NCBI GenBank assembly: GCA_043803685.1
Contig: JAZDJU010000037.1
Span: 1-64,000, forward strand
Direction: 5' to 3'
Source of the DNA: Candidatus Omnitrophota bacterium
GTDB taxonomy: Bacteria > Omnitrophota > Omnitrophia > Omnitrophales > Aquincolibacteriaceae
Length of the DNA: 64,000 bases
Position numbers and translations under genes: made by a program. A model generated the notes under the pieces. The model ran no database searches. It was not told where the DNA came from and saw only the letters and a list, made by a program, of their open reading frames with translations. Shown piece by piece: positions 1 to 64,000 of the stretch; positions within the stretch are counted from its first letter, which is position 1, and the number at the start of each line of letters is the position of its first letter.

Positions 1-320
1 TCCCCTTTTTCGAGGTTCGTGAGAATGCCGGCCAGATCCCCTGCCCGCTCGAGCACGGGCCCTGAGATCTGATGGATCTTGGCGTTCATCTTATTGGCGA
101 TGATATTGGCGAGCGTCGTTTTCCCGAGCCCCGGAGGCCCAAAAAGAAGGATGTGATCGAGCGATTCCTGGCGGCCGAGCGCGGCCTCCACGAAAACCTT
201 GAGGTTCTCCTTCACCTGCGTTTGGCCGATGAATTCATCAAGCGTGGCCGGACGGAGTGTGACCTCGATCTCGACCTCTTCCGGCTTGAATTCCTGATCT
301 AGCATTCTGTCGTCTACCAT
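1..320 (-). CDS. ruvB: Holliday junction branch migration ATPase RuvB (5' part; runs off window start)
   Basis: Manual translation from ATG at 320: [33 protein letters not shown]...[22 protein letters not shown]...[24 protein letters not shown] upstream; follows ruvA. Confidence 0.97.
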
Positions 321-329
321 ATGACTCCA

Positions 330-403
330 AGTTCGGAGTAATGAGTTCGGGGTTGGGAGAAAAAACTTTTACTCCGAACTCCAGTCTCAGGACTCACGAC
401 TGT
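330..403. repeat. Heptad-based intergenic palindrome
   Basis: AGTTCGGAGTAA (330-341) and TTACTCCGAACT (369-380) form an inverted pair, with degenerate 7-nt units (gagttcg gggttgg; actccga actccag tctcagg actcacg). Confidence 0.65.
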
Positions 404-404
404 A

Positions 405-1007
405 CTATACGTGCTTCAGCGCCGCGCGGATGATCTCTTCCACGGATGGCTTCTTCCCTTGCAAGGCTTTCAACGTTTTTTGGATGGCGTCCTTGGCCTT
501 GGGTTTGGTATAACCCAGCGACACTAGCGCTAGCATCGAATCTTCGACCATTTGGTCGGAAACGCTCGCGTCATGGATCAGCTCTTGACCGGCCGAGATC
601 TCCGCCTTGCCGATCTTGTCCTTGAGCTCAATGATCACACGCTCGGCGGTCTTCTGCCCGATGCCGGAAATGGCAGTCAGCACGGGAATGTTCTTTTCCT
701 GGATCGCGCGTTTCAGTTCCGGAAGCGTGACGCCGGAAAGCAGCGTGATCGCGAGCTTCGGCCCGATCCCGGAAATGGAAATAAGAAGCCGGAAGGCTTC
801 GCGTTCTTCTTCGGTCGCGAAACCGTAAAGCAACTGGGCGTCCTCGCGCACGACAAAATGCGTAAAAAGTTTCACGCTCTCACCGAGGTTCGGAAGGCTC
901 GAGAACGTGGAAAGCGACACGCGGACCTCGTAACCGATCCCGTTCACGTCCAGGATCACCGCGACCGGCGTTTTCTCCGAGATCTTTCCGTTCAAGTAGT
1001 GGTACAT
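405..1007 (-). CDS. ruvA: Holliday junction DNA-binding protein RuvA
   Basis: MYHYLNGKI...DVNGIGYEV...VREDAQLLYGF...ISGIGPKLA...GIGQKTAERVIIELKDK...ALVSLGY. Start moved to the MYHYL ATG. Confidence 0.97.
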   Translation of the reverse strand: MYHYLNGKISEKTPVAVILDVNGIGYEVRVSLSTFSSLPNLGESVKLFTHFVVREDAQLLYGFATEEEREAFRLLISISGIGPKLAITLLSGVTLPELKRAIQEKNIPVLTAISGIGQKTAERVIIELKDKIGKAEISAGQELIHDASVSDQMVEDSMLALVSLGYTKPKAKDAIQKTLKALQGKKPSVEEIIRAALKHV

Positions 1008-1483
1008 AAAACCTTTCGTTTGGAAGAATGCAAATGACACATCGCGATGGCTAGGGCGTCCGAGGCATCGAGCGCCGGCGCCTCCGTCAAATTCAAGAGC
1101 CTCTTGACCATGAATTGCACCTGCTGCTTCGCCGCGCGGCCGTTACCCGTGACCGATTTTTTTACCGCGGTCGGGGCGTATTCTATCACTTCAATGCCTT
1201 GTTTAGAAGCCGCGAGCATGGCGCAGGCCCGCGCCTCGCCGATCCGCTCGACAGCGCGGATGTCCTTGGCGAAAAAAAGCGTCTCAAGCGCCACCACATC
1301 GGGCTTGTAACTAAGGATATTTTTCTGAAGGGATTCAAAAATATGAAGAAGGCGTTTGGCGATCGGGTCTTTGGAAGCGGCACGGATGGTGCCGCAGATC
1401 ACGATCTTGTAGTCCCGGCCGTTGGACTCCAGGATCCCAAAACCCGTCCGGTGAGTGCCGGGATCAACACCCATCACGCGCAT
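992..1483 (-). CDS. ruvC: Crossover junction endodeoxyribonuclease RuvC
   Basis: MRVMGVDPG...VALETLFF...VKKSVTGNGRAAKQQV...DASDALAIAMCH. GGAG SD before the ATG at 1483. Confidence 0.97.
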   Translation of the reverse strand: MRVMGVDPGTHRTGFGILESNGRDYKIVICGTIRAASKDPIAKRLLHIFESLQKNILSYKPDVVALETLFFAKDIRAVERIGEARACAMLAASKQGIEVIEYAPTAVKKSVTGNGRAAKQQVQFMVKRLLNLTEAPALDASDALAIAMCHLHSSKRKVLCTTT

Positions 1484-1501
1484 AGATACTCCCCAAAGGA
1501 A

Positions 1502-1538
1502 AAAGGGGACAGGCATTCAGTCAATGCCTGTCCCCTTT
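1502..1538. repeat. REP-like palindrome, GGGACAG family, copy 1 (possible terminator)
   Basis: AAAGGGGACAGGCATT-cagtc-AATGCCTGTCCCCTTT, a perfect 16-bp stem. Confidence 0.8.
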
Positions 1539-1559
1539 GAAAATCTGTTCTGAATGAAC

Positions 1560-2309
1560 TCAACCGGCCAATTCCTTCATCACTTCTTCCGGGATATCCG
1601 CATTCGAATAAACATTTTGAACGTCGTCGTGCTCCTCGAGCGCCCCGATCAGATGCACCACCTTGCGGCCGGTATCCGCCGAAACACTGACGAGGTTCTT
1701 GGGGATCATGGTGAGATTCGCGCTTTCGATCTTGATCTTCGCTTTTTCAATCGCCTCCCGGACCGTCCAGAGGTCCTGGGGCGCGGTCGTCACTTCGAAC
1801 ATCTGGTCGGTCGAGGTCATGTCTTCAGCCCCGGCGCCGATCGCGAGCTCCATCAACTGATCTTCGGTCGTCGCGCTTTTTTGAATCACGATAAAACCCT
1901 TCTTCTCGAACATCCACGCCACGGTGCCGGCGCTTCCCATATTGCCACCGTTCTTGTTAAAGAGGCTCCGGATCTCGGAAGCGGTCCGGTTCTTGTTATC
2001 CGTAAGACACGCCACTAGCACTGCCGCGCCTTCGGGCCCGAACCCTTCGTAGGAGATCTCCTCGTAGGTCACGCCTTCCAACTCACCCGTTCCTTTTTTG
2101 ATCGCGCGCTCGATGTTGTCGGCCGGCATGTTGGAATCTTTGGCGGACTGGATAGCGGTACGAAGCCGCGGGTTGGTGTTCAGGTCCCCGCCCCCCGTTT
2201 TCGCCGCAACCGTGATCTCGCGGATGAACTTCGTAAAGACCTGGCCGCGTTTGGCGTCCACGATGGCCTTCTTATGTTTGATACTCGCCCACTTTGAATG
2301 TCCTGACAT
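1560..2309 (-). CDS. yebC: YebC/PmpR family protein
   Basis: MSGHSKWASIKHKK...NPRLR...YEGFGPEG...LTDNKNRT...LEEHDDVQNVYSN; canonical position upstream of ruvCAB. Confidence 0.97.
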   Translation of the reverse strand: MSGHSKWASIKHKKAIVDAKRGQVFTKFIREITVAAKTGGGDLNTNPRLRTAIQSAKDSNMPADNIERAIKKGTGELEGVTYEEISYEGFGPEGAAVLVACLTDNKNRTASEIRSLFNKNGGNMGSAGTVAWMFEKKGFIVIQKSATTEDQLMELAIGAGAEDMTSTDQMFEVTTAPQDLWTVREAIEKAKIKIESANLTMIPKNLVSVSADTGRKVVHLIGALEEHDDVQNVYSNADIPEEVMKELAG

Positions 2310-2314
2310 AATTC

Positions 2315-2417
2315 ACCCCGTTAGAGTCTTTACTGAATTTAAAAAATGTTTAACCTGTAAAATCTTTAAAAAATATTCTACGTCTCCCGCCAAGGTCACT
2401 TGAGACTCTAACGGGGT
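2315..2417. mobile_element. MITE-like ~100-bp element with terminal inverted repeats, copy 1
   Basis: Perfect 15-bp inverted repeat ACCCCGTTAGAGTCT (2315-2329) / AGACTCTAACGGGGT (2403-2417) around an AT-rich interior. The same ends recur at 40663 and 56590. Confidence 0.65.
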
Positions 2418-3250
2418 TAATCTCCTCTGATGGCTTCTGTCATAAGAACAACATCCCGCATCGCGCCCGGCTCATGCACCCGGAGGATCTGAACACCCGC
2501 CCTGACACATGCCGCAACGCATGCCGCAGTTCCGAAAACCCGGGCTTCCGTCTCGCGACCCGTCACTTTCCCGATAAAAGACTTTTGGGAGGGCCCCGCA
2601 AGCACCGGAAAACCGAGTTCGTGAAATGTTCTTATATTTCTTAAAATTTCAATGTTCTGTTCCGCGGTCTTTGCGAAACCAAGCCCCGGATCAACCACGA
2701 TCCTCTCGGCCTCGATCCCGGCGTCCACGGCGATCCGGACACTTTCGCGAAGCTCGTTCATGACGTCCCTCACAAGATCGCCGTATTCCGTCAAGGTCTG
2801 CATCGTTTCCGGGTTCCCGCGACTGTGCATCATGACAAGTCCCGCGGAAAACTTTTTTACGACCTTCACCATCTCAGGCCCGGAGCGTTTGAGCCCACTC
2901 ACGTCATTGATGATATCGGCGCCCGCCTCAAGACACTTTCTAGCGACTTCCGGACTGACCGTATCGATCGAGATCGGCACCGCGACTTCTCTGCGGATCC
3001 GTTTCAAGACCGGCAGGAGTCGCTCCCATTCTTCACGTTCGGTGACCGATGCGGCTCCCGGCCGCGTGGACTGGGCTCCCAGATCCAGAATATCCGCCCC
3101 GTCCCCCACGAGCTTTAAGGCCCGCGCGCTGGCGGCCTCCGGTTCCAGGTAACGACCGCCGTCAGAAAAAGAATCCGGCGTGATGTTCAGGATCCCCATG
3201 AGAAGGGTCCGGCTAAAAGAAACGGCGCTCTGACGGATCTTCCAGATCAA
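2417..3250 (-). CDS. folP: Dihydropteroate synthase
   Basis: MGILNITPDSFSDGG, DLGAQSTRPGA, ISIDT, INDVSG, VDPGLGFAK, SQKSFIG, LRVHE motifs. Start overlaps the ftsH stop. Confidence 0.96.
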   Translation of the reverse strand: MIWKIRQSAVSFSRTLLMGILNITPDSFSDGGRYLEPEAASARALKLVGDGADILDLGAQSTRPGAASVTEREEWERLLPVLKRIRREVAVPISIDTVSPEVARKCLEAGADIINDVSGLKRSGPEMVKVVKKFSAGLVMMHSRGNPETMQTLTEYGDLVRDVMNELRESVRIAVDAGIEAERIVVDPGLGFAKTAEQNIEILRNIRTFHELGFPVLAGPSQKSFIGKVTGRETEARVFGTAACVAACVRAGVQILRVHEPGAMRDVVLMTEAIRGD

Positions 3251-5199
3251 GCGATGGGCTTTCCGATCTCTGGAACCCCATTCCCGTTCTCGGGAAGTGA
3301 AACCCCTTGGAGTCCGGTGATCTTTTTGATCTCGTCGGCATCGATCACTTCTTTTTCAAGCAGCACGTTCATCAGAAGGATGAGCTTATCCTGGTTCTGT
3401 TTCAGAAGTTCGGTCGCCCGAGCGTAACAACCATCCACGATCCTGCGGACCTCGCCATCGATCAAGACCGCCGTCTGTTCGGAATAATCTTTTTCGCGCA
3501 TCAGATCGCGGCCTAAGAAAACCTGCCGGTCCTTTTTGCCGAACGTCAGGTGCCCAAGCTTGTCGCTCATGCCAAGCTCACAGACCATGGTCTGCGCGTA
3601 ATGCGTCGCCTTCTCAAGATCGTCCGAGGCACCGGAAGAAATTTCTTTAAAGTAGATCTGTTCCGCGACACGGCCGCCCAGAAGCACCGTGATACGATCC
3701 AGGATCTCGGTCTGGGTGATCAAATTACGATCCTCGTCCGGGACTTGGAGCGTGTAGCCTCCAATGCCATACCCTCGAGGAATAATGGAAACTTTATGCA
3801 CCGGATCGGCTCCGGGAAGTAGCAACGCGATCAAGGTATGTCCGGATTCATGAACCGCTTTGATCTTCTTTTCACGCTTAGAAATAACGCGGCTCTTGCG
3901 CTCCGGCCCGACCATCACGCGCTCGATGGATTGTTCCAGCTCAGGCTGACCCACAAATTCCAGTTTCCGCCGCGCGCCGAGAAGAGCGCCTTCGTTCACG
4001 AGATTCGCAAGGTCCGCCCCTGAAAAACCGGGGGTCTGCCGCGCGATCTTCGCAAGGTCGACGTTCGGTCCAAGCCGCACGCCTTTGGCGTGAACTTTCA
4101 AAATTTCTTCACGTCCCTTGATATCGGGCCGTTCGATCACGACCTGGCGGTCGAAGCGTCCCGGCCTGAGAAGCGCGGGATCGAGCACATCCGGACGATT
4201 GGTCGATGCGATCAGAATCACACCGATATGCGTGTCGAATCCGTCCATTTCCACCAAAAGCGCGTTCAAGGTTTGTTCGCGTTCATCATGTCCGCCGCCG
4301 ATCCCGGCAAAACGCTGACGGCCTACCGCGTCGATCTCATCGATAAAAATGATCGCGCCTTTACCGCCGGCCTTGGCCGCACGTTTAGCTTGCTCAAAAA
4401 GATCCCGCACGCGCGCGGCGCCGACACCGACGAACATCTCCACAAAATCCGACCCACTGATGGAATAAAAAGGAACCTCGGCTTCGCCGGCCACCGCCTT
4501 CGCGAGAAGCGTCTTCCCCGTTCCCGGAGGTCCCATTAAAAGAACCCCTTTGGGGATCTTCCCGCCAAGTTTCTGGAACCGGGGAGGGTCTTTTAAGAAT
4601 TCGATGATCTCCTGCAATTCATCCTTGGCCTCATCCACGCCCGCCACATCCTTGAACGTGATCGGGCTTTTTTCCTTATCGACGAGCTTGGCGCGTGATT
4701 TTCCGAACGAGAAGACCTTGCCACCGCCTTGCTGGACGCCACGGTAGACGAAAAACCAGAAAAACCCGATCAAAAGAAGCGTCGGGAATATTCCCGCGAA
4801 GAAATTACGCCAAAAAGTCTGCGGCGGACTAATCGTGAAATTCGCGACGTTCTTCCGGATCAGTGGAAGGAGCTCCGGATCATTGAAGGGAATATGGACC
4901 TGAAAATAAGAAAGCGTGGTGAGCTTCCCCTGGATCACATTATCCACCAACTCGCAGGAAAGGATCTCGCCGGTCTCGGGATTGCGCGTCAGCATCCTGT
5001 AGAATTCGGAATAGCTGATCTCCTTGAGCTCGAAGCCCGGGAATACAAAGACCTGAAGCACGAGAAAGATCGCCAGCGGGATCAGAAAAAGCGCGAACAA
5101 CCGTTTCCGGTCTGGTTCCCCTTGAGGGACGGGCGGTTTCTTACCGTCCTTGGGTCTCGGTGCGCTCTTTTTGGGCTTACCAGTGGCAGGAGTCGTCAT
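3247..5199 (-). CDS. ftsH: ATP-dependent zinc metalloprotease FtsH
   Basis: Two TM segments, GPPGTGKT Walker A, IIFIDEID Walker [13 protein letters not shown] and HESGH zinc motif. Alternative GTG start at 5208. Confidence 0.97.
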
Positions 5200-5245
5200 A
5201 AAAATCACGGATCTCGATTGTTTTTTTACAGAAAAAAGGAGCCGT

Positions 5246-5274
5246 AGTTTAGCACGCAGAATTCAAGATATCAA
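5246..5274 (-). promoter_or_regulatory. Putative sigma70 promoter for ftsH-folP
   Basis: TTGATA-17 nt-TAAACT with an extended TG on the minus strand. Confidence 0.5.
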
Positions 5275-5280
5275 ATCGGA

Positions 5281-6297
5281 TTATACGCGCCAGAACTTCT
5301 TGTAAATCGTTACCTTTTTGGAGGTTAGCGCAAGATCAATGTCTTTGGGAAGCGAACAACAATAACGAGTTCGCCTGAGACCTCGACGGATCCGCTCCCA
5401 GGCTTCAAACGAGAGTCCGCTTCGTTTGTCTAGCTTCTTCAGGGCTTTTTCCACGATGCGAAATTGAAGCGCTCCAGGGAATTTAAGGAAAAGCCGGCGG
5501 TCGAGCTCCACTTCTCCGCCACGCTTCTTTTTGAACACTTTCTTCCAGGCTTTCTCTTCGAGTTCCGCGATCAATGCGCTCTCCCAAGCCACGATCGTGG
5601 GAACGCGCGCGAGAGCCTCAACCACCCTCGGATTGAAATCACGTTGAAGCCACGGGAGGAGCTTCGCGCGAATACGATTCCGGACGAATCGCAGGGAATC
5701 GTTCGATCGGTCCAACCGGAACGGGATCCGTTCTCGCGAGAGATAATGCAACAGCTCCTTCTTGGCGAAAACAAGGAGCGGGCGAACCCAGGTCACGCGC
5801 TCCCTTTTAAACTTTTCACGGATCCCTTGAAGCCCCCTCAGCCCGGTCCCCTGAAGGACCCGCATCAGCACGGTTTCTGCCTGGTCGTTCCGCGTATGGG
5901 CTAATGCGACCGCTTGATATTTTTTCATTCGCGCGATGCGGAGGAAAAAGTCATAACGCATTTTTCGTGCGGCTTCCTCGATAGACATTTGGGTCCGTCT
6001 CGCCTCACGGGCGACGTTCCCCGCCCCCGAGAAAAAAGGAACTTTGTGTTTCCGCGCCAACTCTTTGACGAGTCGTTCGTCCTTTTCCGCATCGCCGGGG
6101 CGAAGCTGATGATTGAAATGGACGAGGCCGAGCTTCCAATGGAACTTGGGAGCAAGGGTGTGCAAAAGGCAGAAGAGTGCCACAGAGTCCGGGCCGCCCG
6201 AACAGGCAACAAGGATCTTCTGATGTTTTCTGAAAAGAGCCCTTTCCAGGAGATGGGTTTCAAGCCGCGAAAGAAGGCTGGGTGAGCTTTGGGCCAT
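5281..6297 (-). CDS. tilS: tRNA(Ile)-lysidine synthetase
   Basis: SGGPDS PP-loop, HFNHQLR, AARKMRY, AHTRNDQAET, RPLL, RNRIR motifs. Start placed at the ATG at 6297 (TTG at 6330 possible). Confidence 0.95.
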   Translation of the reverse strand: MAQSSPSLLSRLETHLLERALFRKHQKILVACSGGPDSVALFCLLHTLAPKFHWKLGLVHFNHQLRPGDAEKDERLVKELARKHKVPFFSGAGNVAREARRTQMSIEEAARKMRYDFFLRIARMKKYQAVALAHTRNDQAETVLMRVLQGTGLRGLQGIREKFKRERVTWVRPLLVFAKKELLHYLSRERIPFRLDRSNDSLRFVRNRIRAKLLPWLQRDFNPRVVEALARVPTIVAWESALIAELEEKAWKKVFKKKRGGEVELDRRLFLKFPGALQFRIVEKALKKLDKRSGLSFEAWERIRRGLRRTRYCCSLPKDIDLALTSKKVTIYKKFWRV

Positions 6298-6335
6298 GAG
6301 ATCCTTTGGCGTGATCTTTGTTCCCGTCAAATAAA

Positions 6336-6409
6336 TGCCGGGGGCCAGGATTGAACTGGCGACCTAGGGCTTATGAGTCCCTCGCTCTAGCCAACTGAGC
6401 TACCCCGGC
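6336..6409 (-). tRNA. tRNA with CAT anticodon (probably elongator Met; Ile2 not excluded), CCA not encoded
   Basis: GCCGGGG-TAGCTCAGTTGGCTAGAGC-GAGGGA-CTCATAA-GCCCT-AGGTC-GCCAG-TTCAATC-CTGGC-CCCCGGC-A folds into a cloverleaf. Confidence 0.95.
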
Positions 6410-6514
6410 ATGATAACCTTCAAAAGAAGAAAAACGAAAAATGAGCTCGCATGAGGACCCCCAGAGTCCTATACCGCTTGAGGCTGCCTCACACCCCTCA
6501 GCGTAAGGCCGCGT

Positions 6515-6544
6515 ATATTAGCACAGCTCCTTAGGAACGCACAA
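6515..6544 (-). promoter_or_regulatory. Putative promoter for tRNA-tilS
   Basis: TTGTGC-18 nt-TAATAT with an extended TG. Confidence 0.4.
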
Positions 6545-6694
6545 GCGCTGCATGGCGCAAGTCGCCCCTTAAAATTACGTCAAAATTGCGCACGGCTCTG
6601 AGAGCTTCCCTTTTCGAGAAATGGCCGGATCTTCTCTGAAGCGAAGGCCCAAATCTATCTTTACAGGACCCCCTTCAAGGCGTAGACTGAACCC

Positions 6695-7687
6695 ATGAAA
6701 CAGAAGGTCTCTTCTAAAATACCCGTCCAACATTCCCCTGTCGAAAAAGTGCAAGCGAACGCTATCATTTTTGACATCGATAATGTCTTGGTGGATACCC
6801 GTCAATCCTATCTTGAGGCTATCCGCGACACCGTTGAGCTTTACCTGACACACGGCCCCATCCCTTTTTTCAGCCGCACGCCCGGAGGCAAGTTCCCGAG
6901 CCTGCTGACCCCGGAGGATGTGGACCAGTTCAAGCTTTTGGGCGGATTTAACGACGACTGGGACTGCTGTTATGGTCTACTCGTCTATCTCTTGTCACTT
7001 CCGGTCAAGAACAGGACCCTGGAAGGGCTCAGAAAACTGGTCGCTGTCGAAAAATTCGCCAAGAGCGTCAAGCAGAGACCCCTCCGGGTCGCCGGCATCA
7101 CCGCGCTTTTCGGACGCCCCACGACCGTCACCATCGAAAAAGTGGCCCGGATCTTTCAAGAAGTCTATCTTGGGAAAGATATTTTCCCGCGCGTTACGAT
7201 GAACAGAATGCGCTATTGGAAGAAACGCGGCCTCATCCATCGCGAGAAACTCATTTTTAAACGTCCGATCCTTGAGAAACTCAAAAGCCATGGCCTGAAA
7301 CTCGGCATCGCGACGGGCCGGCCGCTCTATGAAGCCTCCCACGCTCTCAAGCATTTTGGCATTGCCGATCTCTTTGACGCGATGACAACCATGGACGACG
7401 TGAAAAAGGAAGAACGAGAGAAGAAAGAATCCCTTCGGAAGCCTCATCCCTTTTCCATCCTCAGGACCGCGCAGGCCCTCGGCGCGAAAAAAAAATTCCT
7501 TTACGTGGGGGACCTCCCTGACGATGTCCTCGCGGCGAACCGCGCGAAAGCCTCTCTTGCGATCCATTCCGTCGCTTTCCCGATGATGGCCACCAATCCT
7601 TTTCAGGCCGCGAAAGAATTGGAATCCGCGAAGCCTGATTTTCTCATCAAGACCCCCACCGATCTTTGCCGCCTTTTAAAGATCTAA
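6695..7687 (+). CDS. HAD-superfamily hydrolase
   Basis: IFDIDNVLVD (motif I), GIATGRP (motif II), KPHP (motif III), YVGDLPDD (motif IV); GGFNDDWD cap segment. Confidence 0.9.
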   Translation: MKQKVSSKIPVQHSPVEKVQANAIIFDIDNVLVDTRQSYLEAIRDTVELYLTHGPIPFFSRTPGGKFPSLLTPEDVDQFKLLGGFNDDWDCCYGLLVYLLSLPVKNRTLEGLRKLVAVEKFAKSVKQRPLRVAGITALFGRPTTVTIEKVARIFQEVYLGKDIFPRVTMNRMRYWKKRGLIHREKLIFKRPILEKLKSHGLKLGIATGRPLYEASHALKHFGIADLFDAMTTMDDVKKEEREKKESLRKPHPFSILRTAQALGAKKKFLYVGDLPDDVLAANRAKASLAIHSVAFPMMATNPFQAAKELESAKPDFLIKTPTDLCRLLKI

Positions 7688-7807
7688 CATTTTTTCCGAC
7701 TCTTTTTTCGACTCTCCGATTGCATTTCGCATGATCCAAAGTTAAAATCGCTACGTGTTCTTAAAAATCAAAAGAATTTCTTTGAAAGGCACGGCATCGA
7801 AAAAGCC

Positions 7808-8620
7808 ATGAAGATCTTTGCGATGCATTTGTTACTCCTCTCGTTTTTTTTCACGCCGGTGTCCTGGTCTGCCCAACCTCAGGACGCCCCGATGACAGCC
7901 GATGACCTGGCCTGCCTCCAAAAAATGATCTTCTTCAACGAATGTTCGAGCCGTCCCGAACGAATGCTCACTTGGAACGCTGACGAGGACTTTCCTTCCT
8001 TCGGACTCGGACATTTCATCTGGTACCCCCAGGGGGAAAAAGGTCCTTATCAGGCGCTGTTCCCGGAATTTCTGTTCTTTCTGGAGGCCCAGAAAGCGGC
8101 GATCCCGGAGTGGATCAAGGCTCTACCAACCCGCGAAGCTCCGTGGCAGAACCGCGAAGAATTCGTGAACGATCTTCCGAGCGAGCGAATGACCGTTTTA
8201 AAGGATTTCCTGGCCCAGACCCAAAACTTCCAAACTCAATTTATTATCCATAGGGTCAAAGGGATCCTTCCCCGGATGCTCGCAGCGGTCCCGGAGGAAA
8301 ACCGTCCCGAGATCGAATTGAAATTTAAAGAGATCGCGAATGCCCCTCGAGGCATGTTCGCTCTGATCGACTACGTGAATTTCAAAGGCGAAGGGACCCT
8401 GGAAACCGAGCGGACTCAGAAACAAGGCTGGGGACTTCTTCAGGTGCTCCAAGAGATGCGGACTCCCAAGAAGAAAGAAGAAGCGCTGGAAGAATTCGTT
8501 CGTGCGGCCAAAAAAGTCCTTGAGAACAGGGTCAAGAATGCCCCGCCCGAAAAAGATTGTTCTAAGCGTCTCGGAGGCTGGAAAACCCGGGTCAAGAATT
8601 ACCTGAGGATCAAGTGTTAG
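7808..8620 (+). CDS. Exported hypothetical protein, possible lysozyme-like fold
   Basis: Signal peptide followed by NEC...WN..E.FPSFGLGHFIWYP and ALIDYVNFKGEG. Confidence 0.75.
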   Translation: MKIFAMHLLLLSFFFTPVSWSAQPQDAPMTADDLACLQKMIFFNECSSRPERMLTWNADEDFPSFGLGHFIWYPQGEKGPYQALFPEFLFFLEAQKAAIPEWIKALPTREAPWQNREEFVNDLPSERMTVLKDFLAQTQNFQTQFIIHRVKGILPRMLAAVPEENRPEIELKFKEIANAPRGMFALIDYVNFKGEGTLETERTQKQGWGLLQVLQEMRTPKKKEEALEEFVRAAKKVLENRVKNAPPEKDCSKRLGGWKTRVKNYLRIKC

Positions 8621-8668
8621 CTCGGGAACGCGGGATGACGCAAGCGAAGTCCGACGGCGACAGAACCC

Positions 8669-9748
8669 CTAAGAGAGAACGGCTTTACGAAGGAGCACCA
8701 TCCCGATCGCGATCAGGATGACATTCGGAAGCCAAAGACTGATCACGGGCGGCAATCCCCCGCGCGACGCGAGCGTCTGGGCTATCGCAAAAAGAATATA
8801 ATAGACGCAAGTCGCGGCCATCGAGATCCCAAAGCTGATCACGACCTCGCCACGCTTGACGATCGATGCGATCGGAATACCGAGAAACACGAACACCAAA
8901 GATCCGAAAGCGAATGCGATCCTCTGATGGAAAACCGCCCAGAGGGCGCGGCGCTCCTTCTTGTCGGTCTTCTCAGAAACATCCACCAGGATCTCGGCCA
9001 AGGTCATGTCTTTTTTCTTTTTATTCATATTTTCTATTTCTTTTTCATCCAGCGTCGGAAATTTGTAGGTCTTGAACTGGACGGACTGGATCCCTTTGTC
9101 TTGCGATTCCGAAACGCTTCCGTTGAAGAGATGGACCTCCAGATGTCCGGTCTTTGGATCCATTACGATCTTGCCGCTTTCCGCAACGATCGTCCTCACG
9201 GGGTTATCGGAATCCACACCTTCATGGGCAACAATATCCTTCATTTCGCCGCCCTCAACGCGTTTGGTGAGAAAAAGAATGCTAGGACTGATCCTCACAA
9301 AACGGCCCGCCTCGATCAACGCCATCGGATGCTGCATGATCATTTTCTTGGTCGCGCGACGCATTTCAAAACGGGCCATCGGCCCGACCTGGTCATTAAA
9401 AACGAACATCAAAATGCTCAGGGCGAATCCCAAAATAAGCGGCGGCATCATGAACTTGAGTGGATGAACCCCGGAAGCTTTCATGGCGCGGAATTCGTTG
9501 TGCTGGGAAAAGCTTCCGAATACGATCAGAACTCCCGTGAGGAGGCTCATGGGCGCGGTATAGCTGATGATCGACGGAATAATAAGCAGCATCACGTAAA
9601 GCGTCTGGGTGAAAGGGACCCCACGACCGATGATCATGTCCGCCGCCTTCACAAGATACCCTGCCATAAAAATAAAACTAAGAACCGTAAAGCAGAGAAG
9701 ACACGGCAAAAGAAGCTCTTTCAGAACATAGCGTTGGAGAATCTTCAT
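8669..9748 (-). CDS. LptF/LptG family LPS export permease
   Basis: MKILQRYVLKE, PMSLL, HNEFRAMKASG, and C-terminal WLPN; 3+3 TM layout. Confidence 0.92.
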   Translation of the reverse strand: MKILQRYVLKELLLPCLLCFTVLSFIFMAGYLVKAADMIIGRGVPFTQTLYVMLLIIPSIISYTAPMSLLTGVLIVFGSFSQHNEFRAMKASGVHPLKFMMPPLILGFALSILMFVFNDQVGPMARFEMRRATKKMIMQHPMALIEAGRFVRISPSILFLTKRVEGGEMKDIVAHEGVDSDNPVRTIVAESGKIVMDPKTGHLEVHLFNGSVSESQDKGIQSVQFKTYKFPTLDEKEIENMNKKKKDMTLAEILVDVSEKTDKKERRALWAVFHQRIAFAFGSLVFVFLGIPIASIVKRGEVVISFGISMAATCVYYILFAIAQTLASRGGLPPVISLWLPNVILIAIGMVLLRKAVLS

Positions 9749-9857
9749 TAGGCTCTTTCTCAGAGGTTAGGAACTCACAGCAGGGTGTATCCTAGCCCCA
9801 ATTGTTATCAATTTCAACAAAGTTGAAAAAACACGCCCCGGCCCTGAACGGCTCGAA

Positions 9858-11069
9858 CTAATCTGGGGCGTATATCGAAAATCCAGAAGAACGTAAAATG
9901 CGCATGAACTCTTTGGCATCGACAAAGCCATCGATGCGAGAGCTTTGCACTTCCGAACCTTTTTCATCCAGGAAAATGATCGTTGGCACGCCAAACACAT
10001 CGAACCGGCGCGTCACATCACGGATCTCTTCCGTATCCGCGGAAGTGGCATCCACCTTGATCTTGCGAAAAGACTTCAGAGCGGCGGCGACCTTCGGGTC
10101 CGAATAGGTGAACTGATCGAGCTCATGGCAAGGAATGCACCAATCCGCGTAAAAATCAAGGATGACAGGCTGTCCGGCGGAGCTCGCTTCTTCAAGAATG
10201 CCGGCGCGGTATTTCTCCCAGGCCATCCCGTTCTTGGGCGCGAAAAAAAAGAAAACCCCGATCGCCACAGCGATCGCCCCCAGGGTCCATTGGAGCGCAA
10301 AGGATTTTTTCGAAAGACGGGCGGAGCGCTCGATCCATCCGAGGTAAACACCGCCCGCCACGAACGCTCCCGGCACGATCCAGGGAAGGAACGGCCATTG
10401 GAAAGCGATGACCACATAAAATATCCCGAACGTCAAAAGCACCACACCCATCAGGCGTTCAAACCAGACAAGCCATGTCCCTGACTTCGGTAATTTTGAA
10501 AGCAATCCGGAGTAGGTCCCAAGCACAAGATACGGGGCTCCGAGTCCCAGTGCCATGACGAAAAAAAGCGAGAAACCGAACACCATGTTTTGCTGCGCGC
10601 TTACAAAAGTCAAGAGCGCCAGCACCGCGGGCCCCATGCACGGAGCGGCAACCACTCCCACCAGAAGGCCGGAAATATAAAAACTGAAAAAAGCGCCCTG
10701 CCCCGCTCCCGGACGAGACGACGGCATCAACCACCCGGGAAGACGGAACTGATAGAGCCCCAACATGCTGAAGGCAAGACCGATCACGAACGCTCCGGCC
10801 GCAAGTTGCACCCAAAAATTACGAAGCCACGCGCCAAAAAAACTTCCGGTCATGGCCGCCACGAGCCCGAGAACACTGTACATGGTCACGATACCCAGGA
10901 CATAGGCCAGGGCCTTCATGAACGAACTCCCGCGCGATCCCTCTTCTGATCTCCTGAAAAGCGAGATCGTGATCGAAAGCATCGGATAGACACACGGCGT
11001 CAGATTCAGGCCGAGCCCGAGAAAGAACACGCTTATAAAGATGAACGGCGAATGGCTAAGTTCGGTCAT
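9858..11069 (-). CDS. DsbD/CcdA-type thiol:disulfide interchange protein (TM + thioredoxin domains)
   Basis: LTPCVYPM and APCMGP in the TM domain, LPKSGTW, and thioredoxin DFYADWCIPC. Confidence 0.92.
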   Translation of the reverse strand: MTELSHSPFIFISVFFLGLGLNLTPCVYPMLSITISLFRRSEEGSRGSSFMKALAYVLGIVTMYSVLGLVAAMTGSFFGAWLRNFWVQLAAGAFVIGLAFSMLGLYQFRLPGWLMPSSRPGAGQGAFFSFYISGLLVGVVAAPCMGPAVLALLTFVSAQQNMVFGFSLFFVMALGLGAPYLVLGTYSGLLSKLPKSGTWLVWFERLMGVVLLTFGIFYVVIAFQWPFLPWIVPGAFVAGGVYLGWIERSARLSKKSFALQWTLGAIAVAIGVFFFFAPKNGMAWEKYRAGILEEASSAGQPVILDFYADWCIPCHELDQFTYSDPKVAAALKSFRKIKVDATSADTEEIRDVTRRFDVFGVPTIIFLDEKGSEVQSSRIDGFVDAKEFMRILRSSGFSIYAPD

Positions 11070-11089
11070 TGTTTCACTTTAGGGACAAC

Positions 11090-11158
11090 GGAGGGTGGAA
11101 GGAGGATGGAGCTCCGTTTTGGGCTTTCAATTTTCCTCCATCCTCCATCCACCATCCA
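11090..11158. repeat. Heptad-based intergenic palindrome
   Basis: ggtggaa ggaggat ggag ... ctccatc ctccatc caccatc c. Confidence 0.65.
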
Positions 11159-11163
11159 TTTTT

Positions 11164-11778
11164 TTAAAAAAGACTCGTTGGAAAATCTGCCTGGCCCGCA
11201 CTCTTCTTTTTCAGGAATTCTCCGGTTGCTTGTTTCCAACTCACCGGGATCTCATAGGTCTTGAAATCCCAGGTCGATGTAAAATAGATCTTTCCCTCGC
11301 GGCAACCGTACTCATAGACATTCTTTGTCAGTCGCACGTCATCCAGGCAATACTTCTTAAGCTCCTCCATGCGGCCCTCTTTGAAAAGCACCAGGGCTTC
11401 CGCTCCGTCCCCGGACTTCCCTTCTTTGACCGTTGCCCGAGCCACACTATCGAGGCTGGCTCGATGCCCGCGCGCCGTTTCGATAGCATCAAGAAGATCC
11501 AGTACCGGGAATTGATCGACCGGTTTAAAAAGATACGGCTGCAACACCTGCATATCGAAGCGCCGGATATTAAAACCGATCAGAAGGTCCGCGGCCCGGA
11601 GTCTCTGTTCGAATTTCACCATATCCTTTTCTTCGTAAGACGCGTAGGCGTCCGTCAAATAGTCGTACGTGCAAACCACCGAGACTTTGAGTTTCGAAAG
11701 GCTCAAGGCTTTTGATTTCCCGACTTCCTTGAACGATTTCTGCGTCTCAACATCGAGAACAATGATATTTTTTGACAT
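11164..11778 (-). CDS. DEDD / RNase H-like 3'-5' exonuclease domain protein
   Basis: VLDVET (ExoI), IGFNIRRFD (ExoII), YCLDDV (ExoIII). Confidence 0.88.
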   Translation of the reverse strand: MSKNIIVLDVETQKSFKEVGKSKALSLSKLKVSVVCTYDYLTDAYASYEEKDMVKFEQRLRAADLLIGFNIRRFDMQVLQPYLFKPVDQFPVLDLLDAIETARGHRASLDSVARATVKEGKSGDGAEALVLFKEGRMEELKKYCLDDVRLTKNVYEYGCREGKIYFTSTWDFKTYEIPVSWKQATGEFLKKKSAGQADFPTSLF

Positions 11779-11912
11779 TAATTCGCCGTTTCTTTTATTT
11801 TTTCAATTTGCACATGAACGCGAATGGTTGATACGGCAGCCATGATAAGAGCATAACGCGCCTTCTCAACAGAAAAAGTCCCGAATAATATTTTCTTTAA
11901 TGCCCCGTTCAT
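11778..11912 (-). CDS. Possible 44-aa small ORF coupled to the exonuclease
   Basis: MNGALKKILFGTFSVEKARYALIMAAVSTIRVHVQIEKIKETAN*. Its TAA overlaps the exonuclease ATG (TAATG). Confidence 0.3.
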   Translation of the reverse strand: MNGALKKILFGTFSVEKARYALIMAAVSTIRVHVQIEKIKETAN

Positions 11913-11953
11913 TTTCTTCTCGTGTTCCTGCCTGAGTCTATAGTCTTTTGTCG

Positions 11954-12682
11954 TCAGTCTAAAATGAGTTCCTTCAAATCGCGGATCACGTTCACGAAAT
12001 CCTGATGGTCTTTTGTCAAAGTCGCGTGCCGGTCCGAACGGTCAAGCCAAATCGCTTTGATCCCCGCCAAATGCGCGCCGCGGACATCGTCTTCCAGGCT
12101 GTCACCCACGTGAACCACATCCGTTCCCGGAACTTGGGCCTGCCTTAAAGCTTCTTGAAAGATCCTCGGATCGGGCTTTGCCGCCCCAAAGACCGACGAA
12201 ATGACCTTGAAATCAAAATAGGCGTCAATCCCAAGTCCTTTGCAAAGCCTCAAAAGACGACTGTCCCAATTGGAAACCATGCCAAGAATGAATTTCTTTT
12301 CTTTAAGCGACCGGAGCACTTCTTCGGCCTCCGGATAAAGTTTCCAAACGCCGGGCTCGGCAAAAAGATTATGGAGCTCATCAAAAAAGGGATCAAAAGC
12401 CTTGAGCCCTTGGAAGTCCTCGAAGACCGCCGTCACGATCTTGCGCCAGAATTCCTTCTCCACCTTCTCATCCGAATGACTCCGGAGATCCCCGATCTTG
12501 TCATGCTGGCTCCAAACCCGGCGGAACGCGGCCTCAATTTCATCGGCTCCGACCTGACAGCCGTGCCGCGACGCGACGATGCTGTAATGATACCCTATGG
12601 ACGGGAACGGACGAAAGAGAGTTCCTCCGGCGTCAAAAAAGATCGCCCGGGTCCCCGAAGGGATCTTACCGGTTCTAGCCAT
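11954..12682 (-). CDS. HAD-IA family hydrolase
   Basis: FFDAGGTL, VSNWDSRL, KPDPRIF, HVGDSLEDD. GGAGGAG SD before the ATG at 12682. Confidence 0.92.
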   Translation of the reverse strand: MARTGKIPSGTRAIFFDAGGTLFRPFPSIGYHYSIVASRHGCQVGADEIEAAFRRVWSQHDKIGDLRSHSDEKVEKEFWRKIVTAVFEDFQGLKAFDPFFDELHNLFAEPGVWKLYPEAEEVLRSLKEKKFILGMVSNWDSRLLRLCKGLGIDAYFDFKVISSVFGAAKPDPRIFQEALRQAQVPGTDVVHVGDSLEDDVRGAHLAGIKAIWLDRSDRHATLTKDHQDFVNVIRDLKELILD

Positions 12683-13493
12683 TCGTGTCTCCTCCGCCGC
12701 CAAATTTCGACATCAGCGCCTGTCCCAACGCGGGAAGGGCCTGCGCAATGCCGCCCTCGCCTTGCTCATTGGGATCCCTCCCCATCGCCGCCGCCATCTG
12801 CGGGTTTGTGGAAAAAGCATTTCCCATGGAAGGCATGCCGAGCGAGGATCCACCTCCCTTTTCCGGAGCCTTGCGCTTGGCATCCACCCCCTGAAGGGCT
12901 TCTTGAATGTCCGGATTCTCGTAATCAAATTCGCGGGCCTTGAGATAAGCCTCTTTGGCTTCCTCGAAAAACCCTTGTTCCTCGTAGACCGACCCGATCT
13001 GGAGCCACGAAGCACATAAAAGGTACGTGTCCTTTCCCGGATCACAAAGCCGGATCGCTTTTCTGAGTTCTTCGCGCGCGCGTTCCATCCGGCCAAGCCT
13101 TTTGTAAACGACCCCGAGGTTGTAGTGCGCGATCTTATCCTCCGGACGGATCATCAGGACCTTGTCGAGAGCATCACGGCTTTTCGCGATCCACTCGAGC
13201 GACTGACTCCCCTTTTGAGTACGTGTCCGGTCAAAAAGCGTGGCGTAAACTGTCGACAACTGGTAGTAGAGGTCCGCGTTGCCGGGCTCCAGGCCCAACT
13301 TCGACCGGAGCTTCCGCTCCATACCAATGAGCTCTACGTCGGTCTTGGCGGAAAAATCCTCGCGCATCGGATCCTGCGTCGCCATGGGATCATCCGCCTC
13401 TTCATCTTCGTAGGCGCTAACCGACGGAGTCAAGAGAGGAAAAGCCAGGAGGACCCACAAAAATATAAAAACACACCCGACGCCGATCTTCAT
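12675..13493 (-). CDS. Exported TPR-repeat protein
   Basis: Signal peptide and TPR motifs (AHYNLGVVY, WLQIGSVYEEQG); start could be as far up as 13547. Confidence 0.85.
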   Translation of the reverse strand: MKIGVGCVFIFLWVLLAFPLLTPSVSAYEDEEADDPMATQDPMREDFSAKTDVELIGMERKLRSKLGLEPGNADLYYQLSTVYATLFDRTRTQKGSQSLEWIAKSRDALDKVLMIRPEDKIAHYNLGVVYKRLGRMERAREELRKAIRLCDPGKDTYLLCASWLQIGSVYEEQGFFEEAKEAYLKAREFDYENPDIQEALQGVDAKRKAPEKGGGSSLGMPSMGNAFSTNPQMAAAMGRDPNEQGEGGIAQALPALGQALMSKFGGGGDTNG

Positions 13494-13524
13494 CTGTTCT
13501 GTGAGACGAATCTGCGATCCGATT

Positions 13525-13890
13525 TTAGCGACCACGGAAATTCTCAAGCCCCGCAGGCGGGCCGGAAAGCTTGACCCGCGCGATGCGGCGGATCAGCAGG
13601 CGGTGTTTTTCTCCTTCCACGTAATCGATGTTCACAACTTGTCCGGCGCGAAACTCCTGGAGTCTGGCCACACCGCTCAGGCCCGTTTGTCCGTCGACAT
13701 AAAAGGTGAGATGTTGGATCTCTTCGGTCGCGGGATGCCGAAAATCGACTTCGATATTCGAACCGTTTTCTGCCACTTTCGCCACATGGGCTGAAAGTGT
13801 TTTCATCACCGGTTCTGCTGCCTCAAGGCGAAGGGAAAACGCCAGAAGCAAGAAAAGGAAAAAGAGAGAATGCCCGGCACATCGGAACAT
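13525..13890 (-). CDS. Small exported beta-rich (OB-like) hypothetical protein
   Basis: Signal peptide MFRCAGHSLFFLFLLLAFSLRLEA followed by beta-strand-like sequence ending GQVVNIDY. The upstream part of the track ORF overlaps tpx and a repeat. Confidence 0.7.
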   Translation of the reverse strand: MFRCAGHSLFFLFLLLAFSLRLEAAEPVMKTLSAHVAKVAENGSNIEVDFRHPATEEIQHLTFYVDGQTGLSGVARLQEFRAGQVVNIDYVEGEKHRLLIRRIARVKLSGPPAGLENFRGR

Positions 13891-13905
13891 TAGTTTTAAC
13901 AGGTT

Positions 13906-13997
13906 GTCATCCTCCGGCTTGACCGGAGCATCCGTGGATTCCCGCTTTTTCGCCAAAGGACGGATTCGTCCAACGCCTTGTGGCGAACGCGGGAATG
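13906..13997. repeat. GTCAT...ATGA-type palindromic element with a nested palindrome
   Basis: GTCATCCTCCGG-cttga-CCGGAGCATCC...GGATTCCCGC-[TTCGCCAAAGG...CCTTGTGGCGAA]-CGCGGGAATGA. Confidence 0.7.
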
Positions 13998-14017
13998 AAA
14001 AAACCCGCAACAAAGCA

Positions 14018-14536
14018 CTAGACACGCGCTTTAATCGACCCGAGGACTTTTCCATAATCCGGATGCTCGGTGATCTCTTTGACGTATTCGACATACTGCA
14101 CTCTGTCATCCGGCCCGGTCACAAAAACGGCGCGCGAAAGAAGCGCGAGCTCCTTGATCAGCACACCATAAGCTTTTCCGAAGGCGTGCTCCTGATAGTC
14201 AGAGAGCATCTGGACCTTATCGGCGCCCGCAAGACCACACCACCTTGCTTGAGCGAACGGAAGGTCCATACTGACCGTGATCACGGCGACATCGGCCGGC
14301 AACTTCGAAGCTTCCTGGTTGAATCGCTTCGTCTGAAGATCGCAAACGGCGGTGTCGATCGAAGGCACCACGCTGATCATCCGGGTCTTCCCTTTGGAAT
14401 CGGCCAAGGTCACGGGCTTCAAACCTGTGTCGATCAATTTAAAATCGGGCGCTTTGTCGCCCACTTTAAGTTCAGGCCCAACCAACGTCAGCGGTCCACC
14501 TTTAAAAGTGACCACGTTCTTTCGCTCTTGCGTCAT
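14018..14536 (-). CDS. tpx: Thiol peroxidase (atypical 2-Cys peroxiredoxin)
   Basis: VVPSIDTAVC..QTKRFN, SMDLPFAQARWC, LLSRAVFV, HPDY. Confidence 0.95.
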   Translation of the reverse strand: MTQERKNVVTFKGGPLTLVGPELKVGDKAPDFKLIDTGLKPVTLADSKGKTRMISVVPSIDTAVCDLQTKRFNQEASKLPADVAVITVSMDLPFAQARWCGLAGADKVQMLSDYQEHAFGKAYGVLIKELALLSRAVFVTGPDDRVQYVEYVKEITEHPDYGKVLGSIKARV

Positions 14537-14560
14537 AGGATTCTCCTTTGTTAATAGGGC

Positions 14561-14932
14561 CTAAGAATTCTTTTTGCGGGGCTTTGAGTAATCAACAGAA
14601 ATAACCGTGTGGATGCCCCCGCGCACAAAAAAATCCGCTTCGATCGACATCTGCCGGGGCTTGACCGCCTTGACGAGGTCATCCAGGATCTTATTCGTGA
14701 CCGCTTCGTGGAATGCACCCTCGTTCCGGTAACTCCAGAGATAGAGTTTAAGGCTCTTCAACTCCACGCAGAACTCGTCGGGGATATAACGGATGTGGAT
14801 CGTCGCGAAATCCGGCTGTCCGGTCTTCGGACACAGGCACGTAAATTCCGGACAGTCCATTTCGATCGTGTAATCCCGGCGTGGATAAGGATTTTTAAAA
14901 ATCTCGAGATCTTTTGCGGGTCGTGTCGCCAT
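14561..14932 (-). CDS. queF: 7-cyano-7-deazaguanine reductase (preQ1 synthase)
   Basis: [33 protein letters not shown]. Confidence 0.96.
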
Positions 14933-15037
14933 TTCGCTCCCTCGTTCTAAGGTCAAAGTGCTCGATGCTGTGGGGACGGATTATATCAAAAATAAGGAGG
15001 GCCGACATGGATTTACTGCCGCCTGGAGCTGTGCTTT

Positions 15038-15631
15038 TTACTTCGTAATAACGAAGATGGCGTTCTGGGCGAAGATGTTGGGAAGAACGCGGACCGCGCC
15101 CTGAGAGTCGAGGAAATACGAGGCCAGGACCTTATACCCCTTGGCCCGGCAGAAGGACCTGAAATCCTTGATCGAAAGAAACCGCAGGTTTGGCGTGCTG
15201 TACCACTCGTAGGGTAGCGAAGAAACAATGGGTGCCCGGCCACTGACGAACATCCGGATGCGCGCTTCGAGATGCGCGAAATTCGAAAAGCCAATGATGA
15301 CCTTTTTCCCCACGCGAAACGATTCCGAGATCACCGTTTCGACCTTCTTCACTTCCTGCAAACTCTGGTTCAGGATCACGTAATCGAACGATTGGTCAGG
15401 GTAGTAAGGAAGCCCGCTGTCGACATCGCTATGGAAAACACTCAGACCTTTCTCAACGCAGGCGTGGATCGCGGCATCACTAAGCTCCACCCCCTGGACC
15501 TTCGCCTGCCGCTCCGAGGCGAGAAGCGCGAGCAGTTCCCCATTCCCACAGCCAAGGTCCAGGACCTTGGAACCCGGTTCCACGATCCCGCAGATCAGCT
15601 GATGGTCTAAACGCTTCACAGTCGATTTCAT
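15038..15631 (-). CDS. metW: Methionine biosynthesis protein MetW
   Basis: VLDLGCGNGELL, FDYVILNQSLQ, LPYEWYSTPNL; adjacent to metX. Confidence 0.93.
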   Translation of the reverse strand: MKSTVKRLDHQLICGIVEPGSKVLDLGCGNGELLALLASERQAKVQGVELSDAAIHACVEKGLSVFHSDVDSGLPYYPDQSFDYVILNQSLQEVKKVETVISESFRVGKKVIIGFSNFAHLEARIRMFVSGRAPIVSSLPYEWYSTPNLRFLSIKDFRSFCRAKGYKVLASYFLDSQGAVRVLPNIFAQNAIFVITK

Positions 15632-15640
15632 AGAATTGAA

Positions 15641-15669
15641 ATAGTATTCCTCTACCGATCTATTTTCAA
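15641..15669 (-). promoter_or_regulatory. Putative sigma70 promoter, near-leaderless metW
   Basis: TTGAAA-17 nt-TACTAT ending 9 nt before the ATG; no SD visible. Confidence 0.45.
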
Positions 15670-15687
15670 GAAAAACAACAGAACAGC

Positions 15688-15726
15688 AAGAGGGGACAGG
15701 CAGTTACTGAATGCCTGTCCCCTCTT
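15688..15726. repeat. REP-like palindrome, GGGACAG family, copy 2 (possible terminator after metX)
   Basis: AAGAGGGGACAGGCA-gttactgaa-TGCCTGTCCCCTCTT. The loop is close to the reverse complement of the copy-1 centre. Confidence 0.8.
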
Positions 15727-15744
15727 AAAACTCGGGAAAAGAAG

Positions 15745-16860
15745 TTATTTTCTCTTGGTGAGGAAGTGTTTGATGAGATGCGACTGTTTTTCAGCTTCGC
15801 CCTCGATCAAAAAGGAGTCATGGCCGTATTCCGCATCGATCTCGCAATAGGTCGCATCGATCTGGCGCATCTGAAGCTGTTTGACCGTCTCCTGCGACTG
15901 GACAGAAGGATAAAGCCAATCAGACTTGAAGGCGATCACAAGGAACCGCACGCCGGGAAGACCCTTTTCGGGGATCCACTTAGCGTCGGAAAGATCAAAA
16001 TAATCCATCGCCTTGGTGATGTAGAGGTACGTATTCGCGTCAAAGCGCTTCACAAAACTCATGCCGCGATACCGGAGATAACCCTCCACCTCAAAATCGG
16101 CGGAAAATTTAAAACCGGTGTGGTCATCTTTGAGCCGCCGGGAGAACTTCTTCTCCATGGAGTCGTTGCTCATGTAGGTGATGTGCCCCAGCATCCGCGC
16201 GACCGCCAGTCCCTTCTCGGGAAGAGCCCCGCCATAATAGTTCCCGTTGTTCCACGCCGGATCCGCCATGATGGCTTGCCGGCCTACCTCATTAAAAGCG
16301 ATCTGCTGCGGGGAGTGCTTCAAGGTCGCGGCGATCGGGATCACACATTCCACAGAATCCGGAAAAGCGGCGACCCACTGCAAGGCCAGCATCCCCCCCA
16401 TGGAACCGCCGATCACGCCATGAAGTTTACTGATCCCGAGATGGTCGATCAGGACCTTTTGGGTCCGGACCATATCACCAATCGTGATAATGGGGAAATC
16501 CAGAGCGTAAGGTTTGCCGGTTGCCGGGTTCACCGAGGAGGGCCCGGTACTTCCTTTGCAACCGCCGATCACATTAATGCAGATCACAAAATACTTATCG
16601 GTGTCGAGCGCTTTGCCCGGACCGATCATAAAATCCCACCAGGCCGCATCCTGATCCCCTGTCACGGGACCCGCCACATGCGCATTCCCGGAAAAGGCGT
16701 GCATGACAAGGATCGCGTTCGATTGGTCCGTGTTCAGCTGTCCATAAGTTTCATAGGCTAGCGTAATGGGCCCAAGCACACGTCCGGATTCGAGCTTGAA
16801 TCCTTCCTTTTCCGCAAACGTGAAATACTTCGGCTCACTAGCGCCCATGTTTTTTTTCAT
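15745..16860 (-). CDS. metX: Homoserine O-acetyltransferase
   Basis: YETYG, HAFSG, GGSMGG nucleophile, RFDAN, SDWLYP, YGHDSFL. Confidence 0.95.
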   Translation of the reverse strand: MKKNMGASEPKYFTFAEKEGFKLESGRVLGPITLAYETYGQLNTDQSNAILVMHAFSGNAHVAGPVTGDQDAAWWDFMIGPGKALDTDKYFVICINVIGGCKGSTGPSSVNPATGKPYALDFPIITIGDMVRTQKVLIDHLGISKLHGVIGGSMGGMLALQWVAAFPDSVECVIPIAATLKHSPQQIAFNEVGRQAIMADPAWNNGNYYGGALPEKGLAVARMLGHITYMSNDSMEKKFSRRLKDDHTGFKFSADFEVEGYLRYRGMSFVKRFDANTYLYITKAMDYFDLSDAKWIPEKGLPGVRFLVIAFKSDWLYPSVQSQETVKQLQMRQIDATYCEIDAEYGHDSFLIEGEAEKQSHLIKHFLTKRK

Positions 16861-16965
16861 TATCCCGACCCCTTCGCGATTGAAGTCCTTCCCGTAATAT
16901 AACGCGAATTATAGCATCGTTCCCGAACCTGCTCCAAAACTTTCCCCCACCTCGGAGCCCCGAGG

Positions 16966-17901
16966 TCAGCCCAGATATTCCTGAAAGAGCCACGTCGAGA
17001 GATAGCGCTCACCCGAGTCGCAGATCACGGTCACGATCGTCTTTCCTTTAAACTCCGGCCGCTTCGCCACTTCCAGAGAGGCCCAGACATTCGCCCCGGC
17101 GGAGATCCCCGCAAGGATCCCTTCCTGGCGCGCCAGTTGGCGAGCTACTTCCCCGGCATCCTCGTGACGGACCTGAATGATCTCGTCATAGATCTTCGTG
17201 TTTAAAACTCCCGGAATAAAACCAGCGCCGATCCCCTGGATCTTGTGAGGCCCGGGCTTCCCTCCGGAAAGAACCGCAGAATCCACCGGCTCCACCGCGA
17301 TCACTTGCACTAAAGGTCTTTTCTTCTTCAAAACTTCACCGACACCTGTCAGGGTCCCGCCGGTGCCCACCCCTGCCACAAAGGCATCCACGTTTCCATT
17401 CGTATCTTTCCAGATTTCCTCGGCAGTCGTTTTCCGGTGGATCTCGGAATTCGCGGGATTGCTGAACTGCTGGGGAATAAAACTTCCGGGGGTCGCCAGC
17501 GCGATCGCTTCGGCTTTTTCTACGGCGCCCCGCATCCCCTTCGCCCCCTCGGTCAGAACCACCTCCGCACCCAATACTTTCAAAAGTTGCCGGCGTTCCA
17601 TGCTCATGGTCTCCGGCATGGTCAGGATCAGTTTGTACCCGCGGGCTGCGGCCACAAAAGCCAGCGCGATGCCTGTGTTCCCGCTCGTGGGCTCCACGAT
17701 AATACTGCCCGGCTTGAGCTTTCCGGCCTTCTCGGCCGCTTCGACCATGGCGACACCGATCCTGTCCTTGACGCTCGAAAGGGGATTTGCCGTTTCCAGT
17801 TTCACAAGGACTGTCGCGGATAACCCCTGCGTCAAGCGGTTCAACCGCACGAGCGGCGTATGACCCACCGTTTGTGTGATATCGTCGTATATTTTAGCCA
17901 T
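16966..17901 (-). CDS. cysK: Cysteine synthase A
   Basis: [47 protein letters not shown] at 17901; the GTG at 17919 overlaps the metY stop. Confidence 0.96.
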
Positions 17902-17915
17902 GGATGTTCCCTCCC

Positions 17916-19232
<1,317 letters not shown>

Positions 19233-19279
19233 TTAAATTACATTTCGCTGTTCTGAATCGTCTCTTTACGAACAGATCT

Positions 19280-19732
19280 TCAAATGAAATACATCATTTC
19301 CTGGCTCGTATTTCGCATTCGATCATGGACATCCTGGAACGATGTCAGATTAAGAATGCTCGAAGTGGTCTGATAGACCTCCCGCATGACCATTTGGATC
19401 CCGCACACACTGTCCCGTTTGCACTCCGCGCATCGGCTATCCATTTTCGCGTCCAGGCAAGGCAGTCCTTCCAATGGATTCTCAAAAATGCCGATCACTT
19501 CCCCAAAACTGATCTGGTTCGGTGAGCGCGCCAAAAGATACCCACCGCCCTTCCCTTTCTTACTCTTGAGAAATCCCTTGTTCTTGAGTTCCAGAAGGAT
19601 CGCCTCAAGGAATTTTTTGGGAATCGATTCCTTCTCCGCGATCTCGGCGATCAAAACAGGCTCTTTCGAGGCGTATTTCCGGGTCAGCATTAAAACAGCT
19701 TTGAGAGCATACTTCGCCTTATTCGATAACAT
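19280..19732 (-). CDS. Rrf2 family transcriptional regulator (sulfur/cysteine metabolism)
   Basis: YALKA, IPKKFLEAILLEL, SKKGKGGGYLL and a Cys cluster; heads the metY-cysK unit. Confidence 0.93.
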   Translation of the reverse strand: MLSNKAKYALKAVLMLTRKYASKEPVLIAEIAEKESIPKKFLEAILLELKNKGFLKSKKGKGGGYLLARSPNQISFGEVIGIFENPLEGLPCLDAKMDSRCAECKRDSVCGIQMVMREVYQTTSSILNLTSFQDVHDRMRNTSQEMMYFI

Positions 19733-19790
19733 AGTCTAGTACTCCATAGGTTAATAGACGCATATTACCCCTAGACTATTTTCTTGTCAA
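19731..19790 (-). promoter_or_regulatory. Sigma70 promoter with overlapping inverted repeat (candidate Rrf2 operator)
   Basis: TTGACA (19785-19790)-17 nt-TAATAT (19762-19767); ATAGTCTAG (19731-19739) and CTAGACTAT (19771-19779) form an inverted repeat. Confidence 0.6.
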
Positions 19791-19976
19791 ATATATTTAA
19801 AAAGTTTTTCCCGAAAGAATCTTGAAAAAGAGCCCCCTCTAGGGCAACCTCGATAGCTCCCATTCGCCCTACCTATAGTAGATTTTCAAAATAAGTTCCC
19901 GCGCCTTCCCCGCCACAGAACACGAACACACGCTAGGGTTGAAATCAAGAAAATGACACAATAAGGAGGCAACACA

Positions 19977-20222
19977 ATGAATATCGCAACCAAACAGACC
20001 TGGGAATACCTGGTGCGGGATTTCCTGGAGATCAAATGCACCCTTAAAGAACCCGAGCAGGAATTCCTTCTGGATTTCCTGAAAGGCAAAGGCGTCACGG
20101 GAGAAGCCATCCGGATGCACCCGGCTTTTTCGGTGGATGATCATCTGGTGATCATCATGGAGAACGCCGGATCAAAGAAGCGCGTCTTCTACCACCCGCA
20201 AAATCAGAGGATCGAGGAATGA
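19977..20222 (+). CDS. Small hypothetical protein (81 aa)
   Basis: Strong AAGGAGG SD, genome-like codon usage, fills a gap divergent from the Rrf2 gene. Confidence 0.75.
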   Translation: MNIATKQTWEYLVRDFLEIKCTLKEPEQEFLLDFLKGKGVTGEAIRMHPAFSVDDHLVIIMENAGSKKRVFYHPQNQRIEE

Positions 20223-20246
20223 TCTGCGCCTGCGGGCGCGTGAACA

Positions 20247-20305
20247 GCCGGGCCACGGGACACGCCGCACGCAATGCGTGGCCCCTGGCGCGTGGATCGT
20301 GGAAC
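20247..20305. repeat. Heptad-based palindrome between convergent genes
   Basis: ccacggg acacgcc gcacgca / gcgtggc ccctggc gcgtgga tcgtgga. Confidence 0.55.
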
Positions 20306-20312
20306 GTTTGAC

Positions 20313-21047
20313 TTAGAGATCGACGGCCTTGCGGAGCTCCCGGGACTCATACGAGGTGAGAAAACGGCCCTGGCCCGGCGCGAGATGGCCGAGCTTCAAG
20401 GGTCCGAAGGAAAAGCGATTGAGCATCGTGACATCATACTCGAATCGTTGGAACACCCGCCGGATCTGACGTTTCTTCCCCTCGCGAAGCTCCACCATGA
20501 CGATCCTCGGAGAGATCGGACGAATGTCCTCCAGCTTGAGAAAACCGTCGTACGAATGAAAACCTTCCAGCACCCGGTTGCGATCTCTCATATCCCAGGC
20601 GCGATTCAATTTCACCTGATACCATTTTTCCACATGAAATCGCGGATGGATCAGGCGATTCGCGAGCTCTCCGTCATTGGTCATGAGAAGAAGCCCCGAA
20701 GAATCCTTGTCCAGTCGCCCCACCGGGAAGACCCGGACACGATTGGTAGAGGATTGACGTGTTGCGTTCACAAGATGCCGCGGTAAAAGATCAAAGACCG
20801 TTTTCTTGGCATGCCGGTCCTCCGCCGTGACCACATAGCCTTCGGGCTTGTTGACGATGTAGTAAACATGCGGCGCGAGCTGAAGGACTTTGCTCCGGTA
20901 CATGATCGTGTCATTCTGAAAATCCACCTGCCGGCCCAGGTCCTGCACGACCTCGCCGTTCACAGAAATAGCGCCGTTGGCGACAAAGACCTCGCATTTC
21001 CTTCGGGATCCAAGCCCCGCGCTGGCCAAGGCATGCGCGATCCTCAT
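20313..21047 (-). CDS. rRNA pseudouridine synthase (RsuA/RluB family)
   Basis: N-terminal S4 domain (SRRKCE), NKPEG, VGRLDKDSSGLLLMTNDG, EGKKRQIRR. Confidence 0.94.
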   Translation of the reverse strand: MRIAHALASAGLGSRRKCEVFVANGAISVNGEVVQDLGRQVDFQNDTIMYRSKVLQLAPHVYYIVNKPEGYVVTAEDRHAKKTVFDLLPRHLVNATRQSSTNRVRVFPVGRLDKDSSGLLLMTNDGELANRLIHPRFHVEKWYQVKLNRAWDMRDRNRVLEGFHSYDGFLKLEDIRPISPRIVMVELREGKKRQIRRVFQRFEYDVTMLNRFSFGPLKLGHLAPGQGRFLTSYESRELRKAVDL

Positions 21048-21685
21048 CGTTTTCTAAGCTCCATGTAATAAAGAGACCGGCCCTCGGCCGCCCATTTGAG
21101 TTCGTAACTGGTCTTGTTCATCCCGCCCAAAATCCTTTCATTGACTGATTCGCGCACATTCTCCCAGAGCGCCCCTGTCACCGCCACAGTTTTCTTCATC
21201 GCGTCAAAATAGTCCTTATCGTCGGTGGCGACCTCGACGAGCCCCCCCGGCACAAGCCGCCCGTGAAGAAGCGTGAGAAACTCTGAGGTAAAGACCCTGC
21301 GGGTCTGATGTCGACGCTTGGGCCAAGGATCCGGGAAATAGACATGAAAAACGCTCACGCTTTCCAAGGCGATCGCTTCCATCAGGAACGCCCGCGCCTC
21401 GGCGCGCAGGAACCGGATGTTGGGAAGCGTCCGTTTCTGGGCCCGCGTCTTCCCGATATTCATGAATTTACTGACGCGGTCGATCCCGAAAAAGTTGGTC
21501 CCGGGATGTTCGATCGAGCGCGCGACAAGGAATTTCCCCTTACCACATCCGATCTCCATCTCGACCGGATGAGAATTCCCAAAAAGTTCGCTGAAACAGA
21601 GAGGAGCGTATTTTTCTTCTATTCTTCCCCTCTGTCTTTTCTCTAGGGGGTTGACGGGATCTGGAACTACGGACGCGCAAGCCAT
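21044..21685 (-). CDS. trmB: tRNA (guanine-N7)-methyltransferase
   Basis: EIGCGKG, FPDPWPKRRH, ATD, TSYE; exact start uncertain. Confidence 0.93.
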   Translation of the reverse strand: MACASVVPDPVNPLEKRQRGRIEEKYAPLCFSELFGNSHPVEMEIGCGKGKFLVARSIEHPGTNFFGIDRVSKFMNIGKTRAQKRTLPNIRFLRAEARAFLMEAIALESVSVFHVYFPDPWPKRRHQTRRVFTSEFLTLLHGRLVPGGLVEVATDDKDYFDAMKKTVAVTGALWENVRESVNERILGGMNKTSYELKWAAEGRSLYYMELRKR

Positions 21686-22731
21686 ACCAGGGTCTCCAAA
21701 TGCCGGGTCCTCGGGAAAAAATCGAACGGCATGATCTTGCGGACCTGCCAGCCCGCAGACATCAGATGTTTCAGGTCCCGCGCAAGCGACTCGGGTGAAC
21801 AGGAAAGATAGAAGAGCGACTTCAAACTTTGGGCTTCTCCCAGCGTTTTGAGCGCAGATTCTTCAAGACCGCCGCGCGGCGGATCGATTAAAGCCGCGCA
21901 TGGCTTACCCTGGAGCGTCGCTAAGACTTCCGGGAGATGGATTTCAACCTTTCCCTCAAGCATTTTGATATGGGTCAGTTTGTGATAGTCGACATTGAAC
22001 CGGGCCAAGGTCACGGAATCGCGGCATTCCTCGATCATGATCACCTCCTCGGCGCGACCGGCCAGCGCGATACCGAAAAGTCCGACGCCGGAGTAGAGAT
22101 CGAGAAAAACCGTATCCTTCTGCCACTCGATAAGACTTTCGATCCTTGAAACGATCGCGTCCAGGATCGCAAGATTCGCTTGGAAGAATGTGTCGAGCGC
22201 GTAAAAGATCTTGCGCCCTTTGACGACTGTCCAAAAATAGTCCTCCGGTTTCATCCGAAGCGAGCGGCGACCGATCCCACCCCAAAACACCCGCCCCTCG
22301 TCCCCGACGCGGACCACAAGATTCGCGACCTTATAGTCCTCCGGCAATTTCCACACCGCTTCTTCTTTCAAGGCAGGCAAAAAAGCATTGATCTCTTTGC
22401 GGGCGATAGCGCAGACCGTGACTTCCTGGAGCTTTTGCGTCGCGGGCAGCATAAAACCCATTTGCCGTTCGCCGTTATTCCTTTTACGCAAGGTCAGATC
22501 GAGACGATTCCGGTAATGGTAGACTTCCGGCGACGCTGTGATCGGCATAAAAATATCCTCGAGAAGACTGAGTTCCGCGGTGAGCAATCCCCTGAGGACC
22601 TCTTCTTTGCGGGAAAGCTCCTCCTCGTACGGAATGTCCTGATACTGGCATCCCCCGCAAGCGCCAAACAATGAACATAAAGGTTTATCTTTCAAAATAT
22701 ACTCCGGGATTGAAGGTGTCAGAGTGTCCAT
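21667..22731 (-). CDS. m5U RNA methyltransferase (RlmD/TrmA family)
   Basis: CSLFGACGGC Fe-S motif, FFQAN, DLYSGVG, DPPRGG, YLSC, DFFPRTRHLE; no TRAM domain seen. Confidence 0.92.
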   Translation of the reverse strand: MDTLTPSIPEYILKDKPLCSLFGACGGCQYQDIPYEEELSRKEEVLRGLLTAELSLLEDIFMPITASPEVYHYRNRLDLTLRKRNNGERQMGFMLPATQKLQEVTVCAIARKEINAFLPALKEEAVWKLPEDYKVANLVVRVGDEGRVFWGGIGRRSLRMKPEDYFWTVVKGRKIFYALDTFFQANLAILDAIVSRIESLIEWQKDTVFLDLYSGVGLFGIALAGRAEEVIMIEECRDSVTLARFNVDYHKLTHIKMLEGKVEIHLPEVLATLQGKPCAALIDPPRGGLEESALKTLGEAQSLKSLFYLSCSPESLARDLKHLMSAGWQVRKIMPFDFFPRTRHLETLVWLARP

Positions 22732-22794
22732 CAGAGTTTCAAAGAGTTGAAACCCAGGCCTTTGACATCGTGACACGCTGATACTCTGACACTT
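22714..22794. repeat. Octamer-based degenerate palindrome
   Basis: gtgtca-type units on the left; tgacatcg tgacacgc tgatactc tgacactt on the right. Confidence 0.5.
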
Positions 22795-22835
22795 TAACTT
22801 AGACAGAGAACAAATTCAAATATAGACTGTCCCTT

Positions 22836-23186
22836 ATGAACGATAAAATTTTCATTGAAGGGCTTAAAATCTCCTGCATCATCGGAACGCTCCCCCAGGA
22901 GCGCAAAAAGAAGCAGCCCGTCGTGATCGACCTGGAGTTCCCCGCCCCTGTTGGAAAAGCGGCAAGACGCGATGACCTGCGGGAGGCCTTGAACTATCAG
23001 AAGATCGTCGAGCACGCAACGGTGTTCGTCTCAAAAAGCAGCTTCTACCTGATCGAAACCCTTGCGGAGCGCCTCGCCCAGAGATTGCTCCGCGTGTTCA
23101 AGCTGAAGGGGATACTTCTTCGAGTTTCAAAACCCCAGGCGCTTCGAAACGCGAAAAATGTCGGCGTGGAGATCTTCCGGAAGTAA
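22836..23186 (+). CDS. folB: Dihydroneopterin aldolase
   Basis: DKIFIEGL...IGTLPQER...Q.V.IDL...LNY...LIETLAE...SKP.A...VGVEI. Confidence 0.93.
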   Translation: MNDKIFIEGLKISCIIGTLPQERKKKQPVVIDLEFPAPVGKAARRDDLREALNYQKIVEHATVFVSKSSFYLIETLAERLAQRLLRVFKLKGILLRVSKPQALRNAKNVGVEIFRK

Positions 23187-23196
23187 AAGAAACGAA

Positions 23197-25689
23197 TCAG
23201 GCGAGGATCTTTCTGAGTTTCTCGGAGGAAAGTTCCAGTTCATCCATCAGCTGATAGAGATGGGCTTCCTGTTCGCGGATGACATTGGGGATGGCCTGAG
23301 GGCTTCCCTTCCACGAGCGGAACAGGGCAAAAAGATCATCTTGCGCTTCGCGGCGGTCCAGAAAAACCTCGATCTTTTTAGCAAGACGGGCGATGGAAAG
23401 CAGCCGTTGCAACACTTCGGGATCAAGCCCTGAGATGAACTCGCGAAGTCCCCGGGTCAACTCCTCGCTCAGATATTGCGAGATCGGCTCCTTATGGATC
23501 AGAACATCCAGAGCCTTCGCGGAATCCATGATGCGGTACATAGAAAGCGTCCGCTTGGCCGGAAAACCTCTCGCGCCCCAGTCCCGCACCGCTTCCACCA
23601 TGCGTTTGCTTAAAGTGTGCTCGGCGGCGTAACGGAATTCGACAGGGATCGGCACGTTGATCGACCGGTAGATCTCGTTCATGCGAAGGTTCTCTTCGTA
23701 AATGTGCTCGTAAAAATTACTAACCTTCGCAATCGTCTCATGCGTCAAAATGCTGATGATCTTCGCGCGATCCCCGAGCCGAAGGTCCTTGAGCGCATAA
23801 TAGGTTTCCCCGAAATGCACGTCGATCCTCTTGGAGAGATCGAGGATCGGAAGCTGATAGAGCGCCTCGAAAAGCTCTTTTTCGAGCCTGTCGAATTCCT
23901 CGTCGCCGGCATAAGGTTTGACGGAACAGCGGAAGTCATAAAATCCGATCTGGATCACCACGAAAACAAGGTCCTGTTCTTCAAGCGTCGTCTGCGAAAC
24001 AACGCGCACCCGGCCGAAATTCATGGTCACGGTACCGAAAAACTCTTTACGTTGATGCAGGACGTGGAGATCAAAATTGAAGATCTTGACGATATCAGTC
24101 TTCGGGTCCGGCGCGTAAAAATTATCGAAAATAGAACCAATAGCGTAATAGCTCACCACATGGTGGAGCGTGGCGACCGCGGGCTTCACGTACTTCTCGT
24201 AAACCCCCTGGCCGTCCTTGATCGACTCGATATTACTTTTCGCTAGGGCCAGATGCTCCAGAAAATCCTTCTCAAAATTCAGGCCGCTCACCTCCCTGGC
24301 AAGATGGATCGCCCGGGCCGCGTACTGGAGAATCTGAACCGTTTCGATCCCCGAAAGCTCCGAGAAGAACCAGCCGCAACTCGTGTACATCAGCATAAGA
24401 TTGCGCTGCATCTCCAGAAGCTTCAGGCTTGTGGTGATCTCTTCTTTGGAAAGCTTCCTGAGAGCCTCACGGTCAAAAAAATCGGAAATAACCTCGGGGG
24501 TCCGCTTCAGGACCACCTGGATATAATGATCGCGGGCCGCCCAAACATCTTTCAGATATTTTGCGCCCTCTTTTTCATAGACCCGAGCCATCTCGTCCCG
24601 AAGCCAATCAAGCGCCCAACGAAGGGGTTTCCGCCAGTGCTGAGTCCAATTCGCAGGTCCATCGCCCCGGCATCCGCAATGGTCTTTCCACCGCGCCACG
24701 CCATGCGCACAGCTCCAGGAAGTCCCCTCGTTGTTTTCCCCTTCGATCAGACGCACTTCCTGGCGAGGCGGGTGTTCCTCAAGATACTCGCCGTAATTAA
24801 CGAGACGGTATCCATGCCGCGGGATCTCCATGTAAGTAAGATAAGCCAGCACGCGGTCCCCGTAAGCCTTGTGGTGACCATAAGTCTCTCCATCGGTCGA
24901 GATATGGATGAGTTGGGGACGCTCATGCCCCACGACCGCACTCTCGAGGCGCTTCATGAAAAGTTTCGCGTCGAAAAGAAGATTGTCGAAGCCGACGGAC
25001 TTGGAGATCGGCCCGTCATAAAAAAAGATGTCGATGAAAAGTGACGGATTGTTCCTGAGAAAATAGCGATAGGGTTCCTTCGGGTCAATACGCCCGCCGA
25101 GCACATCCTGCCATCCTCCGCCCTCCAGAGGCCGGACGGCCTTGGCCTGATGCGGCGACAAAATGATGTATTTGATCTTTTCCGAGACAAGGACTTCGAG
25201 CGTCTCTTCATTGCATGCTGTTTCTGACAGCCAGATGCTTTCGGGTAACCGCCCGAACCGGGAACGGAAGTCTTCGATCCCCCAAAGCACCTGGGTCTTT
25301 TTGTCGCGAAGATTCGCGAGCGGCATGATGATATGGTTATAGACCTGGGCAATGGCGTTGCCGTGACCTCGATGAGCTTCGCAACTCGCCCGGTCCGCCT
25401 GGAGAATGCTCCGGTAAGTGTCGGGATGTTTGGCTTCAAGCCAGGAAAGGAGCGTGGGACCGAAGTTAAAGCTCGTCCGCTCGAAGTTGTTGACGATCTC
25501 GACGATCTTGCCTTTGGCATCGAGGGCGCGGGCGCGGGAATTGGGATGATAGCATTCGTAATGAATGCGTTCGTTCCAGTCATGAAAAGGAGCGGCGCTG
25601 TCCTGCTGCTCAATCTCCTCGATCCAGGGGTTCTCCCGGGGAGGCTGGTAAAAATGTCCGTGGAGGCAGAAACAAACTTCGTTACCCAT
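23197..25689 (-). CDS. Glycoside hydrolase family 57 / DUF3536 protein
   Basis: HGHFYQPPRENPW, SFNFGPTLLSW, YNHIIMPL, WLSETA, TDGETYGHH, SWSCAHGV.RW, MYTSCGWFF. Confidence 0.92.
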   Translation of the reverse strand: MGNEVCFCLHGHFYQPPRENPWIEEIEQQDSAAPFHDWNERIHYECYHPNSRARALDAKGKIVEIVNNFERTSFNFGPTLLSWLEAKHPDTYRSILQADRASCEAHRGHGNAIAQVYNHIIMPLANLRDKKTQVLWGIEDFRSRFGRLPESIWLSETACNEETLEVLVSEKIKYIILSPHQAKAVRPLEGGGWQDVLGGRIDPKEPYRYFLRNNPSLFIDIFFYDGPISKSVGFDNLLFDAKLFMKRLESAVVGHERPQLIHISTDGETYGHHKAYGDRVLAYLTYMEIPRHGYRLVNYGEYLEEHPPRQEVRLIEGENNEGTSWSCAHGVARWKDHCGCRGDGPANWTQHWRKPLRWALDWLRDEMARVYEKEGAKYLKDVWAARDHYIQVVLKRTPEVISDFFDREALRKLSKEEITTSLKLLEMQRNLMLMYTSCGWFFSELSGIETVQILQYAARAIHLAREVSGLNFEKDFLEHLALAKSNIESIKDGQGVYEKYVKPAVATLHHVVSYYAIGSIFDNFYAPDPKTDIVKIFNFDLHVLHQRKEFFGTVTMNFGRVRVVSQTTLEEQDLVFVVIQIGFYDFRCSVKPYAGDEEFDRLEKELFEALYQLPILDLSKRIDVHFGETYYALKDLRLGDRAKIISILTHETIAKVSNFYEHIYEENLRMNEIYRSINVPIPVEFRYAAEHTLSKRMVEAVRDWGARGFPAKRTLSMYRIMDSAKALDVLIHKEPISQYLSEELTRGLREFISGLDPEVLQRLLSIARLAKKIEVFLDRREAQDDLFALFRSWKGSPQAIPNVIREQEAHLYQLMDELELSSEKLRKILA

Positions 25690-25811
25690 AAAGAAAGATC
25701 CTGCTTGTAAGATTGCGAGTCGCCTTGAGACTTCGGAGGAAGAATTATATCACAGGAAAAGGGCATGGCCGAAACGAACAATTCGAGCTTGGAGCTCGAT
25801 TAGCAGGAGGG

Positions 25812-27590
25812 TCAGTACCGGGGGTCGTTCCGTATCAGGTTCAAAAGCTCGAGGGCGGAGGCCTCCGGCCCCTTGCGTTCCCATCCTGAAACGCCAAGAC
25901 GCGTGCGCATCTGGCCCACAAAAAGGGCCTTTTTGAAAAAAGCTTCGAAGAATTTTTTGGCAAGTCCATCGTGCTCGACCTTGTACTGGATCGGACCAAA
26001 AACGTTCGAAAAGTAAGTGTGCACAAGCCCCGTGGTCTTCGTGGTCCCCTTGCTCATCACCGCCCCTTCGCGGAACACTTTGAGGGCCTCTTCCGACGTC
26101 TTGAACTGTTCGATGACGGGGTGATCCTCGTCGATATCTTCGTAATTATTCGCGTACAGGACGAAATCCACCGGATGCGGCTGAATAATGTTCGCGTAGG
26201 TCGTGATCGGTAGCGCGATCCGGGAATTCACCTTGGACGGGCTCATAATGATGGCCCGATCGATCTGTCCGAGAGCATACCCGGGCTTCAGGTCATCAAG
26301 CCGGAGGAAAGCCCCGGTCTCGGTCCCGTACCCGACGACATTCCCGTCCGCCGTAAGCTCAAGGGACCCCATATCGTCCGCGATCACCACAACGTCCTGG
26401 ATCTCCTCGGCCCCGAAACCGCGCATCGCCTCAAGCGTTTCGGATTTCCCGGCGCCGGTGTCCCCGATCAAAAGGAGCGTGGCTGGTTTCTTGTTCTTCA
26501 GATAGATCTTCATAAACGCCCCATGGAACGGCATGCGCCCGGTCTTGATGCGCCGGATGTTGTGCAGGGTCAGGATCATTTTTTTAAGATACCCGAAATA
26601 CCCGAACCGGTCCGACTCCGGGACCGCGCCGACCAGGATGTCGTTCTTTTCATCATCAAAGAACACGGTCGGAAAAACGCCCGGCCAATCGAGCGAACCT
26701 TCCGGGGCTCCGTAGAAAAAAACGGCGTCGGGCCGGCGTTTGAGGTCCTCGTCCGTGGCTAGCTCAAAAAGATTGCAAAGCGAAAGTCCCATCTCGAAGA
26801 ATTTTTCATTGAAATAGACCGAGATCAGAAGATCCCCGGCCTTGACAGGATAACAAAGCCATTCGTCACGTTTCAGATCGAACCGCCCAAGGGGATTTTC
26901 CTGAACCCTTTCGAATTTGCCTTCCCGCGTGTTGTTCAGCTGGTTGAGCACGAGCGGAGGATAAAAAAGAACCTGGCGGATCACGGGGATCACGTTCAAT
27001 TTCTCATAAAGACCTGAGGGATAGGGTGTCCGGACCGAGCAGAGGATCGCCGCCATTTCAGCGCCCGCGGCCACTTGGCGGTAAATGCGCGGGTGCTTGC
27101 CCGTGATATTCTCCTGGATCTCCCGGTAAGTCCGGCGGACAAGGTCTGTCAGGTCTTCGATCGTGTCGTTGAACGTACGGAAGGGACGCTTATCGAACTC
27201 CTCGTCCTCGGAATCGCAGAGGATGAACCGGTCGAAACTGCGCCAGTAATTGTAGAGATATTCAACGAAATCATTGAGGAGGTTCTTGTCTCGGAGAAAT
27301 TCCTCGGAGCCTGCGACAACGCGTCCGACAAGGTCTACTGGCATCTTTTCGAGAAATTCAAGCGTCTGGATCAGAAGCCGGACGTTGACGTCGTTCACCT
27401 CCTTCGCCCCGAACACCTTCAGAAGGAACGACTTGCGACGGTCGAGCGCCGCGACGGCATGACGAACGATCTCGTAACAGAGTTCGCTCTGGAGCAATTC
27501 CTCGGAGGAGTCGCAGATCTGGTTCTTCAACCGGATGAAGACTTTTTTCCCGGAGATCTTGAAAGAACCGGCAAAGGACGCGGCAGTCAT
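25812..27590 (-). CDS. PEP carboxykinase-like P-loop protein (divergent family)
   Basis: YFGYLKK, PFHGA, GDTGAGKSET (P-loop), IADDM metal-binding motif, N.R. Confidence 0.75.
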   Translation of the reverse strand: MTAASFAGSFKISGKKVFIRLKNQICDSSEELLQSELCYEIVRHAVAALDRRKSFLLKVFGAKEVNDVNVRLLIQTLEFLEKMPVDLVGRVVAGSEEFLRDKNLLNDFVEYLYNYWRSFDRFILCDSEDEEFDKRPFRTFNDTIEDLTDLVRRTYREIQENITGKHPRIYRQVAAGAEMAAILCSVRTPYPSGLYEKLNVIPVIRQVLFYPPLVLNQLNNTREGKFERVQENPLGRFDLKRDEWLCYPVKAGDLLISVYFNEKFFEMGLSLCNLFELATDEDLKRRPDAVFFYGAPEGSLDWPGVFPTVFFDDEKNDILVGAVPESDRFGYFGYLKKMILTLHNIRRIKTGRMPFHGAFMKIYLKNKKPATLLLIGDTGAGKSETLEAMRGFGAEEIQDVVVIADDMGSLELTADGNVVGYGTETGAFLRLDDLKPGYALGQIDRAIIMSPSKVNSRIALPITTYANIIQPHPVDFVLYANNYEDIDEDHPVIEQFKTSEEALKVFREGAVMSKGTTKTTGLVHTYFSNVFGPIQYKVEHDGLAKKFFEAFFKKALFVGQMRTRLGVSGWERKGPEASALELLNLIRNDPRY

Positions 27591-27597
27591 GGAAAGA

Positions 27598-28185
27598 CTA
27601 CTTGACCGGCCAGGCGGCCGCGATCCCAGCAACTTCTTCGAGCATTTTTTTCCGGTCCTCATCGGTCACGGTGGGAACAGAACCGAAATATTTATGACCG
27701 ACCATCTCCATCCCGCAAAACCGGAACGTCTCGTTATCAATGATCTGTTCCATACTCTTGATCCCGCCCGAAGACTCGGCGACCGCGAGCGGGGCACCTA
27801 GCGTATTGATGATGAAAACCTTCTTGCCCGGCAAAAGGCCCACGGGCCCGGTCGCTGTGTAATCGTAAGCAAACCCTTTACTAAGCACGCGATCGATATA
27901 ACCTCCCGCAACAGAGGGCATCCGTCCCCACCAAATGGGATAGAGAAATGTAAGTTGATCCGCCCAGCGAACGAGATCCTGCTCGATCGCGATGTCGCCT
28001 GGGATCTTTCCGGCAAGAAAGGCCTGAAAATCATCGGCCTTGAGCACGGGATCAAAACGCAAGGCGTAGAGATCGCGCACTCGGATCTCCTGCCCTTTGT
28101 CCTTCAAAACGCGAACCAGGGTTTCCTTGATAGCGTGATTAAAACTCGCGATGTTCGGATGAGCATAAACGATCAAATGTTTCAT
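27598..28185 (-). CDS. NAD(P)H dehydrogenase (quinone), flavodoxin-like fold
   Basis: VYAHPN..SFN, RDLY, YPIWW, IDRV...GFAY. Confidence 0.92.
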   Translation of the reverse strand: MKHLIVYAHPNIASFNHAIKETLVRVLKDKGQEIRVRDLYALRFDPVLKADDFQAFLAGKIPGDIAIEQDLVRWADQLTFLYPIWWGRMPSVAGGYIDRVLSKGFAYDYTATGPVGLLPGKKVFIINTLGAPLAVAESSGGIKSMEQIIDNETFRFCGMEMVGHKYFGSVPTVTDEDRKKMLEEVAGIAAAWPVK

Positions 28186-28272
28186 AGTGTTACCTCCTTT
28201 GAAAAACAGAACTTCAACTGCGCGTCATTTCCGGGATCTCTCGAAAGAGCTTTCGAAAACCCCCTCGAGGAA

Positions 28273-29229
28273 CTATAAGCGCCCCGCGTTCTTCAGGAAC
28301 CAGGCCACCGTGCGCCGGAGCCCGTCTTTGAAAGGCACGCCGGGCCGGTAGCCCAGAAGCCGCCGGGCCTTAGTAATATCCGCGGAGGTACGGTGAACAT
28401 CTCCGTCGCGTTTAGGAGTATAGCGGATCTTCACCTTTTTCAAACCGAGGATCTTTTGGATCCCAATGAGACAATCAATGACCCGCGCTTCCGAATGGGC
28501 CCCGATATTAAAAACCTGTCCGGAGATACCCGGTTTTTTCATGGCGAGAAGATTCGCGGCCACCACATCATCCACATAGATAAAATCCCGGGATTGCTTC
28601 CCGTCCCAGTGAACCTCGGGAGAGACCCCGTCTAAAAGACACTTGAGAAAAATGGGGATCACATTCGCGTAACGGGATCGCGGGTTCTGCCGGGGGCCGT
28701 AGACATTGAAATAACGAAGCGCGACCGTTTCAAGCCCGTACAGTTCAAAGAAGTTCCGACAGTAATATTCTCCCATGATCTTGGAAGCGGCGTAAGGAGA
28801 AGTGGGACGCGGCAGGTCCTCTTCCCCTGATGGGAACTTTTTCGTTTCTCCGTAGATCGAGGAGGAAGAAGTGAACAGGAAACGCTTCACGCCGGCCTGG
28901 CGACTCGCCTCAAGAAGTTTCAAGGTCCCGGTGACGTTCACTTCATGGGTTTCAACGGGCTGTGCCACGGACTGCGGCACGGAGGGGATGGCTGCCATAT
29001 GGAAAACGTAGGAAACTCCACGCAACGCCTTTTGAATATCCTGATCTTTCCGGATATCCCCGTGGAAAAATTCGATCTTGGGCCCCAAATGCGCGAGATT
29101 CTCCCGTTTCCCAGTCGACAAATTGTCGAGAACCCGGACCCGAAAATTCTTTGAGAGAAGTCCGTCCACGAGATTCGAGCCGATGAACCCTGCGCCCCCG
29201 GTGACAAGACAAAGTGGATTTTTTTTCAT
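28273..29229 (-). CDS. NAD-dependent nucleotide-sugar epimerase/dehydratase
   Basis: TGGAGFIGS, SSSSIYG, YAASK, RYFNVYGPRQ, RDFIYV. Confidence 0.95.
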   Translation of the reverse strand: MKKNPLCLVTGGAGFIGSNLVDGLLSKNFRVRVLDNLSTGKRENLAHLGPKIEFFHGDIRKDQDIQKALRGVSYVFHMAAIPSVPQSVAQPVETHEVNVTGTLKLLEASRQAGVKRFLFTSSSSIYGETKKFPSGEEDLPRPTSPYAASKIMGEYYCRNFFELYGLETVALRYFNVYGPRQNPRSRYANVIPIFLKCLLDGVSPEVHWDGKQSRDFIYVDDVVAANLLAMKKPGISGQVFNIGAHSEARVIDCLIGIQKILGLKKVKIRYTPKRDGDVHRTSADITKARRLLGYRPGVPFKDGLRRTVAWFLKNAGRL

Positions 29230-29256
29230 GCCTCCAAAGGACCTTTCAACCCCGAG

Positions 29257-30486
29257 CTAAACTTCCGCTGTAACATTCGTCGATTCAAAAAGACACATGC
29301 GCTGGACTTTGATCCCTTTCAAAAGAACCCCTCCTCCGAACCCTGAGGTCACGGCCCCTCCGTTCCAGATCTCCGCGGACCGCTTGCTGAGACTTTGACG
29401 GAAACTGATCACCTTTTCGGCCAATCGGCTCCCCAGAACGGAATTGTCCAGAAAATCATAGGCCGTGATGAGCGCCACCTTGTCCTCGTTGGCCAGAATG
29501 AGCCCCTCCGGGATCACGATCATCTTCATCGCCCGAGGGGCATCCCCGATGGAGTCTGAGGCGATCTGCGCTTCGTAAAGAATCTTGTCGGCGGGGATCT
29601 CTGAGACAGCCTGAATGGCCTGGTCCAGAAGAACCTCAAAGCCTTGAACATGTTTCAGTTTTTCAAGATAGAACCTGAGGTAGGTCACTTCACGCGGCGT
29701 ATAGTAAGGATGATTTAGAAGCTTGTCCACTTTGACCGGAGAAAGACCCAGGCCTAAAAGCGCCTTCTTATTCATCTTGAAAAGGTCTTCACGGTCACTT
29801 TCATTGACTATCTGGTCGGCCGCGGCATTGATCGTACTTACGGTCAGCACCGCAGAAGCAAGCAACCCCACGGGAACAAAAAAAGTAGCGACAGCAACAA
29901 GCCCACGACCGCCCATATTGGCCTTGGCCATGGAGTTGAGTTTCTCCTGAAGGTCGGGATTCCGGCTATAGACATCGACGCCCAGTTTCTTGGCGATCTG
30001 TCTTTTTACGGAACTAAAAAAATTATCGCCTTTCTCGCCTTCTTCCTTTGTCCGGAAAACACCACCAATCTTCCCTCCCAGTTTCCCGATCCCTTTTCCG
30101 ATCCCCGTCACAGAATCCACGGGATGGACGGCCAGGTTCTTCAACCCTCGCCCAGTATCTTTCACCGAGTCCACAGCGCCACCCGCGACCCCGCTCCCTG
30201 CGCCATCGCTCTCCTTGAGTTGCTCTAGCACATCGATCTCATGAAGACGTTTCCGGAGATCACTCAATCCTTGAACGATATAGTTGCCCTCGGGCGATGA
30301 GACCGAAAACGTCAGAAAACCCGGAAACTGCCGGTTCTCCTGGACAGAAAGGATCTTGGCGTAGGGCGACTGGGCCGGATAAAAATCCTTGGGAAGCCGG
30401 AGATCCTGCATCGTCACGGCCCCATAAGAAAGGGCTTGGGAAAAAGTGAGGGACAGGACGAGAAGAAAACCTATCTTTTTTTTCAT
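29257..30486 (-). CDS. Exported hypothetical protein
   Basis: Signal peptide, Gly-rich amphipathic segment, LGVDVYS.N motif and a hydrophobic hairpin. Confidence 0.8.
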   Translation of the reverse strand: MKKKIGFLLVLSLTFSQALSYGAVTMQDLRLPKDFYPAQSPYAKILSVQENRQFPGFLTFSVSSPEGNYIVQGLSDLRKRLHEIDVLEQLKESDGAGSGVAGGAVDSVKDTGRGLKNLAVHPVDSVTGIGKGIGKLGGKIGGVFRTKEEGEKGDNFFSSVKRQIAKKLGVDVYSRNPDLQEKLNSMAKANMGGRGLVAVATFFVPVGLLASAVLTVSTINAAADQIVNESDREDLFKMNKKALLGLGLSPVKVDKLLNHPYYTPREVTYLRFYLEKLKHVQGFEVLLDQAIQAVSEIPADKILYEAQIASDSIGDAPRAMKMIVIPEGLILANEDKVALITAYDFLDNSVLGSRLAEKVISFRQSLSKRSAEIWNGGAVTSGFGGGVLLKGIKVQRMCLFESTNVTAEV

Positions 30487-30508
30487 AGCAACCCTCTCTA
30501 AGAACAGG

Positions 30509-30856
30509 TTAAGCGTTCTTTCCGGGAGCTTCCTGTGCCGGACCTGAATCCTGTTTCGCCATTTTCCCCCGCATCGGACATTGCATACCCATCATCGGAG
30601 AAGATGGCATTTTCACATCGACCTCTTTAACGATATTCAGATCCGCGTCGTACTTCATGAGTTTATTGCCCGCGAGAACGATCACGCCACCCTCATCGGT
30701 CGCAACCATCTGGGATCCGCCCATCATCGCGGCGCACATCTTTCCCATACCCGGCATGGGGCCTCCCGGCATTTCTTCTATCTTAAGCTCTTCGGCAAAT
30801 GCCGCTATCGAAAACAAAAACGATGCCGCAAGCGCTAGCCCAATGATCTTTCTCAT
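30509..30856 (-). CDS. Small exported Met/Cys-rich protein
   Basis: Signal peptide; two Met-rich segments, each with one Cys. Confidence 0.8.
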   Translation of the reverse strand: MRKIIGLALAASFLFSIAAFAEELKIEEMPGGPMPGMGKMCAAMMGGSQMVATDEGGVIVLAGNKLMKYDADLNIVKEVDVKMPSSPMMGMQCPMRGKMAKQDSGPAQEAPGKNA

Positions 30857-30953
30857 GGTTTCCCCCTTCGCGAACGGCGTTCGCTTTCCGGTATCGTTTT
30901 TTGATGCATCCTACTCAGCCATAAGGCATCGCAACTACAACAGCAATGCGCTC

Positions 30954-31961
30954 CTAAGCCTTCCCAGCAGAACCCAGAACATGTTCATTTTTGTGCTTGT
31001 ACATCGCGACGAGCGCGTCACGCGCGGGACCAAGATATTTACGCGGATCGAACTCCGCGGGCTTCTCTTTAAAAGTCTTACGGATCGCAGCCGTCATCCA
31101 CAAACGCCCATCAGAATCAATGTTGACCTTGCAAACAGCAGACTTGGCCGCCGTGCGGAGCTGCTCCTCAGGGATCCCCACGGAATCCTTGAGAGCGCCG
31201 CCATTCTCATTGATGATCTTGACCGCTTCCACGGGGACCGACGACGCGCCATGAAGCACGATCGGAAAACCCGGGATCTGTTGTTCGATCTCTTTAAGGA
31301 TATCGAAACGAAGCGGCGGCGGGATCAATATCCCTTCGGCGTTCCGCGTGCACTGGGCCGGCTTGAATTTGTTGGCTCCATGCGAAGTGCCGATCGAAAT
31401 CGCGAGCGAATCCACGTTCGTCTCTTTCACGAACTTCACGACATCCTTCGGATCAGTGTAAGTCGAGTGTTCCGCGCTCACATCATCTTCGATCCCCGCG
31501 AGCACGCCGAGCTCTCCTTCGACGGTCACATCGTTCTGGTGCGCGAATTCGACCACCTGCCGGGTCAACTCGATGTTCTTTTCGAAAGAATGATGGGAAC
31601 CATCGATCATCACGGACGAAAAACCGGATTCGATGCAGGACTTCGCAAGCTCAAAGGTATCCCCGTGGTCGAGATGAAGCGCCATGGGGACCGGTTTCAA
31701 CCCCTTTTCTTTCGCGTAGGCCTTCATCATCTCCACCGCGCCCTGGCCCATATACTGCAAGAGAATCTGGTTGGCATATTTGCGCGCGCCGCTTGAGACC
31801 TGGAGGATCACGGGCGATTGGGTTTCCACGCAGGCCATGACGATCGCCTGGATCTGTTCCATATTGTTAAAGTTGTAGGCTGGGACCGCATACCCGCCCT
31901 TAAAAGCCTTTTGGAACATTTCGCGCGTATTAGAAAAACCAAGTTGCTTGTACGAAATCAT
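30954..31961 (-). CDS. fba: Class II fructose-bisphosphate aldolase
   Basis: LHLDHG, SSVMIDGS, VEGELG, IGTSHG, VLHGAS, KVNIDSD, FDPRKY. Confidence 0.96.
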   Translation of the reverse strand: MISYKQLGFSNTREMFQKAFKGGYAVPAYNFNNMEQIQAIVMACVETQSPVILQVSSGARKYANQILLQYMGQGAVEMMKAYAKEKGLKPVPMALHLDHGDTFELAKSCIESGFSSVMIDGSHHSFEKNIELTRQVVEFAHQNDVTVEGELGVLAGIEDDVSAEHSTYTDPKDVVKFVKETNVDSLAISIGTSHGANKFKPAQCTRNAEGILIPPPLRFDILKEIEQQIPGFPIVLHGASSVPVEAVKIINENGGALKDSVGIPEEQLRTAAKSAVCKVNIDSDGRLWMTAAIRKTFKEKPAEFDPRKYLGPARDALVAMYKHKNEHVLGSAGKA

Positions 31962-31978
31962 TTGAATTCTCCTTCGCT

Positions 31979-32056
31979 TAGACTGAGGACTGCAGACCGG
32001 AGACTACAGACAAAAAGCTTTTGCTTCGGTCTCTAGTCTCTTGTCTGTCGTCTGTT
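31979..32056. repeat. Heptad-based intergenic palindrome
   Basis: agactga ggactgc agaccgg agactac agac ... gtctcta gtctctt gtctgtc gtct. Confidence 0.7.
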
Positions 32057-32059
32057 ATG

Positions 32060-32647
32060 TTAATAATTTTCGATCCAGATCTCAAAGTTCCCCTGCGGAT
32101 GATCGCAAACGGGGCAACGCTCCGGGGCCTTGGAAGCCTCGACGATATAACCGCATTCAAGGCACTTCCAATAAACCTTGCCGTCCTTGACAAAAAGCTT
32201 GTGGTGCTCCAACGCGTTATAAAGTTTGTTGTAGCGCTCCTCGTGACGTTTCTCGACCATCGCCACATGCTTAAAGGTGCGTGCCACATCCGCGAACCCT
32301 TCCTGTTCGGCGATCGCTGAAAAAGCCGGATAAAGGTCGGACCATTCCTCTTTTTCACCCATCGCGGCAGACTTGAGATTTTGAAGAGTGTCCGCGAATG
32401 CTACGGGATAACTCGCGTGGATCTCCACGGAGTTGCCGTTGAGGCCATGTTTGATCAGTTGCCCATAAAAAAGCTTGGCGTGTTCCTTTTCATTATCCGC
32501 CGTTTCCTGGAAGATGTTCGAGATCTGACGATACCCTTCCTTCAAAGCCGTCTTGGCATAATAGGTATAACGCATCCTTGCCTGGGATTCACCGGCAAAC
32601 GATTTCATGAGATTTTCAGCTGTTTTACTTCCTTTGAACTCCGCCAT
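32060..32647 (-). CDS. rbr: Rubrerythrin
   Basis: FAGESQA..RY, NEKEHA, E..HEERY and C-terminal CLECG...CPVCDHP rubredoxin domain. Confidence 0.96.
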   Translation of the reverse strand: MAEFKGSKTAENLMKSFAGESQARMRYTYYAKTALKEGYRQISNIFQETADNEKEHAKLFYGQLIKHGLNGNSVEIHASYPVAFADTLQNLKSAAMGEKEEWSDLYPAFSAIAEQEGFADVARTFKHVAMVEKRHEERYNKLYNALEHHKLFVKDGKVYWKCLECGYIVEASKAPERCPVCDHPQGNFEIWIENY

Positions 32648-32777
32648 AAACGTCTCCTTTATTTGAAAAACACATGCCCAGAATGGGTCTTGGGGGGATG
32701 ACTGCTCTCGAAACAGGTCGGTATTATACCATCGAGCGCAGGGCGGTAAAGAAAAAGCTAAGGAGATGAGGCGGGGC

Positions 32778-34202
32778 TCAGTCGTTGCCGGCGGAGAAGG
32801 TCAGGATATCCCGAAGGGATTTTTTGTGGCGGCGAAAAAGCTCCAGATCCTCCTTGGTGGCGACCCAGGTCAACGTTTTCTCCCCTTGGGACCACTGGAA
32901 CCTCAACGACTGATAATCCTGAAAGCTATAACTCCGCAACACCTCCACAAATTCCCGGGCCACGCGCTCCCAAAAATAGAGAATGTCTTCGTGAAGCCCC
33001 TGCTCTGGAGTATAGGCGATCGCTTTCGGATCTTTTAAAGAAGCCACTTGATTGAACAGAAAATCCGGCTGAGGCCTGGTTTCGAAACGAACCACGAGCT
33101 TGACGCTTGTGAACGTGTTGGAGATCCGTTCATCTTCAGTCGCAAGTATCTGGAGCCGCCGCGTCAGCTGGCGAGAGAGAAAATCCCCCATGGAGATATC
33201 CGGAGTTTTGAATTCCGTTTCCCAATTCGGAAGGCTTTTGGTGACCATGGCGCGCGTAAAGGTGAAGTCCGGAGCGGCACTCTTGTCATCCAGGTAAACC
33301 ATCGGAATGATCCGGCGAATTTTTTCCGTATCGTCCGTGGTCGATACCTGGAACAAATATTCCATCACGCGGGGTTTGAAGCCGGTATCTTGGGGGTCCT
33401 TAGGAACGGCCTCGGCCTTGGCATAGACCACGATATCATTATCCTGGATGGGAATGCTTTTCAAGTCCAGGACGACCCACTGGGCGCGACTCCGCGGCAA
33501 GTCATGCCCTCCGGCATCCTTATAAAAGAACTCTTCCATCCATTTGGCAGAAGCGGTATTTTGGAAATAGCGGTCCCGGACATCGTTCGCTGTGGCCTCA
33601 TTCAGATCCTTGAAGAAATGCCGCACGGACCGGTGCCAGAGCGCGGCGCGGTTCATGTGGAGATCGTGAACAATGCGCTTGCGATATTCACTGCGCGGGA
33701 TGTCCCAAAACCGGACCCTCTTGAGATCATCGATCTGTCCGATAAAAGTCAGGTCCATGCCGCTTTTTTCGACATCGGTGGCCTGGAGATAGTAAAAATC
33801 GATCTTTTTATCCGTGCTGAGCATGATCCGGGACATGGAAAAAAGAATGTCTTCCACTTTATCGATCGCCTCTTCCGTCGGCTGAAAAAGACTTTCCATG
33901 TCCGTCACTTTACCGCTCATCAGCGCTTCTTTAAGGTCTGTCGTGAAAAGCTTATCGAGAGGCAGGAATACCCCGAGGGTCGTCCCGACGAACTCCACTT
34001 CAATGTGAGGGATCTTGTATTCCTTAAGAGCGATCGCCTGGAGGGCTTCCTTGCAGCGAGCTTCCGGATAGGTCACAGGGCCGCAACCTGAAAAAGCAGC
34101 GGAACATAGAACGAGGCCCGAGATCACAAAAAAACGGGACAGTCCCCCAGAAAACCCGGAGAAACTGTCCCGTTGATTCGAAAGAAACTCTTTTAGATCC
34201 AA
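32778..34202 (-). CDS. Hypothetical lipoprotein
   Basis: Hydrophobic stretch ending FSGC (lipobox-like); begins 4 nt after the ftsH-like stop; TTG start uncertain. Confidence 0.8.
   Translation of the reverse strand: MDLKEFLSNQRDSFSGFSGGLSRFFVISGLVLCSAAFSGCGPVTYPEARCKEALQAIALKEYKIPHIEVEFVGTTLGVFLPLDKLFTTDLKEALMSGKVTDMESLFQPTEEAIDKVEDILFSMSRIMLSTDKKIDFYYLQATDVEKSGMDLTFIGQIDDLKRVRFWDIPRSEYRKRIVHDLHMNRAALWHRSVRHFFKDLNEATANDVRDRYFQNTASAKWMEEFFYKDAGGHDLPRSRAQWVVLDLKSIPIQDNDIVVYAKAEAVPKDPQDTGFKPRVMEYLFQVSTTDDTEKIRRIIPMVYLDDKSAAPDFTFTRAMVTKSLPNWETEFKTPDISMGDFLSRQLTRRLQILATEDERISNTFTSVKLVVRFETRPQPDFLFNQVASLKDPKAIAYTPEQGLHEDILYFWERVAREFVEVLRSYSFQDYQSLRFQWSQGEKTLTWVATKEDLELFRRHKKSLRDILTFSAGND
34133..34174. 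repeat. GGGACAG-family palindrome variant at the 5' end of the lipoprotein ORF
   Basis: AACGGGACAGT...ACTGTCCCGTT 11-bp inverted repeat. Confidence 0.55.
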
Positions 34203-34206
34203 AGCC

Positions 34207-35862
34207 TTATACCTTCGGCGGTTCCGTGCCCTGAGTCAAAAAAGACCTCCGAGGATTGACCTTGCCGAATTCCTCAAAAATAGCCTCGATCTCGTCGTAA
34301 TCAAGTTCCTGTTTGGTCAAAAGCTCGTGCGAGAAACGTTCAAAAAGATCCTTTTCCTTCCGGAGCAGGGCATCCACTTCGGTCATGGCTTCCTTGAGGA
34401 GCTTGTCCACATCCTGATTGAGACGCATCTTGACGTCTTCGGAAAGGAGAAGCGCGTTGCTATCCTTGTAGATCGTATAATCCCCGATCATTCCGGAAGC
34501 TCCCATGCCGAGCACCCACACCATGAAATGAGCAAGGTTCATCGCCTGTTTGAAATCCGAAGTCACTCCGGTCGTGCTGGTGTTGAACTTGATCTTCTCG
34601 GCCACGTAACCCGCCAGGCAGATCTTGATATCCGCAAACAGGGTTTCGCGATCCCGACCATGCCATTCCTCGATCGAGGTAGGATGCACGACGCCGAGCG
34701 ATGATTTTCTCGGAATGATGGAAGCCTTGAACACATCATCGCGAGGATGCGACAGATAGGTCACGATCAAATGACCCGACTCGTGATAAGCGGTCATCTC
34801 CCGCTCCCGCGCATTCACTGTAAGCTTTTGTTTCATCCCGAGCTCGATCCTCTCGATCGCTTCGGAAATATCGCGCAGACCCACAACATCCTTTTTATTG
34901 CGCGTGGCGATCAGAGCCGATTCCTTCACAATGTTCTCGATATCCGCGGGCGACTTATCGACCGCTTTTCGCGCCAGGCGCTTGCAATCGATCCCCGCCT
35001 CGTATTTGATCTTGCTCAGATAGAAGCGAAAAAGGGATTCGCGTCCCTCAAGATTCGGCTTTTTGATATACACCTTACGATCAAAGCGACCCGGACGGAG
35101 AAGCGCCGGGTCCAGGATATCTTCCGAAGCGTTCGTCGCTCCGATCACAATGATGTTCTCCGACCTGTCCCCCAAACCGTCCATGGCGACCAGGAGCTGG
35201 TTCTGCGTGGTGTTACCCTCACCGCTTCCGAACTGATTGAAGGTACGGCGCTGGCCCATCGCGTCCAACTCATCGATAAAAACGATGCAGCCTCCGAACC
35301 CATAGGCCAGACGCTGCGCTTTCTTGAAAAGCTGCCGCACGCGACTCGCGCCGACACCGACGAAGACCTCGTGGAATTCACTCGCGGCCATGGACAAGAA
35401 TGGAAGCCCGGCTTCCGTCGCGATAGCCTTGGCAAGATACGTCTTCCCGCATCCCGGAGGCCCCATCATGAGAATACCGCGCAAGATCCTCCCGCCGATC
35501 TTTTTCAAGCGCGCGTGATCCTTAATGAGCTGCACGACTTCCCAACATTCGTCTTTGGCTTCATCGATCCCGATCACGTCCGAGAACTTGATCTGGACCT
35601 CTTTGGTCTTGATGCTTTTTTTATCAAGCTTCGAGAACCCGCTCCGGAAGACCATCATGTACATGTAGACGAAGATCACGGAGTTGATAATGACCATGAG
35701 GATCTGGAGCGGCAGCTGCGCCAGGGTGATATTCCGGTAATAGCTTTCGAGAGACGCCATGCCCCAGATCGACAGGACCACAAGGAGTACGGCAGCGAAA
35801 ATAATGGCCGCCTTCACCCAGTGGTCCATGAGAAATAATTTCCAACGACGCCATTTATTCAT
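34207..35862 (-). CDS. Second FtsH-like AAA+ zinc metalloprotease (very short periplasmic loop)
   Basis: Two close TM segments, [31 protein letters not shown]. Confidence 0.92.
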   Translation of the reverse strand: MNKWRRWKLFLMDHWVKAAIIFAAVLLVVLSIWGMASLESYYRNITLAQLPLQILMVIINSVIFVYMYMMVFRSGFSKLDKKSIKTKEVQIKFSDVIGIDEAKDECWEVVQLIKDHARLKKIGGRILRGILMMGPPGCGKTYLAKAIATEAGLPFLSMAASEFHEVFVGVGASRVRQLFKKAQRLAYGFGGCIVFIDELDAMGQRRTFNQFGSGEGNTTQNQLLVAMDGLGDRSENIIVIGATNASEDILDPALLRPGRFDRKVYIKKPNLEGRESLFRFYLSKIKYEAGIDCKRLARKAVDKSPADIENIVKESALIATRNKKDVVGLRDISEAIERIELGMKQKLTVNAREREMTAYHESGHLIVTYLSHPRDDVFKASIIPRKSSLGVVHPTSIEEWHGRDRETLFADIKICLAGYVAEKIKFNTSTTGVTSDFKQAMNLAHFMVWVLGMGASGMIGDYTIYKDSNALLLSEDVKMRLNQDVDKLLKEAMTEVDALLRKEKDLFERFSHELLTKQELDYDEIEAIFEEFGKVNPRRSFLTQGTEPPKV

Positions 35863-36082
35863 AAAAACCGCCTTTTCTGAAGAAAAGTTAAGTGGGAGTG
35901 ATCCCGAAAAACAGCGTGGATTATACCTGTTTTAAGGTCAAAACACACGCCTTAGTGCTGATTCCCCATAACCTTTTAATCATACCAGCACAATACCGTT
36001 AACCCTCCAAATTAAGGGAGAACGGTATAGAATTTCGGCAGAAATGTCATTCCCTTGAGAAGTGAACGCGCAACGCTGAGTT

Positions 36083-36155
36083 TCCCCCTCTTTGAAAAAG
36101 AGGGGCCAGGGGAGATTTCAAATCCCCCTCAAGTCCCCCTTTGCAAAAGGGGGAG
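36083..36155. repeat. Paired inverted REP-like palindromes (TCCCCCTTTG/AAAGGGGGA type)
   Basis: TCCCCCTCTTTGAAAAAGAGGGG-CCAGGGGAGATTT / AAATCCCCCTCAAG-TCCCCCTTTGCAAAAGGGGGA. Confidence 0.75.
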
Positions 36156-36308
36156 AATTGGTTGGACAACTACGGCATGAAATAGAACACACACCCTTAC
36201 GTCAAGGCGTTGAAAGGAAACGCGAATGGCTCAAGAGAAAGGGTTTCGCCGCGGACTTTGAGAGAGAGCCCGTAATCTCCACAAATGCGTTCGAAAGCTT
36301 TCCGACGT

Positions 36309-36807
36309 TTACCAGTTGGGCTTACACCCTTGGGCGGAAAAACCAGCTACGCCACCGTCGGCAGTCACATAACCTGCCGAGCATTCCCATTTATCAGCAT
36401 TAACGCCCGTATGAAAACGGGCTATGGTGGGAACACCTGAAATCGGAGTACGAGCTGCTGCGCAATAGTACTCTCCTGCGGATGTGCTACACGTGTACCG
36501 AAAATCCTTTTGTATAATATTCCCCATGCCAAGAGAGCTAGGGGGAGTGCAAGTACTTGGAGGCGCAGCACAAATGAATGCCTCAGGCGTTGTCGACCCC
36601 TTGAGATCCATGTTTGCTTGTTGGGCGCGAATCAGAGCGCCAACCATTTGATAGGCTTCAGCCATTTTTGCTTTTTCAGGTGAGCCCAACATTCGAGGGA
36701 TGACCAAAGCCGCAAGAACACCGATGATCACCACGACGATCAAAACCTCAATCAGCGTGAATCCCTGCTTGCTTGCTTGCTTGCTTGCTTGCTTTAGATC
36801 GTCTCAT
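36309..36807 (-). pseudogene. Type IV pilin/pseudopilin, frameshifted in its leader by an (AAGC)7 tract (likely phase OFF)
   Basis: AGGAG SD and ATG at 36807; class III signal QG|FTLIEVLIVVVIIGVLAALVIP lies 1 nt out of frame; Cys-containing C-terminal domain. Confidence 0.88.
36767..36794. repeat. Tetranucleotide SSR (GCTT)7 / (AAGC)7
   Basis: Seven perfect GCTT units counted directly. Confidence 0.97.
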
Positions 36808-36902
36808 GCCTTCTCCTGCTGATCCGGCCATTTTTTCGGCGTCAAAACATCCGACCCTCTGGGGCTCTACAGTAAAACGACTTCACGAGGGGAAATCTTA
36901 AA

Positions 36903-37376
36903 TCACCACCAGGTGTCTTCCTCTTTTTTCGTCGATGCGGCATCCTCGGTCTTTGACTCCGCCGCGGGCTCTTCCACGACTTCTTCGTTCAGGACCTTCT
37001 CGGTTTCTGGAGGAATTTCCGGAAGAGGTTCCGAAACCGCTTCGGCATGGGAATCCGTTTGAGGGTCCTTGGGTTCTTCCTCCCACCAGCTTGAGGTTCC
37101 CGCCGGCGAAGCGGCCTCCACGGCAACGGTCTTGGCGGAAGAATCTGTTTTTTCTTTTTCAATGGGAGGATCGATCAAGAAACCTTCCCGGGGAACATTC
37201 TTAACGTGATACATCAACGGCCCCTTTTTGCCATCCTTCTCCTCTTCCTTTTTCTGTTCATAAAGAATGGGATTGGTCTGCGTATCCCGGACAGGATCCT
37301 CCGACCTCCGGATCGACCCTACGTTCAGGCCCGCGAGAACACTTACAAAGATGAGGAACAAAATCTTTTTGTTCAT
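36903..37376 (-). CDS. Membrane-anchored/exported acidic low-complexity protein
   Basis: MNKKILFLIFVSVLAG N-terminus; Glu-rich body with SSWWEEE and terminal DTWW. Confidence 0.75.
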   Translation of the reverse strand: MNKKILFLIFVSVLAGLNVGSIRRSEDPVRDTQTNPILYEQKKEEEKDGKKGPLMYHVKNVPREGFLIDPPIEKEKTDSSAKTVAVEAASPAGTSSWWEEEPKDPQTDSHAEAVSEPLPEIPPETEKVLNEEVVEEPAAESKTEDAASTKKEEDTWW

Positions 37377-37433
37377 AGGTAAAGGGTACCCTATGCAGAC
37401 GCAAAGCGCAAATGTGCGCTTTGTGTGCGTCTC

Positions 37434-37490
37434 GGGAAACGGGGAACGTCGGACGCTTGCGTCACCCGTTCCACGTTCACCGTTCCCCGA
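37434..37490. repeat. Heptad-based palindrome overlapping the uvrA stop
   Basis: gggaaac ggggaac g ... cgttcca cgttcac cgttccc. Confidence 0.6.
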
Positions 37491-40248
37491 CATATTTTTT
37501 TAAATACCGCCCTGTATAGGAACGCTCGCACGCCATAAGTCCTTCCACCGTGCCCTGATAGACCACTTCCCCGCCTTTGCTGCCCCCTTCGGGCCCGAGA
37601 TCGATCACGTGGTCCGCGAGACGGATCACCCCCAGATGGTGTTCGATCACAAGAAGCGAATGTCCCCGGTCCATCAATTCCTCAAAAGCCCGGATAAGAT
37701 GCCGCACATCATCTTCGTGAAGCCCTGTGGTCGGTTCATCCAGAAGATAAAGGAGCGATCCGGAACTTTTGCAGGAAAGTTCAAATGCGAGTTTGAGCCG
37801 CTGAGCCTCCCCACCCGACAGGGTCAGCGTCGACTGCCCGAGCTTGAGATATCCGAGACCGATCTTCTTTAAAGTGGATAGCTTCTCCGTAAGCCCCTTG
37901 CTGGCCGTCAAAAAATCCGCGGCCTCCTCGACGGTCATCTGGAGCACCTCGTCGATGTTCTTGCCCTGATACCGGATCTCGAGCACCTCGGGCTTGAAAC
38001 GCTTCCCGTGGCATTCCTCGCACGGCACAAAGATGTCCGCGAGAAAATGCATCTCGACTTTCACCGCGCCGTCGCCCTCGCAGACCGGACAACGCCCCTT
38101 CTCGACATTGAAGGAAAAATACCCCGCGTCGAATCCTTCGCGGCGAGCTTCAGAGGTCGCGGCGAAGAGCTTCCGGATCTCCTCGAACGCCTTCATATAA
38201 GTCGCCGGATTGGAGCGCGGCGAACGGCCCAGAGGCGATTGATCGATCATGGCAATGTCCTCCAAAGGCTCGAACCCGCGGATTTTCTTCACGCTCCCGA
38301 GCTCCTCCTGGGACACGGGCCGACCTTTCGCCTTGAGAAAGTGATTGTAGAGGATCTCATAAAGGAGTGTGCTTTTCCCGGAACCCGAGACGCCCGTCAA
38401 GACCGTGAATTTCCCAAGCGGCACCTCGACATCGATCTCTTTTAAATTATGCGCCTTAGCGCCGTGGATCACGATCCGGTGTTTCGCCGGCGTTGCCGCG
38501 CGAGCCCTTCTTTCGATCCCGCGTTTTCCGGTCAGATATTCCCCCGTCACCGAACCCGGACATCGCTTGAGTTCTTCGACACTTCCCTGAAAGATCAGTT
38601 CGCCGCCCTTCGCGCCTCCCGAAGGCCCGAGATCGATCACCTGGTCCGCGGCGCCGATCATGGTCCGGTCATGCTCCACGACCACTACCGTATTCCCAAG
38701 GTCCCGGAGCTTGCGAAGAAGCGTGATCAGCATCTCGTTGTCACGCTCATGGAGCCCGATACTCGGTTCATCCAGCACGTACAGGGTGTCTACTAGGGCC
38801 GAACCCAAGGAACTGGCCAGATGGATGCGCTCCACCTCCCCGCCCGAAAGCGTTCGCGACATGCGGTCCAGTGTCAGATAACCGAGCCCGACATCCTTCA
38901 GGAACCGGACACGGTTGAGGAGCTCTTCCTGCACCGGCCCTACTTTTTCCTTTTCCCCCGGAGTCAGCTCCAACGTTTCAAGGAACGGAAGGAGCGCTTC
39001 AACACTCAGGGCCTGGACTTCCGCGATGTTTTTTCCTGAAACAAGAAAGTCCAGCGCCTCGGTTTTAAGACGCGTCGTGTGACAAGTTCCGCAGGGCGCG
39101 TAGCCGCGAAAACGGTTGAGAAAGATCCTCACATGCACCTTGTAGGTCTGCTTGTTCATATATTCAAAGAAGCCACGGACGCTCACAAAGTCGTCGCCGG
39201 GATAGCCCTCGAGGATCCATTTCCGGTGCTGGGCCTTGAGCTCCTTCCAGGGCACGCGGATCGGAATGCGCTTGCGCTGGCAGAAGTCGAGAAATTGTCC
39301 CTGTTCCCAGCGGGTACTGGGCGTGGTCCAGGGTTCGATGACCCCGTCACGGATCGACCGATTGCCGTCCGGAACAACGAGATCCCAATCGATCGTAATG
39401 ACACGGCCGAATCCCTGGCAGGACGGACACGCGCCGAGAGGGCTATTAAAAGAAAAAAGGTTCGGCGACGGTTCCGGAAAGGAACGGTTGCAGGAAGAAC
39501 AACGTAGCTTTTCTGAAAACCTCAGGACTTTCCCGGCGACCCACGCCTGGGCATCGCCGCGTCCCAGACGAAAGGCTTGCTCGAGTGAATCGGTAAGTCT
39601 TTCCTTGCGCGAGCCTTCGATCTTCAAAAGGTCCACGCTTACTAAAAGATCCCCTGGGACGGTTTTGGTTCCGAGAAAGGCCGCCGCGTCGAGCCACTTG
39701 CCGGAATGAAAGAAACTGCTGAACCCTTGTCGTTCCAGTTCTGCCAGGTTCTCCCGGAGATATTTCGGGGCCTTTTTCCCAAGCGCCATTTGAAAAACAA
39801 TGCGCGCTTCCTGTCCCCCGAACTCCGCAACCAGGTGCGCCGCCGCTTTGTTGGGATCATACTTTTCGACGGGGACCTGGCACCCGGGGCACAACAAACG
39901 TCCCGCGCGCGCGAACAGGACCCGCAAGTGATCGTTGATCTCGGTCTGAGTCCCGACCGTGGAACGGGCGTTGGTGATCGAATTCTTCGCCTGGATGGCC
40001 AAGGCCGGAGGAATCCCCGATGCGGACTCGAGGTCGGGCTTCGGCATTCGCTCGAGGAACTGACGCGCGTAAGCGGAAACGGATTCGATGTAGCGGCGCT
40101 GACCTTCGGCGTAGAGCGTGTCAAAAGCCAGGGAGGATTTCCCGGAGCCGGAGACACCGGTAATGACGTAGAGTTTCCGGTGCGGAAGTTCGAGATCGAG
40201 ATTCTTTAGATTGTGGGTCTTAACCCCACGGAGCCGGATCGCATCCAA
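37477..40248 (-). CDS. uvrA: Excinuclease ABC subunit A (possibly a UvrA paralog)
   Basis: HNLKN, two GVSGSGKS Walker A motifs, LSGGE signatures, LDEP, zinc fingers. TTG start at 40248 inferred. Confidence 0.95.
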   Translation of the reverse strand: MDAIRLRGVKTHNLKNLDLELPHRKLYVITGVSGSGKSSLAFDTLYAEGQRRYIESVSAYARQFLERMPKPDLESASGIPPALAIQAKNSITNARSTVGTQTEINDHLRVLFARAGRLLCPGCQVPVEKYDPNKAAAHLVAEFGGQEARIVFQMALGKKAPKYLRENLAELERQGFSSFFHSGKWLDAAAFLGTKTVPGDLLVSVDLLKIEGSRKERLTDSLEQAFRLGRGDAQAWVAGKVLRFSEKLRCSSCNRSFPEPSPNLFSFNSPLGACPSCQGFGRVITIDWDLVVPDGNRSIRDGVIEPWTTPSTRWEQGQFLDFCQRKRIPIRVPWKELKAQHRKWILEGYPGDDFVSVRGFFEYMNKQTYKVHVRIFLNRFRGYAPCGTCHTTRLKTEALDFLVSGKNIAEVQALSVEALLPFLETLELTPGEKEKVGPVQEELLNRVRFLKDVGLGYLTLDRMSRTLSGGEVERIHLASSLGSALVDTLYVLDEPSIGLHERDNEMLITLLRKLRDLGNTVVVVEHDRTMIGAADQVIDLGPSGGAKGGELIFQGSVEELKRCPGSVTGEYLTGKRGIERRARAATPAKHRIVIHGAKAHNLKEIDVEVPLGKFTVLTGVSGSGKSTLLYEILYNHFLKAKGRPVSQEELGSVKKIRGFEPLEDIAMIDQSPLGRSPRSNPATYMKAFEEIRKLFAATSEARREGFDAGYFSFNVEKGRCPVCEGDGAVKVEMHFLADIFVPCEECHGKRFKPEVLEIRYQGKNIDEVLQMTVEEAADFLTASKGLTEKLSTLKKIGLGYLKLGQSTLTLSGGEAQRLKLAFELSCKSSGSLLYLLDEPTTGLHEDDVRHLIRAFEELMDRGHSLLVIEHHLGVIRLADHVIDLGPEGGSKGGEVVYQGTVEGLMACERSYTGRYLKKYVGER

Positions 40249-40255
40249 GGGCGGA

Positions 40256-40654
40256 TCAGGATCGGATCTCGCGGCCCAAAGTCTCGCCGATAAGCTCGAG
40301 AAGCTTCTTGCCGCCAAAGACCTTTTGACTCTGGGGATCGATGGAAACGGACGACGTTTGTTGATCCACGCGTTTGATCACAAAGGTGATCACTCTCAGG
40401 TCCGAGTCGTCCAAACGGCTGTAATTCGTGTCCCGGACGCTGATAAAGCCACGCTCTTTGTCGGTCTCCTCGAGCTGCCAATGCTGCGCGTCATTCAAGG
40501 CTTCCAGAGTCCTGAGATAGGTCAGGTCATACGGCAGTTTGTAAACGAGCACCGCATCATTGGGAGGAAGGACTTCCCCCACGGAGTTGCATCCGGCAAG
40601 ACTCAAACCGAGAATCAGAACAACCAACAATTTCGAAAAAAACTTCATGGACAT
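40256..40654 (-). CDS. Small lipoprotein
   Basis: MKFFSKLLVVLILGLSLAGC lipobox; AAGGAG SD. Confidence 0.88.
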   Translation of the reverse strand: MSMKFFSKLLVVLILGLSLAGCNSVGEVLPPNDAVLVYKLPYDLTYLRTLEALNDAQHWQLEETDKERGFISVRDTNYSRLDDSDLRVITFVIKRVDQQTSSVSIDPQSQKVFGGKKLLELIGETLGREIRS

Positions 40655-40662
40655 TTCTCCTT

Positions 40663-40766
40663 ACCCCGTTAGAGATTTCAACTCACTCTTGGGATCACTT
40701 TGAACAGTTATCTCGGCCACTCACAATATTTGCCCGTCTTAAGAAATGCAAGATCTCTAACGGCGC
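40663..40766. mobile_element. MITE-like ~100-bp element with terminal inverted repeats, copy 2
   Basis: CCGTTAGAGAT (40666-40676) / ATCTCTAACGG (40753-40763); internal TTGCAT-17-TATTGT on the minus strand. Confidence 0.6.
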
Positions 40767-43700
40767 TTAGAATTTCCCGGTCATGCGCACGAACGGCCCG
40801 TGACTCTTGAAGCTGTTGGTGTCGCGAAGATCATCGCTGAAATCGGTGAAATTATATCCCACCCCGAGGCGAACGTATTCATAAAATTCACGGTCGATCT
40901 CGACCAGAGCGCCCTGCTTCAAGGTATCAAGGGCGTAGGTCTGCGCCAGAATCCGGTATTCGAGAGCCAGGTCCCATTTACGCGTCACGTGGAAGTTGAT
41001 CCTGTTCGCGGAAAGGAACGCATTCACATTGACCGTGTCACCCGTAGAACTGTGTGTCCACGAGTGCTTAAAGGCCAGTTTCTCCACAAGGCTAAAATAG
41101 CGGTTCACGTCATAAGCCACGTCCGTCGCGAGGATATGGGCCGACTGGTCGAATTGATACCCGCCGTACTGGTTGTCATTGTACTGCGCATCAGAACCAA
41201 GGTCGCGAAGATAAGTGTAACGCGCGAGAAGGTTCAACTTGTCCAGTTTGATGGGACGGTAGGCAAACCCCGTGCTGCATTCCATGAAATTCGCCGGAGT
41301 GTTATTGGGATCCGTCTGACGGGTATCCCCGTAATTCATGTAGGAAAGGAAGCCCAGGTCTTCGTTGATCTGATAGCTGAAGGAATTACGCGTGACGATC
41401 TGTCCGATGTTGGGAGAATCCTGATCGTGACGCAATTCCCAGTAGGTCCGCGCCCGAAGCTTCTTGCCGTTCGCGTAGGCCAAGTTGGCGCCCGCGGTGT
41501 TATAATCGTTGGCGCGAATAAGCGAATTCTGCGCCGACTGATCGAGCAACCGGGTGCTGGAACCCTGCAGGTGGCGACGTTCATACTTCGCGCCGTAATC
41601 CCAATGGTCCCCCGCCTTTCCTTCGTAACCCAGAATGTCCGCGGCGCTGTCACTTCCATGATAGGAAGAATATTCGCGCTCCGAATAGACGCGCGACTTT
41701 TCCGTGAGCGCGAACGAATTCCCGATCGCGGTCGCGAGCGTCTTATCTCCGATCCCGCGATCCATGGAACGGATATTCGCGTAGCTGCGCGCGCCGTTGG
41801 GGTGCTGGCGCTCGAACCCGAAATAGGTCGAATCTCCGAGAGGCCCGATCATTTCTTCCAGGTAGGCAAAGAGATTGTTCACGATCTGATAACGCACACC
41901 ACCGCCGAACTGATTGTCATGCCATCCCCCGATCGCGGTCTGGACCTTTACGTAAGGCAGGAGCCGGTCATTAACGTGATAGCCCAATTTTCCCGTAACC
42001 CCGTTCCTAAAAGGGATCTGGTTCGTGAGATCCGGCAACAGATTGCCGACATCCTGAACCTGATCCAGATTGCGCCGCTGATATTCCAGTTCCGCGAGAT
42101 ATTTGCCGTCGTCATATGCAAGCTGGGCGGTCTGAACCTCAAGGGTCTGGTAAGGCGCGAGGGTATTCGTAACATTCAGAGGCATCAGTTCACTCAGAAC
42201 AGAGGAACGGTCATAACGATACCGGGCAGACAAACTATCCGTGAACTTGTACCGCGTGGATAGTCCGTACTTTTGTAAGCCTTCCTGGTCGCGCATATAA
42301 CCGTTCGAAAAACCCGGATCCACGCCCTGAACATAACCGCTTGTCTCAAGACGCTTGACGGGTTCGGAAGAAGCGCGGATCAGGTACGCGCCCTCCTGCT
42401 CCTTTTGATGCCTCCCACTCAGGGAACTCAGATCCGCGTAGCTAATACCGCCATCATAGGAAACCGAGGTCCCCGTTTGAGGGTTGATCGTCCGCGCGTA
42501 TTCCGCCGTCAACTTCGTATTGCGCCCAAACTTCATCATGGCGTCCACGCCGACCATGTCATAATCCTTGCCGGGCCGGTGTTCCGTAACCCCGGTCGCG
42601 CCGAGCCTCACGTGATCGCCCATCCAGGTGTATCCTCGAATACCTTGGTTCGTGACCGAAGGATTGACCGAGGTGGGATCGTATTCATAATCCACGATCA
42701 GGTAGACCGGACTTCCGTCCAGAATATCGACGGACGTCATGGTATCGGCCGCGGCCATAGAAGAAAGAGGCCGGGAAAGAAGGATGCGGCCTTCTCCATA
42801 AATGATCTCGTAATCGACGCCTTCCTGAAGATCGTAGCTTGCGACCGTCATGTTCTGGATCTTGTCACGGATCTCGACGCGGATCTTCTCGCTGCCCTCC
42901 ACGATATTCCGGTTACGCGTGTAGAAGAGAGAACCCCCGGTGGCGTAAAGTTCGTTATGGTCCGCCTGGTGTTTAGAATCCGCGCTAAAAACTTTGAATC
43001 CCCGCTTCGGATCGCCGTAGGCCGTACTCGAGACCGTGTCGAAGTTGACCTTCAACCCGGAAAGCGTGCGATTATAGGTAGCAAGCTCGGTGTCCGTGAA
43101 CGCGGTCTTGAAGCTCCCCCACTGCGCGTAAGAGCGGTCCATTTCAACCAACACGAAAAGTTTCTGGGCCGTGTCCTTCGCCTGGTAATCGCGCGTCGAA
43201 TTGTCCCCGTAGATCGGATAGTAGTCGTTCGGATTGAGGTTCGTGAAAAGCGCGGTCCCTTCGGCCGCGGTGTCGTACTTCGCCTTCACAAGGAACTTGC
43301 CCTTGAGCTTCCCCTTCAAAAAGAGAGACATGCGGCCCTGCTCGCGGAACCCGTCGCGATAGACGTCGGACTCCGCGGCCTCCATCGCGCCCGTCGCTTC
43401 GTTCAAACCGAGCTGTTCTTCACCCAAAGCCACCATGAAGAACATGCTGTCCTTCACCTTAACCTTCTTATGGAAGCTCGTGATCTCTCCCTCCGGCGTC
43501 GTGGCCGACACGGTCATGTCATATTCGCCAGGCTCCACGATGAATTCCTTGTGGAACATACCGCTCTCCGAATCGACCGTCACGGGAGTCTCGTTGATCA
43601 TGATCTTGTTCTTGGGCAAAGTCTTTCCCTGCACGCGAACGACCGGTTTCGCCACAAGAGGAATGCTTCGTTTGCCGTCCTTAAAGAGATTGAAATCACC

Positions 43701-45431
43701 CACGGGAGGGATCTCGGGATGATAGTTCGCCTTACCCTTAGGATCCATCTTGGTCATGACTTCGAAAAATTTCAGCGGGGTCCAGTCCTCGCGGTTCTTG
43801 GCATCACGAACCTTGAATTGATAGGAGTAGATCCCGGGCTTGACCAAAAGCCCTTGATTGGTGATCCCGGACCATGTCACTTCCGGCGGCGGCTGCCCGA
43901 CCCCGTAACCGGTCCAAACAGGCTGTCCCATTTCGTCACGAACCTCAACCGTCCACTTCCTGATGAATTTCCCGTAATTGTTGTCGAACGTGAAGCTGGG
44001 TTCTTTCTCAAGAACGCCCACTCCAAGTTTCAGGACGTCAGGAGACACCTGCACGTCCAGGGTCGATTCCGCTACATCCACGCCCTGCGTGACCATCACG
44101 CTCAGATCTTTCTGAAAAGCCTCGGGGATCTCTGAGGGCGGCAACAGCACCGCAAAGTTCGCCTTGTTCATGATGCCCGGCGTGGTCTTCACAAGATACG
44201 CTTCTTCCGTAATGAACTTCGTCCCTTCGGGCAGGCTATGACCGTCGATCTTCACCACGTGCCGGCCGGGGCTCACTCCAGGAATATGATAGAGACCATT
44301 CTCATCGGTGACGATCGCGATTCCTTCCTCCGTATAAAGATGGGCCCAAGGAACTCCGACCTCACCACAATCCTGGACGCCGTTCTGGTTAAGGTCGTTA
44401 AAAACCTTTCCGATGATCGTTCCCTGTTCAAAGACCGGATCGCCCTGGACCATGAACTTCAAGGTCGCTGTTTCCGAAAGCGTGCCAGCCCCCACCAAGG
44501 TAAACTCCATCGAATACTCTTTCCCGATCTGGACACCGCTTGTCACGAGCAATGAAAAGCTCGTGGTATACACCTCGCCGGCTCCGATCGCCCCCACAGG
44601 GATGATCAAAGATCCTTCCCGGTAGCTGGCCTGCTGACCGTTCACGCGGATCGATTTCGCGGCGTAGTCGAAACCGTGAGGCAGGGTCGCCCTGAGCTCC
44701 ACGCCGGTTAACGTATTTCCGGAAGCGTTGTTATAGCGGGCATTGATCCCTACGGCATCCCCCGGCGCGACATTCCGTTTCGAAGCGGACACGCTCAATT
44801 TTTCGGGATTCACTTCGCCGTTGGCTTTATCAAAACAGACGATCCCCGCAGCGCCCCCGAAAGTCCTGAGAGTGAAAACAACGCGCTGGGTTCCCGCAGG
44901 AGCAGTCCCTGCCGCCGTGAATGTTTGAAATCCTGCGCCGGCGTTGGCGTTGGCGGTCGTGATATAGACGGAAGGTGCGGTTGAAATAAGCGTGTCCGAA
45001 CCGTCGGGATTGATCTTCTTGAACTCAATGACAAGCTGACCGCCCTGGTTCCCGGCGCCTATCAAGATGGTGGACTCTGCCAAAGCGCTGAACGTAACGT
45101 ATTGCCCGGGTTTTACATTGTTCGCGACCTGGAAAGTGAAGTTCCCCGCGAGGCTGTTCTGACTGATCGCAAAGAGTCCATCGGGAACATTGGAAAACCC
45201 TCCCACAGGCTTAGTCGTGTTGGTGAAACGGGTGGTGCCGTTCGTGCTGTCCCAGTTTCCGTTGGAACCGCTCCCGATATCACTCTCGAAACTATAGTTT
45301 CCGAGCAGGTTCGCAAAGGCGAGCGGCACGCCAAAGGCCACAAAGCAGACCAGAAAACAAGCGAGCGGGAAGAAGTTCTTCATCTTCTTTTTTCCATCGC
45401 TTTTCCGTTCTGTCGTGACTTGGAGGCTCAT
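40767..45431 (-). CDS. Very large multidomain surface/outer-membrane protein (CBM-like, DUF11-like, SdrD-B-like, Ig-like domains, C-terminal beta-barrel-like region)
   Basis: Signal peptide (ATG at 45431 or 45383); NLLGNYSFE; LSVSASKRNVAPGD...LPHGFDY; GKVFNDLNQNGVQD; long alternating beta-strand C-terminus ending in Phe. Confidence 0.85.
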   Translation of the reverse strand: MSLQVTTERKSDGKKKMKNFFPLACFLVCFVAFGVPLAFANLLGNYSFESDIGSGSNGNWDSTNGTTRFTNTTKPVGGFSNVPDGLFAISQNSLAGNFTFQVANNVKPGQYVTFSALAESTILIGAGNQGGQLVIEFKKINPDGSDTLISTAPSVYITTANANAGAGFQTFTAAGTAPAGTQRVVFTLRTFGGAAGIVCFDKANGEVNPEKLSVSASKRNVAPGDAVGINARYNNASGNTLTGVELRATLPHGFDYAAKSIRVNGQQASYREGSLIIPVGAIGAGEVYTTSFSLLVTSGVQIGKEYSMEFTLVGAGTLSETATLKFMVQGDPVFEQGTIIGKVFNDLNQNGVQDCGEVGVPWAHLYTEEGIAIVTDENGLYHIPGVSPGRHVVKIDGHSLPEGTKFITEEAYLVKTTPGIMNKANFAVLLPPSEIPEAFQKDLSVMVTQGVDVAESTLDVQVSPDVLKLGVGVLEKEPSFTFDNNYGKFIRKWTVEVRDEMGQPVWTGYGVGQPPPEVTWSGITNQGLLVKPGIYSYQFKVRDAKNREDWTPLKFFEVMTKMDPKGKANYHPEIPPVGDFNLFKDGKRSIPLVAKPVVRVQGKTLPKNKIMINETPVTVDSESGMFHKEFIVEPGEYDMTVSATTPEGEITSFHKKVKVKDSMFFMVALGEEQLGLNEATGAMEAAESDVYRDGFREQGRMSLFLKGKLKGKFLVKAKYDTAAEGTALFTNLNPNDYYPIYGDNSTRDYQAKDTAQKLFVLVEMDRSYAQWGSFKTAFTDTELATYNRTLSGLKVNFDTVSSTAYGDPKRGFKVFSADSKHQADHNELYATGGSLFYTRNRNIVEGSEKIRVEIRDKIQNMTVASYDLQEGVDYEIIYGEGRILLSRPLSSMAAADTMTSVDILDGSPVYLIVDYEYDPTSVNPSVTNQGIRGYTWMGDHVRLGATGVTEHRPGKDYDMVGVDAMMKFGRNTKLTAEYARTINPQTGTSVSYDGGISYADLSSLSGRHQKEQEGAYLIRASSEPVKRLETSGYVQGVDPGFSNGYMRDQEGLQKYGLSTRYKFTDSLSARYRYDRSSVLSELMPLNVTNTLAPYQTLEVQTAQLAYDDGKYLAELEYQRRNLDQVQDVGNLLPDLTNQIPFRNGVTGKLGYHVNDRLLPYVKVQTAIGGWHDNQFGGGVRYQIVNNLFAYLEEMIGPLGDSTYFGFERQHPNGARSYANIRSMDRGIGDKTLATAIGNSFALTEKSRVYSEREYSSYHGSDSAADILGYEGKAGDHWDYGAKYERRHLQGSSTRLLDQSAQNSLIRANDYNTAGANLAYANGKKLRARTYWELRHDQDSPNIGQIVTRNSFSYQINEDLGFLSYMNYGDTRQTDPNNTPANFMECSTGFAYRPIKLDKLNLLARYTYLRDLGSDAQYNDNQYGGYQFDQSAHILATDVAYDVNRYFSLVEKLAFKHSWTHSSTGDTVNVNAFLSANRINFHVTRKWDLALEYRILAQTYALDTLKQGALVEIDREFYEYVRLGVGYNFTDFSDDLRDTNSFKSHGPFVRMTGKF

Positions 45432-45450
45432 AAAGTTCTTATCGTCAGAG

Positions 45451-47094
45451 TTAGAAACGCCGGCTCGAAAACTTGAAACCGAAACGAAGATCGTAATTGG
45501 GGATGAGCGGCGCCTCCCCTTCCTGCTTGACGCGCTGGGCTCCGCCGATACCGCACCACTCGCCGAAGATCGCCATCTTGGAAAGCCACTCGTTCTCTTT
45601 CCACCGGTAATTCCTGAACGGCATGATCCGCATCCCCGCCGCCACAAAAAACTGGTTCTGATACCAGAATGAGAACTCCGCGTTGTTCACGTGCTCGAAG
45701 CGCATGTACGGCATCAACACCAGTTCGTCATTGATGTAATTGTGAGGGAGAGGGATCCCGGGAAGTTTGACGCCCAAAATGACCGAAGAGTTGGCGATAA
45801 GCGCGTTGAAACTTTTTTCGGAACTGAACCCCGTTTTGGAGACATAGTAATTTCCGAAATACTCGCCCCAAACATACTGGCGGATATAATCCGAAAAAAC
45901 TTCGGGCTTCGCCTCGTCGAGCGGCGGAAGTTCCGTGCCCCATTCGTAGTAGCACTGAACACCCCAGATAAGCTCATTGTCCCGGCTGCCCGTAATATCC
46001 CCTTTGAGATTGTAAAGATTGCCGTACTTGATATAGAAGCGGTAATTGCGCATCCATTCGAGGATCGGAATGCCGCCGAAGGGCTGGAAATTGAGAAGCC
46101 AGGGATTACGCGCGAGAGGTCGCCATTCCAACCCCGCGAACACCTGGAGATTGCTGGCATAATCCGCGGAATCGGACTGCAAGCTGACCGTCTCTTCGAT
46201 GAAAGGGTCGATATTGTGCAGGGGGAAACGGATCCCGCTAAAAACCAAACGATTGGTCCAGTAGCCGACCTGGGTGTCGAAATGATTGGAAGCGAGGTTT
46301 GTGAGACGCCAGCTACTCTCGCCGAAAGACTGCCAAGTGATCGACGTGCCGCACGGAGGTCCCTGAAGGACTCCGTACATCTTTTCCCCGATGCCCAGCT
46401 GGTCCGTGAACTTAAGAATGAGTTCTTCTTCCTTCTGGAATTGCGCGGGCGTCTTGATCTCGATCGGTTTCTCAACCTCGGGTACGTAGAACGGCGTGGA
46501 GCGCACGGCCTCTGAAAAATTCCCACCCTGGAGCTCAACGTTCGTCTTGCTCGCAATGATCGCCGTCATGGCTTCTTCCGATGACGCAAACGCCCGGTCC
46601 CCGACCCAGAAAAGGTTCGCGACGCCGCCCTTCGCATTGGGAATGGAAAGCTGACGTATCTCGACGCCCTGGAAATTGGCGGTCTTGACATTCTTCTTCA
46701 CATAATCATCGAAGGCCTTCATATCTTTAAAGCCGGAGAGAGGCCGGGACTTCACAGCGCCGCCGCCGAAATCTGTGATCACGGAGAATTCGGAATCATG
46801 CTCACGAGAGTGGCTCTTCAAGACCGGGAACCCACGGACCTGGGTCACCTTATGATCAAGCTTCTGTGAACCGGAGGCAAAAAAACGTTCTGCAAAAGGA
46901 TTGGAAGCGGGTTTGACCGGAACCGAAGACTTGGGGCTTTTCTTCGCCGCCTCCAAAACAGAAACAGCTTCTTTCTTTACGGGCGCAACGACAGGCTTGA
47001 TCTCAATGACGGGAGTTGTTTCTTGAGCGAAGGAGGAAAAGGCTGTAGACAGGAAAATAGCGATGAGGACTATTAAAAAGTTTTTAACTCTCAT
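45451..47094 (-). CDS. Exported hypothetical protein, probable outer-membrane beta-barrel C-terminus
   Basis: Signal peptide, Lys/Pro linker, aromatic-rich beta-strand C-terminal half ending LRFGFKFSSRRF. Confidence 0.8.
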   Translation of the reverse strand: MRVKNFLIVLIAIFLSTAFSSFAQETTPVIEIKPVVAPVKKEAVSVLEAAKKSPKSSVPVKPASNPFAERFFASGSQKLDHKVTQVRGFPVLKSHSREHDSEFSVITDFGGGAVKSRPLSGFKDMKAFDDYVKKNVKTANFQGVEIRQLSIPNAKGGVANLFWVGDRAFASSEEAMTAIIASKTNVELQGGNFSEAVRSTPFYVPEVEKPIEIKTPAQFQKEEELILKFTDQLGIGEKMYGVLQGPPCGTSITWQSFGESSWRLTNLASNHFDTQVGYWTNRLVFSGIRFPLHNIDPFIEETVSLQSDSADYASNLQVFAGLEWRPLARNPWLLNFQPFGGIPILEWMRNYRFYIKYGNLYNLKGDITGSRDNELIWGVQCYYEWGTELPPLDEAKPEVFSDYIRQYVWGEYFGNYYVSKTGFSSEKSFNALIANSSVILGVKLPGIPLPHNYINDELVLMPYMRFEHVNNAEFSFWYQNQFFVAAGMRIMPFRNYRWKENEWLSKMAIFGEWCGIGGAQRVKQEGEAPLIPNYDLRFGFKFSSRRF

Positions 47095-47156
47095 CGCCGA
47101 TAAGTTTTTTCTTTTGTTGTAACGCTTTGAAAAACTTCGGGAAAGGATCCGCTGGG

Positions 47157-47957
47157 CTATATTCCCAACACTTGGTGCATATGATAAAGACCTTGCCGCT
47201 TTTTCGCAAGGAATTTTGCCGCTAAAATAGCCCCCCGGCCAAAGGCCTCTCGGGACGAGGCCTTGTGGACTAGTTCCACCCGCTCGCCGTCCCCGAAGAA
47301 AGACACCGTGTGGTCTCCGATAACGTCCCCGCCCCGGAGCGCAAAGACCCCGATCTTGCCCTTCTCCCGGGTGCCGGTCTCGCCTTCACGCCCGTAGATC
47401 ACGTCTTTTTTGAGGTTCCGTCCGCGCACCGCGAGCAGGATCTCCAGAAGCTTCATGGCCGTGCCGCTCGGCGCGTCCTTCTTCATCCGGTGATGGACTT
47501 CCGCGATCTCAAGATCATAGCTCTCATCCAGCACCTTGCCGGCAATGGCCGCCAGTTTGAAAAGCAGGTTCACGCCCACGCTCATATTGGGAGACTGAAT
47601 GACCGGGATCTTGCGAGAAGCCGCCTGGATCTGCCGGAGCGTCGCTTCCGGGATCCCCGTGGCCCCGAACACACAAGCCGTGCGCGTTTTGACGGCGGCC
47701 TTGAGGTTTTCCGGGAGCGCCGAGAAATGGCTGAAATCGATCAGAACGTCCGCCTGCTTCATCGCGGCCGTTGCGTCCTGCGTCACTTTCACCCCCATCA
47801 GGTCCCGGCCAAGGATCGGCCCGAGGTCCTGACCTAACGCGGCGTGTCCACGCTGTTCGAGCGCGCCCACGATCTTGAAAGCCTTGTCCTGCATCGCCAG
47901 TTGAAGAATGATCTTCCCCATCCGCCCCGCGGCGCCGGCCATCACGAGCTTGATCAT
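47157..47957 (-). CDS. dapB: 4-hydroxy-tetrahydrodipicolinate reductase
   Basis: GAAGRMG, IDFS, PNMSVGVN, EVHHRMKKDAPSGTA, RGGDVIGDH. Confidence 0.97.
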   Translation of the reverse strand: MIKLVMAGAAGRMGKIILQLAMQDKAFKIVGALEQRGHAALGQDLGPILGRDLMGVKVTQDATAAMKQADVLIDFSHFSALPENLKAAVKTRTACVFGATGIPEATLRQIQAASRKIPVIQSPNMSVGVNLLFKLAAIAGKVLDESYDLEIAEVHHRMKKDAPSGTAMKLLEILLAVRGRNLKKDVIYGREGETGTREKGKIGVFALRGGDVIGDHTVSFFGDGERVELVHKASSREAFGRGAILAAKFLAKKRQGLYHMHQVLGI

Positions 47958-48841
47958 TTCACGACCCCCAGTTTCTTGAGAACTTCCGCGAGTTTCTTTT
48001 CGTTCTCCGACCGCATTTCACAAAGCGGCATACGGAACTCCGGCTTGAGCTTCCCCATCATCCCGAGCGCGGTCTTCACCGGGATCGGGTTCGTTTCGAT
48101 AAAGAGGGCCTTCGAGATCGGATAAAGTGTCTTGTGGATCGAACGGGCCTCTTCCATATTTCCGTTCAGGGCCGCCGCCACCATGTTCTTCATAAGTCGC
48201 GGCACCACGTTCGCGACAACGGAGATAATGCCGCGCGCGCCGATCGAGATCAGCGGAAAATTCAGCGAGTCTTCGCCCGAAAGCACCGGAAGATCGCAAA
48301 GCTGCATGATCTGCTCAGCCTGGTCCATACTGCCGCTCGCTTCCTTGATGGCGACGATCGTATCGATCTTGGAAAGACGCGCAACGGTCTCCGGAGCCAT
48401 GGAGACCCCTGTGCGACCCGGCACGTTGTAAAGCACCACCGGAATGTCCACCCGGCTCGTCAGATACTGATAGTGGCGGAAAAGACCTTCCTGTGTCGGC
48501 TTATTATAGTAGGGCGTCACAACCAACACGCCGTCCGCCTTGATCTTCTTGGCATGCTGAACGAGGCCGAGAGCTTCGGTCGTGTTGTTCGACCCGCAAC
48601 CGCAAATCACCGGAATGCGGTGATGGACGTAATCCACCACAAAGGACATGGTGGCGCGGTGTTCATCATGCGACATCGTGGCGGATTCTCCGGTCGTGCC
48701 GCAAGGAACGATCACATCGGTCCCTTCCTTCAAATGAAAATCGATCAGTCCTTTGAGCGCCTTCTCGTCCACCTTCCCGTTACGGAACGGCGTGACCAGC
48801 GCGACCATCGAACCTTCAAAAATAGACTTTTTCTTTTTCAT
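47954..48841 (-). CDS. dapA: 4-hydroxy-tetrahydrodipicolinate synthase
   Basis: ALVTPF, GTTGES, PYYNKP, LYNVPGRT, IKEASG, ETNPIPVK. Confidence 0.97.
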   Translation of the reverse strand: MKKKKSIFEGSMVALVTPFRNGKVDEKALKGLIDFHLKEGTDVIVPCGTTGESATMSHDEHRATMSFVVDYVHHRIPVICGCGSNNTTEALGLVQHAKKIKADGVLVVTPYYNKPTQEGLFRHYQYLTSRVDIPVVLYNVPGRTGVSMAPETVARLSKIDTIVAIKEASGSMDQAEQIMQLCDLPVLSGEDSLNFPLISIGARGIISVVANVVPRLMKNMVAAALNGNMEEARSIHKTLYPISKALFIETNPIPVKTALGMMGKLKPEFRMPLCEMRSENEKKLAEVLKKLGVVK

Positions 48842-49650
48842 AAAAAATATTCCCCTTTGTAAACGAATTGGACTTTGCCTTCCAAAAAGACCTTCGCAAC
48901 TTCATCCCCTTTTTTCTGGATATCGATCCGGAGCTTTTCACCGCCCCGCGTCAGAACGCTCACCGGGGAATGGACATGTCCCTTGAGAACGCTTATGACC
49001 GCCGACGCCGTGGACCCGGTTCCACACGCGAGCGTTTCATTCTCCACGCCGCGCTCGTAGGTCCGGACCGCGATCTCTTTCTTGCTCCTCACTTCCACAA
49101 AATTCACGTTCGTTCCGAACGGCTGAAAACGCGCATGGCCTCTGACAGCTTTGCCGATCTCGAACACATCGACCTTCTCCAGATCCTCCGAAAAGATCAC
49201 GACATGCGGAACGCCGGTATCGAGAAAAGCATAAGATAGACGACGCTTGTCCGCCTCCAGAATCCCTTCCATTTCAAAAATACGCGGCTGGACGAGCTGG
49301 ACCCTGACACTGTCCTTGGACCCCACCTCTGCCTCGATCGGCCCGGATCCAGACTCAAAATGCATGCGTGAAGAATATTTCAAAACATCGTGGGCGTAGC
49401 GCGCGATGCAACGGAACCCGTTCCCGCACGCCGAGGCCTCGGAACCGTCAGGATTCAGGATCCGCATCTTGAAATTCGTCTTCTTGGAATTCTCGAAAAG
49501 CAGGAGTCCGTCCGCGCCAACGCCCTGATGCAAGCGACAGATCCTCCTCGCGAACGCGACAGGGTCCTTTACTGCCTTGCGGCGGTTGTCCACCACCACA
49601 AAGTCGTTCCCTGAAGCAACCATCTTATAGAAAGGAATAGAGTTTCTCAT
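48838..49650 (-). CDS. dapF: Diaminopimelate epimerase
   Basis: GNDF, GADG, NPDGSEA.ACGNG, GVPH, NVNF, RTYERGVE.ETLACGTG. Confidence 0.97.
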   Translation of the reverse strand: MRNSIPFYKMVASGNDFVVVDNRRKAVKDPVAFARRICRLHQGVGADGLLLFENSKKTNFKMRILNPDGSEASACGNGFRCIARYAHDVLKYSSRMHFESGSGPIEAEVGSKDSVRVQLVQPRIFEMEGILEADKRRLSYAFLDTGVPHVVIFSEDLEKVDVFEIGKAVRGHARFQPFGTNVNFVEVRSKKEIAVRTYERGVENETLACGTGSTASAVISVLKGHVHSPVSVLTRGGEKLRIDIQKKGDEVAKVFLEGKVQFVYKGEYFL

Positions 49651-49816
49651 AGTCCCAATACATTTCAATTTCCGCAAAGCGGTCCCAATACCTATCAATC
49701 ACAGCCAAGCTGTGATTGGGGCCGTCCTGACTACCCTATATCAAAAGAAAACAAAAGTCAGGACGGAAATTGGGGCAATCCCAACTACCCTTTATGAAAA
49801 AATAAAAAGTTGGGAT
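49651..49816. repeat. Cluster of nested bulged palindromes upstream of dapF
   Basis: Outer GTCCCAATA..TCAATTTCCG...CGGAAATTGGGGC encloses a second GTCCCAATA..TCAATCACAGC/GCTGTGATTGGGGC and GTCCTGACT/AGTCAGGAC; followed by ATCCCAACT/AGTTGGGAT. Confidence 0.75.
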
Positions 49817-49919
49817 GGGTAAATGCATACCAAGCTTTCAGTTGCAAGCGAATGCATTGTATCAAAAAATCACCCTAGGGGGAACGGGAAACGGGGCACG
49901 CCCAACGGATCGTTCTCCG

Positions 49920-51101
49920 TTATACGAGTATTATTTTAGCCGGTTCAAAGCCGTTGAAATTGGGGACGGCGCTGGCCGAGGAATAGGCTCCAATGCTCTT
50001 GGCGTACACCACGTCACCGGCGTAGAGCTCCGGAAGTTCTTCGTTATTGGAAAGAATATCAAAGGAATCGCAGGTCGGACCGGCAAGCGTACTCTTGTAC
50101 TTAGCTCCGCGACGCAGGGTCTTGAACTCGTACTTGCAGTGGTCAAAGACCATCCCCGAGAAATCCTGGTAGACGCCGTCGTTCAGATAATAAAAGTTCT
50201 GGTTGTCCCGGAACGCGCGACCGATCACCTGAGTCACAAGGATCCCCGCGGGTCCCGCGAAAAAGCGCCCCGGCTCGGCGATGAATTCTGTCTGCTTGGA
50301 AAAGAGTGCCTTCATTTGCTTCCGGATCTCAGCGGCCATACGCTCGAAGTTGATGCCGATCTCGTTCTCAAAATGCTGGATCGGGAATCCGCCACCGATA
50401 TCGACGGTCTTAAGCGGCATGTCGTTCTCTTTCGCTTCGCGGAAAATGTTCGCCGTAAGCTCGAGCGCCTGCAGATAATTCTCAACGTTCGTGGATTGCG
50501 ACCCAACATGGAAGCTCACGCCCCGAGGCACGAGTCCGAGGGTCTTGGCTTTCCGCAAAAGATAGAACGCCTGGTCCGGCTCCGCGCCGAATTTAAGCGA
50601 CAACTGCACCACGCTCCCCCGATTCGCGACCTTGATCCGGACGATCACGTGTGCCTTCGGGAAATTCTCCGCGATCTTGTAAAGCTCAGCCTCGTTGTCG
50701 AAGGTCATAAGCTTGACCCCGCGGCGACGGGCGGTGATGAGATCTTCCTTGGATTTGATGGTGTTTGCAAAAATAATGCGGCCCGGAGCAACGTCGTGCT
50801 TCAGGACGGATTTCATTTCCGCGGCGCTGGCCACGTCGAAATTCGCGCCAAGCTCCGCGAAGGTCTTCACGATCTTCGGGTGAGGGTTGGCCTTGATCGC
50901 GTAATAAGGCGTGACCTCGGGGAACGCTTTTGTGAAACGGGCAAATTGCTTTTCCAGCACGCTCTTGCGGATCAGCATAAAGGGTGTCTTATGCTTTTTG
51001 AGCATCGTGCGAATGAGATTCTCGACTCCCGAACCCTCGACGGGTTTTGCGGGCTTGAGAGTGACGGGCGAATTTCCGTTCAATAACGGAAGTTGTGTCA
51101 T
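49920..51101 (-). CDS. Ornithine (lysine/ornithine) decarboxylase, fold type III PLP enzyme
   Basis: PYYAIKAN, FDVAS, KFGA, SFHVGSQ, DIGGGF, AEPGR, GPTCDSFD, GAYS. Confidence 0.92.
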   Translation of the reverse strand: MTQLPLLNGNSPVTLKPAKPVEGSGVENLIRTMLKKHKTPFMLIRKSVLEKQFARFTKAFPEVTPYYAIKANPHPKIVKTFAELGANFDVASAAEMKSVLKHDVAPGRIIFANTIKSKEDLITARRRGVKLMTFDNEAELYKIAENFPKAHVIVRIKVANRGSVVQLSLKFGAEPDQAFYLLRKAKTLGLVPRGVSFHVGSQSTNVENYLQALELTANIFREAKENDMPLKTVDIGGGFPIQHFENEIGINFERMAAEIRKQMKALFSKQTEFIAEPGRFFAGPAGILVTQVIGRAFRDNQNFYYLNDGVYQDFSGMVFDHCKYEFKTLRRGAKYKSTLAGPTCDSFDILSNNEELPELYAGDVVYAKSIGAYSSASAVPNFNGFEPAKIILV

Positions 51102-51107
51102 CAGGCG

Positions 51108-52616
51108 TTACACCCTTTCGTTCACAAGGAACGAGTTGAACTGCCAAAGCTCCTCTTGGCCTGGAGCCTTGGCGCCAAATTTCAAGTACTTCGTATTGAG
51201 ATTCTGAAGCGGCGTCCAGTCCGACGGAATGGAAACAAAAGGAACAAGGTACGGGACCGCGAATTTCAGGATGAATTCGTGATCGATGTCGTCGGGGAGC
51301 AGGAACCCTTCCTTGGGATTCTGGATCATCCAGAGCGCCGCGGCGACGACAGAGACAGCGACCTGAAGCGTGGTGGCCTGCTGATGCGCCACAAGCTTCC
51401 GCGTCGTGTGGATATCAAGGAGCGACCCGCACCACCAGGACTTGAAATCATGCCCCATGAGAAGCACTCCAAGCTCGTCACGGCCGTCTGTGATGTCATC
51501 GGAAAGAATGCGCTGATTTTCCTGCATCTTGTACTGCCGCATCCGGAGCTCGTGAAGCGAATTGATCGCGGAGTCCGAAGGACAATACGCGTAATGAACG
51601 GTCGGACGATAAACAGCCTCCCCATTCTTCCAGACCGTCAACCGGTCGGAAAGACTGTACGCCTCACCATGGCGAATCACCATGCCATTGATCTCGCCGC
51701 ACGGTACCCAGGACCGGACGAGCGTGTTCATGCCGAGCGTTCCAAGACAGATCTGGTTCTTCGGACCTTCCTTATGTTCGTAACCGTCCTTGGGCAACTT
51801 CTTCTCGTGCGTCCCCCAGCCAAGCTCCGCTGGCGCCACGCCTTCTTCATAGAAACCTTCGATCGACCACGTGTTCACGAATTCGTTAACCTGCTTGGGA
51901 ACGTCCGTGACCTGCGTGTCACGCTCGCTGATATGGATCACCTTGACGCCGGTGAGCTGCGCAAGCTTCGGAAAATCCCGTGAAAGAAGAGCCGCCTCAA
52001 GCGACTTGCGGCGCGGGTCCCGGGATTTTTCCTTAAGGATCTTTTTCGTAATATCGATCAGGGCCTTTTTCGTAAAATGCGACACAAGCCCGGGATTCGC
52101 ACCATGGTCCACGATCGCGGTGGCCCCTTTGACGCCCTTCCAGTGTTTTGCCATCTTCTTGCGAAGCATCATGTGACGGGCGTAAAGCGTGTACTTCGTC
52201 GGATCCGTGCGTTTCTCGTCCCCGTAAGGGTCCCATTCCTCGATCGAGGTGTTCACATAAAGCACCTCGTTCGTACGGCACCAGTCGAGCATCTCCCAAC
52301 AATGAATGTTCCAGGCAAGATCGATGATCATGTCCCCCGGACCGACGTACTTGGCGAGAAGTTTTTTATAATTGTCCTGAGTCACTTTGTCAAAAACATA
52401 CTTCACGCCGCGCTTCAGGGCGTCCTGTACCCGGGGACGGTTGTCCACAAAATCCATGATCGTGATCTTCGAAGCTGGCATATCGAAGTGTCGCAGGACG
52501 AGCGGGACCGTACACTGCGCGACACCGCCGCAGCCGATCATGAGGAGCCTGCCGCCAAACTTCACTTTCGTTTTCGGAATGACCGCCTTGACCTTCGGGT
52601 ATTTAAATCCGCTCAT
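51108..52616 (-). CDS. hss: Homospermidine synthase
   Basis: IGCGGV, HGANPGLVSHF, IHISERDTQ, EFVNTWS.EG, PAELGWG, YRPTVHYAYCP, ATTLQVA. Confidence 0.95.
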   Translation of the reverse strand: MSGFKYPKVKAVIPKTKVKFGGRLLMIGCGGVAQCTVPLVLRHFDMPASKITIMDFVDNRPRVQDALKRGVKYVFDKVTQDNYKKLLAKYVGPGDMIIDLAWNIHCWEMLDWCRTNEVLYVNTSIEEWDPYGDEKRTDPTKYTLYARHMMLRKKMAKHWKGVKGATAIVDHGANPGLVSHFTKKALIDITKKILKEKSRDPRRKSLEAALLSRDFPKLAQLTGVKVIHISERDTQVTDVPKQVNEFVNTWSIEGFYEEGVAPAELGWGTHEKKLPKDGYEHKEGPKNQICLGTLGMNTLVRSWVPCGEINGMVIRHGEAYSLSDRLTVWKNGEAVYRPTVHYAYCPSDSAINSLHELRMRQYKMQENQRILSDDITDGRDELGVLLMGHDFKSWWCGSLLDIHTTRKLVAHQQATTLQVAVSVVAAALWMIQNPKEGFLLPDDIDHEFILKFAVPYLVPFVSIPSDWTPLQNLNTKYLKFGAKAPGQEELWQFNSFLVNERV

Positions 52617-52646
52617 GTTCTTCTTTTTCTCCGACTCTAAGTTAAG

Positions 52647-52681
52647 AGGGACAGGCTGCTTTTAAAAAGCTACCTGTCCCT
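52647..52681. repeat. GGGACAG-family palindrome, copy 3
   Basis: AGGGACAGG..GCTTTT-a-AAAAGC..CCTGTCCCT in the hss leader. Confidence 0.65.
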
Positions 52682-52714
52682 TGGAACGCTTTGAAATAAG
52701 ACAGCAGGGCACGA

Positions 52715-52743
52715 ATACTACATCAAAACATTTTCCCCATCAA
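52715..52743 (-). promoter_or_regulatory. Putative sigma70 promoter for hss-decarboxylase
   Basis: TTGATG-17 nt-TAGTAT. Confidence 0.45.
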
Positions 52744-52791
52744 GAAATACCCTGAGCGAACAGGGAAGTCTAAACCTGGAACCCCCTAAGA

Positions 52792-54387
52792 TTACGACAC
52801 CACCTTGATCGTCCGGATCTCATTCGTGTAACCGTCGGAAGCCAGCCCGTATTCCACCTCGATCGTATCGCCTTGGATCCAGCTCAAATTCGTAGAGCTT
52901 CCGTCCTTATCCCTGATCATAGCGTCAGGCGCGACCCAAAAGAAAAACTGCCTTCCCACCCGGTCCCGGAGCGTCAACTTCTGGACCTTTTTCCCCGCGT
53001 TATCTCCCGTTATCACCGAATCGACTTTGCCCACAAGGACCTCGAGTTTTCCCGCAGGGCCGGTTCCCTTGTGATATTGCTCACTCATCATTTTTCCTGA
53101 TTCGGAAAACTCCCGGGAGAACCCCCGCAGCTGCCCTTGATCGTAATTCTTAAAACCTTTGAGTGGCCCTGACTCATAATAGAACTTGACCGTACCGTTA
53201 AGCTTTCCTTTTTCATAGTACTCCTCTTGCTTGATCGTTCCGCTTGGATAATATCTCTTCAGCTTTCCCGAGAGATCCCCATTAAAGTAATCCGCTTCGG
53301 TCTCCGGCGTCCCTGTCTCATAACAATCCTTAGACACGCCGCTAAGCAATCCGCTCTTATAAGGCTTCTCGCTCTTTAATTTTCCCGTCTCGTAATATTC
53401 CTTGGCAGTACCCTCGAGCGTTCCTTCTTTATAAATCGCTTCGCTTAACAAGGTTCCCTTTTCGGAATATTTCTTAAGCGATCCCTGGAGCTCTCCGTTC
53501 AGGTAATAAGCCTCGGTCTTCAAGACCCCTGACTCATGATATTCCTTCAAGAGACCCTGAAGCTTTCCGCCCCAGTAAACCTTCTCGCACTTAAATTTTC
53601 CCGTCTCATAATATTCTTTGACCGGTCCCTCTAGCACCCCGGCCTTGTAAGTCGCCTCGCTTTGCAATTTTCTTTTTTCATAATATCTCTTAAACGTGCC
53701 CGAGAGCTGATCGTTGGCGTAGGTAGCCTCGATCGCCACTTGTCCCGATTCATTATATTCCCTGGCGGAACCCGAGAGTTTTCCACCTCTGTAAATTTTC
53801 TCGCTCTTTAATTTCCCCGTCTCGTAATATTCCTTGGCCGTACCCTCCCGTTTTCCGTCCCTGTAAACCTCTTCCGACTTCAACCGCCCATTTTCGTGAT
53901 ACCCCTTCACCACCCCATCGAGCTCCCCGTTCTTGTGGAACTTCTCGCACATCAGATTCCCGGACATGTAATATTCCTTCGCGGGGCCGTGAAACTTCCG
54001 GCCCTGATAAGCGACCTCGCTTTTCATTTTTTTATTCACGTAATATTCTTTAAGTAACGCCATACGTTCCAACTCGAAAATGGCCTCGCTCTTGATAAAC
54101 CCGTTCTCGTAATACAGCTTCTTCTTCACAAGCTTGCCGTCGCTATAGAATTCCTCTTTTTTTATTTTGGCAGGGCCCACCTCGGGCTTGGGGAAATACT
54201 CCTCGGTCCTTTCAAGGTAAACATCAACGAAATATTTGACCAACCGCTTCTCCCCATTAGGGAAATATTCCACTTCCATACTCCGGTCTTCCTTCACCGC
54301 CCCGTAGACGAGAGCGCTTAAAGCCCCTGTCGAAACGAGAAGCGCCGCCAGTAAGCCGCTTATCCAAATTCTTTTTTTAACGATCAT
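52792..54387 (-). CDS. Exported MORN-variant (YwqK-like) repeat protein with a small C-terminal beta domain
   Basis: Signal/TM segment; many 24-aa repeats of the form G..KEYYE.G.LKSE..Y..G.L. Confidence 0.9.
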   Translation of the reverse strand: MIVKKRIWISGLLAALLVSTGALSALVYGAVKEDRSMEVEYFPNGEKRLVKYFVDVYLERTEEYFPKPEVGPAKIKKEEFYSDGKLVKKKLYYENGFIKSEAIFELERMALLKEYYVNKKMKSEVAYQGRKFHGPAKEYYMSGNLMCEKFHKNGELDGVVKGYHENGRLKSEEVYRDGKREGTAKEYYETGKLKSEKIYRGGKLSGSAREYNESGQVAIEATYANDQLSGTFKRYYEKRKLQSEATYKAGVLEGPVKEYYETGKFKCEKVYWGGKLQGLLKEYHESGVLKTEAYYLNGELQGSLKKYSEKGTLLSEAIYKEGTLEGTAKEYYETGKLKSEKPYKSGLLSGVSKDCYETGTPETEADYFNGDLSGKLKRYYPSGTIKQEEYYEKGKLNGTVKFYYESGPLKGFKNYDQGQLRGFSREFSESGKMMSEQYHKGTGPAGKLEVLVGKVDSVITGDNAGKKVQKLTLRDRVGRQFFFWVAPDAMIRDKDGSSTNLSWIQGDTIEVEYGLASDGYTNEIRTIKVVS

Positions 54388-54445
54388 AAAAACCTCCTCT
54401 TTTCATCGTAGGCTGTAGCCATCGTCGTGGCCCGTGGCACGCGGC

Positions 54446-55147
54446 TCACTTTTCTTCTAACCACTCCACCTTGCCGGTCTTAATATCGTAGAGTGCGGGA
54501 ACGATCTTGAGCGCGCCTTGATCGGCTAAGTCCTTGATCACGGGGCTCCCAGACCGGAGGTCCCTTTCCACCTGGAACGCGTTCCGCTTCGCGACCTCGT
54601 CCGTCAGTGCAGCATCCTTCAGGTCCGGAAATTCCAGCATCACTTGCTTCACGACCGATTTGAACTGTTCCTGGATATCGGCGAGACTTCCCTCAAGTTT
54701 CTCCCCCGAGACGGCGGCCCCGGCCACGCCGCATTGCGTGTGACTCAGGATCACCAGAAGCGGCACGTGCAAATGCCCCGCCGCGTACTCCAGAGAACCG
54801 ATCACGCTGCTATCCACGGCAATGTTCCCCGCGACCCGCACCGTAAAAATATCCCCGATCCCCCGGTCAAAGATCATTTCCACCGGCACCCTCGAATCCG
54901 AGCACCCGATCACGACCGCGAACGGCTTCTGCCCGTAGAAGGCAGTCTCTTCCCGCCTCGCGCTATTCTCGTCAGGATGCTCCATCTTCATATCCACGAA
55001 GCGGGCGTTGCCTTCCTTGAGAAGTGCAAGAACATCGTCCGCCGTCCGTTCTCCCCCCTCCTCAGCCGCGAACCCTGGCCCGATGCTTGCAACCCAACCT
55101 GTCATCAACGCGATAAAAAAAAGTGTTTTGATTTTTTTCATCTTCAT
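54446..55147 (-). CDS. Exported beta-class carbonic anhydrase
   Basis: Signal peptide MKMKKIKTLFF; GNARF, CSDSRV, RVAGN, GSLEYA, HTQCG. Confidence 0.94.
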   Translation of the reverse strand: MKMKKIKTLFFIALMTGWVASIGPGFAAEEGGERTADDVLALLKEGNARFVDMKMEHPDENSARREETAFYGQKPFAVVIGCSDSRVPVEMIFDRGIGDIFTVRVAGNIAVDSSVIGSLEYAAGHLHVPLLVILSHTQCGVAGAAVSGEKLEGSLADIQEQFKSVVKQVMLEFPDLKDAALTDEVAKRNAFQVERDLRSGSPVIKDLADQGALKIVPALYDIKTGKVEWLEEK

Positions 55148-55421
55148 AAGTTTTTCATACCCGTAAAAATCTGAAGGATACCGTTCAGCGTTTCTCTCCT
55201 TGAGCTGACCGATCCCGATCTTCACGTCAATTTTGAAGCGTCTGATCTCCATAGTCAAGCCCGACGGACGACGATAAACTCTTGCGGGGGTCTTCACTCG
55301 TGGTCCATGGATCGTAGAACGGGAAGGGCGACACACGAAAGACGGCCGTAAACCCCACCCACCTAGATCTCAGATTAAGACTAGGGTCTATCGGCTGCTT
55401 ATTATTTTTACTTCGGAGAAA

Positions 55422-56585
55422 CTACTTAAAAATCGAAGCAATCCGTTGGACGGCGGTTTCGATGTCTTTTTCGGAGGTGGCGTAGCTCATGCGGATATGC
55501 TGGGCGCTGCCGAAAGGCTCACAGGGGATGACGGCTACGTGGACTTCGTCGAGAAGTTTCTTTGCGACCTCAAGGCCGCTTAAGCCCGTCGCGCGGATAT
55601 CCACAAAAAGATAGAAAGCTCCGTTCGGTTTGAACGGCTTGAAGGACTTCACGACTTTCAGTTTCTCGATAAAAAGGTCACGGCGCTTCTGGAACACGGC
55701 GCACATCTTCTGGGCTTCCGCATCCCCCTGGTCCAGGGCGACCACGCCGCCGGGCTGCGTGAAAGAGACCGGGTTCGACGTCGAATGACTCTGGATGCTC
55801 TCGACAGCCTTGGCGAGGGCCTTTTCCGGGATCGCGGCATAGCCCAAACGCCAGCCGGTCATCGCATAGGCCTTGCTGTGTCCGTTCACGATCACGGTGC
55901 GCTTGGCGATCTCGGGATCCACCGACGCGATCGAAGCGTGCTTCCGGCCGTCAAAAACAAGTTTCTCGTAGATCTCATCACTTAAGACGGTCACGTTCGG
56001 GAATTTTTTGAGCACCACACAAAGCGCCGCGAGCTCCTCCGCGGAATAGATCGCCCCAGTGGGATTCGACGGCGAGTTCAGGATCAGGACCTTGGACTTC
56101 GGCGTAAGCGCCTTCGCGAGCACGTCGGGGGTGATCTTGAAATCCGTTTTTTCCGTCGCAGGAAGAAAAACATTCGTGCCGCCGAGCACGGTCACCATTT
56201 CGGGATAGCTCAACCAGTAAGGCACAGGGATGAGGACTTCATCGCCGGGATTCAGGAGCGCGAAAAGTACATTGAAGATCACGTGCTTGGCGCCGCAGCC
56301 GACCACAATCTGGTCAGGGGAAAAATCAAGCCCCTGGTCGCGTTTTAGTTTGCGGCAGATGGCCTGTCGAAGTTCGAGGATCCCAGAAACGGGCGTGTAT
56401 TTGGTATTGCCCTTCTTCAGGGACTCGATACAGGCGTCTTTGATAAAGGAAGGAGTGTCAAAGTCCGGCTCGCCGGCGGAAAGGGAGATTACGTCGATCC
56501 CCTGCGCCTTCATGGCTTTCGCCTTAGCCGCGATCTCGAGCGTGACCGATGGTTTTACCGCTTGGACTTTGCTAGAGAGTTCCAT
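55422..56585 (-). CDS. Class I PLP aminotransferase (aspartate aminotransferase-like)
   Basis: GEPDF, NSPSNPTG, SDEIY, SKAYAMTGWRLGY, RMSYA. Confidence 0.93.
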   Translation of the reverse strand: MELSSKVQAVKPSVTLEIAAKAKAMKAQGIDVISLSAGEPDFDTPSFIKDACIESLKKGNTKYTPVSGILELRQAICRKLKRDQGLDFSPDQIVVGCGAKHVIFNVLFALLNPGDEVLIPVPYWLSYPEMVTVLGGTNVFLPATEKTDFKITPDVLAKALTPKSKVLILNSPSNPTGAIYSAEELAALCVVLKKFPNVTVLSDEIYEKLVFDGRKHASIASVDPEIAKRTVIVNGHSKAYAMTGWRLGYAAIPEKALAKAVESIQSHSTSNPVSFTQPGGVVALDQGDAEAQKMCAVFQKRRDLFIEKLKVVKSFKPFKPNGAFYLFVDIRATGLSGLEVAKKLLDEVHVAVIPCEPFGSAQHIRMSYATSEKDIETAVQRIASIFK

Positions 56586-56589
56586 ATTT

Positions 56590-56686
56590 ACCCCGTTAGA
56601 GATAAGGAGCGCTTTTTCAAGCGCTCCTGTGAAACATTTTCAATATAATCAAAACTAGAGGCTTTAGCCCTGAGCTCTAACGGGGC
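56590..56686. mobile_element. MITE-like ~100-bp element with terminal inverted repeats, copy 3
   Basis: CCCCGTTAGAG (56591-56601) / CTCTAACGGGG (56675-56685); internal AGGAGCGCTT/AAGCGCTCCT hairpin. Confidence 0.6.
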
Positions 56687-56691
56687 AAGTT

Positions 56692-57267
56692 CTAGTTCTC
56701 GTCGCCCTTGAGAAATTTCCGGAGCTTCCCGAGGAATCCGCCTTTTTTCTCGGCGTCTTTCTTTTCTTCGACCTTCAGCGTCTCGGCTTCTTTCTCTTTT
56801 TTCAAGTCCGAAGCCTTGGCTTTGGGTGATTCTTTTTCCGGGGCTTTTTCAGCTGATTTTTCCGCGGGCTTTGCGGCTTTTTTCTTCTTCGTTTTTTTGG
56901 CGGGCGCCTCGAATACAGCGGTCCATTCCAAAAGAGCCATCTGCGCGCCGTCCCCGGCACGATAGCCTAAGCGAAGGACGCGGGTGTAGCCGCCTTCGCG
57001 TCCCTTGAAAAGCGGAGCGATCTTCGTGATCAGAATGTTCGCGATCTCCGGGTCCCGGACCTTGGTGATCAAAAGACGGCGGGCATGAATTCCGTCCCGC
57101 TTTGCGATCGTGATCATCTTGTCCGCGAACGCGCTGGTCTCTTTGGCCTTGGCATGCGTCGTCTCGATGCGTTTCTTTAAAACGAGCGCGCGCACAAGAT
57201 TCCTGAGCTTCGCGGTGCGATGAGCGGTCACTACTCCTAATGTTCTTCTGCGGCGTTGATGGCGCAT
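56692..57267 (-). CDS. rplQ: 50S ribosomal protein L17 with C-terminal extension
   Basis: MRH...IETT.AKAK...REGGYTRV...R.GDGA.MA; follows rpoA. Confidence 0.97.
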   Translation of the reverse strand: MRHQRRRRTLGVVTAHRTAKLRNLVRALVLKKRIETTHAKAKETSAFADKMITIAKRDGIHARRLLITKVRDPEIANILITKIAPLFKGREGGYTRVLRLGYRAGDGAQMALLEWTAVFEAPAKKTKKKKAAKPAEKSAEKAPEKESPKAKASDLKKEKEAETLKVEEKKDAEKKGGFLGKLRKFLKGDEN

Positions 57268-57279
57268 GTTAGATCCTTA

Positions 57280-58284
57280 TCATTCTGTCGGGGCCGCGTT
57301 GGAAGCGGCCTTGTTCGAAGAAGCATCCTCAACGTTCATTCCGAGACGCAGGTTCATCGCGACCAGGATCGCGTTGATCTCGTTCAAGGATTTCTTCCCG
57401 AAGTTTTTGTATTTGAGCATTTGCGCTTCCGTCTTCTGGATCAGCTCGCCGATGGTCTTGATATTGGCCGCCTCGAGACAGTTGGCGCTACGGACGGAAA
57501 GTTCCAATTCGCTGATCGGCTTGTGGACCATATCCAGAAATTCCTTGTCCTCAACCTCTTCTTCTTCCTCTTCCTCCGGCAACTCACCGTAGTTGACGAA
57601 AACATCGAGATGCCGCTGGAGAATGTTCGACGCGTAAAGAAGCGCCTCTTCAGGCCCCATGGCGCCGTTCGTCCAAACCTCGAGGACCAAACGGTCATAA
57701 TCCGTCACCTGGCCGACGCGAGTGTCTTCCACGTAGAAATTCACCTTGTTCACGGGCGAAAAACAAGAATCGACAGTGACCACCCCGATCGAAGCGTCTT
57801 CCTGCTTGTTCTTTTCAGCAGGAACATAACCGCGACCGCGACCCACTTCCATCTCCATCTTGAAGCTATGGGACTTGCTCAGAGTGCAGATCACCAGATC
57901 CGGATTGACGATCTCGACCGTCTCATCCGCCTGGATATCGCCTGCCGTGACCGGGCCTTGTTTTTTGACGTCGATATAGATCTTTTTCGGCCCCTTGCCC
58001 TGATAGCGAAGTACGATCTTTTTTACGTTCATCACGATCTGGGCTCCGTCTTCCACCACGCCCTCGACCGCGGAGAATTCATGCAACATTCCGTCGATCT
58101 TGATGTTGGTCACCGCAGCGCCATCAATTGAAGAGATCAACACGCGGCGAAGCGCGTTCCCGACCGTCGTTCCGTAGCCCCGTTCGAACGGCTCGGCGAT
58201 AAACTTACCGTAATTGGGCGTCAGCGACCCCTGTTCCACTTCAAGGCGCTTCGGCATTTCAAACGTTTTCCAACGAATACCCAT
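57280..58284 (-). CDS. rpoA: RNA polymerase alpha subunit
   Basis: EPFERGYGTTVGNALRR, GRGYVPA, LELSVRSANCL, NFGKKSLNEI. Confidence 0.98.
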   Translation of the reverse strand: MGIRWKTFEMPKRLEVEQGSLTPNYGKFIAEPFERGYGTTVGNALRRVLISSIDGAAVTNIKIDGMLHEFSAVEGVVEDGAQIVMNVKKIVLRYQGKGPKKIYIDVKKQGPVTAGDIQADETVEIVNPDLVICTLSKSHSFKMEMEVGRGRGYVPAEKNKQEDASIGVVTVDSCFSPVNKVNFYVEDTRVGQVTDYDRLVLEVWTNGAMGPEEALLYASNILQRHLDVFVNYGELPEEEEEEEVEDKEFLDMVHKPISELELSVRSANCLEAANIKTIGELIQKTEAQMLKYKNFGKKSLNEINAILVAMNLRLGMNVEDASSNKAASNAAPTE

Positions 58285-58340
58285 GATAGTTCCTCCTTAT
58301 GCGATCCGAGATAAAAAATACTGTGAGAAATAGCCCTGTC

Positions 58341-58964
58341 TTACTTCGAGAACAACTCCACGATAAGCGCTTCTTCGACAGGGAGACCTGCGTCAGCCTT
58401 GGTGGGGAGCCTTGTAAGCTCTCCGACCAGTTTCACGCGATCCAGCGCGAGCCATTCCGGAGCATTCAGATCCTTCCACTTCTCCATCATCGCTTGCACT
58501 CTTTTGATCGGCGCTTCTTTTTGCTTCACGCTGATCTTGTCCCCGAGCTTGCAAATGAAGGACGCGATATCGACCTTCTTGCCATTCACGGTAATATGCC
58601 CGTGTCCAACCATTTGACGCGCTTCCCGGCGGGAACCCGAAAAAAGAAGCCGGAACACCACATTGTCCAGGCGCCGCTCGTGAAGCTGGATCAACATCTC
58701 GCCCGTCACGCCCTTCATCTGGACCGCACGCGCGAAGAACACGCGAAACTGGCGCTCGGTGACGCCGTAGATCCTCTTCATCTTCTGCTTCTCGCGCAAC
58801 TGCACGCCGTAGTCAGAGATCTTCTGCCTCGAGAGGCCGTGCTGGCCGGGCGGCTTCGACAAACGTTTGTCATGCTTTTCATCGGTCGTACGACGCCCCT
58901 TGAGGCCGAGGTTGATCCCCTCGCGACGATGCAATCGGATGACCGGACCGCGATATCTTCCCAT
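58341..58964 (-). CDS. rpsD: 30S ribosomal protein S4
   Basis: PPGQHG, QLREKQK, ERRLDNVVFR, ARQMVGHGH, LIVELFSK. Confidence 0.98.
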   Translation of the reverse strand: MGRYRGPVIRLHRREGINLGLKGRRTTDEKHDKRLSKPPGQHGLSRQKISDYGVQLREKQKMKRIYGVTERQFRVFFARAVQMKGVTGEMLIQLHERRLDNVVFRLLFSGSRREARQMVGHGHITVNGKKVDIASFICKLGDKISVKQKEAPIKRVQAMMEKWKDLNAPEWLALDRVKLVGELTRLPTKADAGLPVEEALIVELFSK

Positions 58965-58967
58965 AAA

Positions 58968-59339
<372 letters not shown>

Positions 59340-59369
59340 AGAATTCCTCTTGTCTCCAGTCAGCTCAGA

Positions 59370-59756
59370 TTATTTAGGCGCGGGCGCTCCCTTAGCGAGC
59401 CCCCCCACGGTTTTGCGTTTGCCCTTTCGGGTACGCGCGTTCGTATGCGTCCTCTGTCCGCGACAGGGCAGACCTTTCAAATGTCTCGACCCCCGGTAGC
59501 AACGGATATCCATCAGACGTTTGATGTTCATCTGGATCTCACGACGAAGATCCCCTTCCACTTTCGTGGTCTTCTGGATGATCCCTGTGAGAGAAGAAAC
59601 CTCCCCCTCTGTCAGGTCCTTGGCGCGTTTCGCCGGATCGACCTTCGCTTCCGCCAAAATCTGCTTCGAAAGCGTCTTCCCGATCCCGTACAAATAGGTC
59701 AACGCCACATCCACTCTTTTTTCTCTCGGGATATCCACCCCAATGATACGCGGCAT
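59370..59756 (-). CDS. rpsM: 30S ribosomal protein S13
   Basis: [31 protein letters not shown]. Confidence 0.98.
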
Positions 59757-59783
59757 ACTCTGGGTCCTTTCTTAAAAATTCAA

Positions 59784-59897
59784 TTAACCTTGTCGCTGCT
59801 TGTGTTTTGGATTACTGCAGATCACATACACGTAGCCCTTGCGACGCACGATCTTGCAATTCTCACAAATCCTACGAACCGAACTTCGAACTTTCAT
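59784..59897 (-). CDS. rpmJ: 50S ribosomal protein L36 (not in the ORF track)
   Basis: Manual translation [37 protein letters not shown]. Confidence 0.97.
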
Positions 59898-59914
59898 TTT
59901 TCACCTCAGATAAT

Positions 59915-60133
59915 TCATTTAACTCGAAAAGTGATCCTTCCCCGCGTCAGATCATACGGAGAAAGTTCCATCTTTACTTTGTCCCCGGGAAGGATGCGGA
60001 TATAGTGCATCCTCATTTTCCCCGAGATGTGCGCCAACACCTTATGTCCGTTCTCAAGCTCCACGCGAAACATCGCATTCGGCAAAGGCTCGATCACAGT
60101 TCCTTCTACTTCAATTGCATCTTCTTTCGGCAT
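59915..60133 (-). CDS. infA: Translation initiation factor IF-1
   Basis: [16 protein letters not shown]...SGKMR...ILPGD...[10 protein letters not shown]. Confidence 0.98.
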
Positions 60134-60138
60134 CGCCT

Positions 60139-60180
60139 AGTCCCACTCCTTATCAATTTCAGAGAATCTGAAATTGGGCC
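60139..60180. repeat. Bulged palindrome of the family seen upstream of dapF
   Basis: AGTCCCA-ctcctta-TCAATTTCAGA-gaa-TCTGAAATTGGGCC. Confidence 0.6.
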
Positions 60181-60208
60181 AACCCTTGTCGACCATCCAA
60201 AAAAAGAA

Positions 60209-60976
60209 TCATATACAAGGGTCGAAAGCCTGACTGCCCGTTAAATTTATAAATCCATTTTCCGTAAAAGCGATCGTATCTTCATAGTGGCTGGCGTTTT
60301 TTCGATCTTTCGTGACCACCGTCCATCCATCCGCGAGCGTTTCCACCGCATAGTTCCCTGCGGTCACCATCGGCTCCACAGCGATCACTAACCCCGGCTC
60401 GATCTTCGCTCCACGTCCGCCCTTCCCATAATTCGGGACCTGCGGATCTTCGTGAAGCTGTCGTCCGATCCCATGGCCTGCGTAATCCCGAACCAACTGG
60501 AATCCCCGCCCCTCCACATGCTGTTGGATCATTTGAGAAATGTCACCGATCCGCCAACCAGGCTGATAAGCCGCAAGCATTGCGTCTAGCGAGTCCTTCG
60601 CAGTGCTGATCAGGGCTTTTTTTTCCGGCCCCACCTCGCCCACCGGCCAAGTCCTCGCCGCATCCGCGTAAAAACCGTTCAATTTCACTCCGACATCCAC
60701 GCTAACGATATCGCCATGCTTCAATCGACGTGCGTCCGGAATTCCGTGGACCACGGCTTCGTTAACGGAGATGCAGGCCGTGCTTGGAAACCCCCGATAC
60801 CCCTTGAACGCCGGCTGGCCGCCGTTCTCAAGTATCACTTTCTCCGCCACGCGATCCAGCGCTTCCGTCGTGACACCTTCGACGACTAAAGGCTTCACGG
60901 ACTCGAAAACTTTTCTTAAGATCTTTCCGGCCTCCGCGATCAGCTGAATTTCGCGCTTCGATTTCAGCTCGATCAT
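60209..60976 (-). CDS. map: Methionine aminopeptidase type I
   Basis: CISVNEAVVHGIP, DVG...ADAART, GHGIG..LHEDP, EPM, HYEDT. Confidence 0.97.
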   Translation of the reverse strand: MIELKSKREIQLIAEAGKILRKVFESVKPLVVEGVTTEALDRVAEKVILENGGQPAFKGYRGFPSTACISVNEAVVHGIPDARRLKHGDIVSVDVGVKLNGFYADAARTWPVGEVGPEKKALISTAKDSLDAMLAAYQPGWRIGDISQMIQQHVEGRGFQLVRDYAGHGIGRQLHEDPQVPNYGKGGRGAKIEPGLVIAVEPMVTAGNYAVETLADGWTVVTKDRKNASHYEDTIAFTENGFINLTGSQAFDPCI

Positions 60977-60982
60977 GCGGGC

Positions 60983-61636
60983 CTAACGGATCTTTTCAAA
61001 GAGCGATTCTAGGACTTTCTGGACCGAGGGAGCATCGCCTCCCGCCGGAACATCGTGCAACAGTCCTTTGTTGCGATAAAAATCAACGAGCGGCTTTGTC
61101 GATTCCTGATAGACCTTGAGCCGATTCAGAATCGTTGCAGGTTCATCATCCTTGCGGGTCGTCAACTTCTCCCCGTCCACATCGCAAATCCCGTCCTTCT
61201 TCGGCGGCATATTACGAACGTGATAAATCTTCCCGCACTTGGGACAACCCCGACGACCCGAAAGGCGGTCGACAAGCACGTCATCCGACGTTACAAAATT
61301 GATCACGGCCGTTAATGCGATCTTTTCCGTGGAACAGAACTTTTCCAGCGCCTCGGCTTGCACGATCGTTCGAGGATAACCATCGAGAATAAAACCCTTG
61401 GAACTCTTTAAGGCGCCGACCTCATCGAACATCATGTTGTTCACAAGTTCGTCGGAAACAAGTTCGCCGCGTTCCATCACGGCCTTCGCCTTCAACCCAA
61501 GCGACGTACCTTCCTTGACATTTTTTCTTAAGATATCGCCCGCAGCCATCTGCAGCACGCCATACTTTTCGCAGACAACCTTGGCGTGGGTGCCTTTTCC
61601 GGCTCCCGGAGGGCCCAAGAAGATTAGATTCATCAA
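60983..61636 (-). CDS. adk: Adenylate kinase
   Basis: GPPGAGKGT, GDILR, GELVSD, LDGYPRT, RKDD. Confidence 0.97.
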   Translation of the reverse strand: MMNLIFLGPPGAGKGTHAKVVCEKYGVLQMAAGDILRKNVKEGTSLGLKAKAVMERGELVSDELVNNMMFDEVGALKSSKGFILDGYPRTIVQAEALEKFCSTEKIALTAVINFVTSDDVLVDRLSGRRGCPKCGKIYHVRNMPPKKDGICDVDGEKLTTRKDDEPATILNRLKVYQESTKPLVDFYRNKGLLHDVPAGGDAPSVQKVLESLFEKIR

Positions 61637-62985
61637 CGACGCCCCTTCAAACGGCCTCGTTTGATAAAGCCATCGTAGTGCCGCATGACGAGCTGGGATT
61701 CGACGGATTTCATCACGTCCAGAACGACGCCAACAATAATAAGCAGCCCGGTCCCACCGAAAAAACTCGCGATGAGGAACGGTATGTTCAGCACGTGCGT
61801 TGACGACACGATCTTCGGAAAAAGGGCTATCAACGCCAGGATCACGGCACCCGCGGTTGCGATCCTCGTCATTAAATAATCTAAATATTCAGCCGTGTTT
61901 TTTCCAGGACGGATCCCCGGTATAAAACCACCATATTTTTGAAGGTTATCACTCACTTCGATCGGATTGAACGTGATCGCCGTGTAAAAGAATGTGAAGA
62001 ATACGATCAGAATTGCGTCCAACGCCATATAACCTCCACTGCCGTAACTGATCGCTTGAGCGATCCTCGTGAAAGCCCCGGCGTTCGGAAAGAAACCCGC
62101 GATCGTCGCCGGGAACAAGATCACCGACTGAGCAAAAATGATGGGAATAACGCCTGCCTGGTTCACCTTGAGCGGCAGATACGTGCTTTGTCCCCCATAG
62201 GTCCTGTGTCCCCGGATCTGTTTTGCGTATTGGACCGGGATTTTTCGCTGTCCCTGGATAATGAGGATCAGAAAGATCACCGCCCCGACGAAAAGACCAC
62301 ACATGATCACGAACTTCCACCACGCAAGCTGCTGACGGGACGGATCGAGCGGCGAAAGAAGAACCCAGGTTTGCCGCAACGCTTCCGGAAGAGAATCAAT
62401 AATCCCCGCTGTGATAATGATCGACATCCCGTTCCCAATGCCGAAATTGTCGATCTGTTCACCTAGCCACATAATGAACGCCGTTCCCGTGGTCATGGTG
62501 AGCATACACATCAAACGAAAACCCCAACCCGGATCCGGCACAATGACCGATCCCCCGAACGCTGCAGGGTTTTCAAGCCAAAGGGCGATAAAGAACGTCT
62601 GCAAAATACTCAGAACGATCGTCCCGTAACGTGTGTACTGAATGATCTTCTTGCGACCCTCTTCACCTTCCTTGGCAAGTTTTTCCAAGGCGGGGATCAC
62701 GACCGTCAAAAGCTGAAGAATAATGGAAGCCGAGATATACGGCATGATCCCGAGCGCGAAGATCGTTGCTTTTTGAAGCGCGCCGCCGGTGAACATCCCC
62801 ATGAAACCCAAGAGGGAGCCGCCTGACATGTGCTGCTGGAAAAAACGCGCAAGCGCCACCCCATCGATACCCGGGGTCGGCAAATAAGTCCCCATGCGGT
62901 ACACGGCGATAATGCCGAGCGTGAAGAGGATCTTTTTACGTAGATCCGGGACTTTAAGAATATTTCCGAACGCGTGTAGCACCAA
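61633..62985 (-). CDS. secY: Preprotein translocase subunit SecY
   Basis: IFALGIMPYISASII, WLGEQI...GIGNG.S, KVNQAGVIPIIFA, FIPGIRPG, GGTGLLI. Confidence 0.98.
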   Translation of the reverse strand: MVLHAFGNILKVPDLRKKILFTLGIIAVYRMGTYLPTPGIDGVALARFFQQHMSGGSLLGFMGMFTGGALQKATIFALGIMPYISASIILQLLTVVIPALEKLAKEGEEGRKKIIQYTRYGTIVLSILQTFFIALWLENPAAFGGSVIVPDPGWGFRLMCMLTMTTGTAFIMWLGEQIDNFGIGNGMSIIITAGIIDSLPEALRQTWVLLSPLDPSRQQLAWWKFVIMCGLFVGAVIFLILIIQGQRKIPVQYAKQIRGHRTYGGQSTYLPLKVNQAGVIPIIFAQSVILFPATIAGFFPNAGAFTRIAQAISYGSGGYMALDAILIVFFTFFYTAITFNPIEVSDNLQKYGGFIPGIRPGKNTAEYLDYLMTRIATAGAVILALIALFPKIVSSTHVLNIPFLIASFFGGTGLLIIVGVVLDVMKSVESQLVMRHYDGFIKRGRLKGRR

Positions 62986-63003
62986 AACTCCGTTCTATAT
63001 TGT

Positions 63004-63435
63004 TTACTTACCGATCAGGACGGCTTGACCGCCCTTGGCTTCGATCTTTGTTTTTGCGGAACCGCTGAAAAGATGGGCCTTCACCGTGACAGCTTTTTTG
63101 AGCTCCCCGGAGCCGAGGACCTTCAAGCCATCATGCAATTCTTTAATAACGTTCTTGGCGAGCAAGAGTTCCGGAGTGATCTCCTTGTCCTCAAGTTTTG
63201 CCAACGTCTGAAGATTGACAATCGCGTAGACTTTTTTGAACGCAGCGCGGTTAAAACCCCGCTTCGGAAGGCGACGGTAAAGAGGATTTTGTCCGCCCTC
63301 AAAGCCCGGGTTGAGCGCAAAGCCTGCACGGGCCCGCTGGCCCTTGTGCCCCTTAGTCGATGTTTTCCCGTGCCCGGAACCAATCCCGCATCCCAAGCGC
63401 TTTTTTCTTTTTTTGTAAGGAGTCTTGTGCCTCAT
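63004..63435 (-). CDS. rplO: 50S ribosomal protein L15
   Basis: GSGHGKT...KGQ.AR...[16 protein letters not shown]. Start overlaps the rpsE stop. Confidence 0.96.
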
Positions 63436-64000
63436 GACGCTTTTTCGCTTTCTGTATCGTAACGCACTTTGCGGTCGACGAGAGCGGTCAACCCATTGAT
63501 CGTCGCCTTAAGAACATTAATGGAATTATCACTGCCAAGGCTCTTCGTTAAAATATCCTTGATCCCGCAAGCTTCACACGCCGCGCGCACCGACCCACCC
63601 GCGATGATCCCTGTACCGGGAGAAGCTGGTTTCAAAAGTACTTTCGCCGCGCCGTAGCGTCCGATCACCTCGTGTGGGATCGTGGTTCCCTTCAGAGTGA
63701 CCTTAATAATATTCTTACGAGCCGCGACAAGCGCCTTACGGATCGCATCCGCGACCTCGTTGGCCTTGCCTTGCGAATAGCCCAGTTGAGCGGCTCCGCC
63801 ACCCACCACCACCAACGCGCTGAATGAAAAACGTTTTCCGCCTTTAACAACCTTAGCGCAGCGGTTGACCTGAATGACCTTTTCATAGGTCGTCGAACCA
63901 TCCGCCGACATGGAGGGAGTTCGGGAAGATCTCGAGGGAGCCTGAGGAGCCCTCCCGCCTGTTCTTTGCTGTGTCTTCGGCGCTGCAGCTGTCTTTTCCA
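63432..64000 (-). CDS. rpsE: 30S ribosomal protein S5 (start lies at or just beyond the window edge)
   Basis: [23 protein letters not shown]...PGTGIIAGG. The frame stays open to the edge: (x)[17 protein letters not shown]... Confidence 0.97.

Follow-up and report, generated by a model that had tools for sequence, protein, structure and literature searches.

An intact Omnitrophota pilin gene with a perfect AAGC repeat in its prepilin leader: a candidate slipped-strand switch

Why does an apparently intact type IV pilin gene carry a start codon that is out of frame with it? The question is raised by a genome of a Candidatus Omnitrophota bacterium (GCA_043803685.1), of which we analyzed positions 1-64,000 of contig JAZDJU010000037.1 (64,000 nt; the window in the following). 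On the minus strand, a Shine-Dalgarno-like AGGAG (36817-36813) is followed after a 5-nt spacer by the ATG of a prepilin leader (36807-36805), then by AGA CGA TCT A and by a perfect (AAGC)x7 tract plus one A (36794-36766). An earlier note on this DNA interpreted the gene as a pilin that is switched OFF by the tract. Direct reading and TRF agree in every detail with its description of the AGGAG, the ATG and the seven units.

In the assembly, the leader ATG opens an ORF of 19 codons, whose 19-residue product (MRRSKASKQASKQAGIHAD) ends at a TGA (36750-36748). Translation of the ATG frame thus bears out, for the assembly, that the gene is OFF at seven units. The pilin frame lies +1 relative to the ATG frame and is closed upstream by a second TGA (36806-36804), which overlaps the ATG. 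Thereafter it reads DDLKQASKQASKQGFTLIEVLIVVV… and remains open for 164 codons. It includes the GGA codon for G(-1) of the prepilin cleavage site (36764-36762), the F(+1) codon (36761-36759) with E(+5) downstream, and a mature pilin body of 150 codons plus stop (36761-36309; stop codon 36311-36309). From the overlapping TGA to G-1, the pilin frame holds no ATG, GTG or TTG, and direct reading finds no CTG, ATT, ATC or ATA in the same span either. An alternative start in the pilin frame is rejected, as none is present upstream of G-1. Because the overlapping TGA closes it, the pilin frame offers no start ahead of the cleavage site, and the mechanical ORF caller therefore takes an internal TTG (36743-36741; MIVVVIIG…) as the start. 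The product from this TTG would lack the leader, F1 and E5. Hence, the ORF track does miss the true start, as the earlier note stated.

The tract is confined to the leader-coding region, downstream of the ATG (36807) and upstream of the G-1 codon (36764), which is where the repeats of opa and pilC sit (PMC5354566; this and the other PMC and bioRxiv sources are represented here by excerpts of their text). It is free of stops in all three frames and encodes K/Q/A/S in each of them. By simple arithmetic, the ATG and the pilin fall into one frame with 3, 6 or 9 AAGC units, as the earlier note had worked out, and not with 7 or 8. An in-frame start for a short basic leader thus exists only at 3, 6 or 9 units and is lacking at n = 7. 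In other words, adding or removing units would bring an ORF that is intact in all other respects into or out of frame, as in SSR-driven phase-variable loci.

Might the gene be expressed as it stands? A +1 ribosomal frameshift in the tract or at its start (e.g., at AAA G) would join the leader to the pilin. The relation between the two frames has the sign that this requires, AAA-G begins the tract, and three members of the subfamily described below apparently lack in-frame leaders. However, direct reading finds neither a stop nor a known hungry codon after the shift site, no stimulator is evident, and the subfamily members P0002, P0004 and L001 have ordinary in-frame leaders, which argues against a conserved shift site. 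Moreover, frameshifting needs no perfect seven-unit repeat, whereas such a repeat is a hallmark of slippage. We therefore regard recoding as very improbable.

The identity of the downstream frame as a prepilin, also proposed in the earlier note, is well founded. Both PF07963 (2.2e-8, 33.7 bits vs. a cut-off of 21.2) and TIGR02532 (1.1e-8, 34.5 bits vs. 16.3) match the pilin frame, which supports the cleavage site at the GGA codon. The cleavage/methylation motif G/F-x-x-x-E and the hydrophobic segment are present as QG/FTLIEVLIVVVIIGVLAALVIP (the slash marks the cleavage site), and together with the leader part the pilin frame reads DDLKQASKQASKQ-G/FTLIEVLIVVVIIGVLAALVIP…. A search for homologs gave 72 proteins out of 211 candidates. 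Nearly all of those that have a name are prepilins of Candidatus Omnitrophota, and the closest of the 72 (P0001) shares 66% identity in the search and 68% in the alignment. The mature pilin was aligned with 47 of the 72 matches; P0044 and P0049-P0072 were omitted, and most of these have little query coverage. In this 48-sequence alignment 20 columns are invariant and 27 further columns nearly invariant, and the window pilin is 41-56% identical to 46 aligned family members. All six cysteines are invariant in a four-member alignment of its own subfamily.

The AlphaFold2 model of the pilin (pLDDT 88.5, pTM 0.76) predicts a helix from residue 3 to 54 followed by a beta-sheet domain of nine strands, which corresponds to the lollipop fold with its long N-terminal helix and C-terminal beta domain. 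A profile search of PDB sequences matched geopilin, PilA and GspG via the N-terminal segment. A PDB fold search with the model gave no match at E <= 1e-3; pilins or pseudopilins take the six top ranks, none of them significantly (1oqw: TM 0.49/0.51), which makes for a weak ranking argument. A run of 164 open codons is expected by chance with a probability of 1.8e-3. A chance ORF is rejected in view of the Pfam and NCBIfam matches, the 68% identity to P0001 and the coding score, which is best in the pilin frame. The earlier note had named additional decay in the pilin body as a sign of a pseudogene. We looked for such decay: given the open frame of 164 codons, the conserved columns, the invariant cysteines and the confident model, the pilin body shows none.

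How unusual is the tract itself? In the TRF output for the window, the AAGC tract (period 4, 7.2 copies, 100% matches) has a score of 58, the highest of 23 rows. The sole other row of period 4 (11137-11159) is an imperfect repeat (80% matches, 19% indels). Perfect tracts of at least seven units are expected by chance about 2e-10 times per 64 kb, and random placement wholly within the 40-nt leader span has a probability of p ~2e-4. The presence of the AAGC tract in the leader is not a matter of chance. At strict thresholds, one A9 is the only simple repeat in the window besides the AAGC tract. At low thresholds, 18 three-unit tetranucleotide repeats are found in the 839 kb of the window and the related loci described below, and the AAGC tract is the only longer one. 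Phasome surveys use cut-offs of at least five units for tetranucleotides, which the seven perfect units exceed, and of at least nine for poly-G (PMC5953494). Furthermore, enrichment of SSRs at N-termini has been discussed as a signature of phase variation (PMC3315296).

For comparison, prepilin loci of relatives were collected by a genome contig scan (298 pattern matches, 148 relatives, 80 loci kept). The scan contained no ortholog of the window pilin; its best full-length match is 41% identical. The window and the 80 loci together hold 117 prepilin-type motifs, 114 of which have an in-frame start at most 45 codons from G-1. Only one of the 117, the window pilin, has no in-frame start anywhere from the upstream stop to G-1, in line with the claim of the earlier note that its frame is startless. 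Further GFTLIE genes preceded by (AAGC)n, for which that note suggested a search, were not found: the window has a single GFTLIE-coding site, and the 80 related loci (775 kb) contain no tetranucleotide tract of at least four units. A short repeat lies within the 75 nt upstream of 10 of the 117 motifs vs. ~4.9 expected from background density, and most of these ten are poly-A runs (A7 or A8) in leaders rich in Lys.

Three of the comparison loci have repeats worth recording on their own. L004 (PLLJ01000042.1, Omnitrophota MAG fen_1321) has three pilin genes in tandem, just downstream of a PilC-like gene (3043-4368). The first of them (ORF 4980-5420, MGGGRMKRQKG/FTLIE) begins with two in-frame ATGs that flank a G10 run (4982-4991). 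This run exceeds the poly-G cut-off of at least nine (PMC5953494) and is one of three G/C runs of at least nine in the 775 kb. A (CG)5 in the pilin leader region of a Tepidisphaeraceae locus (L032, ~3791-3800) and an A8 in that of another Omnitrophota locus (L006, ~6004-6011) are below the usual cut-offs for phase variation.

We turn to the genomic context. The order on the minus strand is: 1626-residue surface-type protein, UvrA, small secreted acidic protein, pilin, a gap of 446 nt, FtsH-like protein and a 474-residue protein to which no function is assigned. The pilin gene is an orphan paralog between the FtsH-like gene and uvrA. Among 56 ORFs scanned in the 64-kb window, none encodes pilus machinery (prepilin peptidase, assembly ATPase or platform protein). 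The candidate phase-variable pilus of the earlier note thus stands in part: the leader tract and the OFF state of the pilin are there, but for an orphan paralog with no machinery in 64 kb the term pilus is overstated. The composition of the gene is atypical as well. Its GC3 is 0.464 vs. 0.661 ± 0.043 for 43 reference genes, and all 11 other genes checked have a GC3 of at least 0.56, i.e., the deviation is confined to the pilin gene. Its coding score of -0.013 bits per codon compares with 0.491 ± 0.102 for the reference, and the other two frames score below the pilin frame (-0.30 and -0.50). The atypical codon usage suggests a horizontally acquired or cassette-like paralog; the low GC3 could also fit a dispensable foreign gene. 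A long-dead pseudogene as the source of the low GC3 is rejected, as the frame is still open and conserved residues are retained.

Several other features of the neighborhood were noted. A scan for the sigma-70 consensus, the only promoter model used, found no promoter-like site, and a terminator scan found one weak terminator-like site (36210-36191), fewer than in shuffled sequences. In Rfam, only a tRNA (6336-6409) reaches the gathering score in the window. Within the 446-nt gap that separates the pilin from the FtsH-like gene, three adjoining GC-rich stem-loops of 8-9 bp (CCCCC…GGGGG type; 36080-36150, minus strand) fold with -45 kcal/mol (z-score -2.5), and no second copy of the motif was found in the window. 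Sub-threshold matches of this region (36079-36160) to miRNA-type Rfam families merely reflect hairpins and were rejected. The window has two FtsH-family genes, both on the minus strand. One (3247-5208) encodes a canonical FtsH of 653 residues with its extracellular domain, and the other, which adjoins the pilin (34207-35862), encodes a 551-residue paralog that scores 452 bits vs. the FtsH equivalog cut-off of 600 and has no FtsH_ext match. Directly upstream of the pilin (36903-37376, minus strand) lies the gene for a protein whose N-terminus (MNKKILFLIFVSVLAGL…) resembles a signal peptide and whose remainder is acidic, of low complexity and rich in Glu, Lys and Pro; it has no match in Pfam or NCBIfam. 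The 1626-residue protein (40767-45647, minus strand) combines SdrD_B, DUF11 and FlgD-Ig-like domains and is of a surface or adhesin type. Its gene is preceded by a 547-residue ORF (45451-47094, minus strand) without Pfam matches, the end of which overlaps the mechanical start of the gene by ~197 nt.

Does anything comparable occur among close relatives of the pilin? The window pilin belongs to a small divergent subfamily with an EKAK-x-EA motif, six cysteines and a GYVTADGG…GCKPNW tail. A cleavage motif is found in the first 60 residues of 72 of the 74 homologs retrieved, and the two exceptions, P0001 (MEVLIVVV…) and P0073 (MVIIGVLAAL…), both belong to this subfamily. Hence, two of its four database members have no motif vs. 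none of the 70 other homologs (Fisher p = 0.0022). Both proteins begin with a Met where relatives have Ile or Val, inside the conserved helix, as would be expected if a gene caller had chosen an internal start, and their bodies are long and intact. Counting L001, the subfamily has six known members, and in three of them (the window gene, P0001 and P0073) a conserved body follows a 5' end that seems disrupted. This pattern hints at recurrent 5' disruption and is what repeated, reversible OFF states would produce; for P0001 and P0073 the truncation is read from annotated proteins alone, and P0073 comes from a contig of 3.3 kb, P0001 (locus tag V1882_08570) from one of 44 kb.

Other members look ordinary. 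P0002, P0004 and L001 have in-frame leaders. L001, the nearest member for which DNA is at hand (41% identical), has a leader of 16 residues that contains no repeat, and its neighbors leuCD, dinB and proS show no synteny with the window. The AAGC tract is therefore not a conserved feature of the subfamily but lineage-specific. The leader of P0074 (MKRSKG) resembles the non-repeat part of the window leader (MRRSK…G), which suggests that the tract may have expanded inside an ordinary short leader. None of the homolog leaders has a KQAS repeat. Searches of 5.8 billion protein clusters for proteins similar in length to the window pilin or P0001, and for shorter ones with the window pilin, found no ON allele of the window pilin and no protein more than 66% identical to it.

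These observations bear on the possibility that the gene is simply a recent and effectively fixed pseudogene. A leader rich in Lys, Ala, Ser and Gln would have contained a proto-repeat by chance, which expanded by slippage and disabled a redundant, horizontally acquired paralog, with no selected switching. Such a loss would fit the orphan location with no pilus cluster nearby, the atypical codon usage and the several pilin paralogs that Omnitrophota possess, three of them in tandem in L004. It would also fit the lack of an ON allele in the cluster searches, the tract-free leader of L001 and the resemblance to P0074, from which the tract would seem to have been put into an ordinary leader. Several features argue against this: a pilin body that is open throughout and conserved, a tract without a single impurity, a retained Shine-Dalgarno-like sequence and ATG, and an allele just one unit off ON. 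Moreover, two diverged relatives that are apparently 5'-disrupted with intact bodies fit poorly with independent dead genes. We consider a fixed pseudogene unlikely, but an alternative to be taken seriously.

A further concern is the number of units itself. If the assembly or its consensus miscounted the tract, the true genome would have 6 or 9 units and the gene would be ON, possibly still mutable. Repeats are called less easily than unique sequence, and one consensus collapses a heterogeneous population; a preprint on Gardnerella likewise reports that repeats are difficult for sequencing and assembly (bioRxiv 10.1101/2020.09.16.300947). On the other hand, Pfam matches were obtained for 40 of 47 ORFs scanned (seven had none), most of them over the full profile, and none of the ORFs looks split. 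UvrA, the FtsH-like gene and an aldolase are all whole. As the conserved genes of the window are unsplit and whole, indel error in this assembly is low. An error by a whole 4-nt unit in a 29-nt tract would be uncommon, and P0001 and P0073, which come from other assemblies, show a similar truncation. A miscount thus appears quite improbable.

Taken together, our preferred interpretation, to which we assign a probability of roughly 55%, is that the window pilin is a slipped-strand contingency switch of the opa/pilC design. In the proposed mechanism, the tetranucleotide repeat in the class III leader would be hypermutable, and slipped-strand mispairing at replication would reversibly add or remove AAGC units. 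When n is divisible by three, the ATG would share the pilin frame, and FTLIE would follow a basic leader made up of MRRSK, K/Q/A/S residues from the repeat and G. Such leaders, with 9, 13 or 17 residues before G-1, are within the range of 3-39 seen in the 72 homologs. Prepilin peptidase, which removes prepilin leaders (PMC5354566), would then cut off the leader, and all ON alleles would therefore give one identical mature pilin. When n is not divisible by three, translation would end after 19-20 residues and no assembly-competent pilin would be made. The assembled allele (n = 7) is OFF, one unit deletion away from ON.

Such a switch is supported by the retention of the Shine-Dalgarno-like sequence and the ATG ahead of an undecayed body, by the purity, rarity and placement of the tract, by the 5' ends of P0001 and P0073, by the precedents of opa, pilC and Gardnerella nanH3, and by the G10 run at a pilin start in a second Omnitrophota genome (L004). 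Counting against it are the lack of an ON allele in the cluster searches, the repeat-free leader of L001, the modest length of seven units, the low GC3, the lack of a promoter-like site in the sigma-70 scan and the finding that the AAGC tract is the sole candidate contingency locus in 64 kb. Tetranucleotide tracts of H. influenzae are often longer than the one described here. Tetranucleotide switching rates in H. influenzae were reportedly measured on longer tracts by De Bolle in 2000. Based on the orphan gene, the lack of machinery in 64 kb and the atypical codons, the switch more likely alters the pilin repertoire than overall piliation. It would probably vary which pilin a predatory or parasitic Omnitrophota cell displays, and might thereby serve attachment or the evasion of pilus-binding phages.

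The closest known parallel is Neisseria opa. As in the window pilin, the opa repeat follows the start codon and precedes the site at which a removable signal is cleaved, the number of units sets the frame (opa is ON at 6, 9 or 12 units) and the mature protein is unchanged by the length of an ON tract (PMC5354566; bioRxiv 10.1101/2020.09.16.300947). In contrast to the tetranucleotide described here, the opa unit is the pentanucleotide CTCTT, and the opa signal is a Sec signal peptide, whereas the pilin has a class III leader predicted to be a substrate of prepilin peptidase. Furthermore, opa is a multigene family of Neisseria, whereas the window pilin is a single orphan gene of an environmental Omnitrophota and a candidate switch. 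Neisseria pilC is similar in that translation of a type IV pilus component is turned ON and OFF via an SSR in the signal-peptide region (PMC5354566; PMC5953494). PilC, however, is a tip or assembly protein rather than a pilin subunit, its tract is a poly-G homopolymer rather than a tetranucleotide, and its switch is experimentally established rather than a candidate.

In H. influenzae, the GCAA repeat is AAGC in another register; tetranucleotide SSRs there lie mostly at the 5' ends of ORFs, and the product of GCAA is a tetrapeptide repeat of hydrophilic, positively charged character (PMC2651432), as is the case for the leader tract. The repeat genes of H. influenzae mostly function in LPS synthesis, methylation or adhesion, unlike the pilin of the window, and the H. 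influenzae pilin gene hifA depends for its switching on TA or poly-A repeats in its promoter and not on a leader repeat. Within Omnitrophota, PilA-type type IVa pilins share the N-terminal GFTLIEVLIVVVIIGVLAAL segment with the window pilin. The main-family pilins of L004 are encoded in tandem beside a PilC-like gene, whereas the window pilin is an orphan of atypical GC3.

Phase-variation and slipped-strand literature, including the excerpted text of PMC4085013 and PMC5953494, yielded no report of a repeat inside a prepilin leader. A full-text literature search returned no report of phase variation in Omnitrophota, and the genome literature on the phylum that we examined, including the excerpted text of PMC10066038, makes no mention of it. 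The reading of this gene as a known kind of switch, new to its gene class and to its phylum, is partly supported, as is the interpretation of the earlier note as a whole. That note linked tetranucleotide switching to host-associated bacteria. The link applies insofar as the phylum is predicted to prey on or parasitize other microbes (PMC10066038), not in the sense of an animal host. Most Omnitrophota encode type IVa pili, which have been linked to predation or symbiosis (PMC10066038).

What would a genuine switch mean? If the switch is real, stochastic surface variation would reach an uncultivated phylum thought to live attached to other microbes, and the window pilin would be marked as a determinant under fluctuating selection. 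To our knowledge, almost all documented contingency loci that switch by slippage come from pathogens and commensals of animals. Genes of this kind are mis-annotated as leaderless "hypothetical proteins", of which P0001 is an example, and pilin counts in MAG surveys will consequently miss them. Similarly, OFF alleles of Gardnerella nanH3 are annotated without a signal peptide (bioRxiv 10.1101/2020.09.16.300947). The pattern in the subfamily and the G10 pilin of L004 make a wider survey worthwhile. It is conceivable, although we put this forward tentatively and as rather less than likely, that the EKAK-x-EA orphan pilins of Omnitrophota form a contingency gene family, alongside the main-family G10 pilin of L004. 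If true, this would be the first evidence of slippage-based bet-hedging on attachment pili in an uncultivated nanobacterial phylum predicted to be predatory or parasitic, and such bet-hedging would be directed against variation of the prey or host or against pilus-specific phages.
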